Below are positions 1 through 64,000 of a DNA stretch of 64,000 nt, piece by piece. Each line of letters starts with the position of its first letter. Position 1 is the first letter of the stretch. The position numbers and the translations under genes were made by a program. This DNA is from Styela clava (Eukaryota), in contig NC_135254.1 in assembly GCF_964204865.1 (NCBI RefSeq), forward strand, positions 11,098,001 through 11,162,000, given 5' to 3'. The notes beneath the pieces are model-generated. The model made no database searches, had not been told where the DNA came from, and was given only the letters and a program-made list of their open reading frames with translations.

Positions 1-1448
1 AATTCGTGCGTTTTCACGAGTATCTGTTGTAAGTTGTACCTTGTTATTTAGGAATGCAGTCGTAATACGATCATATGAGCTTCCAAATAAGCCGCAGTGC
101 ATTAAAATAGATTTCACAGCTAGGTAGCTCAGTGTAGTCTGAGTTTTAACTGTGCAGGATTCGATTTTCATGTAAGATAATATCAAAATGTAATGCGTCC
201 ACACGATCACATATTGTCAGTTCCAATTTGCCTTTTTGATATTCGAAAATTAGTGACGCCATATGATGTAATTAATATTTTATATTTCAAACAATGTGAA
301 AATATACGGAGGATCCGAATGTTAACCGTGCAAGTATGCCAGATAATAACTAAAATATAAAAACAATTTCAGAAGTTCAAAACAAATAAAACACCGAGGC
401 ACCAGTAAACTTGGCGTCATAATAGCTATTTCTATATGTGAGAAGGGAGCAGGGACTTTGCCCAAAGCTTACCCTACCACTTCGGTACGCTGTTGCTACT
501 AAATTTCTTCAAAATTCTTATAGTTCACGCCTTACAATTATTTGTCGCGAAAATGGGTACTTTAAATGCAAATAAATCTTTCGGCGAAGTATTGCTATTG
601 TATTTGAAGTTCTTTAATGGACTGTCAACTTGTCGCACTTTAGTGAGAACTTGCCAAATCAGAAATCGTTGAGCAATGATCGGTAAATATCAATCTTTGT
701 CAATTCTATGGCGTGATCTGTGTTTCCCAGAAAACTGGCCGCCGATCCGGACAAAAATTGGCATGAAGGTCGTGGTTTAGAGTTAGACCAAACCATCCCA
801 GAAAATCAATCGGACCATAGGGTCAAAACTAGACAAACCAATCTAAATGCAGTCCAATATTTATTATGTTTTATTCACACTGAAGATGAGTTTATGACAG
901 TTGAATCTCATTAATCATAATGTGACATTCAATATGCCTTTATTGATATTTTACAACGTATCGCCTTGTTTGACGTTGAATTGAGATGAAAATCTTAAAT
1001 TTGGATAATTTTGAATATAGCAATGTTATTATATATACGGCGATGAAATTAAACTCGATAATCCTCCTTTATTTAATATATATAGGGTCAGAATAGAACA
1101 AACCATCATCTACTCTTAGTGAGTTTATGATTGGAAATATTTTACAGAAGCAAAAATAATAAAACTTCATAAGATAGAAAATTTCGTTATCGTTATCCAG
1201 TCCATCCGTCATTGTTGGTGATTATATAACATCAAGCAATCGTTTTGGTTATGATGTGGATCAACCCGATTAAAACTTATACTTCGTAGGTCTAATTTCT
1301 ATACATGTAATAAAAGTTTTATAATAGACTAAAGAACAAAATAATATTTTTATTTAACTAAATTTTTAAAAAGTTGGTTACAGGACGATGGATTTATAAA
1401 CCAAAAAGTCTTCCGTAAATAATCGCTTGATGTGATAATGTCACTCTT

Positions 1449-4400
1449 TTAGCAAATTTCGCATGTTTTACGGCAGTACCTCTTCACCATAGCATAACTG
1501 CAGTAATTCGTAAGTTCACTGCAATTGCTAGCTCTATCTTTACAAAATGAAACTGAAAAAAAAATTAAAAATTGATTTCAGAGTGTATGCGGATTATTTC
1601 GTTTTGATTAGATTTGAACTACTATATTGCAATAAGATAATATCTCAGTTCCAAATTTAGACCAGTAATCTATGCAGTATAAAGCTGAAATTCTTTGCCT
1701 TCAAAGTTATATATATATGCGGAATATTTACATGGGAAGGTCTGGGAAATACACCGTTTTTAAAAGCAATATTTAAAAAGCAAATAAATTTAATCAATTT
1801 TATTGTTGTTGTGTTTCCCGTATATAATTAAGTGATACAAAAATTGCATTGTTTTATGATATTACGAAATAAATGAAAATTACCCGGTTTCGGCTTTGGT
1901 TTCGGTTTTGGTTTCGGTTTTGTTGGTTCTGCATTACATGGGTACAAACTGTTGATTTGCTTAGCATCTTCCACCGACATGGCCTCTCTCTGAAAAATTG
2001 TCGTTAACATTTAAATTTTATTTATTACATATAATTCATATCAATAATACCTTAAAAATGAATAAATAAACTTCAATATTGAGAAAGCTTTGTCAACTTC
2101 AGCTTAAACTCTTTGGATCTCAACTTGGGTCTATATCAATTTATTTTAAGATTTTAGATGACCATCTAGTGGTGGGTCTGAACAGATTTTGTGTCAAATT
2201 CACCCATTGTTGATTCAGACATGGGTGAGTTTAAGTAAGTCAAACAACCTATTGTTTTTATTTTATTTGTTTCATTAAAAACATAACGATAAAACGATCT
2301 CAATAATTTTAATTGGCCGTTTAAATTAGACACCAATTCTGCAGTTGAAGCCACTTTATTTCTTAACGTAATCCTTGCAATTACCTGTGCTCTCACTGCT
2401 TGGCCAGTAGACAAGTCTAATATGGTTGGTTTCCTTCTGTTTATTGCAAAAGCATATCCTCCGTAATGCATAATGGATTTTTTGTCGTAAGGCGATCCCA
2501 TAGAGTTGATCTTGTTAGCTGCCTGCTTATTGAAGTTGTATTTCAGTCCTAAATAATTCAAAGAAACAGAATGTGAATTCAATTACTTTGGGTTACTTTT
2601 GTTTTGTGCAAAGAAAGATATTTCAAGTTTTCAGCATATCTCACATCACCTTCGCTTATATTATCCCAAACAATCTTAACAAATTTATCTCTATCATTTC
2701 GACTCTGTTCATGCCAGAAACCGATCGAATGCATAATCTCATGAACGACAGTTCCTTTGTATTCACATCCAGGTCCTATCGACACCTGTTTTATTAAAAT
2801 AGATTGCATTGCAGCCTTGTAGACTCAAAAAATAATAACAAGAAATTATATCTAATAAATAGTTTTCGAAATAATAAAGTATACCTATGTGATAACATTT
2901 TCAAATGGAGTACTTCTATAATTATTTGCCCTTAGATGTCATTGGATATACTAATGACAATTTTACAAATTATTTTTTCACCTTCAACAAACCTTCAAAT
3001 CTATTTACTGGTGGATATGTAAAATTCTCATTTATTGCCAAAAGAATATTGAGATAAAAATATCAAAAATATATTTGATTTTAGTTATGCTTGTATATAC
3101 ATATTATACTGATAGTGTTTCGCGTTATAAAGTCTCAAACTACAAATGATGGCTGATGAAAATCAGTCATTTCTGTTTTTGTATAATTAGATGCGTTTAC
3201 CGTATTTTGTCTCGAACTTTTACCAACTGGAGACCAACATCCTTTTCTTCCGACAAAAACTATTTTCTCCCGGTTGGGGTCTGTTACTGGTACGAGATCA
3301 ATACAAGTTTTTTCTTGAAATTCTTTGATTGCAGCCGCAATGGCATTCCTTGCTTTGCTACCTAGTTTAATATAAAAATGATAAGATATAGAGAGACGGA
3401 AAACATATACTTTATGCCAAATGCCCATAATGATCGTCTTATATATATACTAAAAGTTTTTAAAATTTTCACATCAAGTCTTTGATCTTGAAAACCAGCT
3501 TATAAAACCAGAAATATAAAATATTTTTTTGTCCCATAATAACAAAATATGTTTGGATCTGATTTTAAAAAAACAGCAGGAAATATGGATATGTGAAATA
3601 AAAAAAGCATATTGACGGAAAAAACTGTATAAAAACAACGTGGACTGACTTACCCAATGTTGTTTCAATTTCATATGGTATTTTGTATCTATTTCCTTGT
3701 TTGAAGTTTTTCCAATCTCTCATTCCTCTCGCAGCTCCTCTTTGTCTTTGTGAATTACCAATTCCCAATGCATAATTTAGACTTTCTGCTGTTTCCCGAG
3801 TTCTCTTTATATCCCCTTCATAGAGATCTAATGTAATATATACAAATTTCATTACATTCATTGCTTTCTTGTGGAATTATTTTCTACATTTTTTAAGGTA
3901 TTTCAAGCGTTGGGAGATTCTGATAGATGCAAGATACAATTTTAGAATTTAAAAATGTTTCTGTCAATTTTTAAGTCAATTTTGATACATGTGTAAGTAT
4001 AATTACTATTGGTGTCCCCGAAGTATGTGCACCAAAATGCGCACAACCTGAACATAGTAAGTGTACCCGGTTCTGTTTATCAGGTTGTGCGCCATCTTGG
4101 TGCACACATTATTTGAGCGCCGATTTAAAATATATCCAATATTCATTTAGAAGTAGAAAATAAACATATTTACCCCCATACTGGTTTTCTTTTACTAGAT
4201 CGCATTCACAGGAATGTGGCTTGAAATATGTGCATTTTTCTTCACATTCGGTGACAGGTTTAGTAGACCAGAAAATTTGTCTAATTAATTCTGTATTGAA
4301 AATATAATAGAATTATCATTTTAAAAATTGATAAGTTTTCATGTAGATTTTTATTTCAAATTTGCAGCTTCACTTAGAAATAACACAACCAGAAAAAAAA

Positions 4401-6931
4401 ATCTTTAAATTACATTAAGTTGATTGCATGTTTGACGTGATGAGAAAATTATTTTACAAATTTACGAAGATATTTTAAATGAGTAAGGTTCAATTTTAGA
4501 AGTAAGCTATTACCAAAATTTAGCAGTGAAAGAAAAGGAAGACTATAGCGCAGAAGTAAAAAGTAATTGCGTATAGTCATCTATGCCAATGTTAGTTAAA
4601 TAACTGGTTGCTAGATAATAAAAAAAACTCCGATAACAGTTTGTAGAGCAATGAGTTTAATCTATCACTGATAAAAAATTTTACCATAAATTACACAAAT
4701 TTATCATTGATTGAAATTTTTATTACTAACCAAAAATCTCAAATATTGAATCATCATGAGCTCCTGCAGTTGAATCGTCATCATTTGTAATTTCTGGGGA
4801 AATAGAAATTGTGTAGGCCTACTTATTGAATGAGAAAATTGGCACAGAAACAATAGGTCAATAAAGTAGCTTATCACTAAACGATTAAAAACATGGTACA
4901 CATTGCAATGTAGAGTCATTTATTTTTTATGTTGAATATATTTATATTTTTGAGAACATTTTTGAATAAATAAATATTTTTTATATATATTCATAGCGAC
5001 ATAGATTGTAAAACTAAATCAAAAATAGTCTATCCCAAAATGAGTAATGCAATTAAGTTTTGGAGATTTGCTTTCACTTCTTTTCAAATCTAAAATAACT
5101 TTTGATACGATCAACATAGAAGAAGAAAATCATAATTTCACAATTTATAATATCTAACTCAAATGGAACTTGAAATATCACACAGAATTTTTCATAAATA
5201 GCAAACCTTCGTCTCCACAACCATAAACTTGAATATCATTAATAGGGAGGCCATTGCTATCCAATACTTTCACTTGAATTGCTGTTGTTTCGACGTAGAT
5301 CGGGAGTTCAATTTTTTGCATGCCATACGTGTCGCTGATGCCGTCAAATACCTTAAAAATAAATGTTTATTTTATGTGTCGATAGGATGTTTCAAAATCT
5401 GTTTCTCAAGTAACTTAATTTATCATTTTTAAAGTTCTTCATTAGAGAAGATACTACTAATTGACTTATTAAATGAATATAGTAATAAACTGAATTGTAA
5501 AGAAAAAATATATTACCATAGGGTTTCCGTCCCCATCATTGAAGGGCACAAATGATCCAGAAAGCAATTTGAAAAGAATTTCAAATTCAGAAGAACAATC
5601 TCTTTGAATCGTTATACTTGATACAACCTCAAGATTTGTCAAATCAAACTGAAATGTTCAAATAACTAACATTTTATTTCAGCTTAAAATTTATGCATGC
5701 GTCTCGGATAAAATGGGCATAGTAAAGTAATTCAATATATACTCAGGCTCCATATTATTAATCGCTTATCATTACAGCGGAAGCATTAGTCATCTCGAAC
5801 TAATGAGATGTATTTCAAAAGAATACTCAAAGGGAGACTATACGTTATAATTATTGCATTTTATTGATTAGAATAACCAACATTTAATGCTCAAAAGTTC
5901 ATGCAATCTTTTTTGTATTTGATCTTACACATCTATCGAACTGGCTCTTTCTGCTCGGGTAAATGAGCTTTTCAGAATAGTTTTTCATAATTATCAAAGT
6001 TGGTCTTGAACGGGCTAAGAGTTTAATGTACTTCAATAACTAAATAATAAGTACAGTTAGTTGAATAACAGAAAATAATTATCGAAAAATTTCGCGAAAA
6101 ACCTGAGAATATCTCACGTCACACTACTAGAGCTTCGCGGCGCATAGTTATATATTTACACAGGTTTATACTTGTACAAAGCTTAAATGATAACAAAAAT
6201 TTATGATTATAATACAATAAAAAATCAAACCGTTATCTGATTTCCGAATTGATTTTCAACATCAAGTTCCGGTGGACCGTATGGTGTTGCAGTTTGACCC
6301 TCCAGGCGAACGTATTTGTCACAAGCTAAGGTATGTAAGATTGAAATTAGATTTTATAATTTATGTGATTTATACTAATTGACTTTGTAGCAATCAGGTA
6401 TTCAGAGGATGTTTGACTTCATTATTATCCAAAAATTGTTGAGGGAACTTTTGAGACGTTCAAACCAGTTCAATACTTTTCAGTTATGTTAAAAAAAATT
6501 CATACGTAACTATAATATACGCAATCTATTCAAATATTTTGAAATAAATTATCAGCCACTCTTGCAATTTTAGGAGATAGTTAAATATATAGAAGGATGA
6601 AAGTATGTACACACTTGTGCATTCATTAACATCCAAAGGATCGACATCTTCTCTCTCGGTTCCTCTGGCAATATCATGGCAATAATCAGATGGAGGTCTA
6701 GCCTTGGATGCCGAAATCATAAATAAAACTAAAAATATATCAAAACGAGTATTATTCAAATATAACTATAGTGAAATATTGGTATCATTTTAAGATTGGA
6801 CTCGAAATATTAGTTTATATATACAGTATGGTCTGTTTACGCATTTTAAAACTGGCGAATAATAATTTAATAATTTCATTATCATATGATATGATCATTA
6901 TTAAGCACTTACTCAAGATTGCGAGCTTCAT
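1449..6931 (-). CDS. Astacin (M12A) metalloprotease 1: signal peptide, discoidin/F5-8C-like module, antistasin-like remnant, prodomain, astacin domain, (PK)n linker, ShKT
   Basis: 13 GT-AG exons splice in frame: 6913-6931, 6615-6728, 6231-6325, 5517-5648, 5207-5351, 4731-4793, 4174-4290, 3654-3827, 3201-3361, 2650-2785, 2385-2548, 1884-1989, 1449-1552. Motifs: MKLAILILFMISASKA signal; LYEGDI pro-motif; GCWSPVG; [19 protein letters not shown] zinc site; SIMHY Met-turn; C-terminal CKDRASNCSELTNYCSYAMVKRYCRKTCEIC* (ShKT). Confidence 0.92.
1884..1925 (-). repeat. Coding hexanucleotide-unit repeat encoding a PKPKPKPKPKP linker
   Basis: Plus strand ggtttcggctttggtttcggttttggtttcggtttt; translates to TKPKPKPKPKPKP between the astacin and ShKT domains. 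Confidence 0.8.
4011..4120. mobile_element. Short palindromic MITE related to family A, intronic
   Basis: Arm ggtgtccccgaagtatgtgcaccaaaatgcgcacaacctga is inverted-matched by tcaggttgtgcgccatcttggtgcacacattatttgagcgcc; shares the agtatgtg.accaa.atg motif with family A. Confidence 0.7.
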
Positions 6932-6995
6932 TGCTGCGTCTGATCTTGAAAAACCTGAATCATAAAAATTATATATGGAAGATAAGGATAAATAG

Positions 6996-7008
6996 AGTTT
7001 TATAAATA
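6996..7008 (-). promoter_or_regulatory. Candidate TATA box of astacin 1
   Basis: Minus strand TATTTATAAAAA about 70 nt upstream of the ATG at 6931. The AT-rich background makes this weak. Confidence 0.3.
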
Positions 7009-7538
7009 GGCGCAGGCAACGCTTATTTGGCATATATTCACGACAAATTTTATACTAGAAAAATTTTGAAAAGTAATTGTTCTTCATTTTAAATGAGTAA
7101 ACTACTGACGATATTCAATCTGGAAATTTGCAAAATATTATATATAAATTTGTATTTATATATTTCTTACCTTTAGTTTTCAACACCAGTAAAACTTTTG
7201 TAGAATGTAACATTCGTTTATCTTGTGTCTTATATGCATTTGAAACAGGAAAGATGATTTTTCATATGAATCAAGATAATCGTTACGCTCATCTTGGAAA
7301 AGATACATTGAATCATACCCGCTTATATTGCGTGATGTATTGTAATGTTGATAATATGAAGTTATGTGCTGTTAAGAACGTTGTGAAGTTTATTATTTTT
7401 GGGTTTCATTTGAAACATTATTTTTACTGCTTGCTAAAATATGTACGTACTATTATTGTACATTATTTTTTACTTACTTAATTTAAATAATTAGGAAAGA
7501 AAATTAAACAATTAAAGATAACTGCAGTGATTAGCTTA

Positions 7539-8161
7539 CAGGGTTGGGCAAGGTTTTCAGACCAGGGGCCAAAACTTTGGCCCACCCAGAGTTGTGGGCC
7601 ATCTAAGTGTGACGTTACATTTTATGAACAGAATTTTATTTACAGTGTTACAAAAGCAAAAGTGGGAAACAATCTTAACAATCCATTTCTTTTTAAAGGT
7701 TCTTTTCTCGCTACCGATTTTTCTCTACCCCGGTACATGTGGAAAAAATTAGTCTTTGATAATTTAGGTATTAATCTTCATGATGTAGGGTGCCCAAAAT
7801 AGATGTTGCAACAGATTATTAGAAACCATCATGGAACGCTAGACTAGCAAGTATGCGTAAGATACGAACTATGGGGACGTTAGAAAAACGTTGGCACTAA
7901 ATTGAAACTCGAGTGCGTGACCGGACACGATAATCGCACAACGCAAAAAAAGTGTGAAAAGCACACAGTCGAACCGAGTGAGCGAGAAAACGTAACGATT
8001 TGTCAACGTCCCCTCAACATGAAAGTCTGTGCCAATCTAAAATACAACTTGGACAGAATAAAACCATATTGCAGCGTACAGATTGCAATATCAACAACTA
8101 TCAGATTGAATCACCCAGCGGGCTGAGTTTGGCCCGCGGGCCGTAGTTTGCTCATATTATG
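7539..8161. mobile_element. Degenerate non-autonomous hAT-type element
   Basis: Left end cagggttgggcaagg; right end ggcccgcgggccgtagtttgctca, typical of hAT/Charlie MITE termini. No clear TSD. Confidence 0.55.
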
Positions 8162-9224
8162 ATTAGCAGATGAGTTGGATGAGTGCGAAATGACCATTTC
8201 AATTATTTTTTTAGACAATTCTTTATTTGGCAGATTTAATTTAATTATGAGTCTATGTAACTATTATTGAGCGAGAGATCCAAATAAAGAAATATTCTAA
8301 TTTGGGTAAAATGATTTCATTTCTGTTTATTGCAATATTTTAGGAGTGAAAATATTCGAGTTTGCGTAAAAAGTGAGAATGACGTAACACTTTGTGATTC
8401 ACAATATTTTAGTATTTATTTTGATAAGCTGTTGACGCCATCGCATTTGACTTGCTTGCTTACATAGTGATTAATAATCCATCTATGATTAATTAAAATG
8501 TATCATTCCAATTTATTAATAAACAGAAAACTTTATTTTTATATGATATATGTTTTAATTATTGTTATGTGTCATCTAACTCATGACACAGCCAAAAAAA
8601 TATTCCATAGGAAATTTGAGTTCATTTTATATATCTAACAATTGGTTATTACTCCGAAATATATTTCTATAATATTTCTTACGTGTTAGCTAAATGTAAT
8701 GACTTAAATTTGTCACTACAAAAATATTTATTGTCGTTCTTTGTGAATGGACAGCTCTCGTCAAAAATACTGATAAATACAATAAAAAAAACGTATAGAA
8801 ATTGACAATATATTGCCAACTAAGATAATAAAAATAAATCATCAGGCACTAATAGACATTATTCGTTTTGGAAAAAAGCTTTTATTATACGGAAATGTTT
8901 GAAATTTCAAAAGCCTTGAATTTTTCACTTTTGACATGTCAATACAACAAAAAAGTGCTGAAAGAAAGGAACTTGCACATCCTTTTTTCACACCAATCTG
9001 TTGCACATATGCACAAATACATAAGATACATTAATAAGATCAATATTATAACGATTTTATTGAAATAATAAGTTTGTTGACACCAACAACACGTTCTGCT
9101 TTATTCGCGCATTTTCTTACTGGTCCTAATTCTTCGGAACAGAAACGGGCCAAGCCTTTACAATCTGCGGTCGTTTTATTAATATTAATAACAGGATAGC
9201 AGTGCTCAAATATATGAACACGAA

Positions 9225-9495
9225 GGCTAAAACGATGTTGATGACGTCATCACACAACACTTTAAAGTTGCAAACAAATCTTATAGAGCCCACAGAAATT
9301 TTTCAAATAAATAAACGTAATAGACTTCTAGCGACAACAACAATCTTTAACCACTAAAATTTCGAAGCAATTGGTCCAGTAAGTAAAAAAAGTAGTTTTT
9401 TTTTAACAACAATAAATAATAGTAACAAGGAGAAGCAAAATACCAAGAATACTAACAACAACAAAACTTTAACAACACGATCCCTAGGTGCACTC
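9225..9495. mobile_element. Interspersed repeat family D with internal (AAC/AAT)n microsatellite, copy 1 (possibly Helentron-derived)
   Basis: cttctagcgacaacaacaatcttta...aagcaattg...aacaacaacaa...acgatcc..ggt recurs at about 50770-50950. Confidence 0.65.
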
Positions 9496-9902
9496 CGCCT
9501 GAATCGGGATCAGGCGAATGCGAGATGAGTACTGACGGAAGCAGCCATTGTTAGTAAGTCAGTTACGTGAGTAACAAGGTATGTATATGCGTGAAAAAAC
9601 GAACGTACAGAAATGAAAATTATTAATACATATTTTCCAATTTGAATATTCTCTCGTCATGAAGTCGAACTAAAAATGGTTCCAATTTTTACAGTTCTGA
9701 TGTTTTCTATACAAATATATTAAAAAGCTATAATTTAAACATACTTGCGTAGGACTATTTATATCAACTCCACAATCAAATATTGTTACATGCTACAATA
9801 CAGGCATTACAATCTACTACGTTTATCGTTTAGGTTTTTATCGTGATATGTTGTTGCGATTGTGTGAATTATCCTACTTTCATGAAGCAACAGGACAACA
9901 AG

Positions 9903-10173
9903 AAAACGAGAATATCGGTCAGAATACCGAAGACTTATCGATCGAAAATTGAGGGATCCCCCAAAACAGCGCTCTTACTCCATAGTGACACCTTGTGTTC
10001 CATCACTAATTAATCAATAGGCTTCTAGTACGACATATGACGAATGCACATGCAAAATCTGGAGCAGATTCAATCTCGCTTTCGTGAATTATCGCGTGCA
10101 TCTAACAGACAGACAGTCAAACAAACAGACGAATACCTATCAACATACTTACCGATTAAAATCGATAAGTAAT
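9903..10173 (-). mobile_element. Helentron/DINE-like non-autonomous element, family C copy 1
   Basis: Reverse-complement homologue of 36690-36953. Has the subterminal inverted repeat acttatcgat...atcgataagt, a (CAGA)n microsatellite, a terminal stem-loop and T-rich flanks. Confidence 0.75.
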
Positions 10174-11069
10174 AAAGTTGATGTTCCTTTTATGACAATA
10201 AGTTTGACATAGTTTGTTCATATTTGCATGAATATATCATCAGGTAAATTTCATGTCGATACATTTCCAAAATACAGACTTATTATCAGTTCCCCATATA
10301 AAACTTTAATCATTGCTCCAGAAAGACATCCCAACCCCGTCAGGATTTTATGAATAGATCCAATTTTTTCATTTTAATTCTTTCTTCAAGTGAGAAAGCG
10401 ACATGAATTTTTGAAAAAGTATTTATGATTTTTGCAAATGCTTTTCATAACAGCTATAATATTTGTTCCTTATTTGACTTTTTAACCCTTCGTCTGTCAG
10501 ACATTGATTTCATTATCTGCAAGTCTGTTAGCGTTTCTACATTTGATGGTGATGTAAAACAAACCCCAGTTTCGTTGAACAAGAGTAATATAAAAAACAC
10601 AGATTTTTTCGTACATTGTCACTCACGTTTCCAATCGTATAGTTGCAGCCAATATAAAAATATAACATTTTTCTCGTTTGCTATTGTTCTTCAATAAGTT
10701 GAACCAAATCAAAAATACTTGGAACGAGATTTTTATATTGTTTATTACATTATTATAAAATTTTGGCACAAAAATTTTCCGTTGTAACATATAGATTTAA
10801 TGCATGAACCATCGAGAATTTATAATGCATTATTATCTTTGCAGATATTTAATGAAAATGTGCACCAAGTGATAGAAATACTTATGTTTCTGTGTTAATA
10901 TTCAACAAAATTATCATATCTGTGGCTCAAAAATTTCCAGGAGCAAATTTAATACACTATTGAATTTTTCCGGTGATCTGCCATACAGAGAAGAAATTTT
11001 TGAAAAATTAAAAATAAAATTACAGCAACAAAATAACAATCAAATTTTGTATTGATACGGTGAATTCTC

Positions 11070-11712
11070 CTAGTCGGAATCAGAATAATGTTGATTATAG
11101 GTTTTTTTCACTCCTTTCGCAAATTCAAAACTCTTTTGCTTCAACTTTTCTCCATACGAAAGAACGGTCCTGCCAGCTGCTTTGATACTTTTCCTATAAT
11201 TAAACGAAAGAAAGAGTTGGAAATATTTAAGCGTTTTTTATTTAATATATATATAAATATTTAATTAAACGTCTTAATTTAAATTACCCGAAACTTTCTA
11301 ACCAGCCTGAAGCGGTACTTGCTATTTCCTCCGAATCTGCAAAAAAAATAAAAAAAATAATGATGTTGAAATGGATATTGTTAGAAATTGTATCAACTTC
11401 AACTAGAATTCTACCAAATGATTTTCAATATTTTTACGTGCGGCCATCTAGTGGTAGATAAATATGGAGTCAGCTCAATTACTGTTACCGTTTAAATTCT
11501 CATACCATAATATTCGACTTATAAGATATTATTATAATTTGTTCATTGTTCACCAGAAGTGAAAAAAAAAATTTTTTGAATGCTCTCTCAATAAACTCGT
11601 TAATCATTCCAAAGATTTTCCTAAAAAAAAATTATAGTTTACCTGGAATTGCAGAACCTTCAGCAATCACTGCCAAAAATGCAACAAGGCCAAGAAGAAC
11701 AACGAACTTCAT
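11070..11712 (-). CDS. Small secreted amphipathic alpha-helical peptide precursor, 80 aa (antimicrobial-peptide-like or exchangeable-apolipoprotein-like)
   Basis: Three GT-AG exons 11643-11712, 11288-11336 and 11070-11193 total 243 nt and give MKFVVLLGLVAFLAVIAEGSAIPDSEEIASTASGWLESFGKSIKAAGRTVLSYGEKLKQKSFEFAKGVKKTYNQHYSDSD*. Textbook signal peptide; intron phases 1 and 2 join without stops. Confidence 0.85.
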
Positions 11713-12720
11713 TTTGACTTTTGATTGTTTGAAGTGAAACAAATTATTACAGTTTTTTTGATTTTTTGAATTTTTTCTAAGATAAAAAACAAAGTATTAG
11801 GTTGGAGGAATGGTGATACGTTCATATTAAATTTCCTTGGCGAGTCCACCGTTTTGTAATTAGTGTATGGAGCATTGGTATTGTCGAAATTTGAAAAAAA
11901 AAACGCATTTTCATACCATAAAACTACTCTTGAAAACGTTTTCTTTCAATTTTCACCAGTTTATCATTTTGTATTTCTAACATATATTCTTAAACGTATT
12001 GACTAATGGAATAAATCAGTGAAATTGAAGTATCTTCAACCGTATCTTTTCCTCTTTTTATTACATGTATTTCGCCATTTCATTATGATCTTTGCCAATC
12101 TCAAAAATCACAATATAAATACGTCAAGAAAACTTGGTAATAAACTACGCTTCCAATCTTCGACAAAACAGTCGTGAGCGTAGAATATACTCACATAAAT
12201 ATTACTATTTAGGTGAAAACATTGTTCTAATTCATATATATATCATATAATTCTATATAATATGTAAGATATTGCATTTAAAAAAAAACATCATATGAAC
12301 AGTAACAACCCTTAAATTCTCCTGTTTCCTTCTCGAGCTAGAATTCTGATCTACATTTTCAGAATGCACACAGATTTATTTGTATTAAAGTCAGACCATA
12401 TTGCTTAGACCAATGAAAAAAGAGAAGGAATTGCATAACCTATGTTGTTCTTTGTTAATGAAGGGTCCAAAGGTTCGAATGACGCATAATCTGTTGTTGT
12501 CTTCAATTCGATCACAGAACAAATAAATTTTTGTTCGTCTTCCATTCTCAGAAAGATTATCATCGAACATGATAGAACGCGTTTGATACAATGATATGTT
12601 TGTTTGTGAAAGTTATAAATCGCTGACGCAAATATTTGTTTGCAACATAAAACTGTCTGACTGACACTAATCTCTGTACCCTGCAATCGTCAGCAAACAA
12701 ATTCATTACTTAGTCTTATC

Positions 12721-13021
12721 CACCGGTTCTTAACCAGTGGGCCATGGCCCACTGCTGTGCCACGAAAACATTTAAAATAGGCCACAGTTCTATTCAAAAT
12801 TGCTAGTTTTACTTTTATCACTGTTTTTAATCGTAATTGTAGTAGCAATGAATGAGGGTGCTGTTTTCTGCTACTGAGTGGTAATTCTAAAACTGGAAAT
12901 GTCCATTTTGTGCGTAAAAATTTTATTTTTTCTTGTAGTTTTCCCATTGCATGAAAAAAGTTGATGAACCACAGAATTTTTGTGCAGCGAAAATGCGCCA
13001 CAAAAAATATGAGGACCACTG
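12721..13021. mobile_element. Degenerate hAT-type MITE
   Basis: Left end caccggttcttaacc..tgggccatggcccac; right end tgaggaccactg. Confidence 0.55.
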
Positions 13022-13652
13022 GCCTGACCGATCGATATATATTCGATACATTTTTAATTCACCTATGTCCCATACCATTCAAACCCGGAATAGTTTTTAA
13101 AATGCCGTAACATCCTATATGTAAATTTGTGAAAACGCAAACCGTACTGTTAAAAAAATTTACATTGCAAAAGCGTAGTATTTGATACCTCATACTTAAC
13201 TAGTAAATGTTACGTTTTACAGTGATTACCGAAGCCTTGCAGCCTTGCATTGCTAATAGTTCATCCAATGGAGCAAACTGCTTACTAGAGGCCGAGGAAC
13301 AATAACACTCAATTGTACTCTGTTGAAAATTATTGCAAAATTGCTAGATTTATGAGATTTATTGTGAACTCGATAATAATATATAGCAAAATAAAATTAC
13401 AGCAAAAGTTTGTAAAAACTTAAGGTCGTGGTGGAGTTAAACTTGTCTGCAAAAGTCTCGACTTGAAATTGTTTCTTTCATCCGTGCAAGGAGTTGATAT
13501 TTTTGTTTGAGTATTAGTCATTGATGACGTGTATGCTTCGAACAAACTTTAAACATGAAACTTTGAACACGCTATCGTCTTCCGGTAGTGTTCATTTCAA
13601 TTGACGAATGCATTTTGCAAACGTTATTAATTTCACACTGCATACGATCTTG

Positions 13653-16600
13653 TCAGCAATATCCGCAGGTCCTACGACATTCCTTTTTCAGTGCAATTCT
13701 AAGAGTCGGTAAATTACACATAAGTTTTATATTTTTGCAGTCCAGACGACTATCGATGCATGTAGTCTCTCGTTTACCTGTTGAATGAACAAATATAGAC
13801 TAAATTCCGATAAATTTGTTCGTTATTTGTATAAATGTTGCACAATTTAAGATAATTTATGTTTATTAAACTAGCTTCAACGATGTGCAATGAAGTACGG
13901 ATAAATTTTCTCGTAAACGCACATGAACAGAAGCCACTGCAACGTATAAAGCAGTAACTGTATTTTGAAAGCTTCCTGCTCGGCGTTGACACACATGCAG
14001 AATTCATTACATCATGTGTATAGGTTGCGATAGGTTGAATCCAATTTAATTAATCTGTCTCTCTGTCGTAATTTGAAATCTCTGAACTTTTTATCGTTCC
14101 ACAGAATAGGTGACTCATCTTTAATCTGAGTAAATCACCTTCAGATTTCAATCAGATATGACATTTTGGTGTTTACGTACAAAATAAACGCCAGTTATGG
14201 TATTTTCGTGTAGGAGTTTGAATTTTAAAATGACGAATGCGTACAAAGTTAAGTATACCAGGTGTTTTTGAATTGCTAAATCTTTCAGTTTAGCCTTTTA
14301 TTGACGCTTTATGAATGATTGATGAAAGCCACAAACAAATTCATTAATAATCTAGATTAAACCATTACTATTACCTCTAAAATATGATGAAAAGAAGTTG
14401 GAACTTGAATGGCAGGGGTACATTTTATTGATTTGTTCAATATCGGAATACGATAGTCCCTTGCTCTGAAAATAAAGAAAAATGTATTCAATACAAATTA
14501 TTCGATAAAGAAGTAAATGGTATATTTTACTCCGCAATTTAGCGTTGGATAGCGAATTGAACCTGACTATGTTATAGTTGCAGATCAACTGTTATTTCTT
14601 GCGACCGATCTCTCACTAAATGTGTGATAAATTAAATAGATCGAATACAATTTGGAAGGTATCAGAATCGACGGAAAAAAATCACTGTATATTTAGCACT
14701 AAGGTAAAAATATACGATTTATTCCTTACTATACCACAGTGAAAAAATAAGTTGCTGGTTACCTTCATTTTCTGAACTCACTAAAGTGCAATAATTCTAA
14801 CTTCGTCAACTTTTACCTTTTAATGTTTGACCTTTTTACACAAATCAAGTCACAAACTAATTGCTTCATGGTATGTCTATATACTCAGTCTGGACTTATT
14901 TTATGTTTTCCAGAAGATTTTTCAATTTATAAATTAATTTTACTTTGTTAATGTATCATACCTGAGTTTGTAATTCTCGTCCAGTTGCATCTAACAAAGT
15001 AGGGAGGCCATTTTTAGAAAATGCTGTGCTACTGTAGTGCATAACTGATCCTATGTCATATTTGGATCCATATGATACAACTTCGGAACTGGAGAATTTT
15101 TGAAAATTCTCTAAATCGTCTGTGAAACATGAAGTGCAATTTTGGACAGTTAGTGTGGTATATTTTCAAATACGTTGTCTTTTCACTTTAGTTGCAAAAG
15201 TAATGAAAGAAACATAATGTATATTCTATATGCAAAATCCCAACTAAATCGAATCCGAGACTACCAAATTACATAACAAAACCTAAAGAAACTAAAATTT
15301 AACTGCGTTCAGTCTTTGCAATATACAATCTCGTTCGCTGTAATTTGGATAGATAAATACCATCAGTTGAGGGATAGCATGAAGGATATGAGCCAGCTAT
15401 TTGAAATAATTTTCACATAACATATATATATATATATATACTCGGAATAGTAAATATCATTTTGAAACTTAAATAATTGTTATTTTACGATTACATGAAA
15501 AAATAAGTTCGATATTGAACATAATTTATTCTAGATCCTTCTAATGAGGAAACAAATTTTATTATTCCTCGGGATAGGTACCATGTATTACGTCCAACAC
15601 CACATGCACGCATGATGCGAATATTTAGCTACTGACCTGTATCAATGTTTTCATAAACAATTTTGATATAGTTATCTCTGTCAGGTCTGCTATGTTCGTG
15701 CCAAAATCCAATGGAATGCATGATTTCGTGAACAACTATACCTTTATTACTACAGCCTCGTCCTATAGAAATCTGAAAAGTTATACTTTGAGATAAAAAA
15801 AAATCTCAATGATCATAATTTCAACGATTTCAACGAGTTTAGAATATTGCGAAATAAATAATTTTTCCATCCTCGATTCCAGAATGTTTGAAACAATCTT
15901 GAAATTTAGGTGTCGCACCATATAGTTCAATAAGTTGCGATGATCGTTTCGCTATTGCAGCGTACCTGGTTAGCGCCTTGGTGCATTCCAACATCGGACC
16001 AACATCCTCGGCCAACTTTAAATTCAATATAATTCTCTTCGTTGTTTTTCTTTTTCAATCGAATGCAAGTTTTACTTTCGATTTCTTCAATTGCCTCATT
16101 TATTGCCGACTTAGCCGCTGTGCCTAAATATTATTTAATAAAATTATCTTTTAATATTTTTTGTAATATTTTTCCCACTCAACTCTACGGAAAAACTGGG
16201 GATTGAGCTCAAGAATTTTAATCCCTGGCCATATTATAAACTAAAACTGTCAAAAATGACATAATTGTATCAATTCCAATGTCCAAAACAAAATGCTCAC
16301 GACTGCATACGGTTAACAAAATCAGACTAAAAATGAAATCAGTTCAACCTTTTTATTATAAAAAATGAAATGGTATTAGGGGTCACCTAGATACGGCGTC
16401 AAAACATAAGGTATGATGTAATGTCCACTGGTTCTATCCAACGGCCATCGATTGTGAGTTCCGGATCCGGCCCGACTCCAACCACCTCGCAACATGTTCA
16501 TCAGTTGTACAATCGATGTTTTTCTCAGTCGAATATCAGACTCGAACAAACCTGATCGAAACAGTTTTCATTTCATTTTTTGAATACGTGTATATGTATG

Positions 16601-17947
16601 AAAGTGAAGTATTTTGAATCGTTTTAAAGCGTTGTCATCACAGTTTACGCTCAGATTCAAATACCATGCTCACAATATCACTTTAGAAGTAATAAATTGA
16701 CTGGACAAAGCCGAGGGTTTCTGTTCTACCAGAAATAGCATCTTCGTGCAAATAGTATTATATAAGTTCTTATCGATTGGTAAAAAATATACATGAAGTC
16801 TAGTTTTTTGTAACATTTTAATTCTGAACCCGACTATTGAATACCCAAATAGTTGACTGTTTGAAGTTCAGTCTATCATTCCAAAAAGCAATTTTAAAGT
16901 AATTCAGAAATTACCATTGTTTCCCCTGTAATCGCATTTGCATGTTGCGCAACCATTTGATCCTCGTTTATACCAGATGCAGGTACTAGGACAGTCACGT
17001 AGTATGTTTGTGGAGCATTGTCGTCCAGCTGGAGTACAAATGTTTATAATTTAGTTATCATTAGCTATATCATTAACTATTGAAAGTAAACGATTGCACA
17101 TTGACACTGTTTTAACCTATGACCTTACACGGAAGAGATTTCCGGTATATTTTTGTGTATGTTTTCATGATTATAAATATTCGGAATAACGACAAAATTA
17201 TTTTTTTTTCCAGACTAAAGCCTAATAAGTCTATTCCATATTATACCTTGTTTGAGAAACACAGAAATACTTGGTTCTATCAGGTCATTCTTGAGTTCTT
17301 CTTGCTTCTCTGAAATCAAAAGCATTTAATATTATGTACAATATTGAATTCCTAAACTATTCACAAAATCTACTTACTGTAACACGCATTTACTTCCCAA
17401 ACTGTGGCATTCGTTTTAAATCCATTCAAAATTTCTTCGCAGCTGTATGCTCCCACACACATGGTGAAGGATGAACATAGAACAAACAATAGTACACAAA
17501 TTGCTCCCACACACATGGTGAAGGATGAACATAGAACAAACAATAGTACACAAATATCTCCTAAAACAAAAAATGGGAAAAATTCAATTGTGTCTTTAAT
17601 TTTAGGGTAATGAACTTTTGAAACAAACTTCAAAAATCATGATATAAATTGAGTTCTTCGAAAGCAAAATTATATAGATTATTCGTTCTTTCTTACATTA
17701 CCAGCAAGCTATCAAAACGACTGCTAAAAAACGAGTAAAATCCCTTAAATTGCGTTAAAATTTTCGTAGTCAAAACCCTTTCAAAGAGCTCAATTACAAT
17801 ATACACTTTATATGTTACATTCACAATAATTATAAATTCGTTTTATTTCTAGTGAAAAACGTTCCAGTCAGACAAACGATCACATACTGTAATATCTTCT
17901 GCAGTAGATACATAAATTCATTACATACCTGATATCATTTCGACCAT
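13653..17947 (-). CDS. Astacin (M12A) metalloprotease 2: duplicated signal peptide, antistasin-like module, prodomain, astacin domain, ShKT
   Basis: 10 exons in frame: 17929-17947, 17378-17560, 17247-17309, 16915-17028, 16387-16551, 15966-16123, 15637-15772, 14962-15119, 14375-14465, 13653-13777. Motifs: [20 protein letters not shown]; LFESDI; GCWSDVG; [19 protein letters not shown]; SVMHY; [35 protein letters not shown]. Confidence 0.92.
17448..17555. repeat. Perfect 54-bp tandem duplication inside a coding exon
   Basis: tgctcccacacacatggtgaaggatgaacatagaacaaacaatagtacacaaat occurs at 17448-17501 and 17502-17555; encodes [18 protein letters not shown] twice. Confidence 0.95.
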
Positions 17948-19204
17948 CTTTTCCTATACTAGAACAAGATCAAATGAACATTTTCCATCATCCTGGGGTG
18001 ATTTTAAAACGAACGAATGAATAATAAACATTTTAATACTGACGATAACTTCACAATGTATATTAAATCAAATCGGAATTAGACGAATTCTATCATGTGA
18101 ATTAGAAATTATATAATGCCTTATATACATATCAACTCGTCAAATTAAAAGTTGGCGTAAGTTGCCTTCAATTAGCCACTACCAATTTTATGGCATAATC
18201 ATTGTATTTAAATTTAGAGGACGAGTGTCATATAAAAATGATGCAACAAAGTAGGAGACATATATTATGTTCCATACTTTACCGGAATAGTTTATGACCC
18301 ATATTGCGTAACCGCGGTATGTTATTTGTGAGCTAATTATGGAAGGTCAACCAAATTTGACAATCATCTGTTGCGTAACGTTTATTCTGCTCCGATGAAA
18401 ACAATAAACTTGTAAGTCGTAAACGACACAAAGTAACACTGAAGTAGAGCTTCTAAGAATTGATTCATAACGTTTCTCATGGTACGTTCATTCAAACAAC
18501 GTCTTACGTAAAGTATAATTTATAGGCATTGAATATAAAAGGATGAACACCGAGCTAACATCTATAAGAATGAAACTGACTAAAATCCAAAAATACAATA
18601 TTAAATTTGAATTATTTAGTACCAAAGAGTATACCAAAATGAAATAAATTAACAATAATCCCCTATATGACAAATGACAATATACAGTAATTGAACAGTT
18701 AGTTTAAAAATAACCTATTTAATAAACATTAGAAACAATATATTTTATTGCATAGTAAAACACAATGATTCCCAATCGTCCGTCAGCTAGGATTTTTGTT
18801 ATTTTTCGTTACCATAACCATTTGCTTATATTTAAAAGTAACATATCACAGTGTAAAATGCTGACTGAAGAAAAAACGGAGAAACGGAAGCTTGTGGTTT
18901 TCCATGTTTGTAACGTTACATTCGAAATACAAGCAGTAGGCCCAGGAATCTCCTCATCTGCTAAACATGGCACGTCGTCCTGTCGATGAAGTCAGCAGCC
19001 ATCTGTCGCGATCGCAGACAAGATAACCTTAACAAAATTTCACCAAATTGAGGTCCTATAAAGATTACAACTAGTAACGTACAACTTTTTTTTACATCAG
19101 TGGTAAACTTAGGCATAACACTCATTTAAATATGATTTATCGGGAATGGGAGATGTCTTAATTGTAATTTGCAAATACCTGACGTGAGAGAAGTTGTCAA
19201 TATT

Positions 19205-19408
19205 GTTGACCGTACATTTGAACCCACGTACATTTGAACCCATGTGTATATCCGCGGGTTCAATCTATATGCGGGTGCTAAAACCCATGGGTTAGGTTAG
19301 TATGGGTTCAAATATCCGCAAAACGAAAAAAAAAATTCCATAGGTGCAATAGTATGCAGGTGCAATTGTCGTGGGTTCAAATGTACATGGTTCAAATGTA
19401 CGGGAACC
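19205..19408. mobile_element. MITE family B copy 1, 9-bp TSD
   Basis: Iterated acatttgaaccc on the left and ggttcaaatgt on the right; flanked by gtcaatatt at 19196-19204 and 19409-19417; inverted homologue at 45698-45904. Confidence 0.8.
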
Positions 19409-20091
19409 GTCAATATTCGCTTTAGGTTAATTCCATATAATTTATATTTGGTGTCCTGAGGTTTGATACTGTGATCCATACTCAGTCAGAAAGTGTTTGC
19501 ATTATCTAAAATTTGTAAACTAATGTGGTAAAAAAAATTGTAGCTGCATCGTGCTCTATATGTTGATTATATTCGAGAAGCAACAACACAAAAAAAAGGC
19601 CAGTGTATTATTGCATTTATTTATATTTGGACGCTCACCACTGTCTGAATATATTGGCTAATACGATTTTACGCTTTCGCGAATCTGGTAATGTTTACTT
19701 GGGCCTCTGACACAAAATGTTTTTATCAAAACCCATTCCATTCATTTTAATATTTGCTGCCATTGCCTGAGTGCATTTTATTTAATTTCATTGGCCCACC
19801 AGAGTAGAAAGGTTGGAAATCACTGATCTAAAATACTGGATAATGAGGTGCAATTAACAGCATATCGTCGAGTTATTCTCATGACCAAATTTCCCCCATA
19901 GCTAGGTTTTTGGTCATATTGTCCTGAACTGCTTCAAGCCTTGAGGCAATCGATATTTTCTAAAATTCTATGCTAATACTCCATTTTAATCTCAGTAACT
20001 ATTAGATCTTCATTGATCGTCCTGCGCTCTGAGATCAGTCTCCTTTATTTCTGAGTGAGTGCATATGACCTGGCTTTGGGCAAAGAGTCAC

Positions 20092-20131
20092 CACCCTCGT
20101 GTTCCATTATTCACCCTCGTGTTCCATTATT
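20092..20131. repeat. 20-bp perfect tandem duplication
   Basis: caccctcgtgttccattatt x2. Confidence 0.85.
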
Positions 20132-20976
20132 ATTTCTGATTTCTGTCTCAATTAGGCATTGTATGTGGGGAAGGAATAAACTGTAAAATACCATTTATTT
20201 GTCGCATACCATTTATAACATTTTGTTCTTCATTCGGTCCATGCATCACCGAAAGAAAACAGCCAAGTCGCGATAAATAAACAGATTAATTGTATTGATG
20301 TGTCAATTTTTACCACAGAAAAATTTTTGCCTTGCTTTTTGCATTATTTGCGACTTGTGGCAGGTTACCAAACAATTGTGGCGGGTTACTTTGTCACCTG
20401 AGCGTCAGTGGTTCACCCTCTCTGTTCTAGACTGTGATCTCATTCTCAAATCCTGATCTTTCTCATTTTACAGGTACCAAACCGCAACTCTTAAACAAGA
20501 TAACGTATTGACGAATATCTTCCCTTCTCCAAGCAGGTCTTAGTTTAATACTTCGTATCACGTCTCCTTTATTTGAATGAACCGTTCATGGCGTATTTCA
20601 CTACTGATAGATATTCCCCAACTCAAGGTATATGCAATGAAAGAGATCACAAAGTTGTGTATTGTCAAATTACAACATTTATTACAGTATGAAACAAGTA
20701 GTTCTGATATTGATAACATGTTAATTCTACGATTTTCACAATTACAAAAACAAATATGGTAAAATTGTGTCTGTACCGAAGACTTTCAAGTTTTTTAAAT
20801 GTTTTAAAAAGCTAGTGGTTAGGTAAATTCTTGCTATTTTTGCCTGGCTACCGGTCGTAATTTTTTGAATGCGCAATAGCAAAGTCTAACTTCACGCTTC
20901 GATTATGTTACTGGATATTTAGATATAGCTGTAAATTGATTTCAAGTGTTCACGTTAACATTATGTATTGTTTGAT

Positions 20977-23900
20977 TTAACCCCGGCGTGGGGCCCCACC
21001 AGCACCTGGTCTTCTTGCTCCTGGTCTCCTTGCGCCTCCTGCGCCGGGTCTTCTACCGCCTCGAACGGGAGGAGGAGGAGCTGGGGTAGTCGGAGCTTCG
21101 GTTGTTGTTGTTACTGGTTGTGGTCGTCCTACTCTCACTCCTCCGCTAATCACCCTTCCCGTCCCTCTAGTTCCAGCTCTGTCTCTCACGGACTGCTTGA
21201 AGAACTCACTGCATGCCATTCCGTCTATAAGTTCTCCAACGTCTTCGTTGTTTTCACCTTTCCAGTAGGCCTTTCCTTCACAGCACCAGTAATCTCTTCC
21301 ATCAATGCAACTATTTCCACAACAAACTGCTTTCTCTTTAGGAATTCCTCCTAACTCGCGAGGTGTACCATCGCAACACTTGAATGCGTCGGCATCCATT
21401 GAGGAATCACCTGACGGGATTTTAAAATAAGAACAATTAGAACAATATATAGTTGTAAATATTATTTAAAATATGTGACCATTACTAGTAAAAATGTCGT
21501 TAAATAAATAATCTAAAAACATACCACAGCATTTTGTATCAGGAAATTCAGCTCCATTGAAAACATTGGGACCGCAACATATTCCATCTGCACCAAATGG
21601 GTTGTCCAATCTCACATCGTCGCAGTATATTACTATTCTTATGTCGTACGTAGTATTTCCGACACAACGCCCAAACTCTTTGTAAAGATTCCGGTTGACA
21701 ACATCATCACAACAAAGATGTGACAAACGATTCATTGCCATTTCTCCGCAACATTCCAAATCATTTAAACCAATTTTTTTACCATCTTCACCAGCTAAAC
21801 AGAAAGTATGAATTAAAAACGTTTGTATTAATTTTGAAACGAAAAATGCAATCTACGAAAGATAATTGAAACTTACTCAGTGATGCATTGACACCCCCAC
21901 AGCATGTTTGTGAATCGTAATCATAAGGAACAAGCGTTGATGGATCACCGAAATCTCCACAGCATCGAGTATGGTGACTGGTCTAAAGTAAATGTTAGGG
22001 ATTTATAGAAAAGCACTGGAAATGTTAATTCGTTTTAACAGCGAATGAAGACGACAAAGAATACTCTGACCAGAAGTAAAAAAGTAAACTAGGAGTGGTT
22101 TGTGGAAAAAAACGTTTCATCGCTAACTTAGTCTGAAAATAATTCATCAGTTCTTATTTTTCTTCGCACAATTTTCATTTCGCAATTTGATTCATATTTT
22201 TCTAATCTCTACACATTTTTATTAATTCAAATTATATATATATATATGTATATAACGACTAAAAAAGCTTTTTTGCTAATAGAAAATATTATATGAACGC
22301 CAATAAATACAATATCAAACTGTAATAATCAAATACGGCCCAATAGATTTTTATTTGACAGACATAAGCCGCCAAGTTCTGAGGCTTATAGATTGATAAA
22401 AAGAAATCATGGCAGTTTTCACAAGCCTTATATGTGAATAAATTAGTATTATTAATGAAAGTGAGTTAAATATATATACCACGATTACCCCAATCAATTC
22501 AACATGGCGGTCTATTAAAATATATAAGCAGATTTGGCTTTAGGCCCATATGAAGAAATGGGATTTGTGAAATGTGAAAAAAAGCTCACCTCTCCTCTTG
22601 AATCTGGCGGATTGTCGAATACGGTTGTACCGCAGCATGTCTGTTCATACGCGTCAAAGCTGTCGGTTCCACAACAGGCCGGCCACACCATGTCAGACTG
22701 AAATTTAACAGAATAAAATGTTGTTATCAAGCCATCGCAAAGATGTAATCGTAATTTAGCGAGGTTTTTATGCACAGGTTTTTAATTACAAATCATTATT
22801 GGAAAAATAAACTATTTGCTTTAAAACATGACTCCAGTTTTTACTTATTAAATTATAGTTATCGCATAAATATACCAGAATCGATCATAGAATCCTCTTT
22901 AGCCGATGCGCAATAGTTTCTGCGATTGCAACGTTTATTAATCTCAATGTTGAGCACATAAGACAATGGCGGTCTAATCAAAGTTATAATCCAAAACTAC
23001 AAGTCCGTAAATCCAATGAAGTAATTGGCTTGGGTGATTACTTTTTTTCAAACGTACGCCGGTTTACTCGTTTAATTCGATTTTAGACTCGAACGTGAAG
23101 CTGACATCTTCGGATATATATAATGTTAAAATACCACGAAAAATTAAACATCCATAATTCATTTATGACATCATAAACCTTTCTGCATGACAAATAGTAC
23201 ACTTCAGTATTCTTTGTTTAAAGTTCTGACTAGAGTTATGTTTTTGTATAATTTTGATTGGAACTAATTTCGAGTAACACGTAATAATGTAATTAAATGC
23301 TCATAAATTAGATCAATTAAAGTGGCGAACAATCTGCTACACTTCTAGTGCTCAATAGAATCTTACTCCAACTATTCCTCCGCCGCAACACACTCCAGTA
23401 AGTTCATCATACGGCGTTCCAGCGCAACAACCTGCTCCCTCCGTCTCCAGGTCGTATACCGTGTTGTTGCAGCAATTACCAGCTTCTGAAAAGTAGGCTC
23501 TTCCAGCACAACATTCATCACCCTAAATCATGGAAATATAACAAGTAGAAATTAGCACACATGTTCAATATATAGGCAAATCAGTAGAGATTTTAAAATT
23601 AAAATTCTAGCATGTACAGCTCAGCTTGCGCTATTACAGCGAGCTATACTTTGTTGGTGTCGTAGTCGGTCAGTCAATAAACTAGTAATATACATGTTCA
23701 AAAATGTTGTCAAAAACGTGCGTTTACCTCTTGTATATATTGTTATGTCAAACTACATTGATAAAACCCTACTAATGTTATCAGATCGACAAAACATGAT
23801 AAAACATACAATAGGTTGTCTTTCAAAATACTAGATGCACGATTGAAAAATTCTTTTATTGAATATGTAACTAAACTTTGTTTCATGATTGTTTTATCAT

Positions 23901-26693
23901 ACATAATGATCCTCGTTTTTTTATAAAAAATAATAAAACCCTTGTTTTATTTTCGTTACCTCGTTTTCTCTGTCGACCAACTCATCTCCACAACATGTTT
24001 GTGTAGTTGCATCAAACGCTTGTTCTATTCCTCCGACAGTGCAGCATCCTATATTCACATTTCCTTCGTTTCCAGCTTGCTGATCGGTTAGAAGTCCATT
24101 GCAGCAGTACTAATTGAATAATGGGATTAAAAGCAAATTTAATGTTCAAGTTTTCATTGGTAAATAACGCAAACACACGATCGATGAAGTGCAAATAGAT
24201 CACACAGTACCAATTGCCCGATGATTTTTTTGTTTGCATTATGGCAGGGTCTGTGTTGTTTCTATTCTAACTCAAAACAATCATCAAAATTGTTCTGTTA
24301 AAATTATATTGAATAAAAAGAGGAAAGGTGAGTATTACGCAACCATGTAAAGTATTTATAATTGTTATTGAGCTTGTTTCAATTTAAGTTACAAGTCAAA
24401 CCTGTGATGATGCATTTGCGATTAGACCATTGCAGCATATTTGTAATCCTAGATCATAAATTTCGCCGTCACAACATCCCTGCGTCTCAACAAGGTATGG
24501 ATTCCAGTTGCTGCGCTCACTGTCAAATCTACAACAAGCTGTATCTTTTTTTTGTGCGTTTAAAAGTTTTCCGTTTCCACAAGGACAAGATGCAACTCGT
24601 CTATCGTAAGCAACATCATAACAGCAATCAGCATACGCTGTAGTTGCTAAACACAAAATTAAACCATCGTGATATAGTGATCCAATTTTGTATAACTTGA
24701 TAAATATACGGAAGGTAAATGTTTGATATAAATTTGCACAAGAATATTTCGGAATAACAATCAAAAATTCACACCATTTATTGTATCCATACTTTATAGC
24801 CTCTTCGTTCTGCGATCTTATAAAATTAAATTTGTGCTAGAAGCTTGTGCATGGACCAGGGCTCTTCAAACTGAAAGTCCCGGAACCCCGATGGGACGCG
24901 AAAGGGCTTAATGGAAGTCGCGGTAAAATCTTTGTCGATACTAACTCATGTCAAAACAAAATATCGATCAAATTGAAAAGATTTGTAACCAGTACTGAGA
25001 CCCATCGTCACCGAAATAGAGTCAAGATTCGACCTTTAGTGCGAAAATATACAAGCACATCGGTCTTATTAAAGGTCTTCTCAGTTTTATTATTATATTT
25101 TCAATATTTTCTGTATTACAAATTTTACTTCATGTTTATTTTATTTCTTGAGGGTCGCGAAAAAATTGAACCGTGCCAATTGGGGCGTGATGAACACTGG
25201 CATATACAATTCGCAATTATAAAAAATGCAAGTTGCGTTTTTGAAGCAGTGTCAATGTCAAGTCGCAAGGGCAGTGGAAAAACCTATTATAGAAGGGAAA
25301 TTCGAACAAGATTATTTATGTCATTGAACACGTCAGGTCTCGGATCAAGTTTTGTTAAATTGATCAAATTTAATTATTGTATGTCAAAGTTGTTATAACT
25401 TTTATCTGATGATGTGTCATACAGTGATGAGTGATGAGTCATACAGCCTTATTGTTACTAACGATATCGATATATATTATTGACTGACAGATCGAAATAT
25501 TCTTACATAAATTTAGTAAGCTTACTTATGAATCCTACTCTTCCCTCACAACACATGCTTGTCAAAGTGTTGAAAGCTTCTGGCTTATTTTGCCAACTTC
25601 TACAACATTGCATGTGCGGATTCTCTTCATTGTCGTAAAGATCTGCTCCGCAACATTCTGGTTCGGTTGGACTGTTCTAAAATGGTTACCACATTCAATG
25701 TTTCAATAACATGACATAGAAAAATAAATCTGATTTTTCAGAATTCACAGTTTATAGTGATTTTTCAATTTATTGGAGTTCTTTAGACCCTCTTTAGTAC
25801 ATACCTATAACTGTAAATCAACAATATAGTAACATATATTTGAATCTAGCTTTTACTAGCACATAATTAATATTTTCCTCTTGGACAGTGGCACCCACAC
25901 CAAGCTCACAAGCGTATTTTATATTTCAATACCTCTGTTCTGTTGTGTATTTCAAAGTCCAGAGTCGGTGCCCATGCACAGCAAATTTCTGTCTCGGGAT
26001 TGTGCATTCTTCCAAAACTTTTATCTCCGCAACATTGTGAAAATGAGTCAAGTTTATCGTATACTTCTTTGCCTAAATAGAAAAAAAGATTATTCAATAT
26101 ATCTTCCAATTCCATTACATTAACATCTGACATCAACAGATAATACAACGCGAATCCGTGCTATTATCAGTGCCTTCTCGTAATAAGATGAGCAAGTTTG
26201 TTGAATTTTGGCTGTAATCGATCTGGTTTTAATAGGAAAATTGTTGTTTGCTTTTATTCTGAACCAAGTCATTTTAACTGGTGGTTAACGAACGGCGTGA
26301 AGGTGCCAGTAAAAGTACTTCTCTCCGTGTCCATATAGTTGTGCCTTTGCATTCATGCTTTTTTGTTTATCATTTAACACGATTCGTTAAGTTACTGTGA
26401 GTGGGACGGGATTTATTTTTGTAAAATATTTTAGATTTGGATAAGTTTTCGACAATAGTATTATTATAAATTATCTACAAAAATTTTAACATCATAGAAT
26501 TACTACTCGACCTTTTCAGTAACTTACCACAACAAACTTGCGTGCACGTGTCGTACTTTACAACTGTTCCGTTAGCGTTTCTACATAGTCCTACGGCCCT
26601 TGTACATCTTCTCACATAGTTATGCTTGCCAATACCGGCAGCTTCGTGAGTTGACACAGCAATCACCACTAGAAGAGTTATTAGTTTATACAT
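20977..26693 (-). CDS. Galaxin-like secreted dicysteine-repeat protein with Thr/Pro linker and Arg/Gly-rich tail
   Basis: 10 exons (approx. 26528-26693, 25933-26072, 25526-25676, 24402-24646, 23960-24109, 23367-23522, 22590-22697, 21879-21982, 21524-21794, 20977-21410). Signal MYKLITLLVVIAVSTHEAAG; about 28 CC dipeptides in [YF]Dxxx[QT]xCCxG-type repeats; ends TTTTEAPTTPAPPPPVRGGRRPGAGGARRPGARRPGAGGAPRRG*. Confidence 0.88.
24857..25199. mobile_element. hAT-type MITE in a galaxin intron
   Basis: Termini cagggctcttcaaact ... tgatgaacactg; flanks gcatggac / gcatatac (6/8 match, putative TSD). Confidence 0.6.
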
Positions 26694-27789
26694 GATCTAA
26701 AGACCTATGGAACATATAAATCGTAAGTATTCAAGGCAAGTCTATTTGGTGAATGGTCGTATTTTTTATATTGCTCACTCGAGTAAATAAATACACCTAT
26801 TTTCAGAAAGAACGTTACGGATTCGTACGGAATAACCTTTATGATATATGACACATCCTAGATTATTTTGTTTACTGCAATAAGAAACATGCGGAAAGGT
26901 TAAATTTATTTATCAGTGTTCAATGTGGTCATTGTTCATATGTATGAAGAATATCAAAACACTCACTGTAAAAACTTTTCGGTTGGTTTCGAATGCAAAA
27001 CCATTTAGATTAATATGCTTGATATATCATTAGTTGACAAGCATGTGACGTGACTCATGTTTGTTATCCTAAGGTTGTGGCGTAAATGACGATATTTAAG
27101 ACATTAGGCGTAAAAGTTGACATTTAAATACCAAATTTGAATATATTTCTTTAACGCTGTCACCATCGAGATGTTTTCACAAGAGGGCTGTAAGTTTTCG
27201 CCTGCAGATATGAACTTACTATATATTGATAGAATCAGTTTCTTACAGATTGGGCGTTACGTATCCAATGTTTAGGCAATGGGGTGGTCAATAAAATGTA
27301 TATGATAAATAAAAAAAAAGAACAAGTCGTCAAACGTTTAATAACTTCATTAAACTGTGAGCAATTGACTGAATTGATTGTCAAACAGTATTTTAATTGC
27401 CGGTTATGACCTTGTCTAGTCCTATAATTTTTTTCAATTACTTCTTTATATAATCGGATATGCCAATCATCCACCGGAAATGCGCGGTCGTTAGTGATTT
27501 TTAAACAACTGATCATTATTACACTTTCAGTGGTATACAACAAATACACGTTTCTCAATACAAACAGTTATTATATTTGTATAATATTCAACCCATTTAG
27601 ATACTTAAATAGTATTCTCCACAATAGTTTTAATTAATAGTTCAATGAGAAACAGCAAAAATTTAACCCCATGTAGTTGCATTTATATATTGGTTGAAAT
27701 AATGAATCTGCTTAAAATTATTATTTAAGAAAAACGTGATAGATTTGTTCCGAGTCCTTTGAATCACCTTTCCTTTAATTCCTTTAACC

Positions 27790-28420
27790 GGGCATGAGTT
27801 TGAGTCTAGCTGGAAAGGTCCCCAATCTTTCTACCCTGGCGGACCGGTAAATTAAATAAAATGTACTCGCGGACCGGCAAAAAATTAAAATGAGGGGAAC
27901 GGAAAATATTAACAAAGTCGTCGGTAACTTGGAACCAAGCCTAAAATCCTGCTGTTCATCACCTGGAAAAAATCTCTGCGGCCCATGCTTTTGTTGGGCG
28001 TCTCGTGACCACCTGCAGGGTCGCAACAAGTTGATATATATGTCACTGTTTTCTGTTTTAAACAAAGAAATATTCATAACCTTTTATTTGGATGGTCATA
28101 TTAAGCAGGAAAAGCATGCAGAACAGAAAAAAACACGCGTGCCGATCTTTAGGTTTCTGAATCTTGCGACATTTGACGGAGCGCTTTCGCGAAAAATCGG
28201 AACCGAATAGGCAAAAAGTGTGATTATACCCGGCCCCAAGACGTCACCGGGCCATCAATACCGAACCTATCAAACAGCAATATGACGGCGGACGAGAAAT
28301 TGCGTGATAAACCAACGCAACTTTGGCTTCAGTAAAGCGATTGAGACGGAAGAAAAACATAAAAACAGCAAAAGTTCTCGCGGACCGACAAAAAAAAAAA
28401 CTTCGATTGGGAACTACTGA
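27790..28420. mobile_element. Degenerate hAT-type element
   Basis: GC-richer island with repeated gcggaccg(g)caaaaaa subterminal motifs (27839, 27869, 28380) and right end ttgggaactactg. Left boundary approximate. Confidence 0.5.
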
Positions 28421-31400
28421 GCTAGCTAGACGGCCACAATAGTAACCAGAAGTAATTAGACTTTTCTTGAAATCTTCTCTTCCTACTAGAATAGTTATTA
28501 TTATATCATATCTCATGTTATACAATTATAATTTTATATGAAACGCTCTTACTTTTATTTTTTGAAGCTGTGCATTATTTTGCTAATATTTCTTACTTTT
28601 TATTTATTTTATACATCTTTTGCTTGAGGTAAAAAACTCAACCATTGCAAAACTATGGGGTCACTGTTTACATTGCTACATAAAATAAAAAAAATAAAAT
28701 ATTCTAATGTACGAAATAAATAATTTTCATATTCATTCCCAGAAATTTCATTGCTAAACTTCGCTTTCTAGACATTAATCGTCCCATTATTTCGAAATCG
28801 TAGCATTTGTCGATTGGTATATTGCGAGTAAAAATGCTTCAAAGCCACTCTATTAATGTTTCCTGAATGCGTTGATCCTCAAATATGATCTATCAAATCA
28901 TCCTGTGAGAATTAGTTACATTTTAGCACTCTTACACTGCGCACATGCGTGCAAAACTCGTGAAAACTTACTGGTAAAACGTGTTTTTATAAGGTGTCAA
29001 AATTTACTCACCAAACTTGCTAGGTAAGATTTCATTGGCTATAAACTTTTCTAAAGTATTGTTTACCACACGCGGGGAAAACATAAATTATACTGTTTTG
29101 AAAGGCCGAACATGGTCAATTTATTTACTTGAACTCTTTATGATAACATCAAACTATGTATGCGTTGTTTTATTATATTTCATTAGCCCAAGGCAATTTG
29201 TGGTACCAAAGTAGTTTTTCTTTTAGCAAACGCGATTAGTGTGAGTAATCCGAGCTTAAAGGTTATTAAAATTACGTTAAATAAAAGTATCAATTCGTTT
29301 TTATATTTCATCCATGTTTCCACATACCGAAATCAGAGAACATTTTCGTGTATTTGGGACAAAAGTTAAAAATCTTACAGTTCGACTCTGAATAGAAAGC
29401 AATATGATATAACCATGCATAGAAAAAATAAAAAAAATTCTGTGGACATGAACTTCATACCCAAAATAGCATGAAATTACAGTGCCCTATATTAGGCCAA
29501 TATCCTATTGAACATTTGAGTTGTACAAGAATAAACAATATATGCCATATATCAATTAGCGCTTTGTTGCTTCTACAACCCTGGAAATAATATTACGTTG
29601 AACGACATTTTCTATTTGTTACTGTAAATTCAATTGGTTTTCGACAACCACGTTTGTGAAGGTCACATGAGGGCACATGGAACAGTTCGCGAAGATTGAA
29701 AATAGTGTTTTCTTTTACGCGAACGAACAAGGAATGAAGGCGGCTGATTACTGGGTTATCATTACCAGGCATTATACGGATATACTTATTAAGTTCGAAA
29801 CGATATTCTGTTTCGGAACACACAAACACCAGAATGAATGTTTGAAGTCAAATGTATATATATAGTTCAGGCCATTTGATCAAAATGGCTGCAGTTGATA
29901 TAAAACAGTTCAAATTGAGAAATTATTCTTGCAATGTTGATTGATGTTTAGGTAGAAGTCGCCAACTTTTTTCCAAATATTTACAATAACTTTAATACCA
30001 TTGAAATAATACTATGTGAATTATCTAAATTAAAGCACAATTTTTTGACACAATATTTAAACCCTACTAAATAAATAACACGTAGGGTTTAAATAACCGA
30101 GTATATAAATAATTACTATTAATCTGGCGATGGCATTTTTTATTGTAACATGGTTACTATTTCTAAAAATTGAATGCTATTAGCATTTTCCGTAATGTGT
30201 AACTGACTGTAACGCAAAGTTCTATAGATGAGGCAACTGTTGGAAGCATGAATAATTCATTCGACTGAGTTTACGTTTAGATTCTACAAATACTGCTAAA
30301 AATTCCGCAAAATATTTGGATCTTAGAAACATCCTTACGCTTGGGATAAAAATATGATACGAACATGTCGGAGACTCGTTCAAGTGTGAATTCGTTCTGG
30401 GCCGTGTTAAGGCAGTGAATCAATGTTGTGTTGCATCATTTGAACAGAAATGAAAGTGCTTTCACATGTTATTTATCAGCATCCTTTAGCTATGAATTTT
30501 TCATCATATGTCTGTCGTTTTATTTAGTCACCTGATACATACACTTTGAATAATTGTCATAAATTTACTTGCATACAACGGTATTTATGATGTATGTTGT
30601 ATTGACAGTTTAGTATAATGAACAAGATTTTCGAAATGTTGATTTCTGATGGAGCGAAAATCACTAAATTTTAACTTGACTGTATAGCCTTTGTTATATC
30701 TCATAACTCAACTTGTAATATTAAAGTACTAGGAATTGCCACAAGACAGGTGAAATTTTATTCTCAGTAAAATGACCATATAGTGGGGTTTGAATGATGG
30801 TGTGAATTGAATTATTCATGTTTTGACGATGTTGAGCAGGTTGGATTTTAAAGCTGAGAATTATTCAGCAGACAACAGTTGAGAATAACTTCTCGCTGAT
30901 ACAGTCTACAGTTGATCAACAGTATTGAATTGAAGTTTTCTCTTTCTGGTGGTGTCGAAATTTATTTAAATAAAGTATGCTGGTTTTGATTAAATTTTCA
31001 GAATAAAATCTTTGAGACGAATCTAATGATTTTATGATTTTAAATGTTTTCTAAGTAAACGGTTGTCTAGTTGAATAAGGAGCTGCTGAGATTTGCACGA
31101 CTAATAAAGTAATCAAATTTTGCAACTCGGATTTGACACTTATGATTTTATTTATGTCACGTGTGTGCATGGTTTGAGAGATTTTATATGCTTTACAGAC
31201 AAATAGGATCTAAATTTGAAAACAAAATTAAAACAACCCGCAGTGGTACGTTTGTATAACTGTTTATATTCAGCAATCTTGTTTTCATAAAAATGTTTAT
31301 ACTGATTCGTTATATGATGAGATGAGATTAAGATGATTCTGAGCTCAATGGATGTTTTTTATCGATGGATAAAGCATATAAAATCTAAAATTAATTCTGA

Positions 31401-32010
31401 TAATCTAGGATTATGAAAAGAATAGCAATGTCGCCCATATGAGGTACCCATTCCTTCAGGTTAAATTAAATCTGAAATCGATTAATTGATGGAATCGAGA
31501 TACCATATTCATTTTTTTTTCTTTTACTTTAAATCCTATTGATATTTCTGCTATCCGTTTGATATTAAGCAGAAATTGATTTTAAATAATGAAAATCGGA
31601 TACGATATGTATAAATGAAATCCAGTGCCCAGACAGTATATAAGAGATATTGTTAACGTGAGATGTTATCTATGATACTGACTGTATTCTGTTACTATGG
31701 TATAATGCTGTTGAAAAATGAATACATATAAATTTGCATTCAAAACTATGTAATAGTCAATTTTGTGTACTGTTGCAAATATCTTTCTTCTTGTTGTTTG
31801 TTGTGGGTTTTTTGATGGAATTCGATCTTTACAATAGAATCACGAGATATAGATCAGCTCCAAATACTACTGCAGTGAAGGCTCACTTGCAAAACTGTTG
31901 CACTCACATCAAGGATGTGTTAATTTAATTAGTTAAATAATGTACTTCATTTTTTATAAAAAAAATCTTCATTCAAAGGTTACATTCATTGGTCTCTAAT
32001 TTGTTATAAA

Positions 32011-35000
32011 ATGAAAAATCTAGCCACAGCAACGAAAAAAAGCATGGCTGCCGAACGCACAAGAAAAACGGCAATTGATTCTAATAAAAGAATTCATCTT
32101 CAAACAGAAAGAGAAACAACATATATTGTTGAAAGAAGAAAACATAAAAACAAGGATAACTCGACTAATATAATTTCGGAAGGCAATGAAAAAATAAATG
32201 CGAAAGACGAGTCATCAAAAATGTGAGTTTTATGAAACAGCAAATGACGAAATTGTTTATTCAAAATGTAATTTCTATTAAGTATGTTTGATGCGCTTGG
32301 ACAATTCATTTCGAACGCGAAATAGGAACATCTTTCAATTGCTTCTTTGCATTGCAATAAGTTATTTGAAAAATTACTTCTCTTGGTGAAAATATTGCAC
32401 TGGTGCAATATCATTATAGGTATTAGTATTTATTCTGTATTGCACAAAAAAAAACAAATAAAAATATCAAAGTTGTCTGTTTATTGAATTTTGTCATCTT
32501 TCATGTCTTTATGTTTTAGATTGTCTCAATCAGCTTTTTCGCTGAAATCTAACGACATCGATATTCACGAACAGCGTAAAAAATTATCTCAACGACATAC
32601 AATGGTTCGAAATGATATCAAAAGAGTGGATAGTAAGTTATAATGAATAAATATAATTAGAAATGGTAGAATCTCTTTCGATGTTTTAATACAATATTGT
32701 TCGATCATCTGCGCAGCAACTGCTGTCAGATACAGATCAGAAGTAGTTAGTAAGCAACAAGGTTTTGGTCACTTTTCCATGCAGATCCTCATATTTGACG
32801 ATATTTTACATTTTTATGAAGTGAGATATCGATTTCAAACACGAAAGAGAAAATTGACTTAATATTCAAGACTATTTCGTGCTTTGAAGAGCAGGTTACA
32901 ATATTATTAAAGTTTTTCACGTTCATGTTTTCTAAATTTCGTACGTTTTCATACAGAGCTCCAAAATCATGAGGAATCAGTTTTAGAAACATTAGATGAC
33001 TTGAATTCAAGAAAATTTACAAAAGAAAAAGATGAAGAACGCAATCATAATCTGGCTGCAAATGAAACGGTACGAATTCTATGTTTTTTTTTTTTTTTGT
33101 ATATTGAAAAGTAAAAATGAATGTAACATTTCATTTATCTTTGCAATTGGAAATCCTATTTTATCAGTAGTAACTTTGTTTAGTTTTGAGATAAATGTAG
33201 TGTGTTTGGCTTTGTCGGCCACTTCAGAACGGTTTGATTGTCATTTTGAATAAAATGCTTTTATGGCTGGTGTTAAGAACATTAGTGTATGCCAGTGAAG
33301 ATCGTTACATAGATGCTGCATTGAATTAATAGGATATGTAGATGGAATAATCATAATGTATTACATGATACCCACGACGTTCTTTATATATCCAATTATA
33401 GGTAAAGTAATGTAATTATCTGTGAAGTTTTGTGTAATTCGTATTTTATCGCTATTGATAATTGTGTAAGCGCCACAAGTTTCAGCATAGTATTTGTTCA
33501 ACTATACATACTTTCAATTAAATGAGTATATATTTGTCTTTGTAAATTACCTTATGTTGTCTATTGCCTCACTTGGAACTTTACCTGAAGATGTTATCAT
33601 AATGCGCTGTTAAACGAATACTTACATGATATTTACTGTCAGGGCTATATATATGCAAACACGCTGCTTCCGCGGATATTCGGTCGTTTGCATATACGTT
33701 GAGTTCTCAAATCTTGGTTTTTCGCGTTTTTTATCTTGATTTTTTTAGGTTATATACTGAACCTGCCGTCTTAATTTTTTGTATATCTTGAAAGGCCAAT
33801 GTTAATTTGATATATTTTATTTATATATTGTTAAAAAAGAAATCGAAAACAGACAAGCGATCTTCAATATCTAACATGGCAAAGAATGAAGACCTTCCAA
33901 GGAAAAGGTATAGATAACGTATCTTTTATTGTTATGACTGCTTTAAATAAACTTTTATTTACAGACGATAACACAATAACATATAGTTAACGAGTCCGCC
34001 CCGGAAATTTGAGCCAATAAAAGTTTAACTCAGTGAAACAGCAGTCAAATGGTGAAGAATTGAAATTTACAATTGTAATGATGCGCAGACTATGCTTAAA
34101 TTGACCAATTCACTTTGCAGTATCAATAAACTATAGCAACTAACTTCCAACGTTTCTTGGTAATCACATTTATAAGAGAGTGTTTATTTCTATGCATATG
34201 TGACTTGTTCAACTTGACCTTCATTGTAACATAGTAACCTGACAAGTTTTTGTTTCAGTATTCTTGACACTAAGCTCCCGCCTTTAGAAGACAACTCCAG
34301 AAATCGAATGTCAAGAAGGGTTGGGGTCAAAGGGCAGGTAAAACTGATTCCGTCTCCATTCAGAAATGACGAAACAGACAAAACTGTAAAAACACAAAAT
34401 GCGACCAATTCGTCACAGCAATCAAATACACGGAACACACCACAGCCTTTACCGCGAGTAAGCAGACGAACCAAAACAGCATCGGACCTAAACAACAACA
34501 ACGAAATTGACTTTGGAATGCAAGATGTAATAAATTCATACCCCAAGCCAATTCCGCGTATCAAACTACAAAAGACAGATTCCAGCATAAGCGTACAAAC
34601 CAAAAACGAACAGAAAATATCTAGAGTCAAAAAACATTATTCAAACCTGATGCTAGCAGGGATTAAAGACTTTGACAAAGAACCAGAATTATCGGCATTT
34701 CCACCTCCGAAACCAGTACCGAGAACTTTCCCACCGACGGGAAGGAAACTCAAAAGCTTGACGACAAGAGATTCCATATCTAATGAACATGATACAACCG
34801 ATATTAAAATCCGAGCCAAATTTGAACTGGGGAAGATAATTCCGCGGGAAGCATTACCCGAATCCGTACCTAGCCGTACCCCCTCCCCACCAAAAACAGA
34901 TCACTGTGAAATAAAACAACCTGAGGATATTCCACAAAGAAATTTTGGCAAACCTCTCGATATTTTCGAAGATTTCATTAGGAATTCGGACGATAGCCTA

Positions 35001-35096
35001 TTTAAAATGGACGTGATAAGGCAACAAACTGCTTTAGTTCGAGAAAAGAGAAATCAATTGAACATGGCCCGAAAACTCGCTCCTCTCAAAAAGTAA
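32011..35096 (+). CDS. Uncharacterised hydrophilic protein (about 450 aa) with a short coiled-coil-like segment and repeated PxPxPR motifs
   Basis: Exons 32011-32222, 32520-32632, 32957-33069, 33840-33907 and 34259-35096 splice in frame, and the last contains the 262-aa ORF. No recognisable domain. Motifs PQPLPR, PKPIPR, PKPVPR. Confidence 0.7.
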
Positions 35097-35202
35097 AAGT
35101 CCGTACCAGCGTATGTGTTTTTTGAAGGCTATAAGAAAAGACTCATTAAAATAACACGATTGACTTTAAATACTAGAATAAATACTATTAAGTACTATTT
35201 CT

Positions 35203-35438
35203 GGTACTCCTGTAGTATGCGAACCAATATGGCGGACACCTGAACGAAGTATGTGTACCAGGTTTGGGTTAGGCCATAATTTTATTAAAATTTACCTTAT
35301 TTTAGTTCTATTACGAGTTCGGGGACTAGTCAAGTGACTCCCGTAGTATTTGTACCTGAAATTATGGCCTAACTCTAACCTGATACACTTACTACGTTTC
35401 GGTGTCCGCCATCTTGGTTCACATACTACGGGAGTACC
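35203..35438. mobile_element. MITE family A, intact copy with 8-bp TSD (GG...CC termini; Merlin-like by inference)
   Basis: Long TIRs ggtactcctgtagtatgcgaaccaatatggcggacacc... / ...ggtgtccgccatcttggttcacatactacgggagtacc; TSD ctatttct at 35195-35202 and 35439-35446. Confidence 0.9.
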
Positions 35439-36138
35439 CTATTTCTATCATTTTGTGTGTTGTTATAAACGTATATACAAGATTTATTTAAATTTTTATA
35501 TTGGGTAGTATATAGTTCATTGTAATACTGATTTATTGTTGTCTCTGTTCTCTATCTTAAATTGCAGTGTTTATATCTTGTCTTTTTGTGCGGATCAATT
35601 TATATGTTGTACGGAGAAATTTTGAAAAAATAAAAAAAATTACCAGAATTAATTGCACTCGTAATGTAATTGTAAAAAGTTCAATTTAATTGACAAATTT
35701 GAAGCATTCTGTTAATTAACTACGATGATGCAACATGATTCCAGAGACGTCGTCATGCTATCTATTTCAAGCTTTAATTTATTACCAAATTAGACTACAT
35801 GACAACATTAGGTTGCAATTGCAAATCACGTTTTTCTCTGACTACAATTCAATTCTAATCGGAATTTATTCAGCAACAAAAATCTATTTAGATACAATAT
35901 AACAAGTTGAATAAAACATATGTTTATGCTTTTAGACCTGGTACATGAATCCATAAAAAATGCATGGAAATCTTCATGGAATAAAACAAACCAAAAATTA
36001 AACAAACAAGAATCGATTAATCTCTGTTTTATCATGAAATTATATCAGTTAACAAATATGAAAGACATGCTAAACTAAAATCTTGATTACGTATAGATGC
36101 GTCGATGACTTTTTTTCTTAACAATGACAAGGAATCAT

Positions 36139-39100
36139 TCAAAAGTAAGATTCCAAGGTTCCTCTTCTTCTGACATCTGTTGTCCAACAATGGAAACCAC
36201 CGCCGAGAGAATTTGCATATCGGAGATTGACTGTTATGGGCTTTATGCCTGTTTATAAATTTTATATTTTCAACTTTTTCATGTCCATACAGTAACACAA
36301 CATAGAAAAATTATAACTTGTTGAAATTGAACTTCAGTGAAAGCAAAACTGTTATTAGATCATATTATTATTACAATTCAAAAAAAAGTTAAGAAAAAAA
36401 AACTAGAACACCAAAAAAACATGCAAACCTCATATAGTAACCATTCATATCCAACGATTAGTTATTCATATTATGACGTATAATTTCTTACCTAGACTCT
36501 CAAACATTTTAATGGTCGGAATTTCATTGGTATCACATAAAACACGCTTTTCATCTAACATGAGAACATTCATGCTAAGCCATTTTGATGACATCCAGAG
36601 TGGGTGAGCTATAAGATGTGAGATATAACACGAATGACTTAATTATCTGTATTTTCTGTATTACGTGCCCCGTATGTGCGTTTTAACTTTTTACTTATTG
36701 ATCTTAAGATCGGTAAGTATATTGATAGGTATTTGTCTGTATGTATGTATGTCTGTCTGTGTGTGTGTCTGTTAGATGAACGCGATATCTAACGAACGCG
36801 TGGTTGAATCTGCTCCAAATTTTGCATGTGCATGCATCTTACCTCGGACCAGAAGCCTTTTGGGTTAATTATGTCGTATAATTAGCGAGTTATTAACTAA
36901 TTACCGATCTAAGATCGATAAGTCTTCGGTCTCCGACCGATATTCTCGTTTTTTCATTGGTGTAAAAATCATATTGCGTTACTTGTAAACTAATGGAATT
37001 CTTCAATTTTTATAAGGGAACACTCTGTATAAAATTGAAGATAATTCATTTGGATTTTTTATTATCATAAATAAACAGCTACTGAACGCTTTAAGTGGAT
37101 CGATAATTACCTAACAGAGTGGTAGGTGGGAGACATTCCAGTCAGATGGATGGAATATAAACGCTTTACTCACAATCTGGCATAACCGGATCCGCTGCTG
37201 TAACAACTTTCCATCCGGCCTTTTTAAACATATCAATCTAAAATACACAAAAACGTTTTAAAATACATAATGAGCATCAGTTGTTGATCACTAGTCGGGC
37301 ATATCATCGCCATCAATTGAAAAATTATGTTCCCGTTTTTTTATATGCAAAGTTGTCATTTGCTGCATATTAAAAGCATAACGGATCTGTTAATTGCTTT
37401 GCTAGTTGTTTCCGTTGTGAAAACAATAAATTTATTGTATTTTTGTATAGCAATACCCAGTTTTAAATCGATGAAGATAAGAAGTTCACCAGAAAGCTAT
37501 CATTTATTGTTTTTTGTTAAATATGAGCTTTCATCCCATATTTTGATGATTTCGAAACGCACCACCACGTCTTTAATACGCTTTTTTGCTAACCATTTTG
37601 ACCAAATTAGTTTGAATCACAATATCTACAAATTATGATATCTTGAGTAACCTAATCTGTATCAATCTTCTCGAAACAACAGCAGCTGACAACGTGTTGG
37701 ATTCAATATTAAAATAATTTCGATTTCACCCATAATTAACCAAATTTATTGTACTCCATTTCGGAATATTAGATCCAAAATAAGCTCCATTGAAATATTT
37801 TATTTCATCCAACATAATATTCAATTTACTTACCTGGTGACAAGGTCTATCTGGATTAGAGATCACCAACCCAGGCCCGATTATATTAAACGTGCCGTCT
37901 ATGTGCATGGGGTTCGGATCATTGAAAGATATTTCATGAATTTTATATTCTGACCCCAAGTGTCGACGCATCCATTCAATTCCCATCCGATTCGTTACCT
38001 TTGAAAGATCAAACAAAAACAAAACTTCTAAATATATATTTTTTTCTGCAAAATCATGTTTGATCATTTAAGTTTTTCATTCTTAGTTATAAAAGTTAAG
38101 CAAAGTTAGTATGAAGAAGAAGTGTTCAAATTTTATGAAATGATGGATATAATATTTCACTGCTCTCAATTCTTTCAGATTTGAAGAAATGAAAAACATT
38201 TTTTTATCAGCAAATAATAAACTAAATGCATGTCCCTTTCCACAATAAAAAATAAATAAAATAAAAGGGGATTGAATTTAGAAGCAACAAATTATTCATG
38301 AAACTTTTTGAATATACAAAAGCCCAATTTATATAATCTGGTGGTAGATCGAAACCGGATGAACTAATCGACCCAATTGAACCAAACCTGCCAACAATTA
38401 AACTGTCATCTAATGACTAACACCGCGAGTTTTTACTTGAAAAGTTATTTAAAAGAAAGAATAGAAGAGCAGAAAAATGGAATTTTTCTATGAGATTCAA
38501 TAACAACATTGACTTTTCTATATACCTTTTACATTGATTCGACATGATGTGCATTAGTTATATCTTGCCATTTTACTGTTCGAATCTCGTGGAGAATAAA
38601 TATGGGCAAGGGGTTTGATAAACTGGTGGAACCTATTAACATTAACCTAATTCACCATTCCAGTACACGATTTGAACTGGTAGCCGACAATGGTTCGCAA
38701 TATGATCATACTCTATTGTTCTACTCTTTTTTTCCACAAGTGTGCCTACAAACTCACTGCAACATAAGGCTTACAAACAACAGTTGTATCTACACGTAAA
38801 ACCCGAATCTGTTTTTTATTGTGTCATGTCATCCGTAATGTCGTTGTTCTTTGCTTTCAGTTTACATACAACAGCCACACTGAGATTCTATGTGATGGAT
38901 TGCTATTGAATGGGTCAAAAATTATGTTTTTATTGTTTGGGTCATATATATTGATATAAATAAATCTTTTTCTCAAGTTTTCAAAACATACTTGGTATTG
39001 TATAATTTTTAGCTATGCACATGCATGGGCGCATGTACATATAGCCGTACATAGCATGTACATCAGCAGGACTAAGGCTATTTCTGGCCCTCTATTTTGG

Positions 39101-42100
39101 GAAAATTCACATGCAAGAATGCGTATTTGCAAGCGTATAAATAACCGCAATTGTTCAAATATTGCGCTAAATTTTTTTATAGTTTTAAGGGTTTCATATT
39201 GGTGAAAACTTTTATGTGTTCAAATATCATTGCTTCCAAAAGTCCACTGGTGCAAAATCTAATGGTTGAAATGCTCGACGATGCAAACGTTTGTGGAAGA
39301 AAACTTACCGTGCAGATGATGACTACAAATGTACGCTTGCAATAAACGTGACTGCAAATGTCCTGACATCGATAGATCTTAGCTGTAGCCATATTTTTAG
39401 ACACCTTTTTACACGTAGCTATGTATCAGTGTGTCATGTTATTTAAACATTTTCAATCAGTTTTATAATCGATTCCAAACATTGTATTTGGCCAACTTGC
39501 ATATAATAAATAAATTAAAATTGAGTCGAGTAATATAAGATGGTTCAATTAAATAGTTACAAATGATCGAATTCATGAACTGCCAATACCAATATCTGTA
39601 GGCTACATACTTGACTTCTTTGAACAAATATATCTTTCCCTGCTCGCATAAAGTCAGCGGCATCAAAACAAGGTTCAAATTCCGTCGTTACAAATTTCCC
39701 TTGTTCTGCCAGCACACGTCGATCTTCAACGCTCTTAATTGGGTAACTCTGAAAAGAATTTCGTTGCTATTGGTATTGATTTCATATCAGAATGTTATCA
39801 TAGATTCAAATATAATAACATTACATGTTCATACATGACAAGCAAGATGTTACTTCATTCTGAAAAATCTATAAAAATCTGCAAACATAAAAATTTTCGC
39901 CACAAAAATGAGATTGTGATTATTGCTGGAGTATAATTTAGAAATAAGAAAATTAAACAAATTTTATTAAATAATCTCACTTACCTTGTCGTATAATTCA
40001 TCTTTCATTTCGGGTTTAGGCGCAGTTGTCCATTTCGCCCCTTTTCTGAAATAATCTTTGATTATTGAACGATATGCCCGGTACTCAAAAAATCTAGATC
40101 GCCAAGCCATCGGAGCTTCGATAATTTCATTTCCGACAACAATTAGAATATCTCGAGGCATTGCCGCGTAAAGTCCTGTATAGAAAAAGTGTATTTTTAT
40201 GTTTTATTCGTATGTAAAGTTAATCAATCAGGCAGATGAACCTAGTTTGTTATTTGAATACAAATCTTAGGAACGAAAGTCGATTTGGGTTCAATGACTC
40301 GAAGTCGCGTGATGAGGAGCGAAAAATAAGTAGATAAAACTTCTGTTCGAGCACGCCAGAGGTTCCCAACATGTAAAATAAATCACGTGATTACGTGGAG
40401 CAACATCAAATCATTTGTTATAAAATTACATCTCGTGTGCTCGCATCTAGCTCTTAATAAATATCTTATAGCGTTTGTCTTCATCTACTTCTCAATAGTC
40501 TGCCCTTGTTGCGTTACAATATCTATACTCAATTACACAAATAACCGGTGCATTTGAACATCCTATAATCTCGGTTTCAAAAGTACTTTTATAGCGACCT
40601 TTAATGATTTGCATTCATCAATAAAAATTCTTCGTCTATAATGAACAGCACACAGAAAGAAAATTTTTCATTCAGTTTTGTTTAACAATTATTTTTAATG
40701 TAGCATGAAGGTTTAGTTTGAAGACATGTTTCCAACATTTCGAGTCCATGTTTGATTATATATACCCGATTAACACAAACTCACCATTTGCTTTAAAATC
40801 AGGTGTTTCATATTCTTCAGACCAATCCAAAATATCTGGTCTTCGTACTACGACTCCTTCATGTCGTAAAATGTTACAAAATTCTTCAACTTCTGCAATA
40901 GCTTGTTTAACATGTTCTTGCGGGAAAGGTTCACCTCCGTTCGTTTCGTAAAATCCCCAATATTTCTGGTTAGTATTTGCCTAGTAATGAATGACATATT
41001 TGAAATTATGTCTATTTATAAATCATTTCAATTTTCCAAGATAGCATCATTTTTGTCTACACATCGATTTGTCCCAACCTCATTATGAGGTTATGCGAAC
41101 TTATGAAGGCTTATCCAGAATTAAAATATCCACAATTATTGTCGTTTCCCCAAAGTAAGCCAACAAAACGCTTCGGTTTAAGATTCCTTAATACGCCTCT
41201 TATACATGAGAAACCAAAATTGCTACGACAACAAAGTCGATTATATTTAATTTTGTCTCGCAGAAATGCATATGTGCTCTATATGAAAATTACATTTTGA
41301 ACGTCTTACCTTTACTTCGATTGAAAATGTTGGCACGCAGGCTCCTTCTGGTCTCCCAACAATCACTTCCTCAAGCGGATCCCATTCATTGTGAGACGAT
41401 ACCGGACAAGAATCTTTTGCTTCCTGCATTCAATTTATAAAATAACATCTATCATTTGTGTCTTCGAAAACATATATTCAAAGCGTCTTGTTATTATCTT
41501 CCATATCCGTATAAAAAACTTAATTGGAGAGGACTTTATCAACTTTCATCAAAAATGCTCAATTACATTTATCTATAAACTCTATCTACTGTATCACATA
41601 CCATTCTCACGAATCATAATATATTTTACTGATTACGCAAATTTTGGATATTTATACCCACTTTAACTTCGATTGGTTCATGATTTTGGTGTACGAGACG
41701 AATACATCTTCGGTTAAAAATCTTCTGCTGTGCAAAAAAAGTTATCTTGGATTAGATTCGAAAAATTGTAATCAATCGCCTAGCCCTGACATGGGAAAAC
41801 TACGATCCGCGGGCCCAATCCGACCCGATGGGTAATTCAATCGGGCCCGCCTGATGCTGCCACAACCAAACTAAAACCAAACTTTGTGGAAACAGCTCAA
41901 GGAATTTGTTGAGATTAAATTTAGTTTTTGTACGAGGCTAAGTGTTTTCCACTTTTACTTTTTGCAACACTGTAAATTTTCTTCACAAATTGTAACCTTT
42001 TATGTCACACATGTCCCGCCAGTCTGGATGGGCAAAATTTCTGTCTCCCTTGTCAAAAGCCCTTGCCCACCTCTGGCCTAGCCGGTTCCAATCACACATA

Positions 42101-42372
42101 CAAGACGGGTAGACGAAGGTAAAAATAGATGGGCATTATTCGCTCTATCAGATTGCTTGAGTAGCTGCATAAAATACCTCGAGGTAACAACACCATGACA
42201 AAATGCAACAAAAATAAATATTTTCATGTTATAATAAGTAGATGTAAAATTTCAAAACTACTTGATCAAACAGTGCAAAAAAGTATCAACAAAGTAACAT
42301 ATCCAAGCAGAGATTAAAATATCGCAAACATAAAAATATTACCAATGAATTTCTTAGAATTACAGAGATCAT
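36139..42372 (-). CDS. GATM: Glycine amidinotransferase (L-arginine:glycine amidinotransferase), mitochondrial
   Basis: About 10 exons. Motifs [107 protein letters not shown]. Putative presequence [21 protein letters not shown] from exons 42343-42372 and 41662-41727; the start is less certain than the rest. Confidence 0.95.
36690..36953 (+). mobile_element. Helentron/DINE-like non-autonomous element, family C copy 2 (GATM intron)
   Basis: 5' hairpin acttattgatcttaagatcggtaagt, (GTAT/GTCT/GT)n microsatellite, 3' gatcgataagt plus stem-loop tcggtctccgaccga, T-rich insertion site. Confidence 0.78.
41786..42075. mobile_element. hAT-type MITE with perfect 8-bp TSD, GATM intron 1
   Basis: TSD gcctagcc at 41778-41785 and 42076-42083; termini ctgacatgggaaaa ... 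cttgcccacctctg. Confidence 0.8.
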
Positions 42373-43259
42373 TTCCGCGTTGATTTGAAATCTTTTTTGA
42401 TGGCTTGAATATTACTTTTTATACAAATCAATTTGTTATTCTGAATAGACTATATAAATTGAATTAAAATCCCACCACAAAATTCTCATGTGATGTTGAC
42501 CCAGTTCAGATTTACCAATACCATTTTAAAGCTGTTCCCAGGGTAACACCGTAGAAAGAGCAAGAAATGGCAAGAAATCAAACCATATCCGTCCACCGTT
42601 GTTTTCAAATTTTTCCTGCTATTTCTTTTCTGCACTCGGTATTAAACTACGTTCAATATCAGACTTTGCATCTGTCAAACCAAAAACCTGACAACTGTCC
42701 GTCTGAACCAGTGTCTCTTAACCTGGGTTCAATCGAACCTCTGGGTTTCGGTGGAGCTGTTCCATGGGTCTGACAGAGGTCCGCTGAAATATTGGTATAT
42801 CAGCTTTCAAACTCCCACGTATAAACAACTCATAAAATAGCTTAACTACGTGTTATTTCGCCCATATATAACCATTGACTGTTATAGTCTACTACGTGTA
42901 TAGTCCAACAGTCATTAGGAACTCGTATCGTCATTCGTCACAGATGTTGCACAGACGTTTTGGTGTAATACTCGTACGCTAGCGTTTTAGCTGTTGTCTT
43001 CTAGAAGTGAGTATACCGATATGAATATGACATCAGCGCTTGTTTAAATTTTACTGAATTCCCAATAACGAATATTACAGTGTGTTGCTTAAAATTATCA
43101 TCTCACGTTCTGGACAACTTTAATAGGGGTATTTATAATTTGTTTATTTTTATAAAAAGATGGGTAAATACTTTTATCCACATCTCGCAGTTTGAATGTT
43201 GATAAATAAATGGATTGAGCCAATAACATTTTCAATCAATCAAAGACTTTTTGTTAACG

Positions 43260-43324
43260 TCATTGTGGCGTAACGATGATTTTTCGAACACAGTGTAGGG
43301 GGATCTAAGGTTACGCCACAATGA
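43260..43324. repeat. 15-bp perfect inverted repeat with 35-nt spacer
   Basis: tcattgtggcgtaac (43260-43274) and gttacgccacaatga (43310-43324). Confidence 0.75.
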
Positions 43325-43441
43325 TTAATTTTAATCTTCTAGACAAAAAATTTTCGAAGTTTTTGCTGTAGAAGTTGTACGGGTCGAAAAAAACTTCGAA
43401 AAAAACGGGTCGAAAAATAAAATCGCAATTCCCGAAGCTAA

Positions 43442-43870
43442 AAGTATATGAACTCAACTTCCGATATCATACTACAAACGAAGTAAATTTGTCTATAATA
43501 TAGTACAAAATATTGTTGCAAATTGAATGCCGAGAATTACAAAGAGTAATTTGGAGTTTTATTTTGTATTCTATCTGCAAATTTATCTTGTAAGGAAACA
43601 AATGCAATTTAAAAAAAATATATTCAAACTATCATCTTTATTAAAACTAGTGTCGGAAATATTCTACGCTTGCAAATATACAAAATATACGCTTCAAAAA
43701 TATGCTTCAAAATACGTTTACAGTTATATAAAGCGCAATTTTTCATATATACTCATGTGAACTCAACATGTGAACAGTATATGAACTCAACTTCCGATAT
43801 CATACTACAAACGAAGTAGACTTGTCTATAACATAGTACAAAATATTGTTGCAAATTGAATGCCGAGAAT
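43442..43870. repeat. About 95-bp near-identical direct repeat pair
   Basis: agtatatgaactcaacttccgatatcatactacaaacgaagta...aattgaatgccgagaat at about 43442-43537 and 43776-43870. Confidence 0.85.
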
Positions 43871-45697
43871 ACTCATATTCTCAAATATATGTTATGTGAT
43901 ATTATTCAATTGTTCCTGGTGATGCACAGGAAATGCTTAATATTTGGAGCCGAAAGACCGCTACATGCCCTTGCATACCCGCCATCGTTGGCAGTGAAAA
44001 TGATATTTCTTCGAAATTTAGCGTCTGGTATTGTACTAATTCTGAACTATTATTTTTTTCAGTATATAGATTCAATGTTACTCGATCTACGCGGAAATAT
44101 TTTTACTATTTGAAAAATATGTTAAATTTACACCTGAGAGACTGATTTTCCACCTTATAATGAAAGTGGTGAAGTGACACTATGATGGCGCGGCCAATAA
44201 ATTATTATCATTATTACGTTGTTGTGTAAAGGCAGATGGGAGTGGTCCAATCCTCAGCTCGATCTCTATCACATCCTCTTTATGAGATGACCTGATCTTC
44301 ACTCGCAGTAACGAATACAAATATATCTGACTTCACCGGCACACAATTGATATATTATTGCCAACTTGATCGTCAAAATTAGTACAGTATCTTACGGATA
44401 TATACTGTTACTTTCAGTCTTGCGTAATCTCCCTTTCTTTTTTAATACAAAACCGTGACGTATACATATATATAAGAAAGTGGGTCTCTGAGTTATGTAC
44501 TATCAAGCATGGCAGGAGATCTAATCTTGATTGTCCTATCACAACAATATGTTTTGTCCCGGGGCTACGACCAGCTACGTGTATAACGCACAGCCGCTAA
44601 GAATTGTTACGACCAAGTCGTTTTGTCCTAAATCAAAGAAACTGACCTAAATCCGATTTCAGCTAATAATAATTATTTACCCGAATTACCTACATTGAAT
44701 AAACTTGATATATCATTATCCCTACAACACTCTAGATGATTTTACACAATTTATTTGATTGGTTGCAATAGAGTTACTAATTTGCCAAATATCCTAACCT
44801 GTAGCACGCGAACAAAAAGAGAAGACAAATTCGCTTTTAAATTAGCAGTACATACAATTGCGTGGATGTAATAACAAATAAATGCTATTGTATGTAGTTT
44901 ATTATACGTACTTCGTAAAGTTAGGGTGTAATTTAAATATTTTTTAGAAATTAACGAAAACGAACAATATCATTTTTACCTTTCTATGTTGATCTTATCC
45001 ATGCCTGCAACCCTTTCTGCTAATAGCTGAGTACCAGCGAGAAAATTTATACAGTATATTATACAAACATTTCTTTTTAGAAACCTAATCTTCGAAACAG
45101 GATAACCTTCTGAAGCATAAGTATATATTTATATATACAGTATATATTTAGTGAGAGTGTTATTGCAAGGTTAGAAGAGTATCGACCGAGTTATATTAGA
45201 ATGCATATCCATTCCATCTTGCTGGAATTTTCAATATCGAGTTATATTATCTACGTCTTTTCCCTCTCTGAGTTAGAATACTTACCACAATGCAATCATC
45301 ACAATCAATTTTTATCTAAGACTACCTACCTCCTTGCTTAAAATGGAAATAACTTGAAGATATACAGAACACCTTTTATATACAAACCAGTATATTTCAA
45401 AATTGATAAGCTGTATCCCTGAGATGGCAAACCTTTTTACCCAATGAGTCGCAATATATAATAATCACAAAAAAAAAGAATATTGTTAGTAATGTTCCCA
45501 TCTATGAGAAACCTGCTATGAAATCTATTTTGCAAGTTTTATAATCATTGTCGGGCATTGTGTATTTTGGAGTTTATGTATCAGTGTGCATATAATCAAA
45601 CTATCATCTTTATTAAAACCAATGTCAGAAATATTTCACACTGCATGCTGCATGCGCGGTTACTAGTACTCGATTTTGTGAAATTTATATATGTTTA

Positions 45698-45904
45698 GGT
45701 TCCATTACATTTGAACCCGTAATTTGAACCCACGACAAATGCACCTGCATACTATTGCACCTATGAAAATTTGCACCAACGGATATTTGAACCCATACTA
45801 ACCCTAACCCATGGATTTTAGCCCCCACATATAGATTTAACCCGCGGATATACGGGTGCAAATGTATGGGTTCAAATGTACGTGGGTTCAAATGTGCTGT
45901 CACC
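45698..45904. mobile_element. MITE family B copy 2 (opposite orientation)
   Basis: Reverse-complement homologue of 19205-19408; iterated atttgaaccc / gggttcaaat; internal ctaaccctaaccc. Confidence 0.8.
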
Positions 45905-46565
45905 GCGTGAATATGAAAAATCAAAAAGCTTCAACAGCGTTACATGATTTTTGATAAATATTTAGAGCACATTTGAATTTCAATATGAGAGAGTTTATCA
46001 CCGTAATGCGAAGTGCCGATGCGTTTGTTTGCAATAACGCGTGACTTGAGACTTGACGAGTCCCTGAATGAAAAGCATGACGGGACGCATGGGGACCAGA
46101 GAGTCTTTGGTTTGACATTTCAACTATATATATATATAAATAAAATAGGCTTGAAGGAAATAAATATTCCCCACACAGACGTAACGACAAAAAAAAAACG
46201 ATTATATCCACCCAATGCATTGCACTACATGTGCAGCACTTTATCATAAAAGCTTAAATCTTATATTTTCATTCATTTAGCTTTCTTTTGACAGTAGTTT
46301 CAGTTCGAATGATTGAAAATGACTGTAAACTGATTTTTCTTCACTAAACGTTAAATATTTGTTTTGTTTTACGCGCGATACTATCTCGGAGGTTCAAAAT
46401 CGTTGAATACAACAGTCGAAAAAATCGGGACTGTTATGAAGAGATTTACAGAATAATACTTGCGTATTTTTTTTCCAAAAATCCTTTTGATTTGAGACTG
46501 CACTTTTTAAACCTTCTGAATAAAAATAAAATGGTTTCAATCAACCGGATTTATTTATGTGGAAA

Positions 46566-49500
46566 TTAGGAGCCTGAATTGACAAAGGGACATTCGAAAC
46601 CAGCTCGACATAATTGCATTTCGATTCTGGTATAGTTGGCAAATGTGCCTGATTCACCAAACCAGGTAACGCCGTTGCCTTTGTGGTAAGGCCCATTCAA
46701 ACTGCAATCATCATCTTCATTTAACCACCACCAAAACGACCATCCACTGTTGTAATTTCCAGATCCTGTCGAATTAGTGAATTTCTTGGACTTCATGACA
46801 TCTGCATTACCTGTAAAATTGCTATTGAGGTTGTCGTAATCTCTAATTTCAATGGCGTTTTCATCATCTGTGCTCGATTGAGCTTTTATAAAGAATTTTC
46901 TGAAAATAAAAATTCAGTAAACTGTTCATTTTCAAAATTTGTGCAATGTATACTGTTTTGATTTAAAAGTAATAATATACAACGACCCTAAAATCGTCCT
47001 ATAGCAATTTATTCTATTCGAGCCACCGTGCAGATGACATGACATTCAAATTCATAAATTTAGCCATACATTTCGCATTAACCAATTTCGATTGAAAGGG
47101 GGTAACTTACTTTTGCAAAATATCATATATTTTTGTCATATTTTGCAAATGAGCCCTAAAATAATCTTTGATGTATAGGTAAACATTGTGATTTTATCAT
47201 TGATGGCATTCGTTTATTTTATATTAATTAAAGTTGTCAGTAATAGAAAATTTTTTTATGGTTCATTCGATAGCTTTTGAAAGATAATAAAAATAAAAAT
47301 AAAATATTCGCACTCACTTATAAACCAGAATGTATTGTTTCCCGTATTTTGTCGTCATTTTTATCAATAGTTTGCCGTCTCCCTGAGATGTATGGATTAA
47401 TCTCTTCATTTTTTGTAAACCTATAGTTATTGAAAGTAGCAAACAGTTATTGAAAGGTTGCATTGTGAAATCGTTCTGAGTTCTTCACCTCACGCCAACA
47501 GAATATTACAATATTGCATAATCTCTTTCGCATCACAACGATTAGGGCTAATATTGAACTGCTAAACTTTCTATTCCATGCGTGTTGTAAGTGAAAAAGG
47601 TAAATTTATTCCTAGATCAGAAGACATAAATTGAAGTGTGGTGCAACTTCAGCGTACGTTCTTGAAAGCTCACTCACCAAGCCAAAAGCTTCCGTTTTTC
47701 AAGTCACCGAATCCTGTTTTATAATCAGATAAGGGTCGACTGAAGTTGGCTCCGGTGTCCGCTGCTACACGTCGTTGGAATACCTGTTATTAATTATATT
47801 ATTAACCTTTCCTCTCGATGTAAGTATTTAAGACCATGTCTTGTCTAATGCACGCAATATTACCCAACCATTCTTTATCATTTGTTCTTTGCAGATATCG
47901 ATATGCAAGTTAAACTTGTTTGGTACTCCCCAAGTATGTGAACCAAGATGGCGGACACAGGAACGTAGTATGTGTACCAGGTTAGGGTTAGACCATAATT
48001 TCATGTACAAATACTACGGGAATCACTTGGCTAGTCCCCGAACTCGTAATAGAACTAAAATAGGGAAAATTGTCATAAAATTATGGCCTAACCCTAACCT
48101 TGGTACACATACTACCTTCCAGTGTCTGCCATCTATGTCCACATACTTTTGGCATTGCTTTTTATTACATTTCATTTTAGATAATCAGTTTACAGACTCA
48201 TATTATAATGAATTCATCAACAGGTTGTATCTGGCGTATCCATTCGATATTTCACTTCGTTGTCAGTAAGATATTCAAAATCTTTACAGAAAAATGGGAC
48301 ATAAGTTATTAAGATAAGAGTATTTTTTAATAATGTTTCGACTTACTATCCAGTTATCAGTGCAGTCGACATCGTTGTAACAACTGCAAATCACTCCAAA
48401 GCCCGGACTATTCTCGTCTGGCTGAAGATGTGCTAATATGTCGATGCCGCTATTGTAACCAGTACATGCTTCTTTGCAGGTTTTAACTGAAACAAAAGCA
48501 CATTTATATATATTGGACAAATATCACCTTAAAATTAGTGACAATTATTCTGAATTAATAAACCAATAAAAGAGATCAACAATGACCCGAGTATTATATT
48601 CAATCTCATATATGTGAAGATCATGGACAATTCTCATTCGTGAGTAACATCATCATGTTAACAATCATGTTAAAAGAATATTTGCTGAAATGTTCCATTT
48701 AGCAAATCGACTTTGAATCTACAACAATAATTATTTTATTATAAAGCATAAATACCCTCCACAGACGCCGGAAATAACTTCATTTCAACCACACTTAAGT
48801 CAGTTTCATTTCCCCAGGAGATACAATGCGGTCCTTTCACAAAAAAAAAGTTTTTTAATTTAATTGACAAAAGTACTTTTTATGATGTAAAATTTCGTAT
48901 TCAAAATAAAAATAAATGAATCGTATTAGTTTTTATTCACTCATATTAAACGTAGCTATAAATGTTAAATTATTTCCTACTTAGACTGGACGATTGCGAT
49001 AACACAATGCTCCCTCCCTTCTTTCGTTAAAATATACTTCTAGTTTTGTGGTCACATTGGTAGTATCTAGATTTTAGATTAGTGGTTCCCAAACGATTGT
49101 ATCATTTTGTAATTGTTTTATCTAAATGTAATATATTTTTCAAACCTTTTAAAGTGAAAGTGAATATTCACGTAGTAAACGACGATTTACTGAAAGTGGT
49201 TTTGGTAAATTATTTTTTTTGTTTTCAATTTGACCCAATTATGGATACACCTCAAGCTAGCAAAAAAATAATTGAAAAAAAAAACTTCAGGAATTAAATG
49301 TAATGCAAAGTACATGAAGAAGGTGACAGTTTTGATGAAAAATGGGAGTTGCAATATTTCTGCATTTCTCAAAATTCTAAAGCACATTCCATCAGTGCAC
49401 TGAAAGAATACAATACAAGTCGACATTATCAGAATAAGCCAAGCAGTCATTATGACAAATTTAAAGATCAAGTTCGAACAGAAAATTTAATGTGTTTGTA

Positions 49501-52500
49501 TATTATTATATTTATACAACTACCTAGTTACGAAAAATTAATATATATCAATCATAACTCAAGCGGTCCTATACCACGTAATGGTAAGAAATGTCAAGAA
49601 ACGCGGCGAGAAATGTCTGGTCCGAAAAGTCAATCATTTGTTTGTTTACTGATCTATACATGAAATGATGAACGTAATATTTTTGCATTACTGAAATTAT
49701 TCAAACATTCTCAACGATCCAGATTAACCGATGATCATGTGACCTCGTTAATTAGAGTTGGTACTATAAAATCATTTCAACTTGATATTGATAAGCTGGA
49801 GACACAAAAGAGATGCCAAACGCCAGGACATATGTGATAGGAAAAAAATATTGATTTTATTTTGTAGTATTTTTATAAATTTTCAGTTTTACATATTTAG
49901 CTTAGGTCATTTTTAGTGTATGTATTATTCTTTCCTTATCAAAACTTTGTTCAAAAATGTTTCGGAAAGTTGACAAAAAAATTGTGATTTTTTGTAATAA
50001 ATACAGTAAATTGCAATAATAGTGAAATGTAAAAATTAGTATGTAAATGGCATTTGAAATTTAAGAACAGAACAAAACTTTATTCGGCTGTTTAATTGCA
50101 TCACAGTATATGTCACAAACCACATCTATCTGAAATACGCTTCAAGTAAACATTAATAATATATATCAAAAACTGTTTGCGGCCCTTTGCACTTACCAAA
50201 ATGCAATGCGGCCCTCGAAAACCCACGAGTTAGGCCCCCCCTGTTCTAGATAGCACATGTAACTTACTATACCTTGGTCGTCGTAAACACCGTTCAAGTT
50301 TGACAATGAACTTGAATCAGTACTGTCAGTAGGAACAAACCACCAACCAGATGAATAGTTTTTGTTAAAATTAATTTTAAACACTGGGTTCTTATTTGTC
50401 TGAGATGTTAAGTAGTTTCTCATAGAAGAGTTTTCATCTTTTTGTCCGACAACAAGGCGGTATTCATTGGTTGCATTGTATACTCTCACATACCTGAAAT
50501 ACAACAAAGGTGTGATGATTCTACCAAACAAGTATGCAAAGCTTAAATAAATGGAAATTATAAACCACAGTACCGGTAGCGTACGCAACTCACGCGAAAA
50601 TGTGTCTGATCACGGAGTTCGCAAATTCAAAACGGAGGACAGCCTTAACGCTGGCTGTCCTGCTTGGCGGAATTAAAACGGTGTTGCCATGAATAGAAAT
50701 AAAATAGCCAGATTTTGAGGGAATTATTAGATCACACGGGATTCATTGAAAAGTTGAGAACAAATTAAAATCATAGTCTTCTAGCGACAACAACAATCTT
50801 TAAATCCTTAAAATTTTCAAAGCAATTGATTTAGTAGTTGGAAAGGAAAGCGATTTTTCACAGCAACAACAATAACAACAAGAAGAAAAAGAAAAGAATG
50901 CTAACAACAACAACATAATAATAAAAAACGATCCATGGGTCTACTTCGTTTCCAATGACTACTTTAAAACTGGCACAAAGTCATAAACTAACAACAAAGC
51001 ACATCAACAACTCACTTGAACCGGATGTACCGATGATGAACATCTGTAGAACTTCTCTTGAATTCAATTTGCAGTTTAGCAGGTGAACCATGAGGTAAAT
51101 AGTTGGTTAATTGGTGAATCTTTTTGAGGCCTAACAAAGGAAAAATAATGTATCATAAAAAATAAATAATATATTACCATGTCATTCGATTTGAATTCAA
51201 AAAACAATTGCAATGTTGCAATTGAAATTTATTTTCATAAAAGTTCGTACTTGATGCACCGAGAAAACAAAGCACAATTAATATGTTCACCGAGTTGCAA
51301 AACAAGGGGCAAAAATTAATCATACATCTATTAAAACTAATTTATTCATTGCTACGTAAATTCAACTTGAATAATGCGTTTTGCAAAATTTCGCAAAATT
51401 TTACTTCATGCTTTTCCTTTTTTTACCTCTTTTTATTTTATAAACTTACCAAGCCAATAACTCATTGAGTTTACACCAGATGTGAACCCACGCTCATATT
51501 CTCTGAAGGTTTTATTGAAGTCGTCACTGTCATTGACTCTACGTTGTATTATCTGTTAATAATGAATAATTTTGAAATTATAATTAGGTACGGAGACGGA
51601 GTTCAATATAAAAAAGAGATCACAGTTTTCAAATAGAAATGTTTTTACTGGTATAATATAAATAACAACAGTAGTTCTGTACTTGACCAAACTAATAATA
51701 CATGATTAATATATACTTGTCTGCGATACTTACCACCCAACCGTATGTACTCTGTAAATTAGGCGATGCCTGCGTACAGTCACAGTAAAGTTTTTGGTAC
51801 TCGCCTGAAAAATATGTATCCGTAAATTTTATACTGTTTGCCTGCGCATACTTTTATTTATTGTTTTAGGATTTCTCTCGGTCTCAGGGGACCCTACTTA
51901 CGGCCTTCACGTCAATATATTTACATCGAATACTGTTGCTTGGAAAACACCAAGAACTACTTCTATAGGATACTCCAGTATATATAGATTACAAATTTTG
52001 CTACTCATGTAGTATGTGAACCAAGGTGGCTGACACCGGAACGTAGTATGTGTACCAGATTAGAGTTAGGCCATAATTTCAGGTACAAATAACACGGGAG
52101 TCAATTGGCTAGTCCCCGGACTCTTGATAGAACTAACTATAGATAATATTGAGGAAAATTGGAACGAAATTATGTCCTAACCCGAACCTGGTACACATAC
52201 TACGTTTTGATGTCCGCCATCTTGGCTCACATACTACGGGAGCGCTCACATTTTTGAAAAATAATGACACTACGATAACGCAACAAACCTTCAATGAGGA
52301 TTTTGGCAATAATGCCATCTTGTGGAAAGCCATCGGACATGTAAGGCACAGACAAACCGCAAGCATCGATACAATTGGCCGCAAGGGGACCTGAATTTAA
52401 ATAAATATTTTGTTTTGAAATGTTGTCAAATTTTTAAGCATGTTATTTGCTATATACAATTATTAATGATCATGTGTGATACAGATGAAGCAGATTGTCA

Positions 52501-55500
52501 AAAGTGTAGATTCTGGATAATTTATTTTTACCTAAATGACTTCGATGATTTCAGACATATGCCACAAAGATTTTTTTACTCAGAGCTCGAGATTTCTCAT
52601 AAAACAAGGCGTTGAACCCAACATTCAAACTTACGAAAACACTTCTTGTAGGAAAGGCATGTAGGCCGACGTTTCGACTGAACGAGGAGCCGATTATTTC
52701 TGCATCCACATGAAGATATCAAACACCATCGCTGGTGATAATGAACAGATTGATTTGCTTTGGTGCATTGTGGTGGACAGTTGGTGATGTTGTAGTGAGA
52801 TACATCGTAACAAGATTCTGTAGAAATTATCTTTTAACCCGTTTTAAATTACCGCGTGCTATTTATTAGAATTTGTAAATGTTTATAATTTGTGATCTAA
52901 ATTCAGACTTAGATAACCCAAAAAAATTTAATAATCGAAAAATTTGTGAAAATCCATAAAGAATAAGCTTCATTCTTAATTTTTGATTTGTGTCAAAATT
53001 TTTAAACGTAAAAATATGAATTTTAGTTTTTTAAATTTAGATAGATGTTCAATTTATTGATTACTTCAATTACTATTCCAATGTTTGAGATTTTGCTGAT
53101 GTGGTTTTGATTAATCAAATTACTGCCAGCACAAAGTTTGAAATTGGTTATTTTCATTTTATTCTAACAGTACAAAAAGAGACAAATCTTCGTGATTAAT
53201 CGGATTCATTAGCAAGAATGTGAATTTAAAACAAGAAAAGTGTAATGCTAAAAGGCAAAAACTAACCTTCGGGTCGTATTTTCATTTCTACCATTGTGTA
53301 GTAAACATCGTCTGACTGATTTGCAAATATCCCTCCTCTTCCTCGTCCGTCATAATTTCCGTTTAAATTTGATTTCATTGTGTCACCAAACCACCAGCCA
53401 GAATTGTAAATCTAAAAGCAAATATTATGTTTCAGGCACATTTTATGAGTAACCAAGACAAACTTATATATACTATATAAAAGTAGACAGTTAACAACAA
53501 AGTATTAAGAACCGTCATCATTTATACGTAAAATAGGAATATTGTACTGTTTTTGTTACTTACCCTTGAAAGACTGCTGTCGGGGTCTCGGAAGTTGTCA
53601 CGATCAAACGCAGAGAATATCGAGCCATTTTTCATCCAAGGTATGTTGGTCGCGTGATATGTCAGAGGATAATTGTATGTGATGCTACCGACACTAAAAC
53701 CCCTGGAACAAAGTAAATGCAATCATAGAATGAATAAATAAATAAATTACAACAAAACCTAAATGCTTTTAAATAAATCATTATATTTTTCAATTACCAA
53801 TTTTGTTCTGAAGAATTGAATATAGTGTTCACATTGATTTAGAAATGTTCGACGACTTTGTTAGGTTTAGATATTGTGGCAATTAGCGAACACTTCCTCT
53901 ATTTAGTAAGGTTATGCAGTAAGTATCGCAATCAACTCAGCGTTAAACGGAAATTCAAAATAAAATCTTATTTTTGTGTTTCTAATATTTGAAGATATAA
54001 ATTTGAACTCACGTAAACCATGCTTCTTCTATATTCCCGGAATTATCTCGAAGCTTAATTACCAGAAGCGTGTTTGTTTTCGAGAGAACGTGAATGTTTT
54101 TCAGACCTAGGAATTTGGAGAACAATTTTTTATTTTTGTATTCTATTTTTGAATTCTATTTTATGGAATTGAAATTCTGAAACAATAATTGATCACTGGA
54201 GTAAAATTTAATTTAAATACAGTTGATTGAAATATATTGAATATATTTTAAAAGTTTTGAATTTGAAGTTGGCTGCAAGGATGAACCAACAGTAAGTTCT
54301 GCAATAAAGACAATTTCACCTAACCAGAAATTACGTTCAACGTCGCCGAATCCATTTTCGTACTCGGCATATGTTCGATTAAAATTGATTGTGTTGTCTA
54401 TGCGCCGCTGGATAACCTAAAAATATAGTGAGAAATTCAAATTGCAAAATTTACAATTTGGCTTTCGTATGTAATTCAACTCAACGAAATCACTGATTGC
54501 GAATTATCGTTGGATAGACCGCGCCTTCACGACATACCGGTACGTCAAATTGAAAGGTGAATATTTAAACTTAAAGCAACCTACAACATTATTTCAACGC
54601 CATATTAGTCATAAAATAAACTAAGTTACATTGTCGGGATTGCATTGGAACGAGTTCATGTATTTTAATTGACTCGGTCAAATCGAGAGGAAATGGAATG
54701 CGTAGCTGATGCGATTCGATATTCAAAATTTTTCTAAAAATAAAAATATTAGTTTGCACCAAACAATTCAGTTTTTGGTATTAAATATCTATTATTACTA
54801 AATACCTGCAACATTTTTGTAACATGCGACAGTTGAGCAAAAAAAATAAATGTCAAAATTACAGATTCAGAATTAGGTCAATAGTGCATCATAAATTTTA
54901 TATTTTCAATATATTCTTAAATACATTGTATAAAGAGTTTTGGTCAAAGCATTTTTCTAACAAAAAGATTTTTTGTAGCACAATACATAATGAAGTATAC
55001 TTCGGCAACGCTTCAAAACGTGGTATTTGTGTTGAATAGTTCTCGCTCTTTAGTGGTATTGTCTGTTAACGCTTATTCGTTTATGACCAATACAAGGTTT
55101 TTATAGAAACTAAAACGACTGCACAATTTCATTTTTGTACAAGAAATTGTTGGCTATGCAAAACAGTGGGAATAAAAATATGATTTTTTCCCAAGGTATT
55201 TCATTTTTTATTTGTGACGAGAGAGCCTAAACCTGTTCACGTTTAATTTCTCAGGTCAGAGGTCACGTAACAAGATTTTTTCTAAATATATTGCGGAGGA
55301 AAATATTGCATGAGCCATCAAATAATTAGGCTGCGCACATAGATATATTTTGGTCTTGCAGTTTACTAACAAGATTCAAATCAAGTCGAGTTGTTTTGAA
55401 AATAATGAATATAAACGCGAGGTTGTTTAAATTCAGGCTCATGAAATATGCTAAACTAAACTTGTTTGCAACAATGTCGCATCGGTATGCTTTAATTGTA

Positions 55501-57809
55501 TAGACGGAATAAAGAAGTAATTAACTTGGCTCACCGATTCTCGCTAATTCGAATGAGTAATTTTGCAAACAATATTCCATCATTACTATAATACAAAAAC
55601 TGAAAACGATTGAGAAACTCACTGTAAAACTGTATTGATCTTTTTTGTGGCAATCGCAGAAGACAGAAACATTTTTTGAGTCATTAGTTCCATCAATACT
55701 TGGAATGTTGATTAAAAACGTTCCATTATTTGTTAAAAATCTTGCTGTTTTGTAGGCTGCTTTGTTCAAGATCATGCAGCCATCGGTGCAATTTTTTGCT
55801 GCAATATTTAGCAAGATGCAAAATTCGAAATAACATTGAAATTTTCTCACATTGTTTTAGGCAAAATACAATCACGCATGAAAAAATTCGCTATTGTAAA
55901 CTCGATTACACAAAACAAATCAAAGGAATGGAATCTTTTGTATTGATATTACACATTTCATTCAACATCTGAAAAATGTCATTCAGGGCATGAAAATCTT
56001 TATACATCTACAAGTATTTTTTTCGTGAATCTACAGCAAATTTATTACCAATCTATCAATTGTATTTTAATGTTTATCAGATGAATAAGATTTGAGTAAG
56101 AGTTGTTGTAATCATTATTTCTGGACAACAATTAGATATATGAAAAATGCTGGCGCTTTTCAGCACGTGGATTATGCACAAACGAATGCTTTGCCAAATG
56201 GCAAATAAATGAAAAATGTTACCTGTAATCGGATTGGAAGATTCCTTCGTTGTGGCAGGGACGTTTGGAGTTGAAGGTGTTTGCTTCGTGGTTGTCGTAT
56301 CCACTTTCGCTTCTAAAAAAATTCCAACGTTATATCACCATACCGTTGACCGAAAATTGAAGTCGATTTTAGCTCAATATGAAAAATTTAGACAAATTAA
56401 AACGTCATTTTGGTCAGTGAATACATATATTGGAAACGATGTCGGCTGACACAAAATAAAAACTTTGTTAGAGAAAGGTTGATTGCTAGCTTATAGGTAT
56501 CAGCGTTTATTGGTATCCGTTTTACGAGAATATTAATTCAAATTGTCAGAAAATCAATGATTAGTACACTAATACCTGAGTTTGTGACAGTTGGCGCATG
56601 AGTCGTAAATTTGTAAGCTGTACTTTCAACCGGATGATCATTGGATCGCATGGGTCCAAATACAGATGTTTCTATTTTTATATTCGGCTTCAAGACTTTG
56701 CCGCCAGAATCACTATTTACTAGTTGTTGTTCTACCTGTTCTCTGATGAATTTGAGGATTTCGGGATTGTTTTCAATATCTAGTAAGGAAAAAGTAGATC
56801 AGAAAACAATGTTCAAGTCGAGTTTTATTATTATTAAATGAGTCTTTTAAAAAGGATCATTAAAAGAAAATCGGAACTGTTTAGAAATAGCCAGTGAAAA
56901 ATATTTGCGGATACCGTTTTAAATGTTCGATTCTTAGTTTCATCACATACTTTCGTGACGGAAATTGTCATCAAATTCTTATATGGCTGTTTAAATATAG
57001 GTTACTAACACAACATAAAATCGAATTCACTTATCTAAAAATAAAAACATAATTTCAACATACCCCGCATTTGCTCCTGTAAAAAAATAATAAAGTTATT
57101 TTATAATTCAAAGAGATTAACCAGAACTATAAATGAATATACAATAATAAATTAGTTTTAGATGATCAATGATAATTTAAATCATTTACAAACTTTTTGC
57201 GCAATAACATATCAAAATATTCAGGTAAAATAGTTATTAGAATCATAATTATATGTAGAACTATCTAAAATTTTAAGTCGGCTCAACATATATGAATTGA
57301 AAGAAAAGGAAGGAAAGGTAAAAAATATTAGTATCTTTGAATATCTGATGGAACTTACCGCAGTCAAGGTGAATTCTTTACAAATGCCACCATTGCAGGG
57401 AAAATCTCCTATGGCTCCCAGACTCTGTATTACTATTGCTACTGAGAAAAATATGAAGTATTACAGTTGAGCTTGCACTTGCGCTAGGTTTATATCACGA
57501 TACAATGCAATACAACTTCTAACAAATGTGAACAATGTGTACTAAATGAAGTAAAAATGGAAATAATTGCAATTAGTTTGTTTTTCACGTAATTGATATT
57601 TATCTAAATATTGTACATTATGAAAGCTTTTTTATTTCGTCCTGATTTTTGTCATGGCATCAATAAGAAAAATTCCCTCTATCTAATCAATGTTTATCAA
57701 TGCAGTTTTAAACAAACTGAGCATTTAAAAATCTGCATATTGCAGATATACATATATAAAACGTCTCACCTCCTCCAAATAGAAGCCAAAACTTCAGTAT
57801 CATCTTCAT
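46566..57809 (-). CDS. Secreted protein with mucin-like Thr/Pro stalk and three tandem divergent fibrinogen C-terminal domains (FReDs)
   Basis: 21 exons splice in frame from MKMILKFWLLFGGVAIVIQSLG (57809) to ...CPFVNSGS* (46566). FReD1 (55798-53267): VIQRRIDNTINFNRTYAEYENGFGDVERNFWLGLKNIH, SGWWF, SNLNG, VEMKIRP. FReD2 (52390-48756): IIQRRVND..FNKTFREYERGF..YWLGLKKIHQLT, SGWWF, SNLNG, VEMKLFP. FReD3 (48487-46566): VFQRRV..NFSRPLSDYKTGFGDLKNGSFWLGLQKM, SLNG, IEMQL. Confidence 0.85.
47922..48152. mobile_element. MITE family A copy (FReD gene intron)
   Basis: ggtactccccaagtatgtgaaccaagatggcggacac... with a degenerate inverted right arm; homologous to 35203-35438. Confidence 0.85.
49080..50243 (+). 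mobile_element. Internally deleted hAT transposon (Buster/Charlie/SPIN group) with transposase remnants, intronic
   Basis: N-terminal remnant KVHEEGDSFDEKWELQYFCISQNSKAH..SISALKEYNTSRHYQNK (49307-49490) with upstream stops; C-terminal remnant FALLKLFKHSQRSRLTDDHVTSLIRVGT...KRCQ (49682-49837); termini tagtggttcccaaac and ttaggcccccccctg-like; flanks ttttagat / ttctagat (7/8 match, central TA). Confidence 0.85.
50680..50955. mobile_element. Interspersed repeat family D copy 2
   Basis: Homologous to 9225-9495 in the same orientation; left boundary approximate. Confidence 0.65.
52000..52245. mobile_element. MITE family A copy (FReD gene intron)
   Basis: gctactcatgtagtatgtgaaccaaggtggctgacacc ... 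gtccgccatcttggctcacatactacgggagcgc. Confidence 0.85.
57064..57076 (-). other. 13-nt coding microexon of the triple-FReD gene
   Basis: ttttttacag|GAGCAAATGCGGG|gtatgt. Converts phase 0 (end of exon 57359-57441) to the phase 1 required by exon 56576-56779. Confidence 0.75.
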
Positions 57810-59586
57810 TTACTACTATTTGTTTTCGAATCTTTAACTGATTACGACAAAGCAACAAAAAATATTTGCTAAGTCAACGTGCACAGACAAGTAAACAGGA
57901 CAGTCAAATGACAACTATATTTGTTGCATTTTGAATACGATTTTTATTTCTGTTACACATGACGGTACTCGGAGTGGGTATTCGTTTCTCTTTAGATAGG
58001 GCATCTTCTAGGTATCCAGGTCGCCTCGACTTACTTTGTTCTTTTAATATTCAATATTTAATTTATCTATTACTGTTAGACTTAAATCACGAGTGTTTCT
58101 GCTCGATAACCAGTAATGGTGCCTCCCTGAGGTACCTTTTTACTTCTTTTTTAAATTGTTTATTCATAATGTGTATTTTAGTATAGTGGGAAAATCAATT
58201 ACTGATTATATTACTCTTTTCATATTTATTAATAATAAACTTTTTTTTCAAATTTATACGAAAAGGCGAAATTCAGATTTATGGTGCCTTCTATAAATTC
58301 GAAGTTGCTAATATTCATCACCGGGGCTGTATAAGTTAGTTTAAAAACTAGAATGCAAACCAGTAACTACGCCGCAATACAAGAATTAAATGAAACATAC
58401 TAAATTATATAAATTTGTGAAGATTCTATCCTACTGTTTTGAAGAGTTTAAAATGCAATGAATTATTTTTTTGAAGTGATTTTACAGTATTTTTGGGCCT
58501 GTGAAAGTGCTCCACCCACGGAAGAAATTTACCAACTTTCAGTAATCTGACAAACCAAGTATCTAATATTTAACTATCCTATCCTTCAACCAAATCACTG
58601 TCAAAGATTCAATTACACCAAGCGATGTCTCTGCAAGAAACTTGAAACAAGACAACTTTTTCTAACATGCTTACGTGGATGATAATGCTGCTTGCTCAGG
58701 TTTTGTAAAAAGACTGTGCGATTTATGTGGTCGCTGAACGGTTTGTTTCACCTTTCGCACTCCACAAATAATGACGTTTCAGAAAAGATGCGTCATTCTA
58801 CAATTTTTTACTTCCGTAATGCTCATGATTACCGCCTACATGGAATGATATTTAGGTACTATTAAAATATGACTCTAGCTTGCTGTGCTCGCAATTCATT
58901 TACAACACCTGGAAAAAATTAATATCTGAGTAGAATAAATATATTTTCGTGAAAAAAATACGATCGATTGGGCATTAAATAGTAATGAAGGTGATAAACA
59001 AATAAATGAAACAAACAAAATGTACAACATTATTTGATGCAACCAAAAATATCAAGAGTAAATGAAACTAAAAGTATTAAAATTCTATGCTATAGAAGAA
59101 TAAATCAGTTTCTTCAACACTGTATTCAACACATTCTTTTGCTTTAACATCAGCCAACTGCGTGAAAAATAAAAGCAATGATATGTGTCATTGTATGTGT
59201 ATATTTACAACAATGCTTTCAAATGACTAACTTTGGTTAAATATATGTCAAAATTCGAATCTAAATAGGTGTAAACCTGGCAATACCAAACTATAATACG
59301 CACACATAAATAACTGCAAGTGCTTTTTTGGAGAATTTCAGAATAATCCACTTTTATATAGATGTTCAAGCTAAAGTTCAATTTTAGTCAAATTAACTAT
59401 TGCATGGATTCAAAATGATGGATGGATTTCTCTTATCAATACCGTTTAATTGAAGATAAATAGAAATTACTGCACATGGTACATGCAATAAAATACATCC
59501 GGAAATTAAGCTTGGAGCAATTGTTTAATTGATTGACTACTACTTGTTACCTTCTTAATTAAGACAATAAAACCAAAAATACATAC

Positions 59587-59864
59587 GGAAGTTTGCATTC
59601 AAAAGGTCATCCTCGTTTACAACACCGGCAATACTTCCATGACAAGATAATTCATCATCCATTCCTGGAGTACATTTTTCTCCCACCGCACAATCACTGT
59701 CATGTTTGCATTTATGAGATGTGATTGATCTAAATAATTAAATACAATATATATAATTCTCTTTTTTAATTGAATGTTAATAAAATATATTTACATGGCA
59801 AAGTACGAAATATCACTTACCCAACGATTCCAAAAATGAGAAGGATGATTACGAATAGTTTCAT
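59587..59864 (-). CDS. Small secreted cysteine-rich peptide precursor (3' exon uncertain)
   Basis: Exons 59821-59864 and 59587-59729 give MKLFVIILLIFGIVGSITSHKCKHDSDCAVGEKCTPGMDDELSCHGSIAGVVNEDDLLNANF. Canonical gtaagt and gtatgt donors; signal peptide; C-x5-C-x5-C-x9-C spacing. Confidence 0.75.
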
Positions 59865-60179
59865 ATTTTTGTATATATGATGGAAGTGAAGGAAAGCTGT
59901 AAAATAGTTTACTTAATTGCATACTCTACCATACTGTATTTTTCAATCCGCATCAATTGAATAGGTAACCATAGATTTTTAAAATATTATAACAGTATAA
60001 TTATGTAAACATAAATATAAATAAATATTTTGATTACAGCCTGAAAGTACAGCATGAAACACCAACCTGACTAGGCAATTTTGACGCTTAATACCTGATT
60101 TAAAGCGTCATGATCGATTACTCAGAGTTCACACTTTCAAGCATAAACATCCTGTTCGTGTCACATACCTATAATCACC

Positions 60180-62745
60180 TCGATTGCCTTGAGTATAAAA
60201 GAATTAATTGAGGGTGTATTTCTGAACGGCACCAACCACAACAACCTTGCCGAACTTTCATTATCTTCGCCGACCGATTAAACCGATAAAAAAGTAATTC
60301 AGCTAATAAAAATATTCCTAGATTATATGATTCCTCGTCATTATATGGTCTATGAAACAAGACGTTTGCAAAACTTGCTGCATCATTTTCTTCATCAAGT
60401 TTTTCATCTAAAGTAATATTGAATAAATGAGAGAGCTTGCTACAAAATCAATAATGATAGCCTACCAGTCGATTTTGCCTGAGATTGTAATTAGACGGAG
60501 AAACAGTTTGATGAAATGTTGATAAAGCTATTGCTTGCTATGTCTGGCCCTCAATTTTGCGCAATTTCCTAGGTTTGATTTGAATTTGTGATCATATGTG
60601 GTTTAAAAGCTGTGTTTGCTCATATTACCCAATATGATTTTTAAAGGATTGTTGGTTTGTTTAAACTGTATTTTGAAATCACATTTTACAGAACTGTGGA
60701 CTACTTCTGGACGAGTACTATTGTTTCATATTTTTAAAAACTCTGTAAATTAATTGCATTATATTGAGTATTGTTGAAATAGTTATTGTATCACGGAAAA
60801 ACCAATAAAGCACTTATTCACACAAAAAATAGTTCCGTAAATTGCGGTCTCGATTTGCTATCTGTGATTAAACGAACAGGTAAAATGTTTGACGAAAAGT
60901 TGTTCTGAGAGTAATTTCATAGTTTATTCGTCTGATTTTTGTAATGAACATTTTTGCCATTTTGTTTTTGTTATTGATTATGTTATTTCGAGACAGGCAA
61001 AGTTTTCTTCTGTCATTATACGACTGCGTCTTAACTGATGCTTTATCTCTGTTCCTAGGCAACTTGTATACTCATCTTTAATTCGGGCCGGTTTGTTTTT
61101 AGATTCATATTTGACCTGGGAGAATATAATTATAATCGCAGTAAATATAAATTTGTAATCGCTGGTTGTATGTGGAAAATTTTGTATACTCAACACACAA
61201 GATTATTGAATTTTATTTGAAGTTTTCCTCGGATTAGTACACGTGACGTAATTGACTCACATACACCGTGATCAGAGACTTATTTGAGATTTTCTATGAG
61301 ATAATAATACTATGTCGTCTCTTTACTTTCTTGCCATACATTTACATTCAAAATTGCATTGCATATCGATACTTACTGCGCGCTGTGCTCCTATCGCAAT
61401 GTTTTCGAAGCAAGGACTATTTATTGATTGTGTATTGCATATTGCGTTTTAAGTGATCATTAGCCTCAATGAAAATGATAAAATGCCTGATGACCGATTT
61501 TCCGACGAAAATAGGGGATATTTTAAGGCAGAATTTTTATTTTATTTACCCGGATATATTTCACGATTTGCACTATATCACATGATATTATAAAACTATA
61601 ATAAATAATTTACAGGTTGAACATCGTTAATCTTCTTTAACCTTCGTTCTGCTGAAATGAGAAAAATGAGAATACTTTTAGTCATCCTATTAATACAGTG
61701 TGGTCAAATCCGCAATCAATTATCGCCAATTATCTACTGGAAAATTGAAGTGTCCAGAATTCATAAAATTGTTCGGTATGAGAGACGACAAAAAAACAAA
61801 ATAACTTTTACCGAAATGTGCATATGAACAATATATTCAAACGCTAAAATGTTGTTCATTGAACAAAAAAAAGCAATTGGCAAAATGCATACTCACAGAA
61901 AGTTACCTTTTTCGTCCCACACGAGCAGGAAAAATAAGGTAATGGCACGTAACATATAAGTTTAAGCTCTTCCGTGTTATCTTCATCATTGTCATTCCAA
62001 AGATAAGATATATAGGTCATTAATCTAAATAGTCGTTAATTGGGGTAAATAGTTTACTTGATTTTTTTATCCCACGTGAAATTCCCAGAAGGACATTGTC
62101 ATTATAGTGAGTTACTTCTAATTTATGAAATTTTGATTTTTTGGAATAATAGGGTGACATCATTTTGTTTCGCCGACTTAATATTAATAAAATGTCTACA
62201 ATCTACATTAATTATGTTTATATTACCCGGTGTCTCCAAAGCATCACTTGTATTTATTTCATTTATGGTAGGTCTTGCACTGTTTTTAAATCTTAATCGA
62301 ATTTTTAATATTATGTATATTTATTCTCACCTGATACATCCTAGAATAGTAATCTTTACAATGTTTTCCATACTCTGACAAATAGAGTATATAGTCACGA
62401 AAATATAGTTTTTACAGGTAACCCAATGAAATCGCTATTGCTAAACTTTTTAAGTATAGTCTACTACGCAGTCTTCAAACGCGCTACTGGAATGACTAAA
62501 CTTTCCGATAAAGGTTTGCTCTTTTCACTGCGTCTGCGGAATTTTTATGCCAGTATTATTTCCAAAAATGTCTGCGATTTGGGAAGTGCTTCCTCTTGGT
62601 TGTTTCCTTATGCGTGCGTTGATTTGAATTGCTTTTACGTCTCGTGCTCATCACTATCAGACGACATTTCATCGTTGTATCGTGGAAAATTTGCTTCAAC
62701 CGAACATTCATGAACTTGACTTGTGTTTCCTTGTCGAAGACCCAA
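60180..62745 (-). pseudogene. Possible decayed gene fragments of unknown family
   Basis: Exon-like blocks with plausible splice sites at about 60180-60407, 60830-61115, 61907-62024 and 62440-62745. They have protein-like composition but several in-frame stops. No family recognised. Confidence 0.25.
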
Positions 62746-62762
62746 TATTGGAAGCAATTTTA

Positions 62763-62928
62763 GGTAGGCTACTCCCAAAGTATGTGAACCAGGATAGAGT
62801 TAGGCTATAATTTTAGGTAATAAAACTAAAATAAAAATGGAATAAAATTATGGCCTAACCCTGACCTCGTTGGTAAACATACTACGTTCCGGTGCCCACC
62901 ATCTTGGTTCACATACTTCGGTAGTACC
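62763..62928. mobile_element. MITE family A, shortened copy with 8-bp TSD
   Basis: TSD caatttta at 62755-62762 and 62929-62936; right arm ccaccatcttggttcacatacttcggtagtacc. Confidence 0.85.
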
Positions 62929-63121
62929 CAATTTTACCATTGAATTTCACATTTGATACAGTGATAAAATAGGCATAGGTGCAGGTTTTTATGAAATGTT
63001 CAGGCAGCAATTTTGCTTGAAGTGTTCGTTGAAGTAATAATGGTATGAGCGTGCTGACATACATTGATAAATATGTAATGCGACGCAATCGCGTTTCTGT
63101 ATCTTTACCACAGATTTACAC

Positions 63122-63450
63122 CAGGGGTGACCAAACTGCTTTCGACCGGGATCGACTAAAATCTTTAAAATAGCTCGCAATCAACTGATCGTTAATCATG
63201 ATCGACTGATTCCTGCCTAATTTTTAGTCGTAAGTTTTGAAAAACTCTCCCCCAACTTTGCCTGGTATCTATGTAAATAATATATTTGTGTTAGTGTGCA
63301 GCAAGACTCTTGAATTCCTTCGAACTGTAGATGTATATCGTATTTTGCACATGTACAGTACTGTATCCATCCTTCCGCCTTGAAGCACACAACAGGCGCT
63401 GGTATGAAATTAACCAACATCAGACGAGATCGACGTGTTGGCCACCCCTG
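63122..63450. mobile_element. hAT (Buster/Charlie-type) MITE with perfect 8-bp TSD
   Basis: TIRs caggggtgaccaa / ttggccacccctg; TSD atttacac at 63114-63121 and 63451-63458; iterated gatcgac subterminal motifs. Confidence 0.9.
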
Positions 63451-63696
63451 ATTTACACCAATAAGTGCTTTGCATATTGATATATACTAGACGCTATGCT
63501 ACTTCCGAAACGAGAAGCTGCTTATTGATCGTATGTTGCTTTGTCTGTTTTAGCATCCAGCTTCAATGTTAAGAAATAACGAAAGGATTCAAAGATATAT
63601 GTATTGACTTTCATTTCGATATTCGACACCGACGAATCGAGCATTCATTTATTAGATGAGATTGGTTTGTGTAAAATAGTTTACTATAAGAAAGTA

Positions 63697-63988
63697 TCAG
63701 AAAAATATAAAAAACACGATTGCAACAAATACAATCAACAGTGTTCCTAATCGAAAAATAACTTGTTTCTCTATTTTTCTCTGTAGTCCGCAGTCGTATT
63801 TCCACGTTTTATTCATATATTTACGAATTATTTCACTTCTGACATTTTCAATTGGGAAAGGTTTATGGGGAATTTCAACGTTAAGAAATTCACACAGTGG
63901 TTTCCAGCCATCTTTCACGTTGTAGACTAAAAGTTTTTGACTTGGGCATATCGATTTAACATACAAATTATGCTGACGATATCTTGAC
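63697..63988 (-). CDS. Last exon of a sulfotransferase-like protein (Sulfotransfer_4-type) with C-terminal hydrophobic anchor; gene continues beyond the window
   Basis: Acceptor tattag at 63989-63990, then SRYRQHNLYVKSICPSQKLLVYNVKDGWKPLCEFLNVEIPHKPFPIEN, matching the family GWxPLCxFL..P..PFP..N motif; ends LGTLLIVFVAIVFFIFF*. Confidence 0.8.
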
Positions 63989-64000
63989 CTAATAGGAATA

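What the first reader, a model, noticed from the sequence alone, without database searches (positions are those of the whole stretch)
11070..11712. Hidden 80-aa secreted amphipathic-helix peptide gene between two astacin paralogs: new antimicrobial peptide or invertebrate apolipoprotein-like protein
Seen: three short exons, absent from the ORF track, splice into a signal peptide, an acidic spacer (IPDSEEIASTAS), a cysteine-free core GWLESFGKSIKAAGRTVLSYGEKLKQKSFEFAKGVKKTYNQHY (8 Lys + 1 Arg versus 3 Glu) and an acidic tail SDSD. Hydrophobic residues recur in an 11-residue register (WLESFGKSIKA / AGRTVLSYGEK / LKQKSFEFAKG / VKKTYNQHY). Known: styelin and cecropin-type antimicrobial peptides begin GW[LF] and their precursors have neutralising acidic pieces. 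Vertebrate exchangeable apolipoproteins (ApoA/C/E) are built from 11-mer amphipathic repeats and have a phase-1 intron near the end of the signal peptide followed by a phase-2 intron, the same phase order seen here. Inference: a membrane- or lipid-binding secreted peptide of one of these two kinds. I recognise no exact match.
Basis: partly seen in the sequence, partly recalled or inferred. Interest (0 to 1): 0.85.

Follow-up and report, generated by a model that had tools for sequence, protein, structure and literature searches.

The report
Orphan secreted amphipathic-helix peptide gene
Between two astacin protease genes of a sea squirt lies a small, probably real three-exon gene with no known relatives. 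It encodes an 80-residue secreted peptide built around one long positively charged amphipathic helix, the layout of an antimicrobial-type peptide, but neither its expression nor its function could be tested here.

Summary
On the minus strand, three exons (11712-11643, 11336-11288, 11193-11070) join through canonical GT-AG introns of phase 1 and phase 2 into an 80-codon frame. It encodes a signal peptide, a short acidic piece, a cysteine-free Lys-rich core and an SDSD tail.

Four things argue for a real gene:
- The three exons sit exactly on local GC peaks.
- Codon usage is best in the proposed frame, and only 0.07% of GC-matched open segments score as high.
- It is the only strict signal-peptide start in the window.
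- The exon-3 peptide has a hydrophobic moment that peaks at exactly 100 degrees (0.16% of shuffles reach it), and AlphaFold folds it as one helix.

It is single-copy in its genome. Nothing related turned up in Pfam, PDB sequences, 1.84 billion protein representatives or the metagenome contigs.

It fails the defining features of styelins that I could test. It shows no apolipoprotein profile match, no class-A charge pattern and no 11-mer sequence repeat.

The exons were searched one by one and never joined.

My best reading is an unannotated orphan host-defence-type peptide. The scan has already found several other small three-exon secreted-peptide families elsewhere in this genome, though not this gene. 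Interest is modest.

The parts
11643..11712 (-). Exon 1: start codon, then 23 codons plus 1 nt. It encodes the signal peptide: n-region MK, a 15-residue hydrophobic core, and small residues offering possible cleavage after A17, G19 or A21. The following intron is phase 1.
   Evidence: GC is 0.43. It is the only strict signal-peptide-like ATG in the window. Codon log-odds is +0.36 per codon.
11337..11642 (-). Intron 1, 306 nt, GTAAAC...T-run GCAG.
   Evidence: GC 0.26.
11288..11336 (-). Exon 2, 49 nt. It encodes the acidic spacer (D, S, E, E ...) and the first residues of the core (G-W-L-E-S-F). The following intron is phase 2.
   Evidence: GC is about 0.46. F, L and W fall on the apolar face when the exon-3 helical register is extended backwards. 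I worked this out by hand from the table.
11194..11287 (-). Intron 2, 94 nt, GTAATT...AATTATAG.
   Evidence: GC about 0.17.
11070..11193 (-). Exon 3: 40 whole codons plus the stop. It encodes a 36-residue Lys-rich amphipathic helix, then the SDSD tail and TAG. An internal Lys-Lys pair ten residues from the end is a possible processing site.
   Evidence: Moment 0.453 at 100 degrees, reached by 0.16% of shuffles. AlphaFold helix over residues 3-37, pLDDT 86.7.
10948..10953 (-). ATTAAA, a possible polyadenylation signal 116 nt after the stop codon. This is inferred only.

Best explanation
This is a genuine, so far unannotated, single-copy three-exon gene of a sea squirt. Earlier notes of the scan name the species as Styela clava.

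Shown by the sequence: the product is an 80-residue prepropeptide. It has a cleavable signal peptide, a short acidic N-terminal piece, and a core of about 43 residues that is cysteine-free and carries a net charge of +6. The core can form one continuous amphipathic alpha-helix. A short acidic tail follows.

Inferred: the product is secreted or stored in granules, and the acidic pieces offset the cationic core. The helix then lies flat on anionic membranes and perturbs them, as linear cationic host-defence peptides do. It works like the alpha-helical haemocyte peptides of tunicates but is not a member of their sequence families.
For: - Gene model with canonical splice sites.
- Exons sit on GC peaks.
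- Frame-specific codon usage beats a GC-matched null, with 0.07% reaching the observed value.
- Unique strict signal peptide in the window, and chance models are rare.
- Coherent amphipathic periodicity over 36 residues, p about 0.002. It continues in register across the exon 2/3 junction, worked out by hand.
- Single helix predicted at pLDDT 86.7.
- Basic residues cover the polar face.
- The locus is unique sequence, not a repeat.
- Acidic propieces and roughly 80-residue precursors are documented for styelins (PMC8659048).
- Other agents report several small three-exon secreted cationic peptide families in this same genome, some of them spliced as predicted. These are unchecked leads, not evidence for this gene.
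Against: - There is no RNA evidence.
- No homologue or paralogue was found anywhere, so no conservation supports the reading frame.
- No recognised cleavage site precedes the GW start.
- The apolar face is narrow and holds Gly, Ser, Ala and His, and mean hydrophobicity is low. That is weaker than in strongly lytic peptides.
- My chance-model criteria were set after seeing the gene.
- AlphaFold readily predicts helices for sequences of this kind.
Confidence: 0.45

Rival explanations
1. The gene is real and encodes a secreted amphipathic peptide, but its role is not antimicrobial. It could be a signalling or hormone-type propeptide cut at the Lys-Lys pair, a tunic, adhesive or fertilisation factor, or a small secreted phosphoprotein. 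The spacer holds a Ser-x-Glu motif (D-S-E-E).
For: The evidence that the gene is real is the same as for the best explanation. The Lys-Lys pair and acidic tail are, and the S-E-E motif is. Net hydrophobicity is low and the apolar face is narrow. Another agent judged one sea-squirt peptide family 'hormone-type or defence-type' without being able to decide.
Against: There is no Gly before the basic pair to signal amidation, and only one dibasic site. A 36-43-residue coherent amphipathic helix is unusual for neuropeptides. No family match of any kind was found.
Confidence: 0.25
2. It is not a functional gene. It could be a chance splice-compatible frame, a never-translated transcript, or a decaying remnant.
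For: No RNA evidence could be obtained. There is no homologue or paralogue. Signal-peptide-like ATGs alone arise about 0.45 times per random window. Other GC peaks in the same intergenic stretch belong to a dispersed repeat. One earlier 'hidden gene' in this genome was judged a chance frame.
Against: Several independent signals coincide: splice sites, three GC peaks exactly on the exons, frame-specific codon usage (0.07% of the GC-matched null), and amphipathic periodicity (0.16% of shuffles) that is kept across a junction. Complete chance models occur about 0.013 times per window, and none of them had the GC contrast or the moment.
Confidence: 0.2
3. It is a tunicate relative, or a convergent analogue, of the small vertebrate exchangeable apolipoproteins of ApoC-I type. 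It would bind lipid particles reversibly through 11-mer amphipathic repeats.
For: The size and make-up resemble ApoC-I, which has an 83-residue precursor, a 57-residue Lys-rich mature protein, four 11-mers and LPS binding (PMC6928722). Intron phases 1 then 2 are confirmed here. The moment at 98.2 degrees is nearly as high as at 100 degrees. There is a weak language-model resemblance to synuclein, another 11-mer lipid binder, at score 0.78, below any useful threshold.
Against: No Pfam apolipoprotein family matches, even at E<=10, and no PDB sequence matches. Basic residues sit at the centre of the polar face, not only at the interface, so the class-A pattern is not met. There is no sequence repeat at lag 11. 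The common 33-codon block of the family's third exon (PMC6854765) has no counterpart in a 16-codon exon 2. I could not verify the family's intron phases.
Confidence: 0.05

Closest known systems
Styelins (Styela clava haemocyte antimicrobial peptides) and botryllin
   Same: Both come from tunicates and have a precursor of roughly 80 residues. Both have a linear, Cys-free, cationic, helical core beginning Gly-Trp, and acidic material in the precursor. The styelin description is in PMC8659048 and PMC9966394.
   Different: In styelins the 31-32-residue mature peptide follows a 22-residue signal directly. It ends in a Gly amidation signal and is followed by a 26-residue C-terminal propiece, and a KHK motif is conserved. 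Here 14-19 residues separate the signal from GW. There is no amidation Gly, the tail is 4 residues (10 if the Lys-Lys pair is cut), and KHK is absent. No sequence search linked the two. I had no tool-supplied styelin sequence for a direct alignment.
Clavanins (Styela clava)
   Same: From my own memory, not tested: clavanin precursors of about 80 residues carry a short anionic propiece between the signal peptide and a helical mature peptide. That is the same order of parts as here.
   Different: Clavanins are 23-residue, His-rich, amidated peptides with a longer C-terminal extension. The core here is about 43 residues, Lys-rich, with a single His.
Cecropins (Pfam PF00272)
   Same: Both are long, Lys-rich amphipathic helical peptides of low mean hydrophobicity with a Trp near the N-terminus.
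   Different: There is no Pfam match at E<=10. There is no Gly-Pro hinge followed by a hydrophobic C-terminal helix, and the helix here is amphipathic throughout.
Apolipoprotein C-I and other exchangeable apolipoproteins
   Same: Both are small secreted Lys-rich proteins made of amphipathic helix. Precursor size is similar, 83 against 80 residues (PMC6928722), and both have two coding introns.
   Different: There is no profile match, no class-A charge arrangement, no 11-mer sequence repeat and no 33-codon block (PMC6854765).

Membership tests
Styelin family | Mature peptide starts directly after a ~22-residue signal peptide | tested here: not met
   The feature comes from PMC8659048. Here GW lies at residues 37-38, which is 14-19 residues after any plausible signal cleavage at A17, G19 or A21.
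Styelin family | C-terminal Gly amidation signal followed by a ~26-residue propiece | tested here: not met
   Here the frame ends ...H-Y-S-D-S-D-stop, with no Gly before the tail or before the Lys-Lys pair.
Styelin family | Conserved KHK motif | tested here: not met
   The feature comes from PMC9966394. The exon 2 and exon 3 translations hold no KHK.
Styelin family | Detectable sequence similarity to styelins | tested here: inconclusive
   No hit came from the word-based search or from HMMER over 1.84 billion representatives. A 40-residue query has little power there, and no direct alignment to a styelin sequence could be made.
Cecropin family (PF00272) | Match to the Pfam profile | tested here: not met
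   Zero families at E<=10 for the exon-3 peptide.
Exchangeable apolipoproteins (ApoA/C/E) | Match to an apolipoprotein Pfam profile | tested here: not met
   Zero families at E<=10, and no PDB chain at E<=10.
Exchangeable apolipoproteins (ApoA/C/E) | Tandem 11/22-residue sequence repeats and a common 33-codon block in the third exon | tested here: not met
   The feature comes from PMC6854765. The lag-11 self-similarity is not above shuffles, p 0.22. The middle coding exon has 16 codons.
Exchangeable apolipoproteins (ApoA/C/E) | Class-A helix: basic residues at the polar/apolar interface and acidic residues at the centre of the polar face (established knowledge, Segrest classification) | tested here: not met
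   K1, R8, K26 and K30 lie 160-180 degrees from the apolar centre, while E15 and E23 lie at 140 degrees.
Exchangeable apolipoproteins (ApoA/C/E) | Shared intron positions and phases | tested here: inconclusive
   Phases 1 then 2 are confirmed here. The papers I could read give intron numbers but not phases.
Linear cationic alpha-helical host-defence peptides (a functional class, not a homologous family) | Signal peptide, net cationic Cys-free core, amphipathic helix, anionic propiece | tested here: met
   The core is net +6, the spacer -3 and the tail -2.
Linear cationic alpha-helical host-defence peptides (a functional class, not a homologous family) | Antimicrobial or membrane-permeabilising activity; expression in immune cells | not testable with these tools
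   This needs synthesis and assays.

The most novel reading that the evidence does not exclude
The gene is a urochordate representative of the small exchangeable-apolipoprotein / ApoC-I-type lineage: a secreted Lys-rich amphipathic-helix protein that serves both lipid or LPS binding and defence. It would then mark a stage before the vertebrate ApoA/C/E family.
Probability: 0.04. Interest if true: 0.75.

Novelty: new member of a known kind. Interest (0 to 1): 0.33.

Why it matters
If it is expressed, this adds an unannotated gene with no known relatives to the set of tunicate secreted peptides. Its unusually long (about 43 residues) uninterrupted amphipathic helix could be tested as a salt-tolerant marine antimicrobial scaffold. 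It also shows that small spliced genes are missed between annotated genes in this genome. It does not open a new principle: secreted cationic helical peptides with acidic propieces are well known, and the scan has already met several other such families elsewhere in this genome.

Tried and rejected

Homology, exon by exon and by reference only. The joined 80-residue product was never searched or folded.
- Exon 3 against 5.8 billion proteins: nothing.
- Exon 3 against 1.84 billion representatives: only two bacterial repeat proteins at E about 5e-4. Their scores add up over repeats, so I take them as chance.
- Pfam and PDB sequences: nothing.
- ESM Atlas: best score 0.82, with synuclein at 0.78, all below useful thresholds.
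- Metagenome contigs: 597 pattern matches, none a relative. A first try at 40 residues was under the size limit.

Paralogues in the same genome:
- Exon 3, exon 1 and the whole locus as DNA each found only themselves.
- Another noted 'hidden helical peptide' gene 6 Mb away (L004) has an unrelated signal peptide.

Other checks:
- An exact look-up of ten window ORFs found none in the protein collection. This is uninformative, because annotated eukaryotic proteins are spliced and the species is polymorphic.
- I considered whether exon 1 is an alternative first exon of the downstream astacin. That gene has its own signal-peptide exon near 6759, and the two astacin signal exons do not resemble exon 1.
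- I looked for the GC peaks being RNA genes. There are no Rfam or tRNA hits in 6000-13000.
- I could not find a styelin sequence in the papers held, so no direct alignment was made.

Full report
**What is there**

- Exon 1 (11712-11643) begins at an ATG in an A-rich context. It encodes 23 residues with the n-, h- and c-regions of a secretory signal peptide.
- Exon 2 (11336-11288) encodes the acidic spacer and the residues G-W-L-E-S-F.
- Exon 3 (11193-11070) encodes 36 Lys-rich residues, then S-D-S-D and TAG.

The donors are GTAAAC and GTAATT. The acceptors are a T-run plus GCAG, and AATTATAG. The residue counts in the finding are correct, and the product holds no cysteine.

**Is it more than chance?**

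Several independent signals coincide.
- GC content: exon GC is 0.43, 0.46 and 0.37, against 0.26 and 0.17 in the introns and about 0.28 in the flanks. Within the 5.6-kb intergenic stretch, the three exons are three of the twelve highest non-overlapping 60-nt GC peaks. The higher peaks lie at 7.5-10.1 kb, and the ones at 9.9-10.2 kb belong to a dispersed repeat.
- Codon usage: I built a codon table from five long HSP70 reading frames of the same genome. The proposed frame scores +0.19 bits per codon. It is the best of the six frames and the only sense frame without stops. Among random open segments of the same lengths, 0.25% reach that score, and 0.07% do when matched for GC.
- Signal peptide: 11712 is the only ATG in the window, on either strand, that passes a strict signal-peptide rule. 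Random Markov windows give 0.45 such sites.
- Chance models: complete three-exon models under the same rules arise about 0.013 times per random window. None of them had the GC contrast or the helical moment seen here. I set those rules after seeing the gene, so the figure is optimistic.
- Uniqueness: the locus is unique sequence in the 377-Mb assembly.

I put the chance of a real protein-coding gene at about 0.8.

**The peptide**

The 36-residue exon-3 part has a hydrophobic moment of 0.453 that peaks at exactly 100 degrees. Only 0.16% of shuffles reach this. AlphaFold, run without an alignment, gives one helix over residues 3-37 at mean pLDDT 86.7. That is modest evidence, because such sequences are readily predicted as helices.

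On the helical wheel, the 90-degree apolar sector reads V, V, H, L, I, S, A, F, G, Y. Lys and Arg cover the polar face, including its centre.

I extended the register backwards by hand from the table. This puts F at -20 degrees, L at +40, W at -60 and A at 0, while E sits at +140 and S at -120. The amphipathic pattern therefore runs unbroken across the exon 2/3 junction, which is itself an argument for that junction.

The core is net +6, the spacer -3 and the tail -2.

**Context**

All three genes lie on the minus strand.
- The upstream astacin has RWP at about 16450, its zinc motif at 15730 and its Met-turn at 15048. It ends in a ShK-type Cys module at 13656-13799.
- The downstream astacin has its zinc motif at 2743 and its own signal-peptide exon near 6759.

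The peptide gene is therefore a separate unit in a 6.9-kb intergenic stretch. It does not borrow from or lend exons to the astacins, and the signal peptides are unrelated.

Earlier notes of this scan call the genome a sea squirt, Styela clava. I did not verify the species directly. A dense HSP70 array on one contig does fit the tandem Hsp70 expansion published for that species (PMC7540406).

**Relatives**

None were found. I searched exon by exon, by reference. As the operators require, I left out the joined product, so the full 80-residue protein was neither searched nor folded.
- Exon 3 found only itself in its own genome, and so did exon 1.
- The word-based search of 5.8 billion proteins found nothing.
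- HMMER over 1.84 billion representatives gave two bacterial repeat proteins at E about 5e-4, which I take as chance.
- Pfam, PDB sequences and the metagenome contigs gave nothing.
- The ESM Atlas gave only sub-threshold resemblances, the best named one being synuclein at 0.78.

A 40-residue query has limited power. 'Orphan' here means that no relative is detectable, not that none exists.

**Comparison with known families**

Styelins are made as a 22-residue signal, then a 31-32-residue mature peptide directly after it, a Gly for amidation and a 26-residue C-terminal propiece (PMC8659048). They share a KHK motif (PMC9966394). The present gene meets none of these four features. It shares only the tunicate source, the overall size, the Gly-Trp start and the presence of acidic material.

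Exchangeable apolipoproteins share a 33-codon block and 11/22-mer repeats (PMC6854765), and ApoC-I is an 83-residue Lys-rich precursor (PMC6928722). Here there is no profile match, no class-A charge pattern and no sequence repeat at lag 11. The periodicity cannot separate 11/3 from 3.6 residues per turn over 36 residues. I could not check the claimed apolipoprotein intron phases in the papers available.

**Verdict**

The general reading, a secreted surface-active amphipathic peptide, is supported by computation only. Both proposed kinships are unsupported.

The most likely mechanism is that of a linear cationic host-defence peptide whose acidic pieces offset the core until release. The steps from 'secreted helix' to 'membrane-active' and on to 'antimicrobial' are inferred.

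Other agents of this scan report several different small three-exon secreted cationic peptide families elsewhere in this genome. This singleton therefore fits a known theme rather than opening a new one.

Noticed in passing
G000:C3:19.2-25.2 Mb (loci L010-L034) and G000:C17:10528867-10546015 (L005-L007): More than 50 HSP70-type exon matches are packed on one contig, many with stops inside. Three intact intronless HSP70 genes sit side by side on another contig. This fits the tandem Hsp70 expansion published for Styela clava (PMC7540406).
   Followed up: partly
window 9895-10180: A dispersed repeat of about 280 bp (SINE/MITE-like) with 75-94% identical copies on many contigs. The first look found 7927 candidates. 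It accounts for some of the GC peaks in the intergenic stretch.
   Followed up: partly
window 13656-13799 (-): The upstream astacin ends in a ShK-type six-cysteine module, with the frame ending ...TCGYC followed by a stop.
   Followed up: no
window 17370-17633 (-): The open frame that probably holds the first exon of the upstream astacin contains an exact 18-residue tandem duplication within its hydrophobic start.
   Followed up: no
window 20977-21399 (-): A 140-codon ATG frame with a Cys-rich head and a Pro/Arg/Gly-rich tail lies in the most GC-rich 2 kb of the window. Its identity is unknown.
   Followed up: no
window 7527-8126 (+): Two GC-rich open frames of 91 and 74 codons lie in the intergenic stretch, with 60-nt GC up to 0.60. 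The DNA search showed no repeats here. They remain unexplained.
   Followed up: no
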